The position numbers were made by a program, and so were the translations under genes. From Kudoa neothunni (lineage: Eukaryota; Animalia; Cnidaria), in NCBI GenBank assembly GCA_964304625.1, contig OZ199839.1:3462724-3526723 (forward strand): 64,000 nt of DNA. Direction: 5' to 3'. Every line of letters starts with the position of its first letter. Within the stretch, counting starts at the first letter, position 1. This document shows positions 1 to 64,000 of this stretch, in pieces. A model generated the notes under the pieces. It was not told where the DNA came from and did not search any database. It saw only the letters and a list, made by a program, of their open reading frames with translations.

Positions 1-1299
1 GATATTTTCTCAACTAATTGATTAACTGTTATATTACGTGATTTTTGTTGTGCTGAAATTTCCTGAGTCAAATCACATGAATACAAAAATTCATTTCAGT
101 TATCGAAATAATTATGTCGATTTAAAATAAATTTAATTACAGCTTCTATATTTTAACTTCATTCACCTGAAAAATACACGAGCCAATATTAACTTGAAAA
201 ATTTCATCGAAATAATAACAACATAATAAATAACCAAATTAATAGAAATTAGGTGAGTTTTATTGAGGGAAATTGCTTCATGATAATCCCCATCATCCGT
301 AGTCATGTCAAATAGTCGAAATCTTCAGAAATACCTATATATTTACAAAATTGCTTCATTTCTAATTGATAGTTATTTTCGAAAAATCAAACGACACTAA
401 AGAAATCATCGAACCAATAATTAGTCCCATCGCGGACGGCATTGATCTTGACTTCAAGTTTTCAATGTAATTGCATGAACTAACTTTGTAAAGACTTAAT
501 TTTACTTTTTGAGAATTTAAATGTTTGATTAATTCATCGTATTTTATGGAAAACTGTTCTCTTTCATCCTAGTTACCTATCACAAATATACAATAGCTAT
601 TCCAATGCAATGTCCGAATCGATGTTGACATGGAGTTTTCTTCTTCAATCTAAGCTTTATCAGTTTCAAAATCTTATAGAATTATGTTGTTGGTTAACAT
701 TATTTTTATGGCGTTCTATTTTGAATATTTTATCCAATATAATTAAGATGTAGTAATTTCGATCTATTCGAAACGAAATTAAAAAAAAATTTCTTTCAAA
801 TCATACAATAGAGAATGTATATTTAAAAATTTAAATTTGTACCATTTTTATCGATGTAATTTATTTTTTAATCGATTTTTGTTAAATATAATTATGAAAT
901 ATATCTACTTCAGTGGAAAAAATATATAAACTAAAATTCAATCTTTTTTATCTCTTTTTAAAAGTTTCAACATTACATATTTTTAGATACCGAATAGTTC
1001 TGACAACGAGAAATTGACATTAAAAATCACGCGCGCGCAAACGGAGATTCATGTAAGTATATTTATTATATGCAGCCATTTGTTTTCAATAAATTAAAAA
1101 ATAAATTTTCAATGCATTTTAAAGGTAGCGTGAAGTTTTTACGTGGTTATAATACATACAAATAGGATTTGTCTTGAATTTTCATTTTTCTTTTAATTTA
1201 GTGATAATGACTTTGAAAATGTTTATGAGTATTTTAACTTTTTAAGTTGTTATAAATATTGATTTTAACCTAATATATTATTTCAGATCGCAAACAAAC

Positions 1300-3584
1300 A
1301 ATTTAGGCATGAAGAGATCAAACAACGTCGATCTGATTGCCAAAAAAACAAAAAACCCAATGGAGCCTCAACATAACGTAGTGGGGCGTTTTTGTGCAAA
1401 GTTCCGATTCACTTCAAAAATTTTCCGTTCGATATGATTACATGTTTTATTAATGAATATGAAATATAAGTGGAATAAATGAATAATACAATTTAAAGTA
1501 ATTATAGAGGTTTGCTATAGTGTAGAAAACATTTAGAATTTTAATCAGATTGTTCACTTAAATTAGGAATCTAAATATGTCGCATGAAAAAATTTCATTC
1601 ATTTGTTAATAATAAAAAAAATAAAACAATATAATTCTCATAAGACATTTTGTAGGACAACAAAAATGTCTTTAGGTCGTATTGGCTTCGGTATTTTGAT
1701 AATATGAATTTAATTTTTATTAGTTAAAGTAATCAACTCTTAAAATAATTCCCTTCTGAGATGTAAAAACAATAACTTCAAACAGTTCGTTGATCTAATT
1801 ATAATTCGAGGGAACCTACATTTACATTGAATAAATTTATAATCAGGGAAGATCTTATATGGTAGAAAAAAGAAAAATATTGCTGGATATTTGATGATGA
1901 GAAAAGCCAAAACGATTGATATTTATCTTGTAAAAAATGATTCAAATAATTGAACGTTATTCTTTAAAATACTTATTCTCTTTTTATTCAGACATATCGA
2001 CAGTACTCCAACCGAAGAAACTTGGTGTGATACAAAATTTAAGAGCCGTTTAAAATCCGGTTAAAAGAAATTTCTTGTCAGGAAACATTGTTTCGATAAA
2101 AATGATTATGATATATTAATGTAGACGACATAACACCACTTAATCACACTGACCATTAGTTAATGTTCCTTATGCTCATAAATATGAATAAAATGCACAA
2201 AGGAAAAAGTTGCACTCCATAAAAATTTATTCAATAAGTTAGTTAATGTTTATTATTGAGATCAGAGCCCATAGAATTATTCATTTTAATACATTTATTT
2301 CACCATTATAATTAAATAAAATAATTTGAGGTGTCGTAAACTGGTTGTGGATAAAAAATAATTCATAAAAACAAGTCTTTACATCAAGGTAAAATTCATG
2401 GAAAGAACTAAAATGTAAATAAGATAGATTCTAATGTCAAAAATGATAACCTTTCAATAATTCCAATAAAAGGGGGCCTTTACCTACTAAAAATCTATAT
2501 CTACTATATATATAAAGCTAAGTTATCTGTGTGTGGTTGTGCACGTCCAACAAGTTTTTCCCTTATAGACAAATATTTGTAACTTCTAATCCTTAAAGAT
2601 ACGGGGGAAATTATTTTAATTGTCATAGCATCATGAAAAACTCTTAAAGGAAAAAGTAAATACTTATTTTACATGTTTTGAATTCGTTGGCCAGATTAAA
2701 AAAGTTCAATTGTAGGATTCATCAATACAATAGGATCGAAATTGTTTATTTCAAGGTGATAGTTTAAGTTAACGTTCTTCTTACATGTTATAATCACACG
2801 TTAACTTAATAGTATCATCTATTTATATATAAAAATTAGGTGTGCATTTTAAAAATGTTCGCAATTACATTTCTTGTATATATGACTCACAAATATATTT
2901 TACTTGACATGCACACCTTGAGAATTTTTATTAATGGTTTAAATTTGTTTATTAAATGATGGATTTGTAATGTATACCATATATAGGTAGGTTAAAGTCT
3001 TCTCATTTTAGGTCTATGACTAGATTTAATTGTAGCCGTATGTCAAATTAAACTTTCAGCAATTGAATTCAATAACAACGTTTTATTTTTCTTTTACCTA
3101 ACTATTTAATAATTTAGGTTGATATGTTGTGTTGCGTAACTAGGTCGTAGTTAAGAGTTATAGCTTATATCGGATAAAGTGTTATTAATTTGAGCTGAAA
3201 AATAATTTTCTTAAGTTATCTTCGAACTACATAATTTGTTCTATTTTATGAACACCACGAAATGATATTATTTTTAATTTCATATATCACAATTGTTGAG
3301 AGCAAAATACTGTAAAAAATTTTTTTTAATCCTTCCAATGGGTTAACCGTTAACTGAAAGTATTAGTGTGATTTTGACAGGATTTAAAGGGATTATTCAA
3401 ATCAAAATATTTTTGAATTATGGTAAAGGCGGGGTTTCTCGCTAGTGGAAAATAAAATATGTAACCAACCTACAATTTTTGTTCGCTGAACATGCGCATA
3501 CGCAGAATTTTGTTTAACCTAAATTTCCGTATCCGAAAGGAAAATGCCAGGTCCCAACATTTTCGGATAAACAGGGTTCGACTG
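1300..3584 (+). mobile_element. Decayed pogo/Tigger-like element (transposase remnant plus right TIR), interrupted by a Helitron; left boundary uncertain
   Basis: ~1990-2050 translates to DISTVLQPKKLGVIQN, resembling the Tigger DDE motif NTTSxLQPxDxGVI. Right end ...CGGATAAACAGGGTTCGACTG|TA at 3584 is homologous over ~100 bp to the MITE right end at 20680-20771. Confidence 0.5.
2494..3445 (+). mobile_element. Non-autonomous Helitron
   Basis: 5' A|TCTATATCTACTATATATATAAAG...CTGTGTGTG; 3' GC-rich hairpin GCGGGGTTTCTCGC-CTAG|T. Internal blocks (GTTCAATTGTAGGATT; TTCAGcaATTgAATTCAAT) are shared with the Helitron at 19797-21896. Confidence 0.6.
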
Positions 3585-3627
3585 TAATAATTCTTCCATA
3601 TTTTCAAAAATTTTCTCTTAACCATAT

Positions 3628-4216
3628 TTATCTCCAATTTTTTTTCATAAAGAAAACGTATTTATAAATAATAAATCTATTAAATAGATAAACACCACCA
3701 TAGGTCGTCATTACTGATTGTGGATTGACCCGAATTCTCAAAGTATTCAACCTAGTCAGATTCTTACGACAACTCAATCTTAAAATATTCATAATCATCT
3801 TAAAGGAATTTGATTTATCATTCGAACTACTATCGGCGGAATCCATCTCTATTATCGCAACGATAAAGTTAAAAAAGCAAGTCACGTGATCGGCGATATA
3901 GGTAATAACTGTATAGCTTCAAATTTATCCACCAGATAAACGTAAAATTTGTTATATGTAATAACTATTATGTTATCTATCAATTGGTGTTAAAAAAATC
4001 TGGGATAATTTTTACCCCAAAAATTCACTCAGGTATAAACTTGTTATAATTTTTCTGATTTTATATATTGAGTCATAGTATTTTAAAATCATATATTTCT
4101 TACCATTTTGGAAGATTGGAAAAAACTCGTACTCCACGAAGAGAAACCAAATCACGCATATGACCAATAATTTCTTGTTGGGGTAAATATTTACCCTAAA
4201 TTCATTAGAGTATTAA
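3628..4216 (-). mobile_element. Truncated 5' end of a piggyBac element
   Basis: Two GGGGT-N-ACCCC/T motifs ~170 bp apart (~4180, ~4010), TTAA at 4213-4216 and a Ser/Asp-rich ORF start (MDSADSSSND) on the minus strand; same layout as the 5' ends at 7583 and 51371. Confidence 0.4.
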
Positions 4217-4464
4217 ATTGATTTATTTTCAGCATTATTTAGATTAATCGTAGAAAATCACATCTATTGTTAATAATATGCAAGATAAACTTAAAAATAT
4301 TTATTAATTCCCTGTATATTCTTTCTTTTATATTTTAAAAGATAATCTATTCATATTTAGATTAATATAATTGAAGAAAGTTCAACAAATAGTAACAAAG
4401 ATAAAATCGATTCTCTAAAAAGGAGGAATATAGATTCACAGTTTTTAACATACCAACTAATATA

Positions 4465-5017
4465 CAGTCGAATCTCGATTATCCGGAAAATTTTTGTCGG
4501 CGATTTTCCTTCCGGTTAATCGAACATAAACAATGTCATTCGCGCACATTTTGAAAGTTCTACTTGAAGGATTGTTTACTTGATTTACAAACAATTTTTA
4601 CTATCTTTTAAGTAAAAAATTTTAACTTCTGCCATTTAAATTAATAATGTTGACATATCCATTAACTAAGAATATGGAGACTTAAATGAAAATCAATACA
4701 TTATCATGACAGTTTTCACAAATATAGATATAGATAGATACAGAGGAATAACTTACTTTTTAAAAATCGATAATTAATGTTTATTTAATATAAATACAAG
4801 CATGTGTTCAGATATAGCACAAATTTATATGAATTCTGAATGTTGAATTTAAGTTTTAAAAGAAAAATTAATTAATAAATAACCTAGAACTACTTTGGTT
4901 TTAAATTTTTCATCGGTATATATGCTACATTGTATGTAGCACGGTGATGGGTGGTGGTTTTATCCGGAAATATGATCAAATAGTTCTTCCGGTTTCCGGA
5001 TAATCGAGATTCGACTG
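4465..5017. mobile_element. Tc1/mariner-pogo-type MITE
   Basis: Perfect ~25-bp TIRs CAGTCGAATCTCGATTATCCGGAAA / TTTCCGGATAATCGAGATTCGACTG; flanked by TA and CA (mutated TA TSD). Confidence 0.85.
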
Positions 5018-6105
5018 CATTTAATTTGAAATTGATCAATTTAAAACCTTAATGAAAATTTATAAATCTCCTCACTACCAGTTAAAATCAGGATTTCGCG
5101 CTAGTTAATAATACAAAGTGAGGCTTCTAAAATTGTCGTAATTAAAATCAGCATAAAAATAGCATGTGAATTCTAACCTAATCTATAACTTAAGTGAGTT
5201 ATCACTGTTATTTATCAATTACAAATTCCATACAAAATATCAAGCGTTCACTGTATGATGATTATTTTTGTGTATCCTCGAATATTCCCGACATTATCTA
5301 TACACCATTCTAACTAACAGATTAGCGTGATTAATAATCTGACTACTCTCTATAGTTATTGCTCAGTTAATAACGAGAAAATTGTTTCGTTAGTTATTCC
5401 AATACATCACCAACCAATCACACATTGGATAGGGCGTAGGTTGCGTCTTAATAGATTAAAAAATTTCTCACATTTATTTTAATGAATTAAAGTGCTATTT
5501 TTCATAGAAAAAAATCAAGAATTTTATCATAATTAAACAAAGAAGTTTTAATGTACAGTTAGAAAATAAAACCAACTGTTAGATGGACCTATTTGTATTT
5601 GTATCCTAGCGATTTAACTCCCGACAAAGGATTTATACCAAATATTATTAGTCGTGAATACGCTTGGTATTTGTATTAAAGTTGTTGGATTTGAAACTAT
5701 TGTTATCGCTATGTTTCTAGGCAAAGTTAGTATGCTTGTCCAACCAACCAACTAAATAACAACCAATGATAAGGAGAATATTGTTAGGCTAGTGGGTGTT
5801 ATGCTTGTCATTGTTAATGCGGTTTGTGATGTGAGCTATCGCAATTAGGTGATATTATGCGAGATTCAAAACTACACACATTCACATTATACCACTGATT
5901 GAAAATGCATGTTTCTAATTAAACAGATTAAATTTTTTTAATTTTCAACTGCTTATTGTGGTATTACATAGTGTACGGGGAGGATTTCGTTAAACAACGA
6001 CAAATCACTTTCGGGTTAATCTTTCTACAACTACTTGAAGTTTTATCACCAGGTTTTGTGCTGTTGTGCAGCTGTATTTCAAGATATATCTACGCCCGAG
6101 AAAAT

Positions 6106-7301
6106 ATGGACGCAGTCAAAAGAAAACTAGAAATGCTTAAGCAAAAGCAACAACAAGCCGAGGAAGCTGTTGCTCGCTTTGAGAAGGAAGTGGAAAAATT
6201 AACCAATGATAAAACTAAAGTAGCTGACCATAGTTTAAAGATGATACACGCTTTTGTTCTGCTTATCTTTTCATATGGCTTTAATGTGTGGTATATTTGT
6301 GGTTGTAGAATCAGGAAGAACTGGAAGCATTGAATAGTGAGATTTCACAAATAGATCAAGAAATCAGCGACAAGGAACTCAAATATGAAGATCTCAAAAA
6401 CGATATTGCTTCTCTTGAGGTTGAAGTTGAGGATGAGGTTAGGTAAGGGTTTGATTGATTCATGGTTTGAGTTGATAATAATTGGTGGTGTTCGGTTGAT
6501 AGAAAAAACATAAGTCAAACTAACCGCAACAATCTAACTGGAAACGTAATAATACGTTGAAACTATGGAAATCAGTTGTTATTATTGGTAATATAGGTCA
6601 ACACATTGAAGAGTCAATGTGAACAATTGGAAGATCAAAAATCCTCTATGGAAAGAGAAATTATTTCTGTAATGCATTTTCTTTTGTTAGATATGTTGTG
6701 TGGGTGCTAACAATAACATTTTATTTAGTACGAGGGTGAAATCTCACAACTTGAGGAAAAATTGGGTGACATTGAAGAGCAGGCCGAAAATCTTGATGCG
6801 TATCTCGATCTACCCACTCCAATAGTTTAAATTTTGTTGGTAGTGAATGTCGAGAGTTGGAAACGCAACTCACCGAACTCACCAATGAGGCCCGCAGCAA
6901 AACCCATAATGCTGGAAAAGTGCCAATAATTCTATCTAACCCAGTTTATAAAACATTAATTAATATGTTTTCGTATATAGGCTGGTGAGATGTTCAATAA
7001 ACTTAATGATAATTTGAAAAGACTTGAGGATAAACTTGCCAAGGTACACTAAACTTTATTTTGTCCCAAAAGTAAGTCTAAACGAATCCTATAGGAAATC
7101 GAACTCTCTGCCAAATATGAACATGAAGTAGCTGAAGTTGAGGCTGAAATAGCAAGAAAAGAAAGTAATTTAATTGAGATCGATTCAGAAAATTGATTAT
7201 TGATTAAACAAAATTTAGCCGAATATGAAGAAGCCAAATCACGCCTTGAAGAGAAGAAAGTTGAGCTCACCACTATGCTTGAAGAACTAAACCTTGCCTA
7301 A
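6106..7301 (+). CDS. TPM: Tropomyosin, 9 exons, 241 aa
   Basis: Exons 6106-6219, 6309-6442, 6503-6545, 6597-6668, 6729-6799, 6844-6919, 6981-7043, 7095-7164, 7219-7301, all GT-AG, total 726 nt in frame. N-terminus MDAVKRKLEMLK; 38-codon first exon as in canonical tropomyosins; acidic coiled coil ending TMLEELNLA*. Confidence 0.9.
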
Positions 7302-7582
7302 TTCATAACTACGTGTTTTTGTGTTATTTTCCTATGGAAATACTATTGGAAGGTCCGTATTTGATATATTATTTTGTTAGGCTCCAGTTTTTCGTACTAT
7401 AATCATTTTTTAAACCTAGAATTTTTCTTCGCGCGCTCACTTACCTAACAATAGATAACTACTACCTACTAGTGTTAGTTTTATACGATTTCGTTATTTT
7501 CGATGTTTATACCATTGTTTAATATCATTTAAGGATTTTTATAACTCATTTGCGGTTAAACTGACTGTTTTAATTTCTTTAA

Positions 7583-10336
7583 CCTTCTATCCATTTAGGG
7601 GTGTTGTGTCACCCCCTAAATCGACTTTAATCTGCTCATAACTACTTACACTTCGCACTAAATAATTTGAAATTATACCTATTCTCATAATTTAATAAGT
7701 TACATAAGTTGAGGAAAGCTTAAGAAAAAATTATGAGGTTAAGCATAAAAGAAAAGACTTTCTTCTAATGTAGTGACATTGGGGTGTATTTCACCCCGAA
7801 TTTTTTTGGAATAAATTTAGTTAAAATATTATTATAAAACGTTTGTTAAAATTATGTTTTATTCTAATGAGAGATTTTGGAGGAAAATCTCAACAATATC
7901 GTAGATTAATCCTTAATAATCTTATTCGGACGACATTATCATTTCATTGGATATTTTCGTTATTTACATGGTGTGTGATTCCTTTTACTTCTCACATAAA
8001 TTTATCTATATTTATCAAATGTTATTTGATATATTTTAAATTTGAATATCGAATCTTTTATAAAATTTTACGAAATTATTTAAAACACGAGGGACGATGT
8101 ATTCTCACAGGTTATAGGGGCGAACATTTAACTCTTAGAATATCCTATTTTATCAGATTTAAACAATAATTGTTAAGATTCTTAAGTATTTTAGTTAGTA
8201 AATTAAAATGCGGCAGATAACCTAACAAATAGCATCTTTAAACGCACGCGGTTGACCTCTTTTAAAAAGTAAATATGAACAGTGATTTTCCGGAATTTAT
8301 TGACGAGCTCGAATCATATGGTAGTGAAGTCGAAGACTGCTTGCTTGAGTTTCTAGAATCATCTGACGAATGCTATGAAATCGAATGTAATCAAGACTCT
8401 GCTGAGGCAAAAAGTGGGATTGTTTGGAGCCTAATCAAGCCGCCTGTTTCAAAAACATCAATTGAAAACATAATGAATTGTAATCCAGGGTCAACAGTTA
8501 CTGTATTCAACGCATCAAAGAAGTTTTTGATATTATTTAATGAAAGTATTTGTGGAGAAATTATTAAAAACACCAACATGTTTGGACTTGATTATTTCCA
8601 CGATACATGGAAAGAAGTTGATGATGTAGAATTAAAGGGTTTCTGGGAATCCTTATCTTAATGGGAATTCATCAAGAGAGAGCCGAACCTTTGCATGAAC
8701 TTTTTTGTTTATCCAAAGGGAAGCAAATTTATCGTCAGCTTTTTGCTCGAACTCGTTTTTTTACAAATATGGGGGGCACTACATTTTGACATTATAGGCA
8801 CAAGAATGTAAAGAAGTGCTGATAAATTTGCTGCAATTCGACGTGTTTGGAACATGTGGGTAAACGAAATACCCATGTACTTTGCTCCTCATGAAGACAT
8901 CACAATTGACGAACAACTTTTCATTTTTAAAGGAAGATGCCCCTTTAGGCAATATATGCCTAAAAACTGGCGAAATATGTCCTCAATATTTCTCCTTATC
9001 TCGGGAAAAATGGCGAAAGCGCTACTAGAAGTGTTGGAGTTGGCGAAAGCATTGTTCTTACATTTGCATCTCCATTGTACAATTCTGGGAGGAACAGTGT
9101 TGCGTATAATTTTTTTTCGTCGCTATCACTGGCATCAAAGTTGCTGCAAAAACGCCTTACTTATCTTGGAACTATAAGGAATAATAAGAGGGATTTTCCT
9201 CCATGTGTGTTTCCATCAAGGAACAGGGCGTTGCATAGCACCATATTTCTCTTCCATGAGAAAAACATGATAACGTCATATGTTACCAAGAAAGGAAAGG
9301 CCGTTAATTTGATATCGACAGGAACGAATAACACCAACATAGGAAATCTACAAAATGACAGTAAACCACACGTTATAGAGCACTACAATAGCACTAAAGG
9401 TGGGGTCGATACTGTCGACAGGATGATATCTTCAGTATCCGTTCGTAGGTTCTGCAGAAGATGACCAGTCGTTGTATTTTATAGTATGATTGACATATCA
9501 TTAATCAACGCCTTCTGCATCTATAAAAACATTTTTAAGGAAAATCCCCCCAAAAGAAGAGTTTTTTTAAAGAAATGGCAGAATTATTGTACAGGTAACT
9601 TCTTAGTAGAAATACTAAAATTGAAAAAGTAGTCAAAAGGTGTAGTGACCTCTATATAATAATATAATAACTTGAATATTATGATCGGCCGTCGCCACGG
9701 GAGGGGTATTATTAGTTAGCGAATTGCGGTTTTATCGCGTGCCGCTGCTTCATTACAAAAGGACTCTTACATCCAACAAAAATAAACATAATGTTCCTTC
9801 GAAATCGCAATCTAGATACCAATTATGTCCTCGAAGAAACGATAAAAAACGACCTTATGTTGCGAAATCTGGCAACGATATTATTGCAAAGATCACTCAT
9901 CAAAAATCTGTTTGGATTTCTCAAAATAAATAATTAATTTTATTATATATTATTTTTCATTTAGTCGTCTATTTATTTTTACCAAAAATACACATTTCAT
10001 TCGCTGGTCGCATTTATATAAGTTTTTTAACAGCGCGCGAAATCATCCGATAGGATTAAAGTGGGCTTAATGGTGTCAATATTCTGTATTTTCCTGGAAA
10101 TCTGTTCGTATGAATTTTTTAAAACTCTATATATTACTTTATATTAATTTTACAAATAAAATGATCAAAAAATTCGGGGTTAAATCTACCCTAATATCGT
10201 TAGAGGTATTGTGGGGATTCTTACAGATTTACGCTCTAATGAAGACACTTATAATTGTAACTGTCGAACATTTTATATGATAAATTATTAATAGTCGTAA
10301 TATATTATAATTCCCTTAATAGTATATAAATGGAGG
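7583..10336 (+). mobile_element. piggyBac transposon, decayed (right end approximate)
   Basis: TTAA|CCTTCTATCCATTTAGGGGTG at left; AAATGGAGG|TTAA at 10328-10340; subterminal GGGGT-N-ACCCC motifs at 7598, 7781 and 10175; transposase inside. Confidence 0.75.
8275..9930 (+). pseudogene. piggyBac transposase, frameshifted
   Basis: Motifs ITIDEQLFIFKGRCPFRQYMPK, LTYLGTIRNNKR and KPHVIEHYNSTKGGVDTVDRM, plus a C-terminal LCPRRNDKK Cys-rich remnant, split over several frames with stops. Confidence 0.92.
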
Positions 10337-10399
10337 TTAATGGATATAGGATCCGTGACAAGAGGATTAAAATTATACATTTCTTGTGACACCCCAACT

Positions 10400-11900
10400 T
10401 TGAAATGAAGTGAGATGAATACAGTTTCATTATTGCAGCGGCAAATGAATTTCAAAAAAATAATCCTTCAAAAAACTTATTTCAGGCAATAAGTATTAAT
10501 GATACCTTAATTATTCTGCCATTATTGTAGTAGGCATATTTTAGGCAAATGTTGGACCAAAGATGTAATAGGAAATAATGAAAAAAATTTATTTATTTTA
10601 AGATATAGATGTATAGCTGAATACATATTAGTATTTGGCCTACAAAAATTCTATAATAGCTTTTTGCACGTGTTTTCCAATCCCGATTCATACTAAGGTA
10701 GTGTCTATTTGTCCGGCAAATAAGTTTTATGATCGTTTTGCCTTATTTGCACCATAAAAAGTAAAATAAAATTGGTATTTTTATGATTATTATATTACAA
10801 CGTTTAAAAACATACATTTGATATGGTTGTCGTTCCATTTGGGAAGTCTTACCGATATAGCTTGTTTATGTTATTCGGATTTTATTATTTTATCTAGCAT
10901 TGTATTGTTTTATTTTTCGAGTAAATTTGTGAAAAATCAATTAATTAGCCATAGTGTCAACATAATGTTGTAACGTTGTCTTTTATGGAACTTGTGTACA
11001 GGATAGCGTTGCTATACATAAAGATGAACAGCGTCGATGGTGGATTAGATTATAGCGATGTTAACACTAAAAATAATAGTTTTTTTAACGTCAGTGATAC
11101 GTTTCGTCGTTGTTCAGAGTTGAAGTTGAGAATCTAATAGTTCGAATATCAGGGCAAAAGTAATATTTTTGTATTAAATTGCAAAGATATTGAGAACGCA
11201 CAAAAACGATATGTTCGAGTATAATAATGTCACATGAACTCATATCGATAATATTACTGAATGATTTATATAATAGAGTAAATATTCCTTCTGTTTTCAG
11301 CAGAGCTTGTTATAAGACGGATTTGTTCAGAAGTATCGTTTTTAAATTAACTTCTAAAATTTTACCAAGTTTTTATAATTGTGTTATTTTACATGTAACC
11401 AACGTTATATAAGTTCATCGTTTAAGAATATTATACCACGATTAATATAGTTTTTTTGAAAATTAAATGGAAGTATATAATTACATTCTTGGGAAATTAC
11501 AAATTGTATATTCCACTTAAATAGTTAATATAATTTTTAGAAATTTTAAGATATAAGTATGTTAAACTACTTTTTTGCTTGACCAAATGAATTATTTGTA
11601 CGTCAAGCACCGTGTGAACTAACCTATTAGTATTACTTTATTGAAAATAAATATTGATAAATTATCGGACTGATATAAATAATATTCTCATATTTTTAAA
11701 AATAGAATAAAATACATTAGATCACCATTATTTGTAGGTGTGCTTAAAAGGTCTAGATAACACAAAGTTGAGTCATCAGAGTATATAAATATGAAGTTTA
11801 AATTTTTACGTAATAATTAAACCTAATGAATTCTATGATTCAAAAATATAGCATTTCATAAGTTTAACCGTAAAATCTTGATGTTATCCGTTTCTAAATA
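10400..11900 (-). mobile_element. Possible highly decayed piggyBac transposase remnant
   Basis: Minus-strand fragments TIDAVHL (~11035), YIGKT (~10850) and ILNFNSEQRR (~11120) lie in the order expected for piggyBac motifs; no termini found. Confidence 0.25.
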
Positions 11901-12095
11901 AGGTCTTCCTACACATTCTTCAACCGAACATAATTTTTAGATCTATTTATCGTTGAAATATTATTTATAATATTAAATTTAATGGTATACTAACTTAAAG
12001 TAATTTTATAAAACACGCGATGCTAATCTTCCGGGACAATAGTCCCTGCCTTTTACCAACGTAAAAAGATTAATATCGCATTAGCTATCGTAAAC

Positions 12096-12682
12096 CAGTG
12101 GTTCTCAAACATTTTTCGCAGTGGAACCCTTTTACATAATTTGTAATAGAATGGAACCCTTATCTAAAGTAACCCACTAAGGTTAGTTCAAAAAACCTTA
12201 ATTATAATCATACTTATTATAAAAAAAATCTTTTAATTTTAACACATTTATCGAAATTGGAATAGTGAATACCTATTATAATAAAGAAAATAATTTAAGC
12301 ACAGTTTACTGGATCATATTCCATGTTTTTTGAACTAGCGCATGCAGATCGTTCATTTGTAATTTCATCAATTTCTGTCTTCTTTAGATGGTGTTGTTTT
12401 GGTTGTTCTTTTTAATGGTCAATTCATTGTAGTGCCTTTAAAATAGTCCAATTAATTTGTTGAACAGCAGAAATATTTGTGTTAACAGCAAAGCAGCACA
12501 ATCTTCCTGTAGATACGTTGATGCATAGCTAACCGACAAAAGTAAGCTGTCACCAAAGCCGTCAACTTTAGCTACCAGTGAAAATTCATTAAAATCATAA
12601 GATGAACTGTACCTATTTTTTGTGTTATGATTAAATGAGGTTTTTCATTGTAGTTTTGAGGGACCCACTTTGAGACCTGCTG
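12096..12682 (-). mobile_element. hAT (Buster/Charlie-type) internally deleted element
   Basis: TIRs CAGTGGTTCTCAAA / TTTGAGACCTGCTG; 8-bp TSD TCGTAAAC/TCCTAAAC (NNNTANNN pattern); minus-strand YASTYLQE resembles the hAT dimerisation motif FxSTYLCE. Confidence 0.8.
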
Positions 12683-12759
12683 TCCTAAACTAACATAACG
12701 AATAATGTAGCAATTTTCGTTCACAATGTTAAACTCTTAGCGCAATTAAGAAGGATATG

Positions 12760-13137
12760 GAGTTCGGGTGGTTACACAAATCCCGTTAACACCATAAATA
12801 CCGTAAAACAAATAATGTTTATCCCTTCGCACGTTATTTTTCTGTGGTAGTGTGGAAATTTAAGACACTAATCATCCTTGTTTCTGGGAGGAAATCAACA
12901 AATCGAACCACGTCCACTAGGACTTTGACTCTACGGAAATTTTATGTATGTTATTTGGAAGAATAACCGGGGGAAGTTATACATTTTATTGTGATTCGAT
13001 AACAACACCGGCTCACATTATAGGATAAAGAGACACTCATTCTGAAACAGTAAGCCGATCGGTAGCAGAAATTGAATTCAATTTAAGACCTTTGGTTACT
13101 GAGTCCAACCATCACACAATTGAGCTATTTATCCTCC
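12760..13137 (-). mobile_element. Possible tRNA-derived SINE remnant
   Basis: Minus strand begins with A-box-like TAGCTCAATTG, an anticodon-like stem TTGG-N9-CCAA and a degenerate B-box; the body is more GC-rich than the flanks. Confidence 0.3.
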
Positions 13138-13300
13138 ATTGCGAGTAGTGTTATATCTACGTAGTGAGCACAACTCAAACGTGAATTTCAAGCGAAATTG
13201 TTCCTTACCTTTGATATTTATGATTTATTACATACATTGAGCAGTTTTCATTATAAAATATATGATATATTGTTCTACAATTTATTTTTTACTTTATTAA

Positions 13301-13458
13301 CCTTCTAAAACAACATGAAAATTTTCCTTCAATTACATCAGGATCAATATGAATTCAGATTTTTATTTGATGAATTTAGTTAATTTTCCGGGCGTTTCTG
13401 GGTTCAATTCGACCCCGAAAGCACCAAGTGTGTAGTCGATTTTGAGGCTCTCGGGAGG
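13301..13458. mobile_element. piggyBac-derived mini-MITE
   Basis: TTAA|CCTTCT... at left, GGGTTCAATTCGACCCC subterminal motif plus spacer, ...GGGAGG|TTGT at right (degenerate TTAA). Confidence 0.5.
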
Positions 13459-14954
13459 TTGTCAAGTTTTTATTCTCTCTATAAAATTGAATGTGTAATT
13501 TAATCATCGTATGTAACGATTGCTAGATTGATTTTAAGTTTGGAATATTCGAGCAGAACTTTATTTTTTGAGGGCAAATCAATGAACAGCCAATTTTACA
13601 TTATCTTGAGAGGTGAAAATGATTCGTTTATTATATTAGTTCGAGTAGATAATTTAACCAATATAAAATATATCATTATTTAGATTTGCACCTTTGTGCT
13701 TTTTCGATTACACTTAATATTATTTTTGCAATAAAACAATTGAGAGATTGATAGAATTTACTATTTATCCACCTAACACGAGCAACAGTGAGATTAATTT
13801 TTTTAATATCCTGCGATTTTTTATTCAGTATTTTATACAAAAAAGAATAGAGGACGAACGAAGAATAAAAAAAGTTATATTTTAAAAGACACGATGTTAA
13901 AAACTGTATAATATTTCATCAAAAAAAATATGGCGGAATCTATGAATGTCAGGTGTTCAATGAAGAACTAAATGAGTAGGAAGTTTTGATAGAGTACAAA
14001 AATAAGAATCCAATTTTAAAAACCAATATCACAATAATTATACCATTGTTAATACAACCGTCTTATGTTATACAGAAAGTCCATTCCTTACACGTCTCGC
14101 TTCATTCACGCTGCTCACGTCACCTTTTTATTATACAAGGTGATCTTATTAATGAAGTAGTCAGTCTTATGGGGACAGATTCACTTAAAAATAATACACC
14201 GAAAATAATTCCATTAGTTCATCAAACCATTACAGTTATTAATATTAATGATACTAAAAGTGATGAGAAGTAGCTGAAGGTTCGGTTTGTAGTAGTATTT
14301 GAGGGAGGGGACCAACACGACAAACTAAAACAATAGAATTGTTCTATTATTTTACCCACATTCCTTATTTTTTACAGGAATAATATTTAGTTAAAATTAA
14401 GAACACCTAATTAAAATAATTAGCACATTAATTAATAACTGACGATCGGAAATAAACATCAAGTTAATCTTAAAATAGATCATTCTGAGCATGAATTCGA
14501 TGTTTTCTAATCTCTTTAAACTAAAAGTAATCTTTGTTCGTTATTGAAATTCGGCAATTGCGAGATATATCAATTACGAAAGTTTTGTGATGCATAGAAT
14601 GAATTGAAAACAACTATCTAATACCATAAATATACGACAACATCACTCTACGTTGAGGTTTAATCTATTAGAGGCAATTAGCAAGTTAATTGAGTGTTTT
14701 TTTTAAATAGTTGATTGTTTGAAAAGTGATTTGAAATAACTTCAAATGAGAACGCAGATATTTTTGAATTCCCACTCACTAATCTATTTCGATTGTATAT
14801 TTATCAAACGACGAATCTCGAAACTTCCACCTAATGCTATATAATTATCCTCTTTTCATAGGTGACGATTTGCTGATATTAAAGCTACCCAATTAGCTCT
14901 CGTAAAATTATGTGGTTTATACGCTCTAATCTAGACTTGATATTAGAAATAATT

Positions 14955-16168
14955 ATGAGAAAATTTTCTTTGGATCAAAAAATAATAAAAATCACTTCGG
15001 CTGTCCTTTTCTATTGGTGATACGACAAACAAATTTGTGCTAATACAGTTGTGTTGTATAGGCTGGTTTCAATATGTATGGTTTTTCTCAGCAAAACACT
15101 TCTAGCATACGGCGATGTGAGCATATTTAATTCGAAAACTGAAATAGACATGAGCTAATCTAGTTAAATGTTCCAATCTCGATGACCATTTCTCAATTCA
15201 CCATATCAACTGTTTTGATAATTTTTGCGTATTACTGTGTGAATCAAAGGAGAGACGAAAGTTACGTTAAGGGCGGTAGCGGCAGAAATACCTCATTGGT
15301 CTTACAATTCAAAGATGTATTTTGGGGGAATTTACACCCTAAAATGCCCTCTGCGTGTCCAAATTTAATAGTAGTTGATTTTAGACCCTTTTTCTGGCTT
15401 TCCTACTGTCAGGAATGATTGCGTTCAACAACTTGGCGCTATACTTTATATCAATTTCGTTTTATAATGTGGCCAGATCAATGAATACTGTGTTCAATGT
15501 GGTAGGAATAATAAATAAAATAGAATGTTTTATAGTGTGATCTTTGTTGGTAGATTTTTACCAAACTAATCCTCAAAGACGAAATCTCGTTGAAAGTGTT
15601 GGGCTGCTGTTTGATTATCTTTTGTGGGTTTATGATGGGTTGTGCTGATTGTTATGTGAGCGATACCACAGAAATATACATCACCAGTAAAAGCATAATG
15701 TTAAAAGGCATTGTGTTTGGTGTGCTGGGATCACTATTCAACAGTCTCTATAGTGTGATATCGAAACAAATGCTCCAAAAATATACCAACCTTCAAGTGA
15801 TGCTCACACTTAATCCAACTGCACTCGTTCTTATAACTCCGCTAATTTTTATAAATAACGAAGTGGATCTGCTGAGAGCCACCGAAAAACATGTGTGGCT
15901 TTCACCTTGTTTGTATACGTTGATTGTGTTGAGTGGTATCTGTGGTATGATGGTGACATACGCTTCACTACTCCAAATTGAGGTCACTTCGCCACTCACA
16001 CACAATGTCAGTTCCACTTCAAAGTCGTATGTTCTTACTATCATTGCAGTGCTTGTCCACAAAGAGTTCAATCATACCACCTACTTCTGGCTAAGTAATG
16101 CGTTGGTATTGAGTGGATCACTACTGTATGCGAGTGTGAGGCATTCTGAATTGAAAAATAGCATGTAG
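14955..16168 (+). CDS. SLC35C1: GDP-fucose transporter 1 (SLC35 nucleotide-sugar transporter), 5 exons
   Basis: Spliced product contains AVLFYWLVSICMVFLSK, MIAFNNLALYFISISFYNVARSMNTVFNV and LQIEVTSPLTHNVSSTSK, matching SLC35C1 signature segments. Confidence 0.9.
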
Positions 16169-16558
16169 ACATTTTTATTGTGTATGATAGTGTTATTTTG
16201 TTCTATAATTTTGATAAATGATCTTCTTAAATGAAATGAATATGTGCTGTTAATTTCGCTCTACTATTTGCTATTTGATTTAATTTTTCGCAAACAATCG
16301 CGTAAAGCCTTAGCCTGGATGTAGACATGGGATTATCTCGGGAGGGCGCGTGCCGATCATAATTGCCAAAATTGAAATTTAATTTGTAATTTTTAGCTGT
16401 AAAATATCGTTTGTGAGCTGGACACTACGTTTATATTTAAATAAGTTATATTTATTTGTGCAATCGCATGAGCTAGTCTGGGGTGACATCAGTTTAGAAA
16501 ACGGGTTTGCGTACTGTGAGCATTTTTGTATATTTACTTCGATTCCTTCGATTATATC

Positions 16559-17491
16559 TAGGGCATGCAAATTTCGATTAAAATAGATTTTGATCGATTT
16601 ATACTGTCGAATTGTAGAAAATATCCCGTTTTTATTTTTTTTATCGAAAAAATCGGTTTCCGCCGAAAAGGAATGTTTGAAAATGGGTAGGAAAAGACGT
16701 GAATTGACTAATTACTTAGTGGAATGGAGCGATTTCGAAGCCATTGAGGATTCGCTGGACCGTAAATATTGCAAAGGACATAAAGAGTTGTTGAAGATAC
16801 AATCTGATGGCCTTGATACGCTTAACTTATCATTAATTTTTGTAATTATTGCTCTTACTACGTTGGATGATTTCTCAAAATTAATAGAAACAATTTGATA
16901 TTTAAATGTGAAAATTTACGTGACTCCACAAATGAAGAAATTAATCGATCAATACTCCAAAATTTCAAGTAAACTTTTTTTTCGCTTGAAACTTTTTAAA
17001 CAATGAAATATATTGATGCATGCATTCCAGTTACTATTGATAAATTAAATGTTGATGATTTTTATTACTTTTTATAAAGTAAAGAGAAGATTGATAACGA
17101 GTACAACATGTTATGTAAAATAATGAAAGATTCAGTTAGACCCTCAGACATTGATTCCTGAAATAAAGTGTGGAATGCTTGTCCTACTCTTTCGAGACTT
17201 TGTCAAGATATATTGATTCTTCAGTTTCCTCCATTGATGCTGAAAGGAGTTTCTCAAGATTGCGAAATATACTTGGAAAAGAAAGGATCACACTTTATGA
17301 TGGGCGCCTAACAATGCTCTAAATACTCGATTTTAATGGTCCATTATAACTAAAATTAAAAATCTACAATCTACTTTTTTGTAAATTATGAGTTTTTTTT
17401 TCAAAAAAAAAGTCGATAAAAACTGAATTAAACATTTTTTTTTATTTCGGTCGATTTGGAAAAAAATAATCGTCGAAAATTGCCAACCTTA
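16559..17491 (+). mobile_element. hAT element (TAGGG-type TIR), internally deleted, with transposase C-terminal remnant
   Basis: Exact 8-bp TSD ATTATATC at 16551-16558 and 17492-17499; imperfect TIRs TAGGGCATGCAAATTTCGA / TCGAAAATTGCCAACCTTA; CPTLSRLCQDILI...VSSIDAERSFSRLRNILGKER is a hAT dimerisation domain. Confidence 0.85.
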
Positions 17492-17920
17492 ATTATATCT
17501 GACAAGGTCGATTAAATTCTTTAGTCATATAATGTAAAAACGACGCAAGCAAAATATAACGCGTTATTTAAAAATAGTTATATGCTCTAAGTTGTGTGAA
17601 ATTCCGTATGAAGACCTATTGAGATTTTGAATGAATGTGTATTAATCTGATTGATATAAAATGAGAAATATACAATAATATGGCGTAAAATTTCGAAGAG
17701 TTAGACAGGAGAAGAATAATAACATTTTACGTCATCTGACTGAGGGCATACGACACAAATACATGACTAATGGATCGTAACCCTCGAACATTGAGGAAAA
17801 AGGTTACACGAATACCTGGGGGTGACCACTAAGACTACATGCAAAAATGTATTAGAATAACAAAAATCGTTGCACTTAAGATTGAGAACATAATTATAAA
17901 CGTTATTTTTTACGTTTTAA

Positions 17921-19504
17921 CCCTCCCTGTCCGAAGGGGGGTCCATTAGGTACCCCAATTCCATTATTTTTCGTGTTACTCTGAGAGTGAACTATTGATT
18001 TCTTAACTATTCTAGGAGTGCCTCAATAAGGTCAAAAAGTTCTTATAAAAACTAAATTTTTCCCCCTGATTTAAGGAATACGCCCTAGAGATTATATTTA
18101 TTTCATAATCCGAATATATATCCAAGTAGAACTTCAAGAAAAATTGTCCATTATATACACATGAATCTATTTTACTTAATTATATTTATAAATTTTGTTT
18201 AATTGATTTCAAAGTCATATATAAGTAAGGCTTATATATACTTCGATTTAATACGAGATTAGCGAGAATTAATCCCTATCGCGCTCTTGGTTGGTAGGCT
18301 CTTGTTTCTTTAAAGAATCTACTTACCAACAATAAATTAGTCCATGATTCATTATATGCAACATAACTGTTAGAATCTTTGTGTATCATCGGGGGGTTCC
18401 GTAATTTTTATTCAGTGAAATATAATGGAAGTGGCTATTGACACGGATCGTAACATCCAGGTAGGTATAATTAAATACAGTGGATTCTAAAAAAATACAC
18501 GTTATAGATCAACTATTAATAGGAGTTAACGGGGTTAAGAATGAGCACCGCACAAGCGTACTTGCCATCTTGGATTAAAAACTTACGTACCAATAACCAG
18601 TGCCAGATATAAATTGATAGAGTATAAAACATTTGGTTAATAATTGTTCTATTGCAAATTTATTAAAATAAGCAATAGGACCTACAAAAAAATTTTAAAA
18701 ATAGTCAGAAATAATGATTATTGATATTTTTAATTAGTATATAATTGTAGTTAAAACATCGTGTGTTTATTAATTATTGATATCGACTTGTATGTGCCAC
18801 GATTTATTCGTATAGAGGCGTTAAACGTATGTTGCTGCAGTTTTTCAAGTACGGATACCAAAATATTCAAACATCTTAGGTTCCCTCCAAATAAATTCTT
18901 CAATGTAATCATACTAACACTTAAATATGCAAATAAATTTAAAAAAGTTCGTAAAAACGTAAGTGGGAGTAGCATTTAAGAATATAAATAAATTACTAAG
19001 CAATGCACCTTTTATAATTTTTTTATTTTACTTTGGAAGAAATTAAAATGATGTGAGATTTTCACACACTGCTTTCTATGAAAACTTAGAGTAAATTGCA
19101 TGCGCGTCTACATTTACACATTTATTACTTTGGAAACAGTCCGATAATTTCTACAGAACGGCGCTCAGTTGGGCCAATGTTTGATCATCGTCTATTAATT
19201 TTTTATGGAACCTAGTCGATTAAATTAGATATTTATTTCATTTAGACATCTTCGAATCCTTTGGTGCTGAAATTTATGCGCTGATTTCATCACATTAGTC
19301 CGACACAATAAGTTCATCTTGGTCTCATATCTGCATTTTTAGCAACCGAAGAGAACTAGATTTTGTTTCTTATACTTATAAATATCTTTAAATAACATCA
19401 CGTTAGTTTCGTAATAATTGATAGCGTTTAAGACCAATTAAAAAGGGTCCCAAGTGGACCCCCTCGGCACACGCGTGATGTTTTCGCACGCAGTGCGGGG
19501 AGGG
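17921..19504 (+). mobile_element. Non-autonomous piggyBac
   Basis: TTAA|CCCTCCC ... GGGAGGG|TTAA; subterminal GGG(G)TCC-N-(GG)ACCCC at both ends; internal VIDQLLIGVNG and CHLGLKTY remnants; 18430-18610 is homologous (inverted) to 30860-31030. Confidence 0.85.
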
Positions 19505-19796
19505 TTAACAACTTCACTAAAAATTTTCAAAAAAACGTGCTTAGACAGCAATCGCATTTAAAACCGCTTACGATCGAGAATAGTTATTGCGAATTTAATA
19601 CATTATTATTTTTTTATAAAGAAATCGTGTTTAATGTTGTTATTATTTTATCAATATATTAACACATTTAAAACCTAGGATTAAATATTTTCAAATATAT
19701 ATCCTGTTATCGTATGCAACCTTGTTAGTCCCAAAAATCCTAACAATATCTAATCTCGACTTTATAAGTGTCAATATTGTAGTTCCCAATATGTAA

Positions 19797-21896
19797 TCTT
19801 CTATTCTGTATACAGTCGAATTCCGTTTATTTGATAATGATGTAGATTCTAAATAAAAAATTTTAGCAACCGCAATCCGAAACCAATTTTGGCTGGAATT
19901 TTCGGATAAAAATACCTTGAAGTCTGGATTAGCGCCTGGTTAAAATGGTCCCCGCACTTATTTTTTGGATACATATGCTAGTTATTTATTCAATTTAAGT
20001 TTATGTTTAATTAGTAGAAATAGCGTAATGTAGATAATATGGTACTTTATGTTCAAAATGCAACCATGTTCATGATGAACGAATAAATGTTGGGTAAAGA
20101 AAAACTCCCTTATATCTTTTCATGAGTAATAAAATATAAAAATGGAATTTATTGGATTGTTTAATCTCAAACTAGCAGTAACTTCATAAGACCAATTTAT
20201 CCACGGAATTCACTCAATTCAACAATGTTCACACATCAGTTCTTCCCACAACACCTCCACTTTTCAGTCTAATTGAGTCTCAACAATCTTAAATAATTAT
20301 TAAGTTGTTGGAATATTACATATTTTAATTCATGGGGAAATTCTAAATATCGTTACTTTATTATTCTTACCATAATTATTATTACAGCCCACAATATCCA
20401 AATAGGGAATAAATAATAAAAAAATTAATAATAATAGTCAATTTTTTAGAAACTAGAATGTATCAATCTAAAATGGCGCAGCGGCGTTAAGGTCGCTCAT
20501 ATCGGTAATATGCGTGTGCCGACTACGTTGGATCTAGAGCTACTGCCTTAAACTAATGTTTCACATTGTATCTACTAGTATAACTTATATATAGTAGAGT
20601 TTTCTTTAAAAATATAAATCAAACATTGAATAATGAAAAATAAAGTATGTAACCAATTTACAATTTTTCCCCCGTTGCACATGCGCAATAATGAAATTCG
20701 TTTAACCGAAATTTCAATATCCAAAAGAAAATGCCAGATCCCAATATTTTCGGATAAACAGGAGTCGACTGTGTATATAAAATCCTTTGTCTGCCTGTGT
20801 GTGACACAAGTGCGCAAGCGCGATTAAATTTTTTAAAATCATCACGTTTCAAAATCTTTGATTTGTTTCCACACTACCAAGTGTTCCCAAACATGTTTAG
20901 AAAATAGTGATTTGAAGATTCAAAATTTGTTGGGCGGATTACATGAGTTCAATTGTAGGATTAACACCAGCCAATGCCATGGCGATGGACGGCTGAAGCT
21001 AACTTTCCCCTTGTATGCTTTATCAAATGTAATTTAAGCGATAGCATATGACTTTTTATATAATATCAACCTGATCCTTCGAGTGTTTGCGCTAATATAC
21101 TCTCCATATCGGGAGTTTAATGTATTTGACTGGATAAACACACGTCGAAGGTTCTATTCATTGTTTTAGATATGGAAAAAAGTTTATATTTGCATCATTA
21201 ATAGCGAATTGGTAGACCATGCTATAATAGGGTAGATTGAAGCATTATATTGCAAGCGCTGGGTCCGTGGATTTCATTGGAATCGTCCGCAATGTTGAAT
21301 TTTCAGTGATTAAATTCAATGCCAATGGTTGTACTCTTATTTCATCTAATTATATAAATTGTTTATGTTGATATTGAAGCGATTTTTATCTGTTTGTGTG
21401 GGAACAATGCACTAATGTTTATGCCGAGTCAAGCGATGCTAATTTTAGAAATATCAATTAATTTCCATATGTTCCCTTCTATCTCTATTACTTTTTCTAT
21501 TTTTCTATTTCTTAGAAAGTTAGTGGTGCACACAGTTTTTGAGCCGGGACAGAATTCGACTTTTAAAAATTCCTCGGCCAAAAAATGTTTTAAATAACAC
21601 TTTAACGGGATTTAAATAATTCGGGAATGAAAAAAAAATGACGCTGATCTTAAATTATTTAGCCTTTTTGCCGAGCCACGAAATTTTTAAATGAGCACCG
21701 GGATTGGAACACTCCTTCAAAGAAATAATCATAATTTAGATTCCATAATCCAAATCGTTAAAATATGTTGTTTAAAACTTTTTATTTGTTTTATTTCTAT
21801 GGGTTAATTCAAAGTTCCAGTATATTTTTTGAATGTTATTAAAAAACCTCTCTAGGCGAAACCTTCCCCCAAACAATGCTGGGCAGTTCGAGCTAG
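19797..21896 (+). mobile_element. Non-autonomous Helitron whose 5' terminus is split by a Tigger-type MITE
   Basis: A|TCTTCTATTCTGTATA[MITE]TGTATATAAAATCCTTTGTCTGCCTGTGTGTG matches the Helitron 5' ends at 26655 and 45770; 3' end CCCAAACAATGCTGGG...GCTAG|T at 21896. Confidence 0.65.
19813..20771. mobile_element. pogo/Tigger-type non-autonomous element
   Basis: TA|CAGTCGAATTCCGTTTAT ... GGATAAACAGGAGTCGACTG|TG; right ~100 bp homologous to 3480-3584. Confidence 0.75.
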
Positions 21897-23123
21897 TATT
21901 TAATATAATTGTTAATCTAAACATAATATAAACAGCTAGAGAATTTACAATTTGAACAATTTCATTTCATGAGTCTTTAGAAAGGAGCAAGATCGGTAAT
22001 AGTTGTGTATATTTGGGGAGATCAAAAAAACAGCTGTCACTGGTAAATCACATTCCATATGGAAAAATTAGGATAAACTCCTGAAAACCTCCATTAATCC
22101 TTCGATAAGATAACGATCCGAAGTTTTTTTTAAATATTCTACCTAAAGTAACCGAACTGGATTTTGACGCCCGGTTAACTTTTGTTGTCTCTTACAAGGA
22201 TTACAACGATAATAATACGGAATTCGGGATAATACAATATATTTTTAATACAAAAGATATGCGAAGATTAGCACGGCATTTCGACTATATTACCACAGAA
22301 ATTAAATGTATCAATATTGGAACATGGCGGATTCATTTCAAGCCGTATCTCTCTTAAAATCAATATCATTGATTTCTTAATGACAGTTAGATTTAGTTCA
22401 ATGGACCGCTACACATTTAATATTTAGTTATTCAATAGAAAAAATCAACTTAAACATAAATATTCAATGTTTTGAAATCAATTATAAATCTTTTAAACCT
22501 AGCTTTTGTGGACAACTACAGAGCTCACATTTTGGTAATGGTTTAATTAATTTACGAATAAAAACAAATTTTCACCCCTGTGAAGGACCAATCATAATTT
22601 AAAAAATATTAATCTAAATACTACTGAACCTGCTAATAGCCACTTCGTTATTAAATGATTATAAGAGATTACGCATCCAGGTAAAATATGTGGGATAAGT
22701 TGGGGTTGAATCAATCCCTACATACGCATTTTCATATCGTAAAGTATTTAATTATTGTTGCGCTATATTTTAAATTTTAGTTCGACTATGAGCTAAAATA
22801 ACAAAATTTGTGGATGGTTGTCTTAAATTCCGAATAACAACGAACAGAACGGTGAATCAAACATTAATAACAAGACAAACAATAAAATATATCTGTTTAG
22901 CGCACTTTTCTTGTAATTTTCAGTTGAATCGTTTTCATATATATTAGATATCAATTTGAAAAACAAAATGGAATCGATCTATCGGCTATGCTCAATTATT
23001 GACGACTAATCATTGCAGTTTCTTATTAACGAATATTTCTATTCCTTAAGCGGATTAATTCGTCGATTATTACCATAAAGTCAGTTGCTCGTAAGTTGAC
23101 CCTGTTTGCACATACAAAGTGAT

Positions 23124-24125
23124 ATGCTTGGTGACATTGCTATAAACGTGAATTCTCTGAAAGAACCCCGAGGTTTTATCAAATGCGTCCAAACGGTAAC
23201 AATCTTATTTTTGTCACTACAACTATTCTGTTGACAGTTGTTTTCATGTTAAATTCAATATTTCTCATGTCAACTTAATTGAATAGTTTGGTATATGTGC
23301 AGTTTGATACACTATTCTATTTAAATAATAATGTGTGTGTGCGTTTTGAATTGGACTGATATGTACATTTTAAATTAGCTTCTATCAATGCTCGTGTTCT
23401 CGTTGTACGTGAGTACCAGTTTCGAGGTTGATTACACTCTCAAATGTGAAAGCGGCAACCCGCCATTGGAATCACACAAACTCAAACTTGATTATCCTTT
23501 TGAGTTGAAACCTGCCGAAGGAACGTTCACATTCAAGAGATGTCAGGATAGCGAAGCGGAGGCTAATTTATTATTTGCTCCCGAACTCAAATCGCCAAAC
23601 CTCAGCAAATTTCACGTTTTTATGGGTGTCGTACCGTTCATTTATGGTGTGGCCTGCATCATCTATTTTTTGTTTTTCGAATTGGATATCACACAACCTG
23701 GAGCTGATCGACATCAAGTGCTTTTCTACACTGCAGATATTGGATTTAGCTTGTTCACTTTGTTTTTCGGTTCGATTGCTTGTTTCTGTGTTATGTCGGT
23801 CTCAACCAACCTTGCCTATTACGCTAAAGAAAGTACTTTCAAAGAAAAAATGAAAGGTTTGTGCACTACTAAGGATGTCTGTACGGTCACCAACCATTTC
23901 AACCATTCGAATATAATCGCCTCAATTCTTTTCCAATTGGCCAATCTTGGTGTGTGGGGTTTCAGTTTGTATATGATGTGGAAAGATCAAGCGTGGAAAG
24001 CAGTTACCACTATGCCTTATGATAACGAACCAAATAACCCTGCCTCTGGTGCAGCACCGGGTGCAACCACTCAAGCTTATTCGGCCGCTTATGGTAACGA
24101 TTACGAGTACACCTACTCCAATTAA
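23124..24125 (+). CDS. SYP: Synaptophysin/synaptoporin-family MARVEL protein, 2 exons (23124-23195, 23379-24125)
   Basis: Exon 1 NSLKEPRGFIKCVQT (physin KEPxGFxK motif), LDYPFEL loop, four TM segments, paired loop Cys, LGVWGFSLYMMWKD and a Tyr/Pro/Ala-rich tail. Confidence 0.85.
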
Positions 24126-24407
24126 CATCACTACATACCTTTCTTATTGAGTAGAGCAATATTGCTTAAAAGTTCTGCTCTAATAGTATTTTCCTTTTGT
24201 TGTTATTAATCAACAGTTCTTTTTTATGGCAGCAATACGAATTGTTATTTTTGTTTCAGTATCAACTCGTCTTAGGTCTTAGGGGGTATTCGTTTCGTTT
24301 TCGTCCTAGCTTAAATCCCACGTTATCGTATGGTTTATGAGTAGTCATAAACAATAAAACTTGTTTTATCAAGTAATGATGTTATAACGATCCTTCCTAT
24401 ATAGTTA

Positions 24408-24860
24408 AAGTCGTATCTGGATGTTGCGTAATTTCACAAGTTTATTGAAATGTAAAATATATTTTAAATTTTTTACTTAAACTTTGCTTGTATATTATTT
24501 AAATTAATGTTAACTGAGCAAAAAAAGATAAAAATGTTTTAATGAAAAAATATGAACTTAAGATAACGCGCTAAAACTAAAGTTTCACTATTGCGTAACA
24601 TTTTATGCGGTATAATCCTCAATTAATAATCTTCTTTTCGAATCCTGCAAAACAAAAATGGCAAGGAATCAGCAAACAGTGACTGAATCAGCTGAAATAA
24701 TCGAATACCAAAATTCGATTAAATCATTCAAAGGGGGAAATGAATGACATTAAACTTCACAAACCATCTAATAATATAAAATTATCTGGCTCCAATATAA
24801 TATATTTGCAAGTCATTCTACATTTAATAGAATTCTAACCTCTCAAAATGATATTATTAA
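24408..24860 (+). mobile_element. 5' fragment of the same Tigger family as 53579-55499, truncated by a Helitron
   Basis: (A)AGTCGTATCTGGATGTTGCGTAATTTCACAAGTTTATTGAAA and ATGGCAAGGAATCAG (MARNQ) align with the reverse complement of 55499-55060. Confidence 0.8.
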
Positions 24861-26655
24861 CTAGCGCTAATTCCCAGCTTTGCTTGGTAATGTCTGATGG
24901 AAAATTTTAACTTTTAGTTTTACTTTTTTAATTGAGAAATTCTACGGATGATTTAATCTAAGTAGCACGCTAAACTCCGTAAACTTTATTTTTCTAGTTT
25001 AATTGATGCATTTTAAAGTCTGTCCTTATTTTTGCAATGTGATGATGATTTAGATAAACGAAATTATGCAGGAATTTTCCTTTCAAGTATAAATAGAGGT
25101 ATTGAGGGAAATTAATGAGTATATTTAAGTTTATTTTACAAATTATTGACCAAAAATATAATGACCTTAATTTTATGAGCAGTGTAATTAATGATTAAAG
25201 TTCATTTATTTATTAAAAAACATCATTAAATAACTTAAATAGGGCCTTCAGTTCTTTTCAAAATCATACGATAAAAAATAATCCCTCTAATTATAAGATT
25301 TATTATTAATCTACAAACGATAAAAAAATCAAATCAACCTAAGATGCGTCAGAAAAAAATATTAATTGTTACTCCTTTTTTTGCAATTTTATAAAGGATG
25401 TTATTAACGAGGTTTTAATAATCTATGAGTGGTAACTTACGTATTCACTATTTTAACATAATTTCCCAATTTTTAAATAATTGAAACCTTTCTTTTTAAC
25501 AAAAATATATAAATTAAATTATCAAAATACAATTAAATCTAAAATGTAAAGGTGTTCTTGATTTGAAAAATTATAGTAATGCTTAAATATCAACTGGTTT
25601 TCTCAAAGGAGTGCACCCTTTTAAAAATAAATGTACTGTTTAATTAGCCTAAAAAAATTTATTCGTATTGATCTATTCTTAGTTAAACAAAAACTTTGTG
25701 AAAATATCGGTTAGATCGAACGGACCGATAATTTCTTATTAACTTGCGTGTCACGTACTGAGGGGGACCGTATTTTTTGCAAAAGTAATCGTGAATATAA
25801 ATTCTTAATCTACATATAGAATGTGGTGTCGCATACTATCACGCAATTTTTCTATTGTAATGAATTATTTTTAACAAATAGACAATTATATGTTGATTTG
25901 AATATTAACCTTAAGGTTTGGGGGTAAGGAATAATTAGGTTACTAAGAATTAAATATTATTTAAAAAGTTATCTCATCAAATATAAACTTATCGAAATGA
26001 CGAATATAGTTTCGATCTCAATTGATATATTTGATAAAAAGAAATTTTCATTTAAGAAGTTATCACAAAAATTTAATTGTCTGAAAACTCTACGCACATC
26101 TTACATCGTCTTTAGAATGCGTATAGAGACCAAAATTATTCCAACGTGGCAACAACTTATAATCTCAAATTATGTGTTTTATTTAAAATGTAAAATGATC
26201 ATAATCTTTTCGCTTAACTATATCCCTAAAGCTTGAAAAATGAAAATACATCTTAAATAATTTGATTATTCTTCAAATTTTAAAGAAAATGCAACAATTA
26301 TTGTAAAAATGGCGTATATAACATTTCAAAAACATTCTATACCATAATTAGCAGATTTTCTTTATATGCAGTAAGTAAAAGTTTATTCAAATTGAGTATC
26401 ACTCTGAAGTAAACAAACATCATTATTATTCAGATACCATTTAATCTGGTAATTGATGAAAACATCCAGAAAATTCCTTACTTCTGACGGCGGTGTTGAT
26501 TATATTTATACTTCTAAGTAAATGAACGATTTTTATTAATGGTATCATCCATTCAAATGCGAATTAAAAGCTGTATTTAAAAAAAGTTTCTCCGTGGCAC
26601 ATGCGCACTTGTGGACACACACACAGGCTGACTGACAAAGGATTATATATATAGA
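24861..26655 (-). mobile_element. Non-autonomous Helitron
   Basis: Minus strand 5' A|TCTATATATATAATCCTTTGTCAGTCAGCCTGTGTGTG; 3' CAAGCAAAGCTGGGAATTAGCGCTAG|T. Confidence 0.65.
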
Positions 26656-27374
26656 TTATTCAACAATAAAACATTTATAAGAATTAAATCTCATTTTAAA
26701 CATTTTAGTAATATGCGTATAAATACGAAAATTTCCAATGAAATTGTTTATTTATAAAGATATTACGAAATTGTTTGACAAAGTTACGAAATAGCTTGGA
26801 AGACCCTTTAAATATAAAGTATGTTTGTTTTTCATAAAAACCGCGTTTTATTATATATTAAACCTTCCTTTTATCCTTATTTTAATAATCACTGTAACTA
26901 ATGAAAATAGAGACTTCTATAGCGAAAATATTTCGATTATTAGAGCATTTTTCATTTAGAAATTTTTAGATGGATTGTGCCTATAAATGTTTACATATAT
27001 AAATTATAGAATAAAGTTTATTAAAGTTTGTATTTAAGATTTATGTATCATTGTCTATATTTCGTAGGAGTTTTAAAAAATTAAAAAAAATTATTAATAT
27101 GAATTTCGACGGTATTAATTTTCGTTTTAACACCCTAAATAATTCGTTTCTTAGTGATTATAAACTGATAATATATATTTAAAATAAAAAAATTACATAA
27201 TTAATTTATATCCAAGATATTTAGGTAACATGAGGAATATCGAATAAATAATTTAAGTTAAAATAGTTATATGTATGTCTGGATTAAGCATTAGGACGAA
27301 CTGAGGTCCGTGTTATGTCCATCGAACACATTAAGGGTACATAAGCAAAAAAGTTAAGAACCTCTGTATTAAAC

Positions 27375-28495
27375 GAGTGTCTCTTTCCACAACAATGGTG
27401 CATGCTCGAGGGTTATAGGATTAATTGTATTTCCATTAGTTTTGTATGTTATAAGGCGAATAACTCACAAAAATTTTTCAAACAAAATAATCATTCATTG
27501 CTTAGGGTATACCTATAGTTTTTACTTCTTTCATATTTATATTAAGTTTGAATTAATTGTTAATAACGGAATTTTCATACGAGTAGGTATAAGTTTATTC
27601 ACACAGCTGTGAAGAGGATTTAAACTCACTAAATAATTTGCCACAATCGCTTTCACTGAGTTAGTTAATGTACGCAATAATCTCTGTCACCTCTTTTTTC
27701 GTAGTTATTATTTTCATACATTTTGGTTTCGTTATGAGTTTGATTGAATTCATTACAGGTCGATTCATTATCTTCTTCGATGTACGCGTTCGGGTCAGTT
27801 GATACATCGCTGTTCATTATTATATTCTCCATATTCAGATGCAACATTATGTTTGGAGTCGGCTGAATTATTATTTATAACCCATATGAGGATCACACGT
27901 GTTTCTATACTGATCTCAAATGATTTGACCAATTTTAGTATGTGGTTACGCGGTAATTGGTGCAAAATAAAGAATGGTTGCAAAACATTGTGTCCAAATT
28001 TTTGATAACCATGGCATAGTTAATCTTAAACCGGACAAAAAAGTTGAACTTTAATGTTACTGGTAGTATGGGATTATCTGAGTTACAATCTTTAAAAAAA
28101 ATTTCTGTTGTGAAGAGATAAAACATAAAAATGTGCTTATTATTACATTATCAGCATCTTGTCAAGAATCATCGATAACTTGTTTTCCCTAATAGTAAAA
28201 TAGTCTTCCAGAGTGTTTTTACCACAAATTAATATTAATAATAAAATAAAAACTATTTATAATCAAAAACGTGTTTTAAAAATCTCGTATAATATTAAAT
28301 TCTTTCTAAGTTGCAACATTTGGTTTTAAGCGCTAGAATTGATCTTATACGTTGTTTTTACGATTAAATAAAACATAAAATGATAATATTATTGTTTAAA
28401 TTTAGTTATGCGTTTAATAACATACAAACTAATGGAAATAAAATTAATCCTATAATCCTCGCACATGCACCATTGTTGTGGGAAGAGACGCCATC
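27375..28495 (-). mobile_element. Mutator-like element (MULE), internally deleted
   Basis: ~90-bp imperfect TIRs starting GA(G/TGG)yGTCTCTT(T/C)CCACAACAATGGTGCATG; exact 9-bp TSD GTATTAAAC (27366-27374, 28496-28504); internal MFC...LHQLPRNHIL resembles a decayed SWIM finger (CxC...LPCxHIL). Confidence 0.8.
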
Positions 28496-28984
28496 GTATT
28501 AAACACAGCCTTCAAATTCATATTAGATCTATTAACGAGGAAACACTGTATCTAATGGATGTTTTTGTCTCCTTTATAATATATTCTATAGTAATGAAGG
28601 TTTGTTCATCTAATATTGTTTCCTTGTCATTATGTTTAAAATTAATATGCGTATTTACTAAAAAATAATCGATTTTCTAAGTTTATAAATTTATTTTGTT
28701 TATTAAGGAAAAATATAAAACTTATATGGATCTATACTGGATAAATGATCAGCTGTAGTGGTGCCTTCTGAATTAATAAAGCATATATGGCCAGTTGATG
28801 TAGATAAATCATGTCAATTAAATGTAAATTTAAAAACTTTCAATACACAAAACATTTTTATCAGAATTACCTTATTTAGGATTGAATTTTTGCTAGAGGG
28901 AACTGGCATAAATAAATGCTAAATGTAAATTGCAACAGAGAATAGTAAACCCCGAAACTATAGAAGTTTCGATGTAGTAGTTAG

Positions 28985-29823
28985 TCAACTGGTTGGGAAT
29001 TTTTCGATAGATTTGTAAGACTTTTTATAGTGAGGTTTAATAAACCAAAAATCGAGCATTTCGCTCGTAATATATAACAGTAGTAGGACCTAAATGGAAA
29101 ATCGTAACAAAGACTTTCTCTTTTTAAAAACTTACATTGGGGATAAAACACTGTGCAAGATTATATTTGATTGAAAGCTGACAATATTTGTATCCATGCA
29201 TGTTGCACAAGTCGGTATAACTACCATCCACATTGACCGCTGTGAACGAGCACCGATTGATATGATGAAAGGTGAACAGATACATCACAAATGCTGCCAA
29301 CGAGAGAAAAATCTGTGCTGTGGCAAAAAAGAAATGAGTTACAAAAGCAAAAAGTGATTTCATTTTGTATTTCATTTGTAGAAAAACATCCACGATTGTT
29401 ACCACCGTACAAACTGATACCAACCAAAGATAGACACAATGAAGATTTGGAAAATAAATATATTCCTTTAGGTTGACTTGAGTGATTTCGTTCGAGCAAT
29501 TCATTTTTACGTTGAAAGTTTCGGGACGCATTTTGAAAGGGAACCTTATGACAAATTTTTGTATTACTATTTCCTTGTTCTCTTTACAGAAATGGCTAAC
29601 GATTGCAGTAAATTGTTGGCTGGCTACTAACACCAATGCAGTTACACTAAACACCTAATATGTCAGTGTAAGGAGAAATATTACAAAGTTGCTTTCAGTT
29701 ATGCTATTTTAATAAAGATTACAATTTGAATCCACTTTAGGAAAACTCTCCCACGGCTAGATGATGGCATAGTAAATGTTACCTATGAAAATATTAAGAT
29801 AAATTTATGATTACGTATCCCAT
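28985..29823 (-). CDS. Divergent second synaptophysin-like MARVEL protein, 4 exons
   Basis: Spliced MGY|VTFTMPSSSRGRVFLKWIQI|VFSVTALV...FVIRFPFKM...C..|VLLLLYITSEMLDFWFIKPHY...PTS*. Same intron position after the K-x-x-Q motif, same (Y/F)PF loop and loop-Cys pattern as the 23124 gene; lacks the Tyr-rich tail. Confidence 0.7.
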
Positions 29824-31095
29824 AGGTGAAAATAACGAATCAAGATTGATTCAAACTATTTTATTCTTCAGTTTCGAGTCATTTCATTAAAATGTCCTCA
29901 GTTTATAATCGATAGTTTACTTTTTATGATGAAATTGATGAATTCTTATCGTAATAATGAATGGACCGGCACCACAAATTTTTGTTTTCTCAAGTGTATT
30001 AAACAAATCACGGGATCGGTCTATAAGCATATCTTAATTGTCATCGTATTATTTTTGAACTCATATTTTGTAAAATAATTATCCGAAATTTTATTTTAAT
30101 TAAAAGGTAAATATTTGGAGTTCAAATTTTATGAGGGTTCATTATAAAACATTTTGTAACGCGTAAAATTTAGCCTAAGTTATCAATTTTATTATTTCAC
30201 AGTTTGAAACAAAAACAAAACATTTAATATAACAAAAGGCTCACTTAAAATTCACTATGCATATAATGAAACTAAAAAATTCTCTCCTATTTTTAATCGT
30301 ATGAAATCATCTCATTCGTCGGCGCATAAAATGATATATGAATTTTAATTTTGCTAACTTTTAAGTCAGAAATCCTAGAATATTTATTCATTAAGGTAAA
30401 TGAACAAAAAACTACCAAGTAATATGAGAACTTTTAATATTCTTATCATAACCGTGGGTTAATTTTTTCCCCGAAGCAAATATGGTCGTTTCCTGTTAGG
30501 CTAATAAAGTTGAGATAATTATATTATCAGAATCTTTTAATTATCAGTATATATAGAGAATACTATAAACATTTAATTAGCGGTTTATCGAATACCCCCA
30601 TCATACTCATTAGATTTGAATCATCCCAAATGTGATGGACTTTTTTATTTACACTCAGCTATGATAATAATCATCTTCTATACAGAAAAAAATAAGTGGA
30701 TAGTGACAATGTAAATAATATCCAGGTGACACTAATTTTGGGTATAATTATTATTCATTTTTGATTCTTAAGAGCGAAGCGAAGAGTCAGGAGTTAATTA
30801 TAGTAATTATAGAAAATTAAATCTACATATAATTTGTGAGTGAGAGTCGCTGAGACTAAAATTGGGCACTGGCTATTTACACGAAAGTTTTTAATCCAAA
30901 ATGGCAACAACGCTTGCGCCTTGCCCATTTTTAATCCAGTTAACTCCTATTTATAGTCTATCTATAAAGTTCATTTTATAGAATCTATTGTATTTACCTG
31001 GATATTTTGATCCATGTCAATAACCATTCACTTAAAATCGTCATTGTGCAAGCGTATGCATGTGCTATTTAGAATTAAAATTTATCAACCTTTAA

Positions 31096-32786
31096 CCCTC
31101 CAAGCATGTCAAAAACGACTATACCACCAAGCAATTTTGGGGCCCAGAAGGACCTCATATTTTTATTGCTTATTTTGATATACAATATTATGAAATATAA
31201 TTGTATTCTTTCAAAAAGTTTTTTACACAAGCGATAACGAAATAATTATAATTTACTTGTGTGGCGATATTAGTCGATGTCTTCCGAACACTTATTTATT
31301 AAATTTACATATTTAAATATTAATAAAATTATATTTCAATATACTGTACGATCTTTTCACAACATTATCAAGATACTGAAAGGATAATGCAATTTGCCAA
31401 GATTCTAATAATATCTGAAAATATATACGTTCACTTCTAATAACATGATACGGATTTTACCGGTTCATATAATTTTTTAATAATATTTGTTGAAATGATA
31501 TAAAATACAATATTACCTAACTGATATTCATAAAAAAATTTGGCATATCTACTATCTACTGTTGCGAGATCGCCTAGAGGCCAATCACTCATAATAAAAC
31601 ATGGATTAATAATTAAAAATATAATTTGTAACAAAATAAATTTTACTGGCCATTATTTGTTTCCGTTTGTAACAAATAATTCTCGAATGTTTGTTGCAAC
31701 GATGTTCGGAGAAATTATAACATTTGTTCTTTATTTTTATATCAAAGAATCGAGCGCATAAAATACATCTTTTTTCATCATGGACGGAAGATTACCCACC
31801 GTATCTACCCAACCTTTGTTTTGTTATTATCGATGATAACTTGGGGATTTTTTGTCTGATCATGGCATAGATTAACATTGTTTGGGGACGTCGCCAATAA
31901 AATGACTGCGTTGTCCTTTTTAGGAAAATTGAACCAAAAAACTCCCTCTATTCCTTAGTTTTAAGAATTAGTGAGATATCCCATTTATTACGCTGTATAA
32001 TCTCCAGACGGGTTAAACCTCGGTTAAGAAGTTTGTTTGCCAACGGAATTAAAAGGGAAAAATTATCGCAAAAATTTTTTACTGACCTTTTCGTCAACAC
32101 ATTTAGTAATCTGGTCATTATTTCTTCCTAGATAAACGAAAATATTACGTGTATAATTGGTATGATGGTCAATTAAAAGAAAAAAATTTAATGTCATAAA
32201 CCGCAAGTTTGGTGGGAATATACTGCGTAAAGGGTCGCCCGCCTCCCAATGAAACTAATTGTTCATCAACAGTAAGATGAGCAGAGGGAATTAGACACAT
32301 CAGCAAAATACTTTTCCACCTATTGAAAACTTTGGTTTCCGGGAAAAACTTATCGACTTCTCACTGCAAACTCTTGTCTCGCAGTCATCAAAATGTACAT
32401 TTCTGTTTATTTGGATGAATCCATAAGCAGCATGATTCTACGAAACACATGATATCCTTTATCTAAGCTCCGCAATTTCTTAGGAGACTCCATTTTAGAT
32501 TTAAAGATTGATGTGTATTTAAGAACCTCTATGTATGGTTTAAATTCCATTATATTTATATTTTCCATTTGCACCCGTAATGAAAAGCACCAAATTTATT
32601 GTTGTAAGTATTTGATATAAAATCCTAGGAAACAAAAAATTCTTATTTTTAAAATTAAATTATGAATATATGGAAACTTTTAAAAGAATAATCATTGGAT
32701 TCAGAAAATTTAACGTTTTCTGTGAGCAGTGAATTGTGGTGAAAATCGGCCTGAGGTCCATTTGGACCCCAAAAATGCTTGGAGGT
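31096..32786 (-). mobile_element. piggyBac with decayed transposase
   Basis: TTAA|CCCTCCAAGCAT ... ATGCTTGGAGGT|TTAA; minus strand HLTVDEQLVSLGGGRPFTQYIPTK and NPQVIIDNNKTK/GWVDTV. Confidence 0.88.
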
Positions 32787-34486
32787 TTAAAAGGAGTATT
32801 GATTAAAATTTTAAAAAATAATAAAGACTTATTTTATCATTAATATATTAAGTTCTTTAGTTATTATTATGTTTTTAAAACATTTTTAATAATGCTTTGT
32901 TTTAAAGTTATATTACTCGATAATTTATGGTAGCTTTACACATTACGTTATAGATAATCTTCTCTATATTTTTTATATCGCCTATAAATTATTTAAATGC
33001 ATAATTCAATTAATTTAAATTTTTTTGGTCTTTACATTTTTTCTGCCAACTTATTTTATGATACGATGAAAGTTAACCTTTTTATCATAAAAATTTTATC
33101 GTTAAGTTTTATAATGAAAATATGGTCATTCTTTTTACTTTACTGCTCTTAATACAGGTAAAAAATTATAATAATTAATTTTTCAATAATAATTTTTTTA
33201 GAGAGCTAATTTCACAACATAAAAAAGTATGATAAATTTAGATTTCGACGCTATAACATTATCTGGTTAAGACGTAGAATGGTGGCCGCATTTTCCGATT
33301 AAAGATTATAATTAGTTCTCACATTAATCCTACATATTTTAAATTAAAATAATGTGATATTTGTTGAGCATTTAATGATGGGAATGACTGAATTAATTAT
33401 AATATATTTTTATGATATTAATGTTATGCATTTACTACAATTAATTAGCCAATGTATGCATAAAATACAGATTTTTTTTTCTTATAGACATAGAATTAAT
33501 ACTAGGCAATTGCTAAGGATGAAATATAACAATCGATAAAAAATCATGGTTGTCACAATCAAATTTTAGAATAAATAAAGCGAGCTTTACTCGAACCGGC
33601 TTAATTAGCGGTACAGTCTGTTGAAATAATCGCGAGGAGCTAGAAGTACAACATATAATAGACTAAATAAACTATTATTGTGATGACAAATAACTGTTGC
33701 CTAAGTTACCCTACTGGAGAAGTGAAATTGATAAATACTCAATAATAAAATATTCAACAGGTTTGTTTTTGTCCGGTGTGGCTGGTTTGGATTACGGCCA
33801 CTATTCTACATTTTAACCCATTATCTCTATGTGATACGCTTGCCTTATTTTTTCACGTACGGTCCACAAAAATTTGTCCAACTTTTTTATATATTTTTAC
33901 AAGTAATTATTATGTTCAAAAGTTAATATGCTATAATGTGTGTAATCTCTACATATAAACTTCTGTGTTCATTAAAAGGGTTATGCATTATTTGAGTGAT
34001 TTTACTGACTGCTCAATGTAGAATATTCCCAATACCAAACATTACTAGAAAGTTCGCGCTAGTTTACTTATACAATAGATGTAGATGTACATTGTTACAA
34101 CTCATTCCTGGAACAATTCGGATGATCCACTAAGTCTCGAAATTTTGAGCATCAAGAATACTCGATACTCGCATTGTTAAACTCCTAATATTGAGAGTGA
34201 GGTATTAAACAATTCAGAATTCGGTAAAATATAAGTTTATTGAAACTAATTTATCCTATCATATCCAATATTTCTATACTGAGCTCGAATAATCAATAAA
34301 ATACTCCCGATTGGAAGTTGGGATCCCCTGACTTAGAACCTTGATATTAAATTAAGGAATTCAGTCATCAAATACCGCATAACTGAATTACAAGTCTAAA
34401 TTTAAAATTGGGCCCAGAAAATATACACAAAAACATTGAAAAATACTAACTACAAATAAACGAGTCGATTAGAACTCAACAAACAA

Positions 34487-37400
34487 TTATTGGGCCAATT
34501 TCTTGTTGAGTCGCGCTTGATACACATCACTCATTACGACATTAATGGAATCGGAGTTGTTATTTCCATTAGACGAAAGAGGTTGAAGGTTGATTCTTTT
34601 GGTGAAGGTGTGTTGGGCGGGATTATTGGGATCACTGGAAATAAATCGGTCCTGATTGAGGTTGGCAGAGTTGATATTCTCAATGTATGTGAATAGCAGT
34701 GGAATATCGAGATGAATTTTTTTCTAAGTTTCAAATAATTTTGAAATGGAAGGAAATAAAATCAAAGTATACGCAAGAATGATTGTCAAATGGAGGTAGC
34801 AAACTTAAAAGTTCATGTACGATAGGTTGCGCATCGAAGAGACCACCAGGAACAACGTGTGGAGTCACTTATAAATTATACAGAATAAAATTAACAATAA
34901 ATTCGGTGATTTATAGATTGTTAAACTTACGGAAGGGAGGTCTTGAACTTGAGTGGATTGGTTTGAAAGGTCGCATTTGGCTTAAATCAGGCAAGATCGC
35001 TAGCTCAGAATTTTTTATCGTGTAAGAGGTTCCACTTTGAAAATTTTTATTGGAACCATCTTTTTGACTGATTGAAGGATTAGAGTTGAACAGAGAAATT
35101 GAGTGATCAGTATTCTAGACAGACAACCACGACAAAGTAAGGTCAATTTCACTTCAAATTATCTCCAAAAAAACTACCCCGAAAATGGAGACACGCATAC
35201 TATTGTGACAGTATTTATTTGACATTATTCCTTTGAGGAAAAATTTATCAACAACCTACGAGAAGACGTCACCTATTGTGGTTATTGAAAAAATTAATCG
35301 TAACCACTTTATTGTCGAAAAAATCAATGATTCGATTCTCAATGTGTTCCACACTTAATATATCTCCAGTGGAGGCAACATAACGATGGTAGCTCAAAAG
35401 AACCAATCTAGAATGGGTAGAAATTTAAGAAATATATAGACGAAGCACTAAAAAATTACGCCATATCTTTTTCACTGCAAAAATTGAGAATTCGTTCAAA
35501 GATAAGACGGATATTGAACATATCTGAATGGTGTGAATGAAAATAACGACTAAATTGAATACCTGATAATTGAGTCAAATGAAATAGAAATGATTCGATA
35601 AATTGTTGATTTTTTCCGAAACGCTAACAACAAAAATTACATTTCCATTAAAAACTATTATAATTTTCATCAAATATTTAACATTCCATCGACTTTTAAT
35701 ACAACGAAAAAATGAAACCAATTAGTTTATAAATATATTTTCTAAATTATACCAGATAATAAGCAAATATATTGACGAATATTTAAAGTTTACATAAGGA
35801 TTGTTATTAGCAATCACTAAACTAACCAACTTAATTAATTAATTAATTAATTAACTGACTGATTAACTAACAAACAAACAATCTAACTAAATGAATAAAT
35901 ACACACATAATAATTATCTTAAAATGTTGATAAAAGCTATTTTTGAGTAATGAAAATTTTTTCAGATGGCGTAAGTTCCAACTAAACATTGTTTGACAAT
36001 AAATGAATATAGTCCAAATTATGCTTCCTTAAATATTATTATTTACTAAACCAACCATTTTCTTAAAAATGACGAGGCTTGCCTACCACATTTTTAATAA
36101 AATGAATGGATCAAAAAATTATCATGTTTGATTTCAAAAACAGTATTTTTGTATATATTTTAAAAAATTTAACCAATAAAACACCAAATTATATACTAGC
36201 TAACGACAATAGATAATTAATGTTATGCAAGCTTCTTGAGAATGCGAAAAATTGTGTAAAGTTTCTCACGCTCAATTTTACTCAATTTTTGACGCGTACA
36301 CACAGTAATAAACATAATTATATAATATACTTAAATTATAAAAATCAAGGTAAAAAATAATTCTTTTAAAATTATAATAATTAGTTATTTCATTTAAAGG
36401 AAAGATTTAATCCCTTTTAATAAGATATTCTCTATAAAAAGTAATCGGTGCTCTCTCAAACATATCAAAAATTTGAGTTTGGCTTTTTAAACCGACATTA
36501 AAGGTGGATACGGATCAAAGGATAAGCTAAAGTTCTTTAACCCTCTAAGGCAGGGGTTCTCAACCGGTTTTTCTAACATACCCCTGAACCTGATGAAACA
36601 TCAAAATTTTATCCCTTAACTTAGAAGCCAAATTCATATTTACCTTAAGGTTTTTTACTGGGGTAACTATAGCAGAGGTTATTTGAGGGGTAGACTCTGG
36701 TCCTAAAAAGCACGTATGCTTGCCTAATGACCATTTTTAATCCCATCAACTCGTCCACAAGCTATATACAGATTTTATTCTTTAGATTTTGCTAAATCAG
36801 ATTAATTCTTTCCCAATCCTTCGCTCTTAGGGACTAGAAATAATTAAAAATAGTCAATTTAAGTATTATTATAAGGTTTCTCAATTGAACGCGGCACATT
36901 TTTGGATACGACCAAAATTCATACTTAAACGTTAAAATCTCTATAAATAAAATGTTTTTATGATTTTTATTTTAAAGACAAAACCCAATGGAAAACTTAT
37001 ATACTTACATTTTATGATTAAATTCATTTCGAGTACCTAGAAAAGTTTTTACTTATAGTCTATGATAGGTCCGACATACGTATTCTTATTCAAATTTTGT
37101 TCTTAGAGACAATATAGCATAAAATGAGCCGATTTTACATTAATACAAAGTGTAGGAATAAAAGATATCTTTAACAAAATAGGTTGGTAAATGCGAAGCG
37201 AAAACATAAAAGAATATAAAAAATTGAATGGTTTCCTTGTTATCCCAGAAAATGGGATTGGAAACAGAATTCTCTCATTCTATCTATCATATGTGGTGGA
37301 AACCAACCAAGTTCATTTGTTTTTGATAAGGTTGAGGTTAAGCAAAGAAATTATTCTAGAATATGACCTATACAAATATTAAATTTAACGTTTTTTATTT

Positions 37401-40400
37401 CATTCTTTTAATAAGGTCAGAAATTTGTTAATAATTTTGTTCATTACCAACACTTATTTTTAACCTAGGTGATACATGGATGATAATATTTAATTTATAG
37501 AATAATATTGAACGAAAAAGAATAATTGGTGAGTATAAAACCTAATTTTTGAAAAAAAATAATTCCGTCATATAAAGTAGTTTCATCATAAGATGTTACG
37601 ATAAATCAAAAATATACACAAATTTTAAAATTATTCTTGGTTGAAAATTAATATTATAGTAGTTTGAAAAGGAATTTATCGTTTAAAGATGAATTTTGGT
37701 CAGATCCAAACGTATGCCGCGTTAAAATGCAAACCTGTCGAGTTCAATTGCAAGCGCGCCGAGTTTAATCGAGAAACCCTATATTATTAGGCTACACCTC
37801 TAAAAGATAAATGAGGCATAAAAAAGGATACTGATAATAGTTTTATAGCTGTTAAAAACTTATTCCTGAAAACATTTTAAGACTTTTTCTCGAATTCCTA
37901 TTGAGTTTAATAGTCCTGAATAATATAATTCCTTAAAAATTCGAAAGTACGTCACAAATCCATAATGCAAAAATTCTCTCTATTTAATTTTGATGTTATT
38001 TGATTTACTCCTTGTCATTCAAATTTTACCCCCGGTTGAGAACCCCTGCTCTACGGACTTTGGGGTCTTTTGGACCCCAAACCGTAATGAATTTACCCAG
38101 CATTACGTATGTAATAATCAGAAATTAGTAAAATTCTATATAATCTCCTAACTTACAATATTGTTCATTGCCTGAAAATTTTAATCAGAGTTAATAAAAA
38201 TTAGGTGTAGAAAAAAATTATCCTCAAGTACTTTTGGGGTCCTATGGACCCCAAGACGTTTTATGGTCAATATGCTTTAAAAATAAATAAAAATGTAGCT
38301 ATACGAGTATTATTTAATTTAGTCACACAGGGATATAGAAATATGTAATATAATTAATAAATTAATGTTTATTTCTCGTAAGGATTTTATTATTCGCACG
38401 TGACCGTTATTTAAAAAAATATGATAAAGTTTCATTTACACATAAAGAATAAATTTAGAGAATCATATAAAGCAAATATAATCCATTTGAATAACTTTAA
38501 TTAAATTCAGCCCTCTTAGAAATGAAATCTTCCAAAAAATTGATATATTTGATTATTTATCCACAAATCACGTCTGTGAAAAAGATGAAGGCGATCTAAC
38601 ATTCTTTTAACGTGCTGAATACAATATGAAGTAAGGGCAAGCGGGTTTTTCATTATATTTGTTGCACCCATTCTGGATATTATCGGTTTACTGAAACTCC
38701 ACATAATACCACTTTTACTGATTATTGGGTCTTCAGTATTTCTACATTCTACCCATTCAATGAACGTTTCAGATGATGCCTGTAGGTTTCTTCTAATTTA
38801 CTTCTCAAAGACTGAAATTTATCAAGACATTCATTAGTTTCACTCATTTTTTGTGCAGGTAAAGCGGGTCCGCGTGGGATTATTTAAGCAGAAGTAACAA
38901 TAAGATCTTGAACAATAATTTAAAATATTACTCATTATGTTGAATTACTTGAATTTCTTATTTATCAAAAATTTAGTCGACAGAAATTTTTTAAACTAAA
39001 TAAAATAATATATCTACATTTATTAATTTAATCCTTCAAATAAAAAACTGGGGTCTCTTGTACCCCCAAAGTCCTTGGAGGGTGGTCGTTTTTGCTGACC
39101 TTAGAAGGGGTTAAAGAGCATATTCGATATTTGTTAGGATGATATTCCGGAAGTATTATATCATTCTTCAATATTTATTTTAATGAATTTAATTTTATTG
39201 CCCATTAATCTAATTGCTAAATTTCTTTAAAAAATATGTCCAAAAAAATCCCGTGGAAAACATATTCGCGTGATACAAATTGTGGGACTCCTTTAACGTT
39301 ATTTTTTAAATCAAAATTTTTCAATAATGTATCTTAAGAAATAGTATATAAAAATATATTTAAACCTTAAATTAAGTAAAATATTCACAAAAGAAACACA
39401 AAGAAAAGTATTTCTATACAGTGTGACTCTTTAAAAAACGTTAGCTTTATTTATAAGACTCATCAAGCGAATTATTTCCACTCAATGTGACTGCAAAAAA
39501 TGCTTACTTTACATAAAATTACTTTCATTTTAATAAAAAATTTAATCCACCCCATGAACTAAAACTAAACCACGCATTAAAAATTCTACTTCAAGAACAC
39601 AAATTAGTCGATGCAATAAGTAAAATTAACATTCATTACACACGCCACGAATTTAAACAAATATTAAGAAACTAAAAAACTGGATAGTTCTTAGAAAATT
39701 GGATTTAATTCTAGAGATGGGTTAAATGAGGTTTGGATTTGAAACACCCCACCAATAAACATCGATAGATTCTATTATGAATAAAAAACAATTTAAAGTA
39801 CTTTGAGAGCAATATTGTAAATTTTTAGGGAGACGCCTGAAGTGATATCTTCATAATATTCCATATTAGCTGCACACACAAAAACCTACGTATACATCGA
39901 TATACATTAAATTTGGGCAGTAATGATAAACCTCATGTGTGATATTCGGATCTTGTCTAGCTCTGGTGAAAATCGCTCGTGCTTCATTAATGCCATATAC
40001 CGCTTTGCAATGTTTCATATAGTTGATATAGACCTATCACAAAGAGGGTTGTAAATACGAGTGATTGTGTTGATACAATTCAACACAAAATCAAAAAGCG
40101 ATTGATTCTCACCAAAGAATGATCGATATCTGGAATCTTTAGTAGTTTTTCGTAGGTTTGATCAGCCACATCGTTATTGTTACAATTCTACGTAGTTGTC
40201 AATAGAGACAATTCAACCAAATTAAAGTCAAATCTCAGATTACCCGTTCAAATTCGGCATAAGAAAAATTGACCAAATAATCAAAACACATAGGTTTATT
40301 CTCAGAAATAGCCATCAGATAAAGTTTACGAGTCTGCTCTTTCAACACATTACCAGCCAGTTTATCCTACACCAATCGATATCGCACAAAATTCTGACGT

Positions 40401-41860
40401 CACTGCAACACAATTTTACCCCGGATTCGATTAGTTTCCAACAATAATGCTGCAAATAGTGTAAGGTTTCACACCATGCCATAGGATGGAAATAGAAGTT
40501 CATTAGATAACGCTCGGCCACATAAACAACTATCGATTCGAATCCGAATCCAAATCAATCAAATTGAGCACACCAATTAACTTACTTCGTTTCACCAACA
40601 ACACTACATCTTCCACACCAAGAGGGTTATTCTTTTCCCAGATAATCCATTGAATCCACAGTGATTTCTACAGAGCACAATTATTTTAGTTATAATCGAG
40701 GCCACAGAAAGCTAAACATACTTGTTTCTGCTCGCTAGGAGTATTTTTGGGAGGGGTTGGAATGGTATTTCGTAGCAGACCTTTATTCATCGAAGAACAG
40801 TCCTAAATAATCATTATTTTGCATTTAACATGTGTAATATGTGATACCTTAGCAACTCTCTTGCTATTGGAGAAATCTTTGATTTTTTCACCGAGCACCT
40901 TGTCACTATTGAGGCGAGATACACACTGTTCAAAAGCGCTATACTCTTTCCAAAGAGCATCCAAATTGATCATTGGAATTTGAAGAGCTTCCTTTTAATA
41001 GTTTAATTTTATTTTTAAAAATCCACTCGACTAATATAAATCTAGCTTACATGATACAATTCGCGCAACTCTTTCACATTTAATATTTCGTTAAACGAGC
41101 CCTGATCAACGCTATATAAAATCACGCAATGTTTCATATTCCAATCATATTTGTATGCAGTTAAAAATACTTTGATTTCAAATGATTAATATAATCACAC
41201 CACAACTATACAACAGTTTATTATAGAATTTTTATGAATATTTTAAGCATTACTTTACATGCGTTGTAATCCAGCCCAGTTAACATTATTACTGTTTGGT
41301 AGCCTCTTTTGATGTGATCACTACAATCAAACGCGACCAATCAAATTTTATTAATACTGAAAAAATTACAAATAATCTTGCGATCCATTAAACTTTCTTT
41401 TCAAATAACTCATATACAATTCACACAATTCGACATCCCTTATAGTATTCATATATTGTTGGAATAACTATACGAAACATTAGTTTATGATGGTTTTTAT
41501 TTGCATAATTAAAAAATCCACTACGTTCTCAAGGTGTTCGGAGTAGGTTTCACTGTTCATTTCTTTTTTCACATAGATCTTAAGAAATGTGGCGCATGTT
41601 GGGAATTGTTTCATTGCTCTCTCGAAAAATGGTCTCGATTCTTCGATCGGTCTCATCTTGATGATCACATTAGCAAATGTAAATCTACAGTATGATACTT
41701 CCGCTTCTTTCACCAACAGTATCCAACAACTAACTTCAAAAGGATCCACATTGTTGATACATTCCTCGGCTATTCTGCCTTTTTCGGTATTACTCCAATA
41801 GGGGTTTAATGTGTTCAATGTATTTGGTGTATGAACATCTTTTCGATTCATATCTTCCAT
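34487..41860 (-). CDS. CSTF3: Cleavage stimulation factor 77 kDa subunit (CstF-77/Suf/Rna14), multi-exon, with a 4.2-kb intron (35624-39801)
   Basis: N-terminal DPFEVSCWILLVKEAE-MRPIEESRPFFERAMKQFP; LWCDYINHLK; ALK|RFGKNQQFIESFLFHL..NIRLIFERIL; PDLSQMRPF; HVVPGGLF..LLSLLPP; C-terminal SDVYQARLNKKLAQ*. All colinear with CstF-77. Confidence 0.92.
35815..35890. repeat. Compound (TAAC/TAAT/AAAC)n tetranucleotide microsatellite in the CSTF3 long intron
   Basis: ctaaactaaccaacttaattaattaattaattaattaactgactgattaactaacaaacaaac. Confidence 0.7.
36541..39110 (-). mobile_element. piggyBac (internally deleted) inside the CSTF3 intron, with a hAT nested in one TIR
   Basis: TTAA|CC[CTCTAAGG..hAT..CTCTACGG]ACTTTGGGGTCTTTTGGACCCC ... 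GGGGTCTCTTGTACCCCCAAAGTCCTTGGAGGG-spacer-CCTTAGAAGGGG|TTAA; minus-strand KSGIMWSFSKPIISR is homologous to the transposase N-terminus at 8410. Confidence 0.85.
36551..38048. mobile_element. hAT (Buster-type) non-autonomous element
   Basis: Perfect 17-bp TIR CAGGGGTTCTCAACCGG / CCGGTTGAGAACCCCTG; 8-bp TSD CTCTAAGG/CTCTACGG. Confidence 0.9.
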
Positions 41861-41987
41861 AGGTATTGGTTCTATTGTGGTATTCTATAAAAAAGTGAGA
41901 AAGCTCCAGAATTTTAGCTGTGTCCAATACCATCCTGCTTGTAAACCTCACTAAACGTGGTGTGCGCATGCGCAACAACCGCAAAAT
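41861..41987. promoter_or_regulatory. Putative bidirectional promoter between CSTF3 and PPIG with a perfect NRF-1 palindrome TGCGCATGCGCA (41963-41974)
   Basis: Divergent ATGs are separated by 127 bp; a 12-bp palindrome identical to the NRF-1/ewg consensus lies in an AT-rich background. Confidence 0.7.
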
Positions 41988-44063
41988 ATGAGTGCAAATG
42001 CTGACGCCAAAGTTTCACGTCCTCGAGTGTATTTCGATGTGTCAATAAATGAATCACAAGGTATATTCTTCGTTAAGTGACTATTTATTATTAAGATAAA
42101 TTCGTTAAATAGTTGGGCGAATAGTTATGGAGCTTTTTAGTGATATCTGCCCAATAACATGTGAGAATTTCCGTGTACTTTCAATCGGTAATTATGTATT
42201 AATTTGAATAATTATGAATATATTTAAGGGGGTTTCCAAAAGAAAAACCACCAACAACCAGCCACATTTAAAAACACCGTTTTTCATCGTGTTATCAAGG
42301 ATTTTATGATTCAAGGAGGTGACATTGAAAATCATGATGGCACAGGAGGCTTTTCTATATATGGTGATTGCTTCGATGGTATACTTTTTTTTTAATTTTG
42401 GAACGTGATATAAATGAAATAAATAATAGACGAAACCTTCCAACTCAAACATGATAAACCATTTCTTTTGTCAATGGCAAACAAAGGGCCGAACACTAAT
42501 GCATCTCAATTTTTTATGTAAATTAGTTGTTTAATATTCTACTCACACCTCTTTCTAGAACTACCAATCTTGCTCCTCATCTGGACAAGTATTTTTTTGT
42601 TGTAGTGTTAAATTGATTTAGTGGTTTAGTGTACATGTGGTTTTTGGACATGTTATCAAAGGAAAAGAAATTGTCATGTTGATCGAAAATCAAGAGGTTA
42701 ATCCAGAAGATTTCAAACCACTTGCAACTATTAAAATAATCAACTCGGGAGAACTTATAAAGGTTAGCACTGCGTTAAATCTAGCCAAAAGTACATTTCG
42801 ATAGAACTGTGGTTGTGATTTATATTGTGTGGTTTGTTAGACAAACTTTCGCAACAACCACCATCCGAAGAAAGTTCTGATCGAGATATTTCAAGCGGTA
42901 GCAGTGTGGAAGAGATTGAATCGGATGGTGAAACAATAGCTACCAGAGAACTTAGCGCGGAAGAAAAAGCCAAATTAACTGAACAAATTTATAAGTGATT
43001 ATATGTTGTTTGGTTACAACAGCTTTTTCATTCTTCCTATAGGGAAAAACTTAGACTTATCGCCAAAAAAATGAATGTCCCTATTGAAGCTATGGGATTG
43101 TTACCATTGGATATCAATGAAATCCCGAAAATACCTAAAAACCCCCTGCAACGTGATGTTTCCTATCATCGCACTCACTACAATCACAAACTCTACACTG
43201 ATTCAGGCTGCACAGTATTTTTTCTAATTTTCGTTATGCAAAATAGTATAACATTTATTTTAATATATATTTGTTAGAGCGGTTGATTAATTTTAATCTA
43301 TTCACTATAATTATAATAATTAACCACACGTATTAACTATTATTTGAAATATTATTTATTTAACTTCTGAAAATTACTAATTAATTTAATTATTGATGCG
43401 AAAAGCCGATTTTTTGGCATTAAATTTTGATTTTTAATTAAAACCTAATGACATCAATTAGGTTACATTTTTATTTCGGTATTGCTTAGGTGAAAATAAT
43501 TTTTATGATTAATTTTTTATAAAAAAATTGGAAAATTGTTTCAGTTTTAGAAGTAACTTTGTGCTCCGTAATAAATTCAAGTCCGAAATCACTGTTCTGT
43601 AAATAGGATTTTATAACGTAAATTTTACCATGTTTGAATTTTAAGCAGAAATTGATTTGACGATAAAACTCAAATTTCACTGGTGAGTAATAATAGTTTG
43701 AATGCTGAGAGGTTTATTTATAAGTAAAATCCAATTATTCAAATATAAGCAAGCGATATTTTAAACAATTAATTATGTATCAGTAAACTTGAGGATTAGG
43801 ATAATGAAGTGTACAATTTGATTGTAAATTCTTCAAATAATATAGAATCAAACTTTGGATATATGGTATCAAATAAGATATCTGAAATGACTCAATATAG
43901 ATAATATGTGAATTTTCATGGTAAGCATGGACGTTTGTAATTTTTCGTTAAAGATTCAGTCTAAAATCTAATAATTTTCACAGGAAACTTTACTGTGCAT
44001 TAATATCATCAATGTATAGATGATAATGTAAGAACCGATATTCTCAAGATTTACAACCTTTGA

Positions 44064-44100
<37 letters not shown>

Positions 44101-46722
44101 ATGAAAAAGTATTATTTTCTTAACAAATAGTAAATTAAGCTAATCATTTGAATTAGAGCATGGTGTTATAACAGTGCTTCCCAGAGAGTAAGGGGAAGAA
44201 TGTAAATTAATGGTTTGATGGCGACAAAATTTAATTAAAATTGAGGATAATTTTTGAAAATAAATTATCAATTTTTTTATATATTAATCGTAAAAATATA
44301 ATGAATTCATTGTTATTTTTCTTAGTGTAATCAGTTTCAATTTTTTGCTTTTAATATAATGCCCAAATATCGTAAGAGGCGCGTTTAATTAAAAAAAATT
44401 AATGAATGAAACATTTGGATTAATTATCTTCGAAATGAGCCTTACTATTAATACATTGAAAGGTAAAATATAATATTTATTTCTTGACAAACAATAAGAT
44501 ATTAAATTATATTGTAAAGATAAAATGAAATTATTTTTAGTTAATTTTTGAAACCAATTCTATATTAAACATAAGGCTGATCAATCCCACAATTTTAAGT
44601 GAGTTACGCCTTATCGTACATAGAATGGGTGCCGATTTATGTTTTTCATGAAAAGAAGGTGCAAATTCGATTTGAGCTGGAAGGCGCTGCGTTAGGATAT
44701 CCAGAAGGTCTATTATGACCTGTTTCGTACAATTCACATTAACGATTATTTTTTCGTAATTGCAAACAATAAATTTAAGATAAGAAATTATTTGATGATG
44801 AACAAGAAATTAATATAAGCAATAATTTTTTCGCAATGTGTTTAAATCTATCATTAGATTTTATATGGTAACGAGAGGGCACAATCACTTACTCAAGTCT
44901 CAAGTTGGTCACCGTGTTTGTTTTTTGTTGGCTCAATATAGGGTACTAATTTTACAAATGCGCAGTAAATTTGTGGTCGCAATTTTAAAATGAAACACAG
45001 ATGCCGAAACTATATAAACATTTGCTCCATGATTAGCTATCTTTCGTTCAACGTTCATTTCCACGCAAGTTTTCCATTGAGTATTCCCACTCCTTGCAGT
45101 CTTCTCATCGTTGCCTTATTCAAGCAAACATTAAAAAATTTTAATTAATTGCTAATAAACTGCAAAATGGATATAAATTTGAAGAATATATTTATATCTA
45201 ATATAAAAATTCCATTTTGGGTCGGGAATTGGGCATATTCTGCATTTTAAATTCTACTAAGCAAAATATTTTTATCCATTTAAGAATAGATTAAATTATA
45301 AATTTGTCATAATTTCAAGAATGAGTATGACCAGTGAAAATTAAAAGTATTTTGGGGAATCATAAAAAATAATGAAAACTTGCGACAATTAATTTTTATC
45401 ATTCGGATTAATCCACATTGAACTGAAATGACAATTATTGAGTTCATGTCAATTAACAAATGCGGATACGAATATTCGATATCGAGTAATGATATAGTTG
45501 AATTAATAAAAAATTTTAATACATAAGGGAATGTTAATTAAACTGGTCATTACTCTGAAATTTGTGAACGTTAATCTTATAATGAAGTCGTGTAATCTAA
45601 TTTGAAATCTATAAAACCACAATTTTTAAATGATGTGATAACTTTTAATTTCTTTAATAATATCTAAAATTTTAAAATTCACACTAAAGTCTTTCCATCA
45701 GGAGTAAATTATTTCATACCTGCATACATAGACACACAAAGGATTATGTATACATTAGAATATACATAGATGTTCGTTATTTGTTTAAAGGCATCATTAT
45801 TTTATTTTTGAATTATATTTTGACAACTTTTTTTATTTGTTGTTAAGTATTTCCAGCATAATTCCTGTTTTTAAAATATTTAATATTCTAATGAAAATAT
45901 TTTGTTTGTTGAACAATTACGTTTAATATAGTTTACTTGTTAAATTTATTATTCTGCTTCTATGCTCACCCTAAGTTAGGCCTTTCAATTTTCGAACTTA
46001 CCAACACTATATTTCAAGATTAAGCCATAAAATTTTCTTTCAAAAATCTCCACAAATACCTTGTACTTTCTTTTTAGGTAAAAGAGAATGGTAGAGTCAT
46101 TAAAGGTCGCGGAAAAATGGTAAGTTCTCCTCTTTTATATCATTCTGTATGTTTTTAGGATTACAAACCTGAAGATAAACAAATCCAAATCAAACATAAA
46201 CTGGCCTCATCAAAAAGTAAAAGAGGTCATTCTTCTGGTAGTCCTCGAGAAGATTCAAGACGGAAAGAGACTCTATCACCTAATAGTCCCCCAAAAAATT
46301 CAAAGCGAAAAAAATCCCCATCTCCTGATAGACCTAAAAAAGCTATTGAGCATCAATCGCCGTCCTCTGACAGTTCTAGAAGATATGTGAGACGTCGAAG
46401 ATCGTCCTCCTCTACCAGTCCACAAAAATATCGGAGGCACCAAAGTTCTCCATCTTCGCATAGTTCACAGAAAGATTCAAAACAAAAAAGATCTACAAAC
46501 GATTATCGAAGAACCTCAAAACGCCCCAGATCTCTATCTTCTTCTTCGTCGGATAACCGTCGAAAACGTCTGAGATCTTTGTCGTCGGATGATGAAAGAA
46601 GACGTTCAGCCTATCCTAAAGTAACTTGAAAACATTTCGCACGTTTCGTCATTAAAATTTTTTTATTTTAGTCAAAGCACAAAAGATCTTCTACGGGCAG
46701 CTCTATCAGTTCCAGTAGATAG
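41988..46722 (+). CDS. PPIG: Cyclophilin with Moca motif and RS-rich C-terminus (PPIG/NKTR family); 2.9-kb intron at ~43215-46077
   Basis: [75 protein letters not shown]; acidic linker, [18 protein letters not shown], then an Arg/Ser-rich tail. Confidence 0.9.
45700..45770 (-). mobile_element. Helitron 5' terminus in the PPIG long intron (3' end not located)
   Basis: Minus strand A|TCTATGTATATTCTAATGTATACATAATCCTTTGTGTGTCTATG matches the other Helitron 5' ends. Confidence 0.5.
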
Positions 46723-46877
46723 AAAATACTCTACAGCAAATTGTACTTATAATTAAGACACTATTGTTACGAAAATTTATGATTATTATATATCCTAATA
46801 TTCTAGTTTTAATATGTTAATATAAATTATTATTGTTTCAGTTTGCTGTGCTTTTCAGGATGTCTGATCTGGTAGAA

Positions 46878-49416
46878 CTATCTGCAGCATTTTTTAGGAC
46901 AGCCTGCAATACATGACTTTCTAAATTGTTAATAAAATTATAAATAAAATCATCTCAAGAATAACGATTAGATTGTTACTTGCAATGCATGTAATAGGGG
47001 GCGCAGCCAGCAGGCATTCCTTGTATTCCAGACATGTGTGATGCTGCCGAATTGCATGTTCCCATTAAAGCTGCACAGTCACTAGCAGATATATTAGGTA
47101 CTGCATTTTGTTGTTGAAGGCAGTTCTTAAACTAAATTAGTTATGCAATGGTTCTAATTATTTTTACAGAATTTTGGCAGTTGCAATATGGAGTAAGGCG
47201 GAACAATCCTGTTGTGCGGTTGGACTCATATTACCCTGAACTTGGGGTCCCTATCAAATATATTTAAATTAAATCATCTAAATTGAATTTCGCACTTGAA
47301 TTAATGGGTAACACTGTGACATCAAGGCTATGCATTGATCAATGTTTGCTGAAGCGGCATTTCCACCAGTAGAGCCACCTCCGAATTGCCCTGGCATACA
47401 GTTGGACAGGTAGGATTGACATTGTGGCTGAGAGAGTTGGGGAACACACGATGTCGAACCACTATCTGATCCACTATTTGGGAAACAATTGCCGAGAAGA
47501 CTTGCACATTGTTGGGCTATTTGTTGGTTGCCCTAGTGGTCAAAAATTTCGATTGGTTAATTTTTCCCCTATAGAAAACTACCGCGTTGGATGGCATACT
47601 ACGGCAATAACCCATCAAATTTTGACAGTTTACCATTGTTGATGGGCTCTACATGTAACTCAATAATAAAACTTGTTCAGCAACTACCATTGATGAACTG
47701 CAGGAAGAATCCATATAATCAAGACAACCACCAAGCATTGAGCTCAATTGGGTTTGTGATTGCGGGGGAGTCCACGTATCGTCACCCATAAAATTCTTTA
47801 ATACCGTCATATGTGACAGAATATTTGGAAAATAATACGTAATTTTGGCCTGACTGACATCCAAACAGAATAGGTGAACAAGATTGTGCCATAGGCATCG
47901 TTCCAGCTGCACAGTCGCTACTATAGGCTTGAGGAGCACATTGACCCATGAGAGATGTACATTGTTGCATGTAATTTTGGTTCATCTGGAATAGAGAAAA
48001 TTGTAATTAAACTGTAATTGAAACTAAAAATAATTATCATACGACATTGGTTGCGGCTTGTTGACACAAACCCAACAGGTTGTTGCACATACTGGGAGGT
48101 GTCATTGGATTCATCTATTAAAAAAGTGTTTAGTTCAACTCCCACTTTGCGAAATAATTACTGGAACTTGGGATTGGCCACCCCCACAAGAAGAAATCAT
48201 GTCCATACAATTTGAGAAATGAGAGTTAACATTGGGAATACATGACAAACCACAGTTCTAAAATAAAATTAATGATTTTTTTCATCCCTCGATAGTACTC
48301 CGCTCTGAGGCATTGGATTGTATGGAGGATTACATTGAGACATCATTTGGTTACATTGTGCCATGTTTCCTAACATAAAATGAGTTTTATTTGATCATAA
48401 TCATACCTCCCATCATATTTTGTTGGTTCTGTTGTGAATTCATCATATTATTAGATTGCATAGGATGATTCATCTGCATTTGTTGATTTGGATGCATCTG
48501 TTGATTAGGATGCATCTGTTGGTTTGGATGCATTTGCTGATTAGGATGCATCTGTTGATTTGGCTGCATCTGTTGATTTGGCTGCATTTGCTGATTAGGC
48601 TGATTGTGAAGTGTTTGAGATGGTGCTTGTTGGTTATTAGTGGGTTGGGGTGATTGCGGATTTTGTTGAGGAGGTTGATTAGGAACGTCTAAGCTTTTTG
48701 GTTTGGGTTTCCATTCTTCAATTATTTCACTATTTTTTTCTTCTGGTTCCTATGATAGCGTGAATTAATCTGTTGTTAACACAGCATTACTATGACTGGT
48801 TCCTCATCATTATCAATATTGGAGTCTAAAAATTTTAATTAAAACCAGAACACTCAACAATTAAGATACCATAATATTTGATGCTCGGCTGTTTTTTGTG
48901 GACCTTTTCCTTTATTTTTTTAACTTTATGTTTACGATTTACCTCTAAAATGTCAAAAAAACCAATTTACCATAATAAATAACAACATCTACTACTCATA
49001 CTTTTATTTTTATGTGTGCTATCAACTTTTGTGTGACTTTTCTCTATAATTTTATAGATCGGAAAGGTAAGTCAACATTAAGAAACTTACTTGATGCGGA
49101 GTCATTTTTAATCAGAGAAACTCTATGATGAGCTGATTTTTCATCCTTGTCTTCAAGTAATATAATTTTTTTGTTTTTCAGTGTGAGAGCTTTGGTTTTG
49201 TTCTTATTTTCATTCTCTAAATTTGATACTAGTGATAAGAAACAATATATTTTAACATTAACAACCAACCTTTTTTTACATCTTTTTCATGGTTTTTACT
49301 TTCTAAATCAAATATTCATTTTTAGCGCCTTAATCAAATTTCAGAATACCGTCTGCTATCAGCACATCTGTTGCAACCAAAAATAATACTAACAAAATCT
49401 TACTATATTTCTTCAT
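46878..49416 (-). CDS. Orphan secreted protein: signal peptide, Lys/His-rich region, Gln/Pro/Met repeat, ~12 CX6C modules and a C-terminal minicollagen-type CRD; candidate nematocyst/polar-capsule protein (about 17 exons, one apparent -1 frameshift at ~47190)
   Basis: MKKYSKILLVLFLVATDVLIA signal; (M[Q/H]PNQQ)x6; QCNQMMSQC, NCMDMISSC, MCNNLLGLC, QCTSLMGQC, SCSPILFGC, NCQNLMGYC, QCASLLGNC, QCQSYLSNC, QCIALMSQC, DCAALMGTC; ends GCAPYYMHCKKSCIAGCPKKCCR*. All introns are GT-AG. Confidence 0.85.
48480..48602 (-). repeat. 18-bp coding tandem repeat encoding M(Q/H)PNQQ
   Basis: Six full units plus a leading QPNQQ; the units differ mainly at synonymous positions. Confidence 0.9.
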
Positions 49417-51370
49417 ATTGGGCTATTCTAAAATCTTATATGTAACGGTTCGTATTTGACTGGTACAATTAGTCTTCTCTCTTGGTATTTGGATGTGTTT
49501 GTTAGCGTTTATTCAATGAGTGGCAAACCCAATAGAAGCATCCTCTGAATACTATAGTGTTCAAAGGTGGTAAAGGAATACTCATTAAAAACCAACCAAA
49601 ATGCCATGGTGAATCAATACAATTGGCCCTGCTTTATAAGTAATTCTATTCTAATTGAGTACATTCCGATCAAGGTCATCCATTTCTATCAATTTTTCCA
49701 ACCAACCTATACCGAAACAGGTTACTATGCGATGATAGAAACTAGTTCGACACTTTTCTGTAGAATTCTAATCTGTTCTATTCTAGTCTAACTATTGGTG
49801 TTAGTATTACGAATTTTGATAAATATTCAACTTATGAGAACATTAATTGATTTGTTTTATATGTTAGAATGAAATTGTATGATAAAAAGTAAAAAACTTT
49901 ATGGTGATTAGTTACAAATTCCCAATGGAAATTCACTTTATGAACGTTTCATGATCATAAAAAATTTCTAGGGCAATTTGCAAAATATTGTTGATAAATT
50001 AAGTTAAAAGATTGTTATCATAATAAAATTATTGTAAAGGTGTATCTATAAGTCTAAGGTTTTGCTAGGATGCAATTAAAATTATAAATAAACTTTTTTT
50101 ATAAAATCTAGAACAAAAATTTTTGATTTAAGAAGTAAAAATTATTCGAAAGATGTGTACAGTTGTTTACCTTGAAGTGATTTAATTTTAAAAGAGCTTT
50201 GTCAAGGATACATTAATTTTCCTAGCTGATAGAGATATTCGAAAAGTAACTCAACATCATATCTTGATATTTTATCAATCAAATGATTTTATATGAATAA
50301 AGAGAGATAAAATTTTAATTAAACTAACTAAACCCCTTACGCTGGCAGGAAACGTTAGATTCTCACTTTGTTCGAATTAATTTGGTTATTGTTTCTTTGA
50401 TGGCTATATTAATTTGATTTGTTTATTCTTCTTGTCCTTTGACTTCTTCAAATATTTAAATAATAAAGTTTTCATAGAATACTCAATAAAATTTTTAATT
50501 GAGAATATACAAGAAAACGTTTCTCATCACAAATCGTATCTAGTGTCTTGATAGGCCAAAGGATATTTCATTCAAAGTAATTTTTTTATTTGCAACTAAT
50601 AATGCTTTTTCAAGCTTATTGAAGAATTTATTAAATTTAAATTTTTCTCCCATTAGTACCAAATGAGAGACAAAATTTTACTAATTACATAAGCTCAAAT
50701 GATATATATTTAGAAAATCTTTTACACAGGCTTATAAATTCCACCAGGGATTAATTTATTTATATTTTTAGGTTTGTATAATTTTCAGCCCAGAAAATAC
50801 TTGGATTTCTCCACCAGAAATAATATCTCAATAGTGTATATGACATGATTTTTCTCAATTAAAACATATTTTTCTTCTCACTTTCATTCAATAAATTTAT
50901 TTCGAATAATTCTTTATGTCGTGTGCTCATACGTTTCTCATTGATTATAAATATTAAAATTCACATTATCCGGAATTTACTGGTTGGATGCGGTAAAATT
51001 CGTAAATTTTTATAAAAAAGTAATCATTATCACATCCCCCCCATCACACATTTATGATAACTGAATCTTTTATATTCGAATATCAATAATATTCACTGGA
51101 TTTTTACATAAATGTATTCTACATTTACGTTACCTCGTAAGTCCATGATTTTCATGCTTTGTTTTAGCATTCACATCATAGAAATTAAACCTGTAATAAT
51201 TCTACCATTTAAATTTAAAGTTCTTTATTACATTTTGTAAGATAATAGTTATTAGAATATTCTATTTTTAATTTAATTTGTTCCAGCCTACCTTAAATGA
51301 GTATGATTCCAAGGATTATTACAGAGGTTCTCGGCCAGGGATAAATTTCCGATGACACTTGGTAAATGAA

Positions 51371-54300
51371 CCTTCTGAACAAAATGGGGTGTATTTCGAC
51401 CCCACGCATGTAATACGGTCATTTTTTAAACATAAAAGGTTAGGTTAATTTGATTTTGACTTCATGTAATCTTCTATATTACAGAGATATTTAAGGAAAT
51501 GTAATAAGGTATTCGTATTTTAAAAAAGAAAAAAAATTAAATCAAAAACACCTAAATAAAAATGAGGTATAAATCGACCCCAGGTCTTTATGTTAAAATT
51601 GTTAGAAATACAAAATAATATTTATATTTGAAGTTTAAAGAAATTTAATCCGTAAAACATTGAATAAATAACCATATATTAGTGGTCACATTATATTCCG
51701 CACGCGTCATCATTTAAACTATGAGTTCTTCTTCTGATTAATGCGATAGTTGCTCCGATTTTGATGGTCTCGATATTGAAAATTCATTTCTTCATGAAAT
51801 CTCATCTGATGATGACATTTAATTGGTCACCTATTCCTTGCTTGACAAAAATGGGACGTTGAGGTCAGCTAATAAACCTATTATTTCAAGAACTTAATTA
51901 GAAAATATTTTGAATAATCGTCCTGATGTGTCACCTTTCGCTTTATTGAGAGTGACCAATTTAGGTGATACTTCCCGACTATTTTTGAATTAAGAAGTTT
52001 ACTATCTGATCCTAAAATTTACAAATTTATTTAGGGTTAATCACTTAGGCAGTAGTTGAAATAATTTAGATGAAACCGAATTTGAAGGTTATATTGGATG
52101 TCTGTTGTTAATGGTTATTCATAAAGATCGGCAGAAACCCATTGCGGATTTATTTGGAGTTGACGAAGGGCAGCAAATTTATAGAGGTCTTTTATATCTT
52201 AATAGAATCAGTCAAATTACAAGGGATCTCCACTTTGATGATCTGGGTACTCGATAACTGAGAAAAGAGGCTGATAAATTTTTCCATATTCGGGACGTCT
52301 GGACTATTTGGAGTGATTTGCTTTCACGTAGTTTCCGCCCATTTAAACAATACATGCCTATCAAAACAGCCAAATATGGCATTAGGTTATTTCTCGCAGT
52401 TGATCCTAGATAAACCTATGTGTATAATACCGACGTCTATTTGTGAAAGCAGAATCAACTAGGTAAAACGACAACAAACGTCGGAAAAACATAGTATTGA
52501 AGTTATCTAGCCCACTGCATGGTTGCATGGTTCTGGTCGGAATTTTGTTTATGATAACTTTTTCACTTCTGTGGAACTGGCAGACGAACTGCTAAGAATA
52601 AACTAATCTTATTTTGGACATTGAGATCTAATAAAAGATGAATTCCGCCATATTTAAGACCATTGAAAAATATTCCTGTCAATTCTCTTTTTATATTTGA
52701 TGGTAAAAGGATGGTTTTGAGGTATTTTCCTAAGAGAAACAAACCTGTGTATATGTTATGCACTTCTGCAACTAATGCCAACGTTTCCGAAGAAGATCCC
52801 TACAAACCTGATGTAATAATCCATTATAACTTTGCGAAGGGGGGAGTTGATACTATTTCTCGGTTACTTGCATCGATAAATGTAAGAGGACTCACTAGAC
52901 GCTGGCCCCTGATTGAATTCTTCAACATGGTTGATATTTCTTTGACAAATGGGGTTTAGGTTTATAAAGAAATATTTCAACAATCCAACATAAGTAGGAG
53001 AAATTATTTAAAAAGGATGGCTGAATAGTTGACTGGTGTTTTAAAAACGCGAAGAAAAGGAGACAATTCAGCTAGCATACTTGTGAATAACGCCTAAAAA
53101 ATTCGATTCAAAGGTGTCCATTGTGTGAAAAAAAATATCAAAGCCTCAGCAAAATGTCATAATTGTAACGCATCATGGTGTAGAAAACATTTTAAAACTG
53201 TTTGTTTGAATTTTTTATGATACTATTTCTGTTATTTAACATCTTGTCTCGTTTATATCGAGATAAAGTTTGTTTAATAATTTTTTAACCGTTTAGAATA
53301 TTAGAAATGAAGAAAAAACAAAATTTTAAGCGCATATACTGGCGTTTCCTTATTCTTGATATAATTAAATCATCAAAAACTTAATTTTTCCCATTAATCG
53401 CACACGCGCGATACGATGTTAGCAATTTTATTACGCTTTTTTTACAATACTTCGTCGATGGATATTGCTTAAAATTTGTATAAACAGTTTAATTTATATT
53501 TACTATGCAAATACTAAAAAAGAAGGTGGGGTCGAAATACACCCCAATTTTATTTGGAAGATGTAATTTTTCAAGCTACAGTCGAACCTGGATATTGCGT
53601 AATTTTTTTCCATTACCAAAAAATTTCGCAATATAGGGTATTGGCGCAAGAGCATTATGTATAAGAACAAAAATTTATTCTTGTTTAAAATAACTAGTAA
53701 TTTCCGTCTGTTTATGCCATTTTTAATTATGTCAGATATGAAATCCATAACTGGGTGCGTTGAAAATAATGCTGTTGGGTTTTCTTGCATAAAAGCTTTT
53801 TTGATTAAATTGATCGCTTGTTTAAGTTCCTAAGTTGACACAAGCATTTCATCTTTTACAAAATCCAGATCGACATCCTCTTTAGATTTATCGGTTTCGT
53901 GCGTTTCAGGTAAATCTATTGTTTCCTCGTGCACTTTTCCTCCTCTTCAATGTTGTTGATTTCGTCAAATTTTTTAAATAAAAAATAAGGTTGATGAAAA
54001 ATGTAAAAGTGTGACAAAATTTTCACCATCATTATCAGGAAAATCTTGAGGTAAGATTTCACCATCTAATAATTTTTAATGCAGGATTATAAAGGATGGA
54101 AATACAATGATCAAAAAGTCTAGATTTTCTGAAACAATTTTGAATAGTAATCGTAGATACGTTTTCCCGTGTCTGCTTCAAAGTTTTCATGTAGTCTAAA
54201 ACGGTATAATTAATCAAATTTGAAGTGCTGTCTTCAGATAATTGATAGTTTGTCAAAATTTTACGATACTGTTATTTTAAACTGCGTATGACACCAAAGT

Positions 54301-55516
54301 TCATTGGTTGTGGTACACTTGTGGTGTTTTTAGGTAAAAATACCAGTTTAACATTTTCAAATTCATGAAGGTTTTGTGGATGCACAGGGCACTGATCCAA
54401 TAATATTAGAACTTTCCTTTTTTCTTCTTGGAATTTTTTATCATGGATTTAAGGACATCGTAAAAAATTTCAGAAGACATCCAAGCATTTTTATTGTGCA
54501 TAATTTTTCAAAGGAAGTGGCTCTGATGTATTTAAACACCTGGATTTTTGATACTTCCCTATTACAATAAGTGGGAATTTTTCCGCTATTAAAGACGCAG
54601 ACACAAGAACGGTAACCCTTTTCTTGGATCGTTTCATTCCTTTTACGTCGGATTTGTCATTTGGAGTATACGTGTGTAAGAGTAACTGTTCATAAAAAAG
54701 AGACGTTTCATCCATATTTATTATGCATTTTTTGTATCCTTGTGAGATTTCTGGAAATTTAACCAAAAAATCCAGTACAGTTTGATTATTCACATTGCTG
54801 GCTTCACCGTGTAATTTTTTTATAATGAATACAGTATCTATTTTTAAATCCCGCGAACCAACCACTACTACCGGCAAATTCATCAAGCCCTATAGATTTA
54901 GCGATACTTTTGGCCTTTTCAACAATCAAGTATGCAGGGACAATCTTCTTCTGATTTCGCATTTTAGTAATCCACACATAGAGTAAATTGTCCAGCTCCC
55001 TGTATTTGCCTTCTTTCATTATTTTTCTTGAAGCCGAAACCGTAGAATTAATAATATCATTTTGAGCAGCTAAAATCCTATCAAGTGTAGAGCGCCCTGC
55101 AAATATACTTTAATGGGGTTAGATAATTTTATATTACTAGATAGCTTGAAATATTTAACAGTCATTGCTTTTGCTCCTTTAAGAGATTAATGGAATTATA
55201 GTATTGGATAATTTCAATTTTTTCAGCTACCGTTCGCTGGTTCCTTGCCATTTTTGTTTCGCAGAATTCGAAAAGAAGATTAAGCGGGAATTAAACTAAA
55301 CAAAATGTTACGCAATAGAGAGATTTTAGTTTTAGCGCAATATCTTAAATTTTTACTTCGTTAGTAGCAACTTTTTATCTTAGCTTGCTTTGTTAACATC
55401 TATTTAAATAGTATATACGCAATGTTTAATTAAAAAAATCTAAGATATACGTTATATTTCAATAAACTTGTGAAATTACGCAATATCCAGGTTCGACTAT
55501 ATTTATATTTAGAAGG
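51371..55516 (+). mobile_element. piggyBac with decayed transposase (51721-~53220) and a Tigger nested in its right-end spacer
   Basis: TGAA|CCTTCTGAACAAAATGGGGTGTATTTCGACCCCA ... TGGGGTCGAAATACACCCCAATTTTATTTGGAAG-spacer[Tigger]-TTTAGAAGG|TTAA; RPFKQYMPIKTAKYGIRLF and KPDVIIHYNFAKGGVDTI..RRWPL motifs. Confidence 0.9.
53579..55499 (-). mobile_element. Near full-length pogo/Tigger transposon with pseudogenised transposase (ATG at 55251)
   Basis: TA|CAGTCGAACCTGGATATTGCGTAATTT ... AAATTACGCAATATCCAGGTTCGACTA|TA; CENP-B HTH (ELDNLLYVWI..EKAKSIA..GSSGWFAGFKNR); DDE motifs NMDETSLFY, SKKRVTVL and PLIVIGKYQKSRC. Confidence 0.93.
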
Positions 55517-56381
55517 TTAAGTAACATCAACATTAGATAACGTCAATTTTTACATAATGCGGCTTCTTGCACACTCAAGAATTCCTAAAAAATTATATTG
55601 ATATGAGCTATTAAAATCAGTTAAGATGTTGGCAGAAATGCTTAAAATATTTTAGGGAATATGTAATTAACAACTATTTATAAAATTATTTTCATTCTCT
55701 GTCTTTAACTACTCGTTTATCTTATAGAGATGTAACCTAGTAATACTTAAATAAGTATACAACCTTAAAGTAGATATGGATTCAGCTCACAAGTTAATGG
55801 AGTAAACTTAGAAAAACCGTTGAGCAGCCTGGACCCTGGATTGTTAGATAAATACATAATGAAACAATAATGCTGAATAATATCCCGACAGAGAGCGGGT
55901 TACTTGATTGAATTAATAAAGAATAGACCGACCCTTAAAAATGCAAACCGAACTCCCAATAAAATACAGAAATTTAAGTCAGCAACATCACATTTTAAAA
56001 AGATACATTTTCATCATTAATTCATTACAAAATTTGCCTCCATTATCAAATTTTCTCTGCCTAGAAAAAAATCGAAATGTAGACATATCCCCCAAAGAAA
56101 TCCCGATTATCGTTGATTCACTGTATTTTAATTTTAAAACATGCCAGATTCTTAAAATTTAAGTAATTTCCAATTATTTACAAATTTTTGTAGGTAAAAA
56201 TCTTTTATTAAAAAAACGAATTTTATATAAAGTATTCGGAGAATTTTTCATTTTTCATTCACTCGTCCTCGGACACCAAAGTTTAATTCTCGACAAATTT
56301 TCAAAATCATACGCATATATGGAAAAATATATACACACGAATAATTTATAATTTTAATTATTCAAATGTTGATTTTTCGTT

Positions 56382-56393
56382 TGCGCGTGCGCA
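56382..56393. promoter_or_regulatory. NRF-1-like site TGCGCGTGCGCA, 15 bp upstream of the SMARCD ATG
   Basis: One mismatch to TGCGCATGCGCA; nearly the same ATG-proximal spacing as at PPIG (13 bp). Confidence 0.5.
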
Positions 56394-56408
56394 ATAATTC
56401 CACTACTA

Positions 56409-58170
56409 ATGAAAAGATCTTCCGCTAGGTGATTTAAATATTTTTTGTATATTTATAACGATGTTTTAGTTTTTCTCGTAGTAATATACATGGAAAAGTA
56501 AACACAATAACTTTGTCTTTTCAAAATAAATATGTATCTATGTTTCTAGTTGTCTAAGATAACCGGTTTGTGTCCGGAGATGAGCTTATTCAATGTCCTC
56601 TACTCGAAAGAGCAAGCCATTGATAATGTATTAACTAGAAAGGCTTGTATCTATAAACGTGAACTCGGAAACAGAGGATTCGAATTGAATTTAATGAGAA
56701 TTCAGGTGATATCCACTTTTGGTTACGAACCACCCATTCCTGATAATACTTCTGTAAATGAAAATTTGGATGCAACAGCTGATAGAAATTATAACCTAAA
56801 TCAATCTTCTGAATTGCCTCAATGGAACACTGCTTCCGAGTCTCCAAATACATGGTATCTAACCATTCGAAGTAAATGGAGTTGAATAAAAAACCAACAG
56901 AGAACCTAACCAATCTGATATGTAGATTTTTTGTTGGATCCCATCTCTCATAATGACATAAAAGCGTTTGGGTCAATTCAACCTGATCAAACAGGTAAAA
57001 TTTAAGTATCCACTCAGGTGCGCCCTTCTGACAACCAAATATAGATACCAATTGTTCGGAAGAAACATCTCTCAGGGATATGTTCAGTTCAATCTATATA
57101 TTTAGAGATGAAGAACAAACTATACTAAAATCCACCATGTATGTGAAAGACAAGAACAACCAATCTCCACCAATAATATCATCCAATGCTACCTACTCTC
57201 CAGAGGGAGGATTCCGCGTTAAATTCCCCCTCAATAGCGAACAACCCACCCTAAGATATAAAATTGTTTGCAGTTTGAACCAATTCACTACTCAATATAA
57301 ACTTAATTCTGAGTTGGCAACAGTTATCGGTTGTAATGGTGGATCTTTTCCACGTATACTTTGCTCCTTATACAATTACATCCATTGCAATAATCTACTG
57401 TCTGAAAATGATATGTGTTTGGTGATGTGCGATGATAAACTGAAAAGGGTTGGTTTCTCTTGATGGCTACCAAACAACAATTTCAATTGCCAATTGTTTG
57501 TAGGTGTTTGCGACAGATCAATTTTATTTGAAAGATGTCGTGGTTATGTTACCAAAATTTTTCGAAAGACCCGATCCTATCATTATCAAAAATGTGTTGG
57601 CCAACCCTGCTTTTTTCCCAGCCAATACTAACAATCAATCCAACACAGGCGACAATCAATTCAATAGACCCCCTTATTTTCATGAGGAGTTCGTGCCCGT
57701 TGAAGTAACCGATTGGGTAGGTTGATACTGTTCTGATCTATGTCTAAGGTGCCCACATGCTACAATCATTACTTGAAACGAATTGTTGATGTTTTCGGAC
57801 CAAGACTCACTATTGATGATGCAATTTCTTCATTTAAATCTGATTCAGCCCAGGAGAACCAAAACAAAATAACCGCTAACGATGAGGACAATAGTAGAAT
57901 GATCACGCTCCACGAAGAAATCAATCATCTAATCAATGAATGTGTAGAAATCAGCGGCAAAATAGAGCATCTTAATAGATTTGTTAAAAACCCTCGGATA
58001 CAATTAATTGACAACTTTAAAGTGAGTTTATTTTCTCCAAAATAATTTGTTCTTATTTCATGATTAAGATATGTGAATATGAGTCAGATAAGACTTTATC
58101 GTCAAATTTCACCCTTGACAACACCACTCGCCTACTCATGGATAGTATCGTTAAGAGTGGTCAGACATAA
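56409..58170 (+). CDS. SMARCD: SWI/SNF subunit BAF60 (SMARCD1/2/3 family, SWIB domain), multi-exon
   Basis: PEMSLFNVLYSKEQAIDNVLTRK, MRIQVISTF, WYLTI, GFRVK, QYKLNSELATVIG..PRILCSLYNYIHCNNLL..VMCDDKLKR|VF..PDPIII, followed by a C-terminal coiled coil. Confidence 0.85.
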
Positions 58171-59088
58171 ACCTTGTTAATTTTATTTAACTCAACCTTG
58201 TTTTTCTTTTTGTATTTATCTTTTCTTGAGCATGAGCTTTATTACCTAAAATCATTTTTTCTAAGTAATTCAGTTAAATACAGAAGGTGTTAAGAAATTA
58301 GTCATTTCTTTTGGAGTGAAAAAATATTATGAATTTCAGGCGAGCAACGCAGAATTCGTAGTATATGTGACGTTTGTATCTCGTATTAAGGTTCTAGACT
58401 ATTATTATTTAATTTTTATAGAAAAATTAATTATTTTCCAGCTTTTAAATCATTAAAGTTTCTATTATAGAAATCGTGACAAATTTTTACAATATATGTA
58501 GGCATAAATTAATTTTATATGCACACTTAATAATGCGTACATCAATAATCCGTCCTTGCATTTTTGTAATTTTATTTTACAAAATAAAGATGATTATGCG
58601 CTAAACTTGTTTTCTATCTGTGGAAATCATGGATTTATGGTTTTTCAGGAAATACCAAAAATTTATTATCATAACAAGGGGAGGTTCGATGAAGATTTTA
58701 TATGGCTCTAAGAAATCGATTATAGTGAAAATCTATCATGAAATCACAAATTTCAACAATCCTTCCTAAATATACCACAAAAATGGTAAAAATGCTTATA
58801 TCTTCCTTCTCAATAACAATGATACAATTAATTATCATTAAAATGGAATTATCAGAGTTGGATTTTATCTGAATGTCATTTTTAATTATGTTTATTGAAC
58901 GCTGTGGAAAGCAGAGCAATTTAAAACCCAACCGCCCAAATAGTATACGACATATATCTAATCACGACGCAAAATTTATCAAAATTAAAAAGCACATAAA
59001 GACAAGATTATATTAATTCAAAAATAACGACGAGAAAAAATAAAATGCAGATAGTTAATGCTGAACGTCAAACGTCCTCTTCGTCAGG

Positions 59089-60126
59089 TTAGTCAGGTGA
59101 GTGATTTCTCGACGCGCAACAGAGAATCAATCCCAGAGGTTGTAAACAGAACCCTAAAAAGGATACAATCGAGCCAACACCAACATTGAAGGTATAACGT
59201 GCTTCAGCCATTACAGCTATTTGAGGCAGCACAACAAATAACAGCGTAACCAACACTATAATTCCATTTATTCACTATCCAATTAAATACCATTTACAAT
59301 TCATCCCTAGATTCACACAGTATATAGCATAGATATTCTGCCAGAATATATGGCTAAGAAGTGACGCAAATATAACTATCATGTCCAAAATATTGATTAG
59401 CATAATCATTAGAAGAAATAGCAATAAGGACGTTGGCTTCCTTACAACTAGATTATAAATCATTAGTAGATTTAGCTCTTCAACCTAACATACCTGTGTT
59501 GCCAGTCCACGATAAAATGACACAACTCTTTGACATAGCTAGACAAATAAAAACAAGTGAGATAATTTATATTTACTAAATTTTGGGATGTTCTCTACAA
59601 AATAAACTTAGCCACAATCACATGTAAAATGGTAAGGTACCCAAGGTTCTATTTTTCAATATTTCATCGGCTTTCTTACTCAACACACCTAAACTTAGAC
59701 ACATTGATATCTGTCTGTAGGAGCAAGAGTATTACGGGAGTATTTGAAAGCTTCTGAGATAGTGGTGGCTAAAATCGATTATACATACAAATACGGCAAC
59801 TGGGTGAAAAATCAATTACAGTATCTTAGATAGGCCAGCTCATTATAGCATTTGATTGTATCATCAGTCTTTCTCAACAAACAACCACCCAATAAACCAG
59901 ATATTATTGTATAGTTTTGAGCGTTTTCCGGGTGACTACTCACAGGATACTTCCCCAGATTGAGCGATAAATAATTGCTTGAATGGAATGCAACCAATAT
60001 CAGAACGTATCCTGCAATGTATAATGTACTGCCGCTCAACCTTAAAACAACCAATTTATGTCTACTTTTAGCCGTTCCCACCATAACGTACAATAATATC
60101 AATTCTGTTGATCTTCTAGTACTCAT
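59089..60126 (-). CDS. Claudin/PMP22/EMP-superfamily-like tetraspan membrane protein, ~7 exons
   Basis: TM1 (LYIAGYVLILVAF), then SGLLGGC-X10-C resembling the claudin GLWxxC..C signature, a long first loop, TM2 (SLLLFLLMIMLINILDMIVIFASLL), TM3 (LLVTLLFVVLPQIAV) and TM4 (VGVGSIVSFLGFCLQPLGLILCC). Confidence 0.6.
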
Positions 60127-61996
60127 ACCTCACTTTAAGTAATTAGCGACCGTACTTTGATTGAAGCTAAAGTTTTTCCGAAAGGTTTACACTAGCTTAA
60201 TTCTAAGAAAAAAAAGGGTAATTATAGTCCTTTCAACCCGTCTTATCTGGTCTACGTTTCAAATATTAGATCATTGTCGGAATGACGGAAAATAATACGT
60301 ACACTCTGTTTAACTATACAATGTATCGACAATGTAATAAATTGTCCTAGTTTAACTTTTCTCCTTATTTCTAACAAAAATACTAGTTTTTATCCAAATG
60401 TTTATTTCTCATTTAATATATTTAAAATAAAGAAAATAAAGTGTATTTTTTATAATAAAAACAGTGACAAACTTGACCATTGATAGTTAAATGAAACGGT
60501 TCTTATCTAAAGCCTTGTCTTTCGTAAGATCATACTAACTATGCATGCATCTGATAACATATTTATAGTCGAACAGTTTTTTCTGATGGACTATACCTAT
60601 GATTTTTAATCATAGATCCGGTCTATTGCATCTCCAAACAATTATTTTTTTGGAGACTAAAGATTTAAACTCCAAATTAATTTTATAATCCTTTGATATT
60701 GAAGCGGGCTATTATTAAATAAACCTATTTATTTTCGTGAGCCATATTTTTGCAACAGTTATGATCGGTTTACCTTAAATGTTAGTCATGATTATTCTCT
60801 CATCAGCCGCAAAACGTCACTGACCTGTCAATGTCTACTGGCCAAAAATATAAGGAGAGGATTTGTCGATAATAATTCCAAAAGTGTAGAATCTCTTAAA
60901 TAACATATTTAATAAATAGTGATCTTTTAATAGTATTAAAATTATTTATATTCACCGCCTTGTATATTATGCTGAGCTACTGTTGATATTTTATTTGTGT
61001 TGTTGACAAAAAGAAACGGCTATTATTTATGATCTAATTTTTTACAATTTTATCCGCTTTAAAAATGATTGAGTTTTAATAAAAAAGCTTCTCAAAATGT
61101 GTTTATACTTTAAAATAATTTTTTACATATTTTGAACAGTTTGTTGGAAAACAAAGCAACTGTAATACATATCCATAATATTGCCAGATATGAGGGTAAC
61201 GCTTAATTTCACAAATTAATCATAAATCAGTTTTTACTGGCGGCGACAAAGTTTAATGTTCAATTAAATTCTAATGTTATAAGTAAAAGAATCAATGTAT
61301 ATTTATAATTAAATATCTTGATGTATATCTTCTATCATATATGTTTTAGTTTACATTATCTAATTCTATAATTCATGTTGAAAAAATAAGATCGGTAAAT
61401 TATTTATCCAATAGCAACGGTGTATTTTTCCAAACAAATACGAATTTATTAAATTTTTTTGATTATGGCCTTTGAAATTAATTTCTGATTTGTTTTAGAA
61501 AATAATAGCAAGATCAACTTGAGTAAATAAACTGAAAACTGTTCGGTTTTTAAACTGATGGTCTCTTATGGAAACTTGGGAAGTGCAAATATTATATAAC
61601 TTTCTAGTAATAAGGAGAACTTTCAATAATACCGGGTTTCACTCCCAATTTCGGAAATGACGACAATCGATTTCGGGAACTTCATAAAAAATAATATAAA
61701 ATAAAATTATAAAAAAATAATTAGCATTATTCTCTAACTATATTTTCAATACGATGGAATTTTACATTACTCTTTACTACGATAAATGCGACATCCCCAC
61801 TAACAGATTTTATCCTATTAAGGAAGTCTTGGACGACATCAGTACTTATTACCTAAAACTTATTTCGCATAGAACAGCTCCCATTGCAGAAACATCTAAA
61901 ATCATACAAACGTTTTGTCCCCCGCTATTCTGCACAATAGAAATTGATGTAACATCCCTAAATGTCTGGGCGTGAGAGCAGTTCTTGTAAGATTAA

Positions 61997-64000
61997 CCTT
62001 CCAAGAGCCTGAAAATCGACTATACACATTCCTTCTTTTGGGGTCCAATGGACCCCACATTTTTTTAATTTGGATTATGTGGAAAAATGTAATAAGTAAT
62101 TTACTAAAATGTGAGAGAACATTATCGACAAAATAGTGAAAATTGTCACAATTATAACATCGCCGTTTGTTAACGATCATTGCCGAAATATTTAAAAGGC
62201 TAACTCAGAGGTCGGCAACCTGTGATTCCCCATCTTAAGTGCATAATATAAACTACAATATCTAAGGTTACAACGCGAAGATATTATATAATGATTAGTT
62301 GCCGAACTCATTATTACGTTCAAATTTTGAATTTTCATGAGGCAAATCATTTTTTAATGGAAATATATGGGTATTGAAAGAATGTATGGTACTCCAATTT
62401 CACCAACTTGAACTAATTATCTTAATTTGAAACTTAAAAGTTAAATATAGAAAGAAAAGATTCAGAAAAAAGACTAATAACTTATAAATATTAAAAATTC
62501 ATCATAGAACATTGTCCTATGCATATGCAATAATTAACGAGGCAAAATAACTCTAAATATTCTCAATTTTGTCTATGTTTTTAAATAAAAAAATAATTTT
62601 TTGTCACCATTTAAAGTTTTTCGAATATTATACAACATACATCTTATTTGTCTATATGCACAGCTTTTTTAAACTTTAAATTAGACTCATAAAAGTGTTG
62701 ATAGTTTTTCCAATTTAAAAATTGTATTGAATCAACTTTTTTATATAAAAAAGTAGTTGTACTTACATTTTCATTAAATTTTATCCATTCAAAAGAATTC
62801 TCTTGTAATATTAAACGTTCTTTAGTTTTAATTCGAAGACGACCCCATATAAAATGTAAAATATCGTTGAAATAATCAAATTCAGGAAAATACTCATGAA
62901 AGTAATTCTTACAATTTTAAAAGGTTAAATTATATGGTTTAAATTTCCTTTTTGTTGACAATAATATTCAAGAAAGTGAATTTTATATCGTATATTTGTT
63001 GTATAGAGGACATTGGTAAAATTTCTGATTCATCATAATGGAAATTTTCGAAAATGGGATTATAATATTATTTGAAGTAATCAGACAAATTCAAGTGCAT
63101 ACTATTTATAATTTTATTATTTTCCTTCATTAAAATACTAATAATAAAAATAATAGGTTGATTAGTTATAGAAAAATGCGTAAATAGACTAATTGGATAA
63201 TTTTCTCCATATTTTTATGAAATGTATGTATACATGATTTCAAAGTTAAATATTTTGATTTTGAAATCTAAATTTAATGTGAGGTTCCGGAAGTAGAAAA
63301 TTTTTCCCCGCCATCAATAATTGGCTCTTCTGGTCATATCGGTTGCCGACCCCTGGGTTAACTTAGGCGTCTAATTTAACAAGTTTATTTTTTAATTTAA
63401 TGGGGTTAAATAAAAATTTATATCATCGCACATTAACGAAAGCCTTAAAAATTGTTTCGTTTATAATTAATTTCTTAATAATCACGCCCAATAAAACAAA
63501 CAATACATATTGTTTCAAAGTAGATAAAATACGAGATACTTATATTATTTTAGTTTGTAATGTTACAACATATCACCCAAACAACGTTTGAATTGCTTTT
63601 ATTACAATCGGTTCCGCAAACATAAATAAAGGTCCTCGCATCTTTGTCTCAAGATCATGAACAATAACAGCAACATTCACAATAAGAAAATTTGAGCTAA
63701 TATAATTTATATTGTAAAATTATCATATAGACAAGGATTAAAATATAAGACAACAACTGTTGGTTGAATTGCCAACTTATCAAACAATGCTGACAATTAT
63801 AATTGTCAGGCTTGTTAGTATTTGAGTTAACAGCTGAGAAAAAGACTTATCTTAAAATATGAGGAATGTATCAACTAAGAAATTTATTCTTGTTTGGGCG
63901 TAAGAATGTGAAGTTTGAGATTTTGAAAAATATTTCGTTTAGAGATATTACTTATTTGAAGTTTCTCAGAAAACCTATTAACTCCAGTCTTATATTCGTA
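61997..64000 (-). mobile_element. piggyBac 3' end continuing beyond the window, interrupted by a hAT
   Basis: TTAA|CCTTCCAAGAGCC-spacer-TTTTGGGGTCCAATGGACCCC, similar to 31096; Cys-rich C-terminal remnant on the minus strand at ~63610-63680. Confidence 0.6.
62206..63355. mobile_element. hAT (Buster-type) non-autonomous element
   Basis: TIRs CAGAGGTCGGCAACC / GGTTGCCGACCCCTG; 8-bp TSD GGCTAACT/GGTTAACT. Confidence 0.88.

What the first reader, a model, noticed from the sequence alone, without database searches (positions are those of the whole stretch)
46878..49416. Orphan modular secreted protein ending in a nematocyst-type CRD: candidate new polar-capsule structural/elastomer protein
Seen: manual splicing gives signal peptide, then a Lys/His-rich basic region, an acidic linker, a Gln/Pro/Met low-complexity repeat, about 12 C-x-x-Φ-Φ-x-x-C modules (Φ = L/M/I/Y) separated by Gly/Ser/Gln/Met/Pro linkers, and finally C-X6-C-X3-C-X3-C-X3-CC-R*. 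Known: CX3CX3CX3CX3CC domains cross-link minicollagens, NOWA and the Gln/Met-rich elastomer Cnidoin in cnidarian capsules. There are no Gly-X-Y triplets, so this is not a minicollagen. Inference: it is a capsule-network protein whose i/i+7 Cys helical modules form a repeat type I do not recognise, with the last module fused into a variant CRD. It could contribute to the elastic polar tubule or capsule wall. The ORF track shows only fragments, so automated annotation could easily miss it.
Basis: partly seen in the sequence, partly recalled or inferred. Interest (0 to 1): 0.85.

Follow-up and report, generated by a model that had tools for sequence, protein, structure and literature searches.

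The report
Orphan secreted cysteine-repeat protein of Kudoa
A previously unrecognisable 17-exon gene of a fish-muscle parasite (most likely Kudoa neothunni) encodes a secreted, glutamine/methionine/cysteine-rich repeat protein with no detectable relatives. Its last few residues copy the cysteine spacing that cross-links stinging-capsule proteins, so it is a plausible but untested building block of the parasite's polar capsules.

Summary
On the minus strand, 49416 to 46878, 14 consecutive exons joined by GT-AG introns of 37-57 nt give an open 510-aa frame. It reads signal peptide, Lys/His-rich basic part, acidic linker, Q/N/P/M hexapeptide repeat, then Cys modules. Three more exons end in C-x6-C-x3-C-x3-C-x3-CC-R-stop. 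C-x6-C occurs 11 times (shuffles: mean 1.55, maximum 6). Exon GC is 39.9% and intron GC 25.2%.

Other canonical splice paths reach the tail in frame but fit base composition less well.

The genome fits the published Kudoa neothunni assembly. No exon matches Pfam or the PDB. Exon 14 has no relative among 1.84 billion proteins, and exons 11 and 14 have no paralogue in the genome.

It is not a minicollagen: no Gly-X-Y, no polyproline, no N-terminal CRD. It resembles Cnidoin in layout and composition only.

The capsule role is an inference from the tail.

The scan had noted other collagen-less CRD proteins in this genome, but not this module.

Verdict: a real orphan gene and a new variant of CRD-bearing structural proteins. 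Its function is unproven.

The parts
49350..49416 (-). Exon 1: start codon and signal-peptide-like N-terminus (MKKYSK + ILLVLFLVA + TDVLIAD)
   Evidence: read directly from the sequence. No signal-peptide predictor was available.
49270..49302 (-). Exon 2 (33 nt, phase 1-1): start of the Lys/His-rich basic region
49091..49228 (-). Exon 3 (138 nt, phase 1-1): basic region
   Evidence: no Pfam match above threshold
49002..49043 (-). Exon 4 (42 nt): basic region
48870..48944 (-). Exon 5 (75 nt): basic region. Residues 23-117 have net charge +18 and 7 His.
48791..48825 (-). Exon 6 (35 nt): start of the acidic linker (DSNIDNDEEPVI)
48407..48749 (-). Exon 7 (343 nt): end of the acidic linker, then the Q/N/P/M low-complexity region with QQM(H/Q)PN copies (18-nt tandem repeat, 6.8 copies, 48475-48596)
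   Evidence: no Pfam match; no hit in the word-index search
48299..48369 (-). Exon 8: module CNQMMSQC
48162..48257 (-). Exon 9 (phase 0-0): C-x3-C, then module CMDMISSC
48043..48114 (-). Exon 10 (phase 0-0): module CNNLLGLC
47839..47985 (-). Exon 11 (phase 0-0): modules CTSLMGQC and CSPILFGC
   Evidence: single copy in the genome; model pLDDT 53, short helices
47688..47795 (-). Exon 12 (phase 0-0): degenerate module (first Cys replaced: LSSMLGGC) followed by C-x7-C
47583..47648 (-). Exon 13 (phase 0-0): module CQNLMGYC
47296..47532 (-). Exon 14 (79 aa, phase 0-0): modules CASLLGNC, CQSYLSNC and CIALMSQC, with Gly/Ser linkers
47168..47250 (-). Exon 15 (83 nt): enters as GPQVQGNMSPTAQQDCSALL and leaves as YCNCQNS in another frame. 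This is a 1-nt frame break inside a would-be module. Alternative in-frame splice paths exist.
46980..47125 (-). Exon 16 (an acceptor at 47131 is also possible): modules CAALMGTC and CAPYYMHC. The second supplies the first two Cys of the tail. The donor overlaps an in-frame stop (AAG|TAA).
46878..46920 (-). Exon 17: (K)KSCIAGCPKKCCR-stop. Joined to exon 16 it gives C-x6-C-x3-C-x3-C-x3-CC.
   Evidence: GC 39.5% against 18.6% and 24.5% in the flanks; the pattern occurs only twice in six frames of the 64-kb window

Best explanation
This is a genuine, lineage-restricted gene of a Kudoa parasite. It encodes a protein of about 600 aa that enters the secretory pathway.

Layout: a long charged N-terminal part (basic, then acidic; possibly a propeptide) is followed by a Gln/Asn/Pro/Met-rich disordered repeat. 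Then come about a dozen short hydrophobic Cys-x6-Cys modules strung on flexible Gly/Ser/Gln/Met/Pro linkers. Most modules sit on their own phase-0 exon, which suggests growth by exon duplication. The protein ends in a six-Cys tail whose last five Cys sit in the minicollagen/NOWA CRD register.

Most likely function: a disulfide-cross-linked structural protein laid down in the post-Golgi vesicle that becomes the polar capsule. The tail would tie it into the minicollagen network. The Cys modules would act as extra cross-link points. The disordered Q/M-rich stretches would give compliance. That makes it a functional counterpart of Hydra Cnidoin, not a homologue. Isopeptide cross-linking of the Lys-rich and Gln-rich parts by transglutaminase may add to this.

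Shown: the gene structure, the motif statistics, orphan status as far as the exon-wise searches reach, and the cysteine register of the tail.

Inferred: secretion, translation of the tail, every cross-linking step, and the capsule location.
For: Gene is real:
- 13 canonical introns of 37-57 nt keep a 510-aa frame open.
- Exon GC is 39.9% and intron GC 25.2%. The Kudoa neothunni annotation reports 36.8% and 26.0%, with a median intron of 49 bp (PMC12239612).
- 14 of 16 donors are GTA, as described for myxozoans (PMC13644364).

Organism:
- 40.26 Mb in 4 contigs, and window GC of 30.2%.
- (TAAACC)n occurs only at one chromosome end, as published.

Modules:
- 11 C-x6-C against a shuffle mean of 1.55 and a maximum of 6, with a shared consensus.

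Tail:
- The cysteine register was read.
- The last exon is exon-like in GC between AT-rich flanks.
- The tail pattern has only one other hit in six frames of the 64-kb window.
- Several canonical paths reach it in frame.

Capsule context:
- Real CRD proteins exist in the same genome. One of them picks NOWA and minicollagen CRDs as its top PDB hits.
- Cnidoin has a signal peptide, a 90-aa propeptide, a Gln/Gly/Met/Cys-rich repeat and CRDs (PMC4321713). This protein's part after residue 150 (exons 7-14) has Q 17.5%, M 10%, C 6.7%.
- A survey of the Hydra nematocyst proteome against K. iwatai reported only NSP1-7, and neither Cnidoin nor the word 'elastic' occurs in that paper.
- The genome holds at least 11 transglutaminase-core matches. 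Transglutaminase was found in Ceratonova shasta polar capsules (PMC5566210).
Against: - No expression or proteomic evidence.
- No homologue anywhere, so the function rests on a 23-residue tail and on composition.
- The tail departs from the canonical CRD: its first spacing is 6, not 3, and it is Lys-rich rather than Pro-rich. It depends on an unverified last splice; without it the protein ends ...YYMHCK*.
- Exon 15 is out of frame in the assembly.
- There is no N-terminal CRD, no polyproline and no Lys-Arg end to the putative propeptide.
- The structure models are low-confidence.
- Spore valves or other secreted matrices could equally use such a protein.
Confidence: 0.42

Rival explanations
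1. It is a secreted, cross-linked structural or surface protein of the spore, but not of the polar capsule. Candidates are shell-valve or suture material, the spore coat, or a plasmodium surface or matrix protein. In this reading the terminal Cys cluster is just more of the Cys-rich sequence. Like loricrin or SPRR proteins of the cornified envelope, it would be hardened by disulfides and by Gln-Lys isopeptide bonds.
For: - Signal peptide, a Lys-rich part and a Gln-rich part, then a Ser/Gly/Cys-rich body.
- Many transglutaminase-core loci in the genome.
- The tail is not a canonical CRD and lacks the Pro-rich character of the real CRDs of this genome.
- No other capsule gene lies in the 64-kb window.
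Against: - The last five Cys are exactly in the CRD register, at the very C-terminus followed by a basic residue. The genome's own CRDs show the same C-x3-CC ending.
- That register is otherwise almost absent from the window.
- No valve protein with such a tail is known, but none has been characterised either.
Confidence: 0.28
2. The 3' end is damaged. The 1-nt frame break in exon 15 is real rather than an assembly error, so the gene is decaying or makes a truncated product. That product would end soon after ...DCSALLHIATAKIL and would lack the last modules and the CRD-like tail. It could keep the tail only through a minor splice path.
For: - Exon 15 is 83 nt and changes frame inside a module.
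- The published assembly QV is 48.5, so an error in any given 83 nt is unlikely a priori.
- Base composition favours the whole exon 15 plus a 42-nt intron over the in-frame alternatives.
Against: - The downstream exons 16 and 17 still read as perfect modules and tail with no stop, and with exon-like GC. Any damage would therefore have to be very recent.
- HiFi k-mer coverage was only about 7.
- Three canonical GT-AG paths restore the frame without changing the DNA.
- Kudoa is diploid in fish, so the other allele may be intact.
Confidence: 0.2
3. It is not a gene. The low-complexity, Cys-containing frames and GT-AG pairs line up by chance in AT-rich DNA.
For: No homologue, no RNA evidence, and low-complexity sequence.
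Against: - 13 successive canonical introns in the narrow 37-57 nt range keep 510 codons open.
- There is a 15-point GC contrast between exons and introns.
- C-x6-C is about 7-fold enriched, beyond all 2000 shuffles.
- The frame starts with a signal-peptide-like segment.
Confidence: 0.04

Closest known systems
Cnidoin (Hydra nematocyst elastomer; PMC4321713)
   Same: Signal peptide; unusually long charged pre-region; long repetitive, disordered body rich in Gln, Met, Cys, Gly and Pro; Cys spaced regularly inside the repeats; a C-terminal short Cys cluster in the CRD register; no collagen triplets.
   Different: - The repeat motif differs: Q-C-x-x-L-M-G-x-C here, QMQGCGQQxP there.
- Met is about 8-10% here, against 17% in Cnidoin.
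- There is no N-terminal CRD and no Lys-Arg end of the pre-region.
- The first Cys spacing of the tail is 6, not 3.
- No sequence similarity was detectable. The exhaustive search with exon 14 found no cnidarian protein.
Minicollagen / NOWA cysteine-rich domain (CRD: C-x3-C-x3-C-x3-C-x3-CC; PDB 1ZPX, 2HM3)
   Same: Six Cys in about 22 residues at the C-terminus. The last five are in the canonical register and end in C-P-x-x-CC followed by a basic residue.
   Different: - The first spacing is 6 residues, and that pair doubles as the last C-x6-C module.
- The loops are Lys-rich rather than Pro/Gly-rich.
- The domain is split by an intron.
- It was not tested by sequence or fold because the joined tail has no reference.
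[quoted passage not shown]
   Same: Myxozoan capsule proteins that keep six Cys but change one spacing, and that carry Gly/Ser-rich instead of Pro-rich flanks.
   Different: In those proteins the widened spacing lies between Cys 2 and Cys 3 (9-10 residues). They also have Gly-X-Y collagen cores and a canonical N-terminal CRD, both of which are absent here.
Collagen-less CRD/proline-rich capsule proteins (Hydra CPP-1; the CRD genes of this genome in L003 and L006)
   Same: Secreted, collagen-free, low-complexity proteins with CRD-type Cys clusters. The L003 gene also has Met/Pro/Gln-rich stretches.
   Different: They have several near-canonical CRDs and polyproline. This protein has neither, and has the C-x6-C module instead. 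Exons 11 and 14 matched no other locus of the genome.
Loricrin/SPRR and tropoelastin (analogy only)
   Same: Alternation of short cross-linking elements with flexible low-complexity stretches, one element per in-phase exon. Lys-rich and Gln-rich ends would suit transglutaminase.
   Different: No sequence relationship and a different cross-link chemistry. The analogy comes from general knowledge and was not tested here.

Membership tests
Minicollagen | Central Gly-X-Y collagen triplets (about 4-24 repeats) | tested here: not met
   No run of 3 or more G-x-x in exons 1-14, and none of 5 or more in any frame of the window.
Minicollagen | Polyproline stretches flanking the collagen core | tested here: not met
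   No PPP in exons 1-14.
Minicollagen | N-terminal CRD C-x3-C-x3-C-x3-C-x3-CC | tested here: not met
   The only early Cys cluster is C-x3-C-x10-C-x6-C in exon 9.
Minicollagen / NOWA CRD | Six Cys in the register C-x3-C-x3-C-x3-C-x3-CC | tested here: inconclusive
   The tail reads C-x6-C-x3-C-x3-C-x3-CC, so five of six Cys are in register. It depends on an unverified 59-nt intron.
Minicollagen / NOWA CRD | Sequence or fold similarity to solved CRDs (1ZPX, 1SP7, 2HM3) | not testable with these tools
   An intron splits the tail into 9 + 14 residues, and joined sequences were not to be searched. Exon 16 alone finds nothing. A canonical CRD of the same genome does find 2HM3 and 1ZPX first.
Cnidoin | Signal peptide plus long propeptide ending in Lys-Arg | tested here: inconclusive
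   The signal-peptide-like start and a charged region of about 130 aa are present. There is no KR or RR; the only match in the dibasic scan is at residue 97, Arg-Lys.
Cnidoin | Repetitive Gly/Gln-rich elastic domain with the motif QMQGCGQQxP and very high Met | tested here: not met
   The motif is different, Q-C-x-x-[LM]-[LM]-[GS]-x-C. The composition is similar in kind: Q 11.5%, C 10.1%, G 9.3%, M 7.9% in the module region.
Cnidoin | CRDs at both ends | tested here: not met
   Only a C-terminal variant is present.
Cnidoin | Detectable sequence homology | tested here: not met
   phmmer of exon 14 against 1.84 billion representatives gave one spurious hit only. The word search found none. Direct alignment to Hydra Cnidoin was not run because no referenced sequence was available.
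NOWA | SCP/CAP and C-type lectin domains followed by 8 CRDs | tested here: not met
   No Pfam domain in any exon scanned.
Nematocyst / polar-capsule structural proteins (functional class) | Expression in capsulogenic cells and presence in the disulfide-linked insoluble capsule fraction | not testable with these tools
No Kudoa capsule proteome was found in the library.

The most novel reading that the evidence does not exclude
The protein is the myxozoan polar capsule's own elastomer or cross-linker. It would be a new protein family, built by exon duplication of a previously undescribed Cys-x6-Cys cross-linking module and welded to a variant CRD. In the polar tubule or capsule wall it would do the job that Cnidoin does in Hydra nematocysts. 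It would thus be an independently evolved solution to energy storage and recoil in a stinging organelle.
Probability: 0.3. Interest if true: 0.75.

Novelty: new variant of a known kind. Interest (0 to 1): 0.52.

Why it matters
Polar capsules are what myxozoan parasites use to attach to their fish hosts. Beyond minicollagens, nematogalectins and a handful of NSP proteins, their material basis is unknown. In particular, no counterpart of the nematocyst elastomer has been reported in Myxozoa, even though the polar tubule visibly contracts after firing.

A collagen-free, Gln/Met/Cys-rich repeat protein ending in a CRD-type cluster is the kind of molecule one would look for. If it is confirmed, three things follow:
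- It would add a new cross-linking module to the small set of capsule building blocks.
- It would show how fast such proteins turn over in sequence while keeping their layout.
- It would offer a parasite-specific spore antigen for Kudoa, a genus of economic and food-safety concern.

It also illustrates that hint-based annotation of these genomes probably misses orphan multi-exon genes.

Tried and rejected
- Pfam on 11 exons: nothing above threshold. The only hits were chance-level: Paramecium_SA at E 0.1, MSG at 0.46, DcpS_C at 0.028.
- Exhaustive phmmer with exon 14: one hit, P0001. It is an unrelated 818-aa repeat protein that shares only the SQLLGLCFPNA string seven times, so I rejected it.
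- Word-index searches with exons 14 and 7: nothing.
- ESM Atlas by features: no usable hit.
- PDB by sequence with exon 16: chance hits only.
- Paralogues in the genome, searched with exons 11 and 14: only the locus itself.
- Genome-wide DNA pattern for C-x3-C-x3-CC: swamped by TGY-type simple repeats (367 hits against 141 for the control), so uninformative.
- AlphaFold2 on exons 14 and 11 without an alignment: pLDDT 53.5 and 53.2. Short helices overlap most of the C-x6-C modules, but the confidence is too low to support or reject the helical reading or to justify a fold search.
- A 26-nt micro-intron and a 71-nt intron as in-frame rescues of exon 15: both are possible on paper. I consider them unlikely because the removed DNA is exon-like in GC, measured at 46% for the 26-nt candidate. 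Kudoa introns are also not ultra-short (PMC13644364).
- Minicollagen, NOWA and Cnidoin membership: rejected; see the membership table.
- Left out on instruction: no search, fold or comparison was run on the joined (spliced) protein or on the joined CRD tail. Exons were joined only inside scripts, to read frames and count motifs.
Full report
**1. What is in the sequence**

The feature lies on the minus strand. From the ATG at 49416 I could chain 14 exons through 13 canonical GT-AG introns of 37-57 nt into one open frame of 510 codons. The frame reads as follows.

- A signal-peptide-like start: MKKYSK, a nine-residue hydrophobic core, then TDVLIAD.
- A Lys/His-rich basic stretch. Residues 23-117 have net charge +18 and 7 His.
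- An acidic stretch. Residues 118-150 have net charge -7.
- A Gln/Asn/Pro/Met region (Q 33%, N 19%, P 16%, M 14%). It contains QQM(H/Q)PN copies encoded by an 18-nt tandem repeat of 6.8 copies at 48475-48596.
- From residue 244 on, a Ser/Gln/Gly/Asn/Cys/Met/Pro-rich body with regularly spaced Cys.

Several things argue that this is a gene and not chance.

- Exons have 39.9% GC and introns 25.2%.
- 14 of 16 donors begin GTA.
- From exon 9 on, every exon with an unambiguous frame (9-14) is phase 0-0, and most exons carry one module.

**2. The module**

C-x6-C occurs 11 times in the pieces after residue 244. Residue shuffles give a mean of 1.55 and a maximum of 6 in 2000. No other spacing is comparably enriched.

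Anchored on the first Cys, the consensus is Q(-1)-C-x-x-[L/M/I/Y]-[L/M/I/Y]-[G/S]-x-C-x-P. A twelfth copy is split by the frame break described below. A thirteenth, in exon 12, has lost its first Cys.

Single-sequence AlphaFold2 models of exons 14 and 11 place short helices over most of the modules. Their mean pLDDT is only 53.5 and 53.2. An intra-module disulfide loop is equally possible.

**3. The 3' end**

After exon 14 the best acceptor (tatttgatag|, 45-nt intron) opens exon 15 at 47250. The best donor closes it at 47168 (|gtaaaa), followed by a 42-nt intron.

This exon is 83 nt. It enters reading ...QQDCSALL and has to leave reading YCNCQNS in another frame. It is therefore one base short of an open frame, inside what looks like a normal module.

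I enumerated all GT-AG paths. Three routes reach the same C-terminus in frame without changing the DNA:
- an 86-nt intron, 47167-47082;
- a 71-nt intron 14 ending at 47225;
- a 26-nt micro-intron, 47234-47209.

Base composition argues against them. Exon 15 has 47.0% GC. The 42-nt intron has 21.4%. The stretch 47125-47082 has 36.4%, and the 26-nt candidate has 46.2%. Kudoids also do not have ultra-short introns (PMC13644364).

My reading is that the exon is real and the base count is wrong or polymorphic. HiFi k-mer coverage was about 7 in the published assembly. However, the published QV of 48.5 keeps a real, recent frameshift alive as a rival.

Exon 16 (47125-46980) carries two more modules. 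Its donor overlaps an in-frame stop (AAG|TAA). Without the last splice the protein ends ...YYMHCK.

With a 59-nt intron (46979-46921), exon 17 adds KSCIAGCPKKCCR-stop. The end then reads C-x6-C-x3-C-x3-C-x3-CC-R. Two observations support this exon.
- Its GC is 39.5%, between 18.6% in the intron and 24.5% downstream.
- C-x3-C-x3-CC occurs only twice in all six frames of the 64-kb window.

**4. Whose genome**

G000 has 40.26 Mb in 4 contigs. The window has 30.2% GC.

The Kudoa neothunni assembly of Weber, Paulini and Blaxter has three chromosome scaffolds plus a circular mitochondrial genome. It has 30.41% GC, a median intron of 49 bp, and a (TAAACC)n telomere at a single chromosome end (PMC12239612). 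I found (TAAACC)5 only at the end of contig C2, with 85 overlapping hits and 0 in the control.

The identification is an inference, but a strong one. That annotation used protein hints only, because almost no parasite RNA was available. An orphan 17-exon gene could therefore well be missing from it.

**5. Relatives**

- No Pfam family matched any of 11 exons.
- There was no PDB sequence match for exon 16.
- Exons 11 and 14 have no paralogue in G000.
- phmmer of the 79-aa exon 14 against 1.84 billion representatives returned a single protein. It shares one short string repeated seven times and is unrelated.
- Word-index searches with exons 14 and 7 returned nothing.
- The Atlas search returned nothing.

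There are caveats. The queries are short and of biased composition. Kudoa proteins evolve fast. Other Kudoa genomes may not be in these libraries. 'Orphan' here means 'no relative detectable', not 'none exists'.

No search, fold or comparison was run on the joined protein or the joined tail.

**6. Comparison with what is known**

It is not a minicollagen. It has no Gly-X-Y, no polyproline and no N-terminal CRD.

The genome does hold true CRD proteins.
- L006 encodes CAVGCPNVCSPRCEPSCC after an RFRRQ pro-site. Its top PDB hits are the NOWA CRD 2HM3 and the minicollagen CRD 1ZPX.
- L003 encodes a collagen-less gene with three CRD-like clusters, polyproline and Met/Pro/Gln-rich stretches.

Against these, our tail shares the register of the last five Cys and the C-P-x-x-CC ending. 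It has a 6-residue first loop and Lys-rich loops. [quoted passage not shown]

The closest known protein in layout is Hydra Cnidoin. It has a signal peptide, a 90-aa propeptide and a QMQGCGQQxP repeat with 17% Met and many Cys. It has CRDs at both ends, is insoluble without reduction, and oligomerises through disulfides (PMC4321713).

Our protein shares the layout and the kind of composition. It does not share the motif, the N-terminal CRD, the Lys-Arg site or any detectable similarity. It therefore works, at most, like Cnidoin and is not a member of that family.

A survey of the Hydra nematocyst proteome against K. iwatai found only NSP1-7 besides minicollagens and nematogalectins, and does not mention Cnidoin. 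Orphan Cys-rich proteins were seen in the Ceratonova shasta capsule proteome (PMC5566210).

**7. Mechanism proposed**

All of the following is inferred. The protein is co-translationally secreted. It may be trimmed of its charged N-terminal part and delivered to the capsule primordium.

There the C-terminal six-Cys cluster would exchange disulfides with the CRDs of minicollagens and other capsule proteins. The dozen C-x6-C modules are short hydrophobic elements capped by Cys. They would provide further intra- or inter-chain disulfide nodes. The Gly/Ser/Gln/Met/Pro linkers and the Q/N/P/M repeat would stay disordered and give extensibility.

The juxtaposition of a 25% Lys part and a 33% Gln part also fits transglutaminase cross-linking. 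So do at least 11 transglutaminase-core loci in this small genome and the presence of that enzyme in C. shasta capsules.

**8. Verdict**

| Claim | Probability |
|---|---|
| It is a real gene | about 0.9 |
| The CRD-like tail is part of the product | about 0.65 |
| It has a polar-capsule structural role | about 0.4 |

The main rival for function is another cross-linked spore structure. The main rival for the gene's integrity is a recent 3' frameshift.

It is a new variant of the known class of CRD-bearing, collagen-free capsule proteins, and it contains a module that has no family. Interest is moderate. It would be high if transcript and proteomic data confirmed the tail and the location.

Noticed in passing
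G000:C2:12039536-12040069 (outside the window): (TAAACC)n tandem array at the very end of contig C2 and nowhere else in the genome (85 overlapping hits, control 0). This matches the single telomere reported for the Kudoa neothunni assembly and so identifies the genome.
   Followed up: yes
L003 (G000:C2:4339900-4341300), minus strand, about 428-1029: Collagen-less secreted gene with three CRD-like clusters (CSPDCAPQCNPACC; CPPQCPPQCC after polyPro; CPRMCMNQCAQCNQSCC), a PPPPPPP run and a Met/Pro/Gln-rich stretch (MPMQPMSMPMPQMPP). It shares the compositional flavour of the finding but not its module.
   Followed up: partly
L006 (G000:C2:7041595-7044651), plus strand, about 850-1250: Gene fragment with a canonical CRD (CAVGCPNVCSPRCEPSCC) right after an RFRRQ pro-site. 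It also has a Pro/Ala-rich spacer and a second, variant CRD (CGPTCNPACISTGCSSSCC). Its top PDB hits are NOWA 2HM3 and minicollagen 1ZPX.
   Followed up: partly
G000:C2:5684756-5715547 and G000:C1:2022675-2113951: At least 11 matches to the transglutaminase core (PF01841), in two clusters. That is many for a genome of about 5,300 genes. It could reflect heavy use of isopeptide cross-linking, or protease-like relatives of the fold.
   Followed up: no
window 46387-46629 (+): Arg/Ser-rich open frame (RS-domain-like, ...[17 protein letters not shown]...) converging on the 3' end of the finding. The two genes' ends lie only about 150-250 nt apart.
   Followed up: no
window 9075-9464 (+): Fragment of a piggyBac-type transposase (DDE_Tnp_1_7, E 5e-16), i.e. 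transposon debris in the window.
   Followed up: no
window 15590-16168 (+), 41480-41860 (-), 57080-57463 (+): Ordinary eukaryotic housekeeping exons: a triose-phosphate/nucleotide-sugar transporter family exon, HAT-repeat (Suf/PRP39-like) and SWIB/MDM2 domain. None is capsule-related.
   Followed up: no
window 47125-47082 and 47167 (-): If the assembly is read literally through exon 15 and its 42-nt intron, the frame runs into ...KMQYLIYLLVTVQL-stop, a short hydrophobic C-terminus. It is probably meaningless, but it is what a truncated product would carry.
   Followed up: partly
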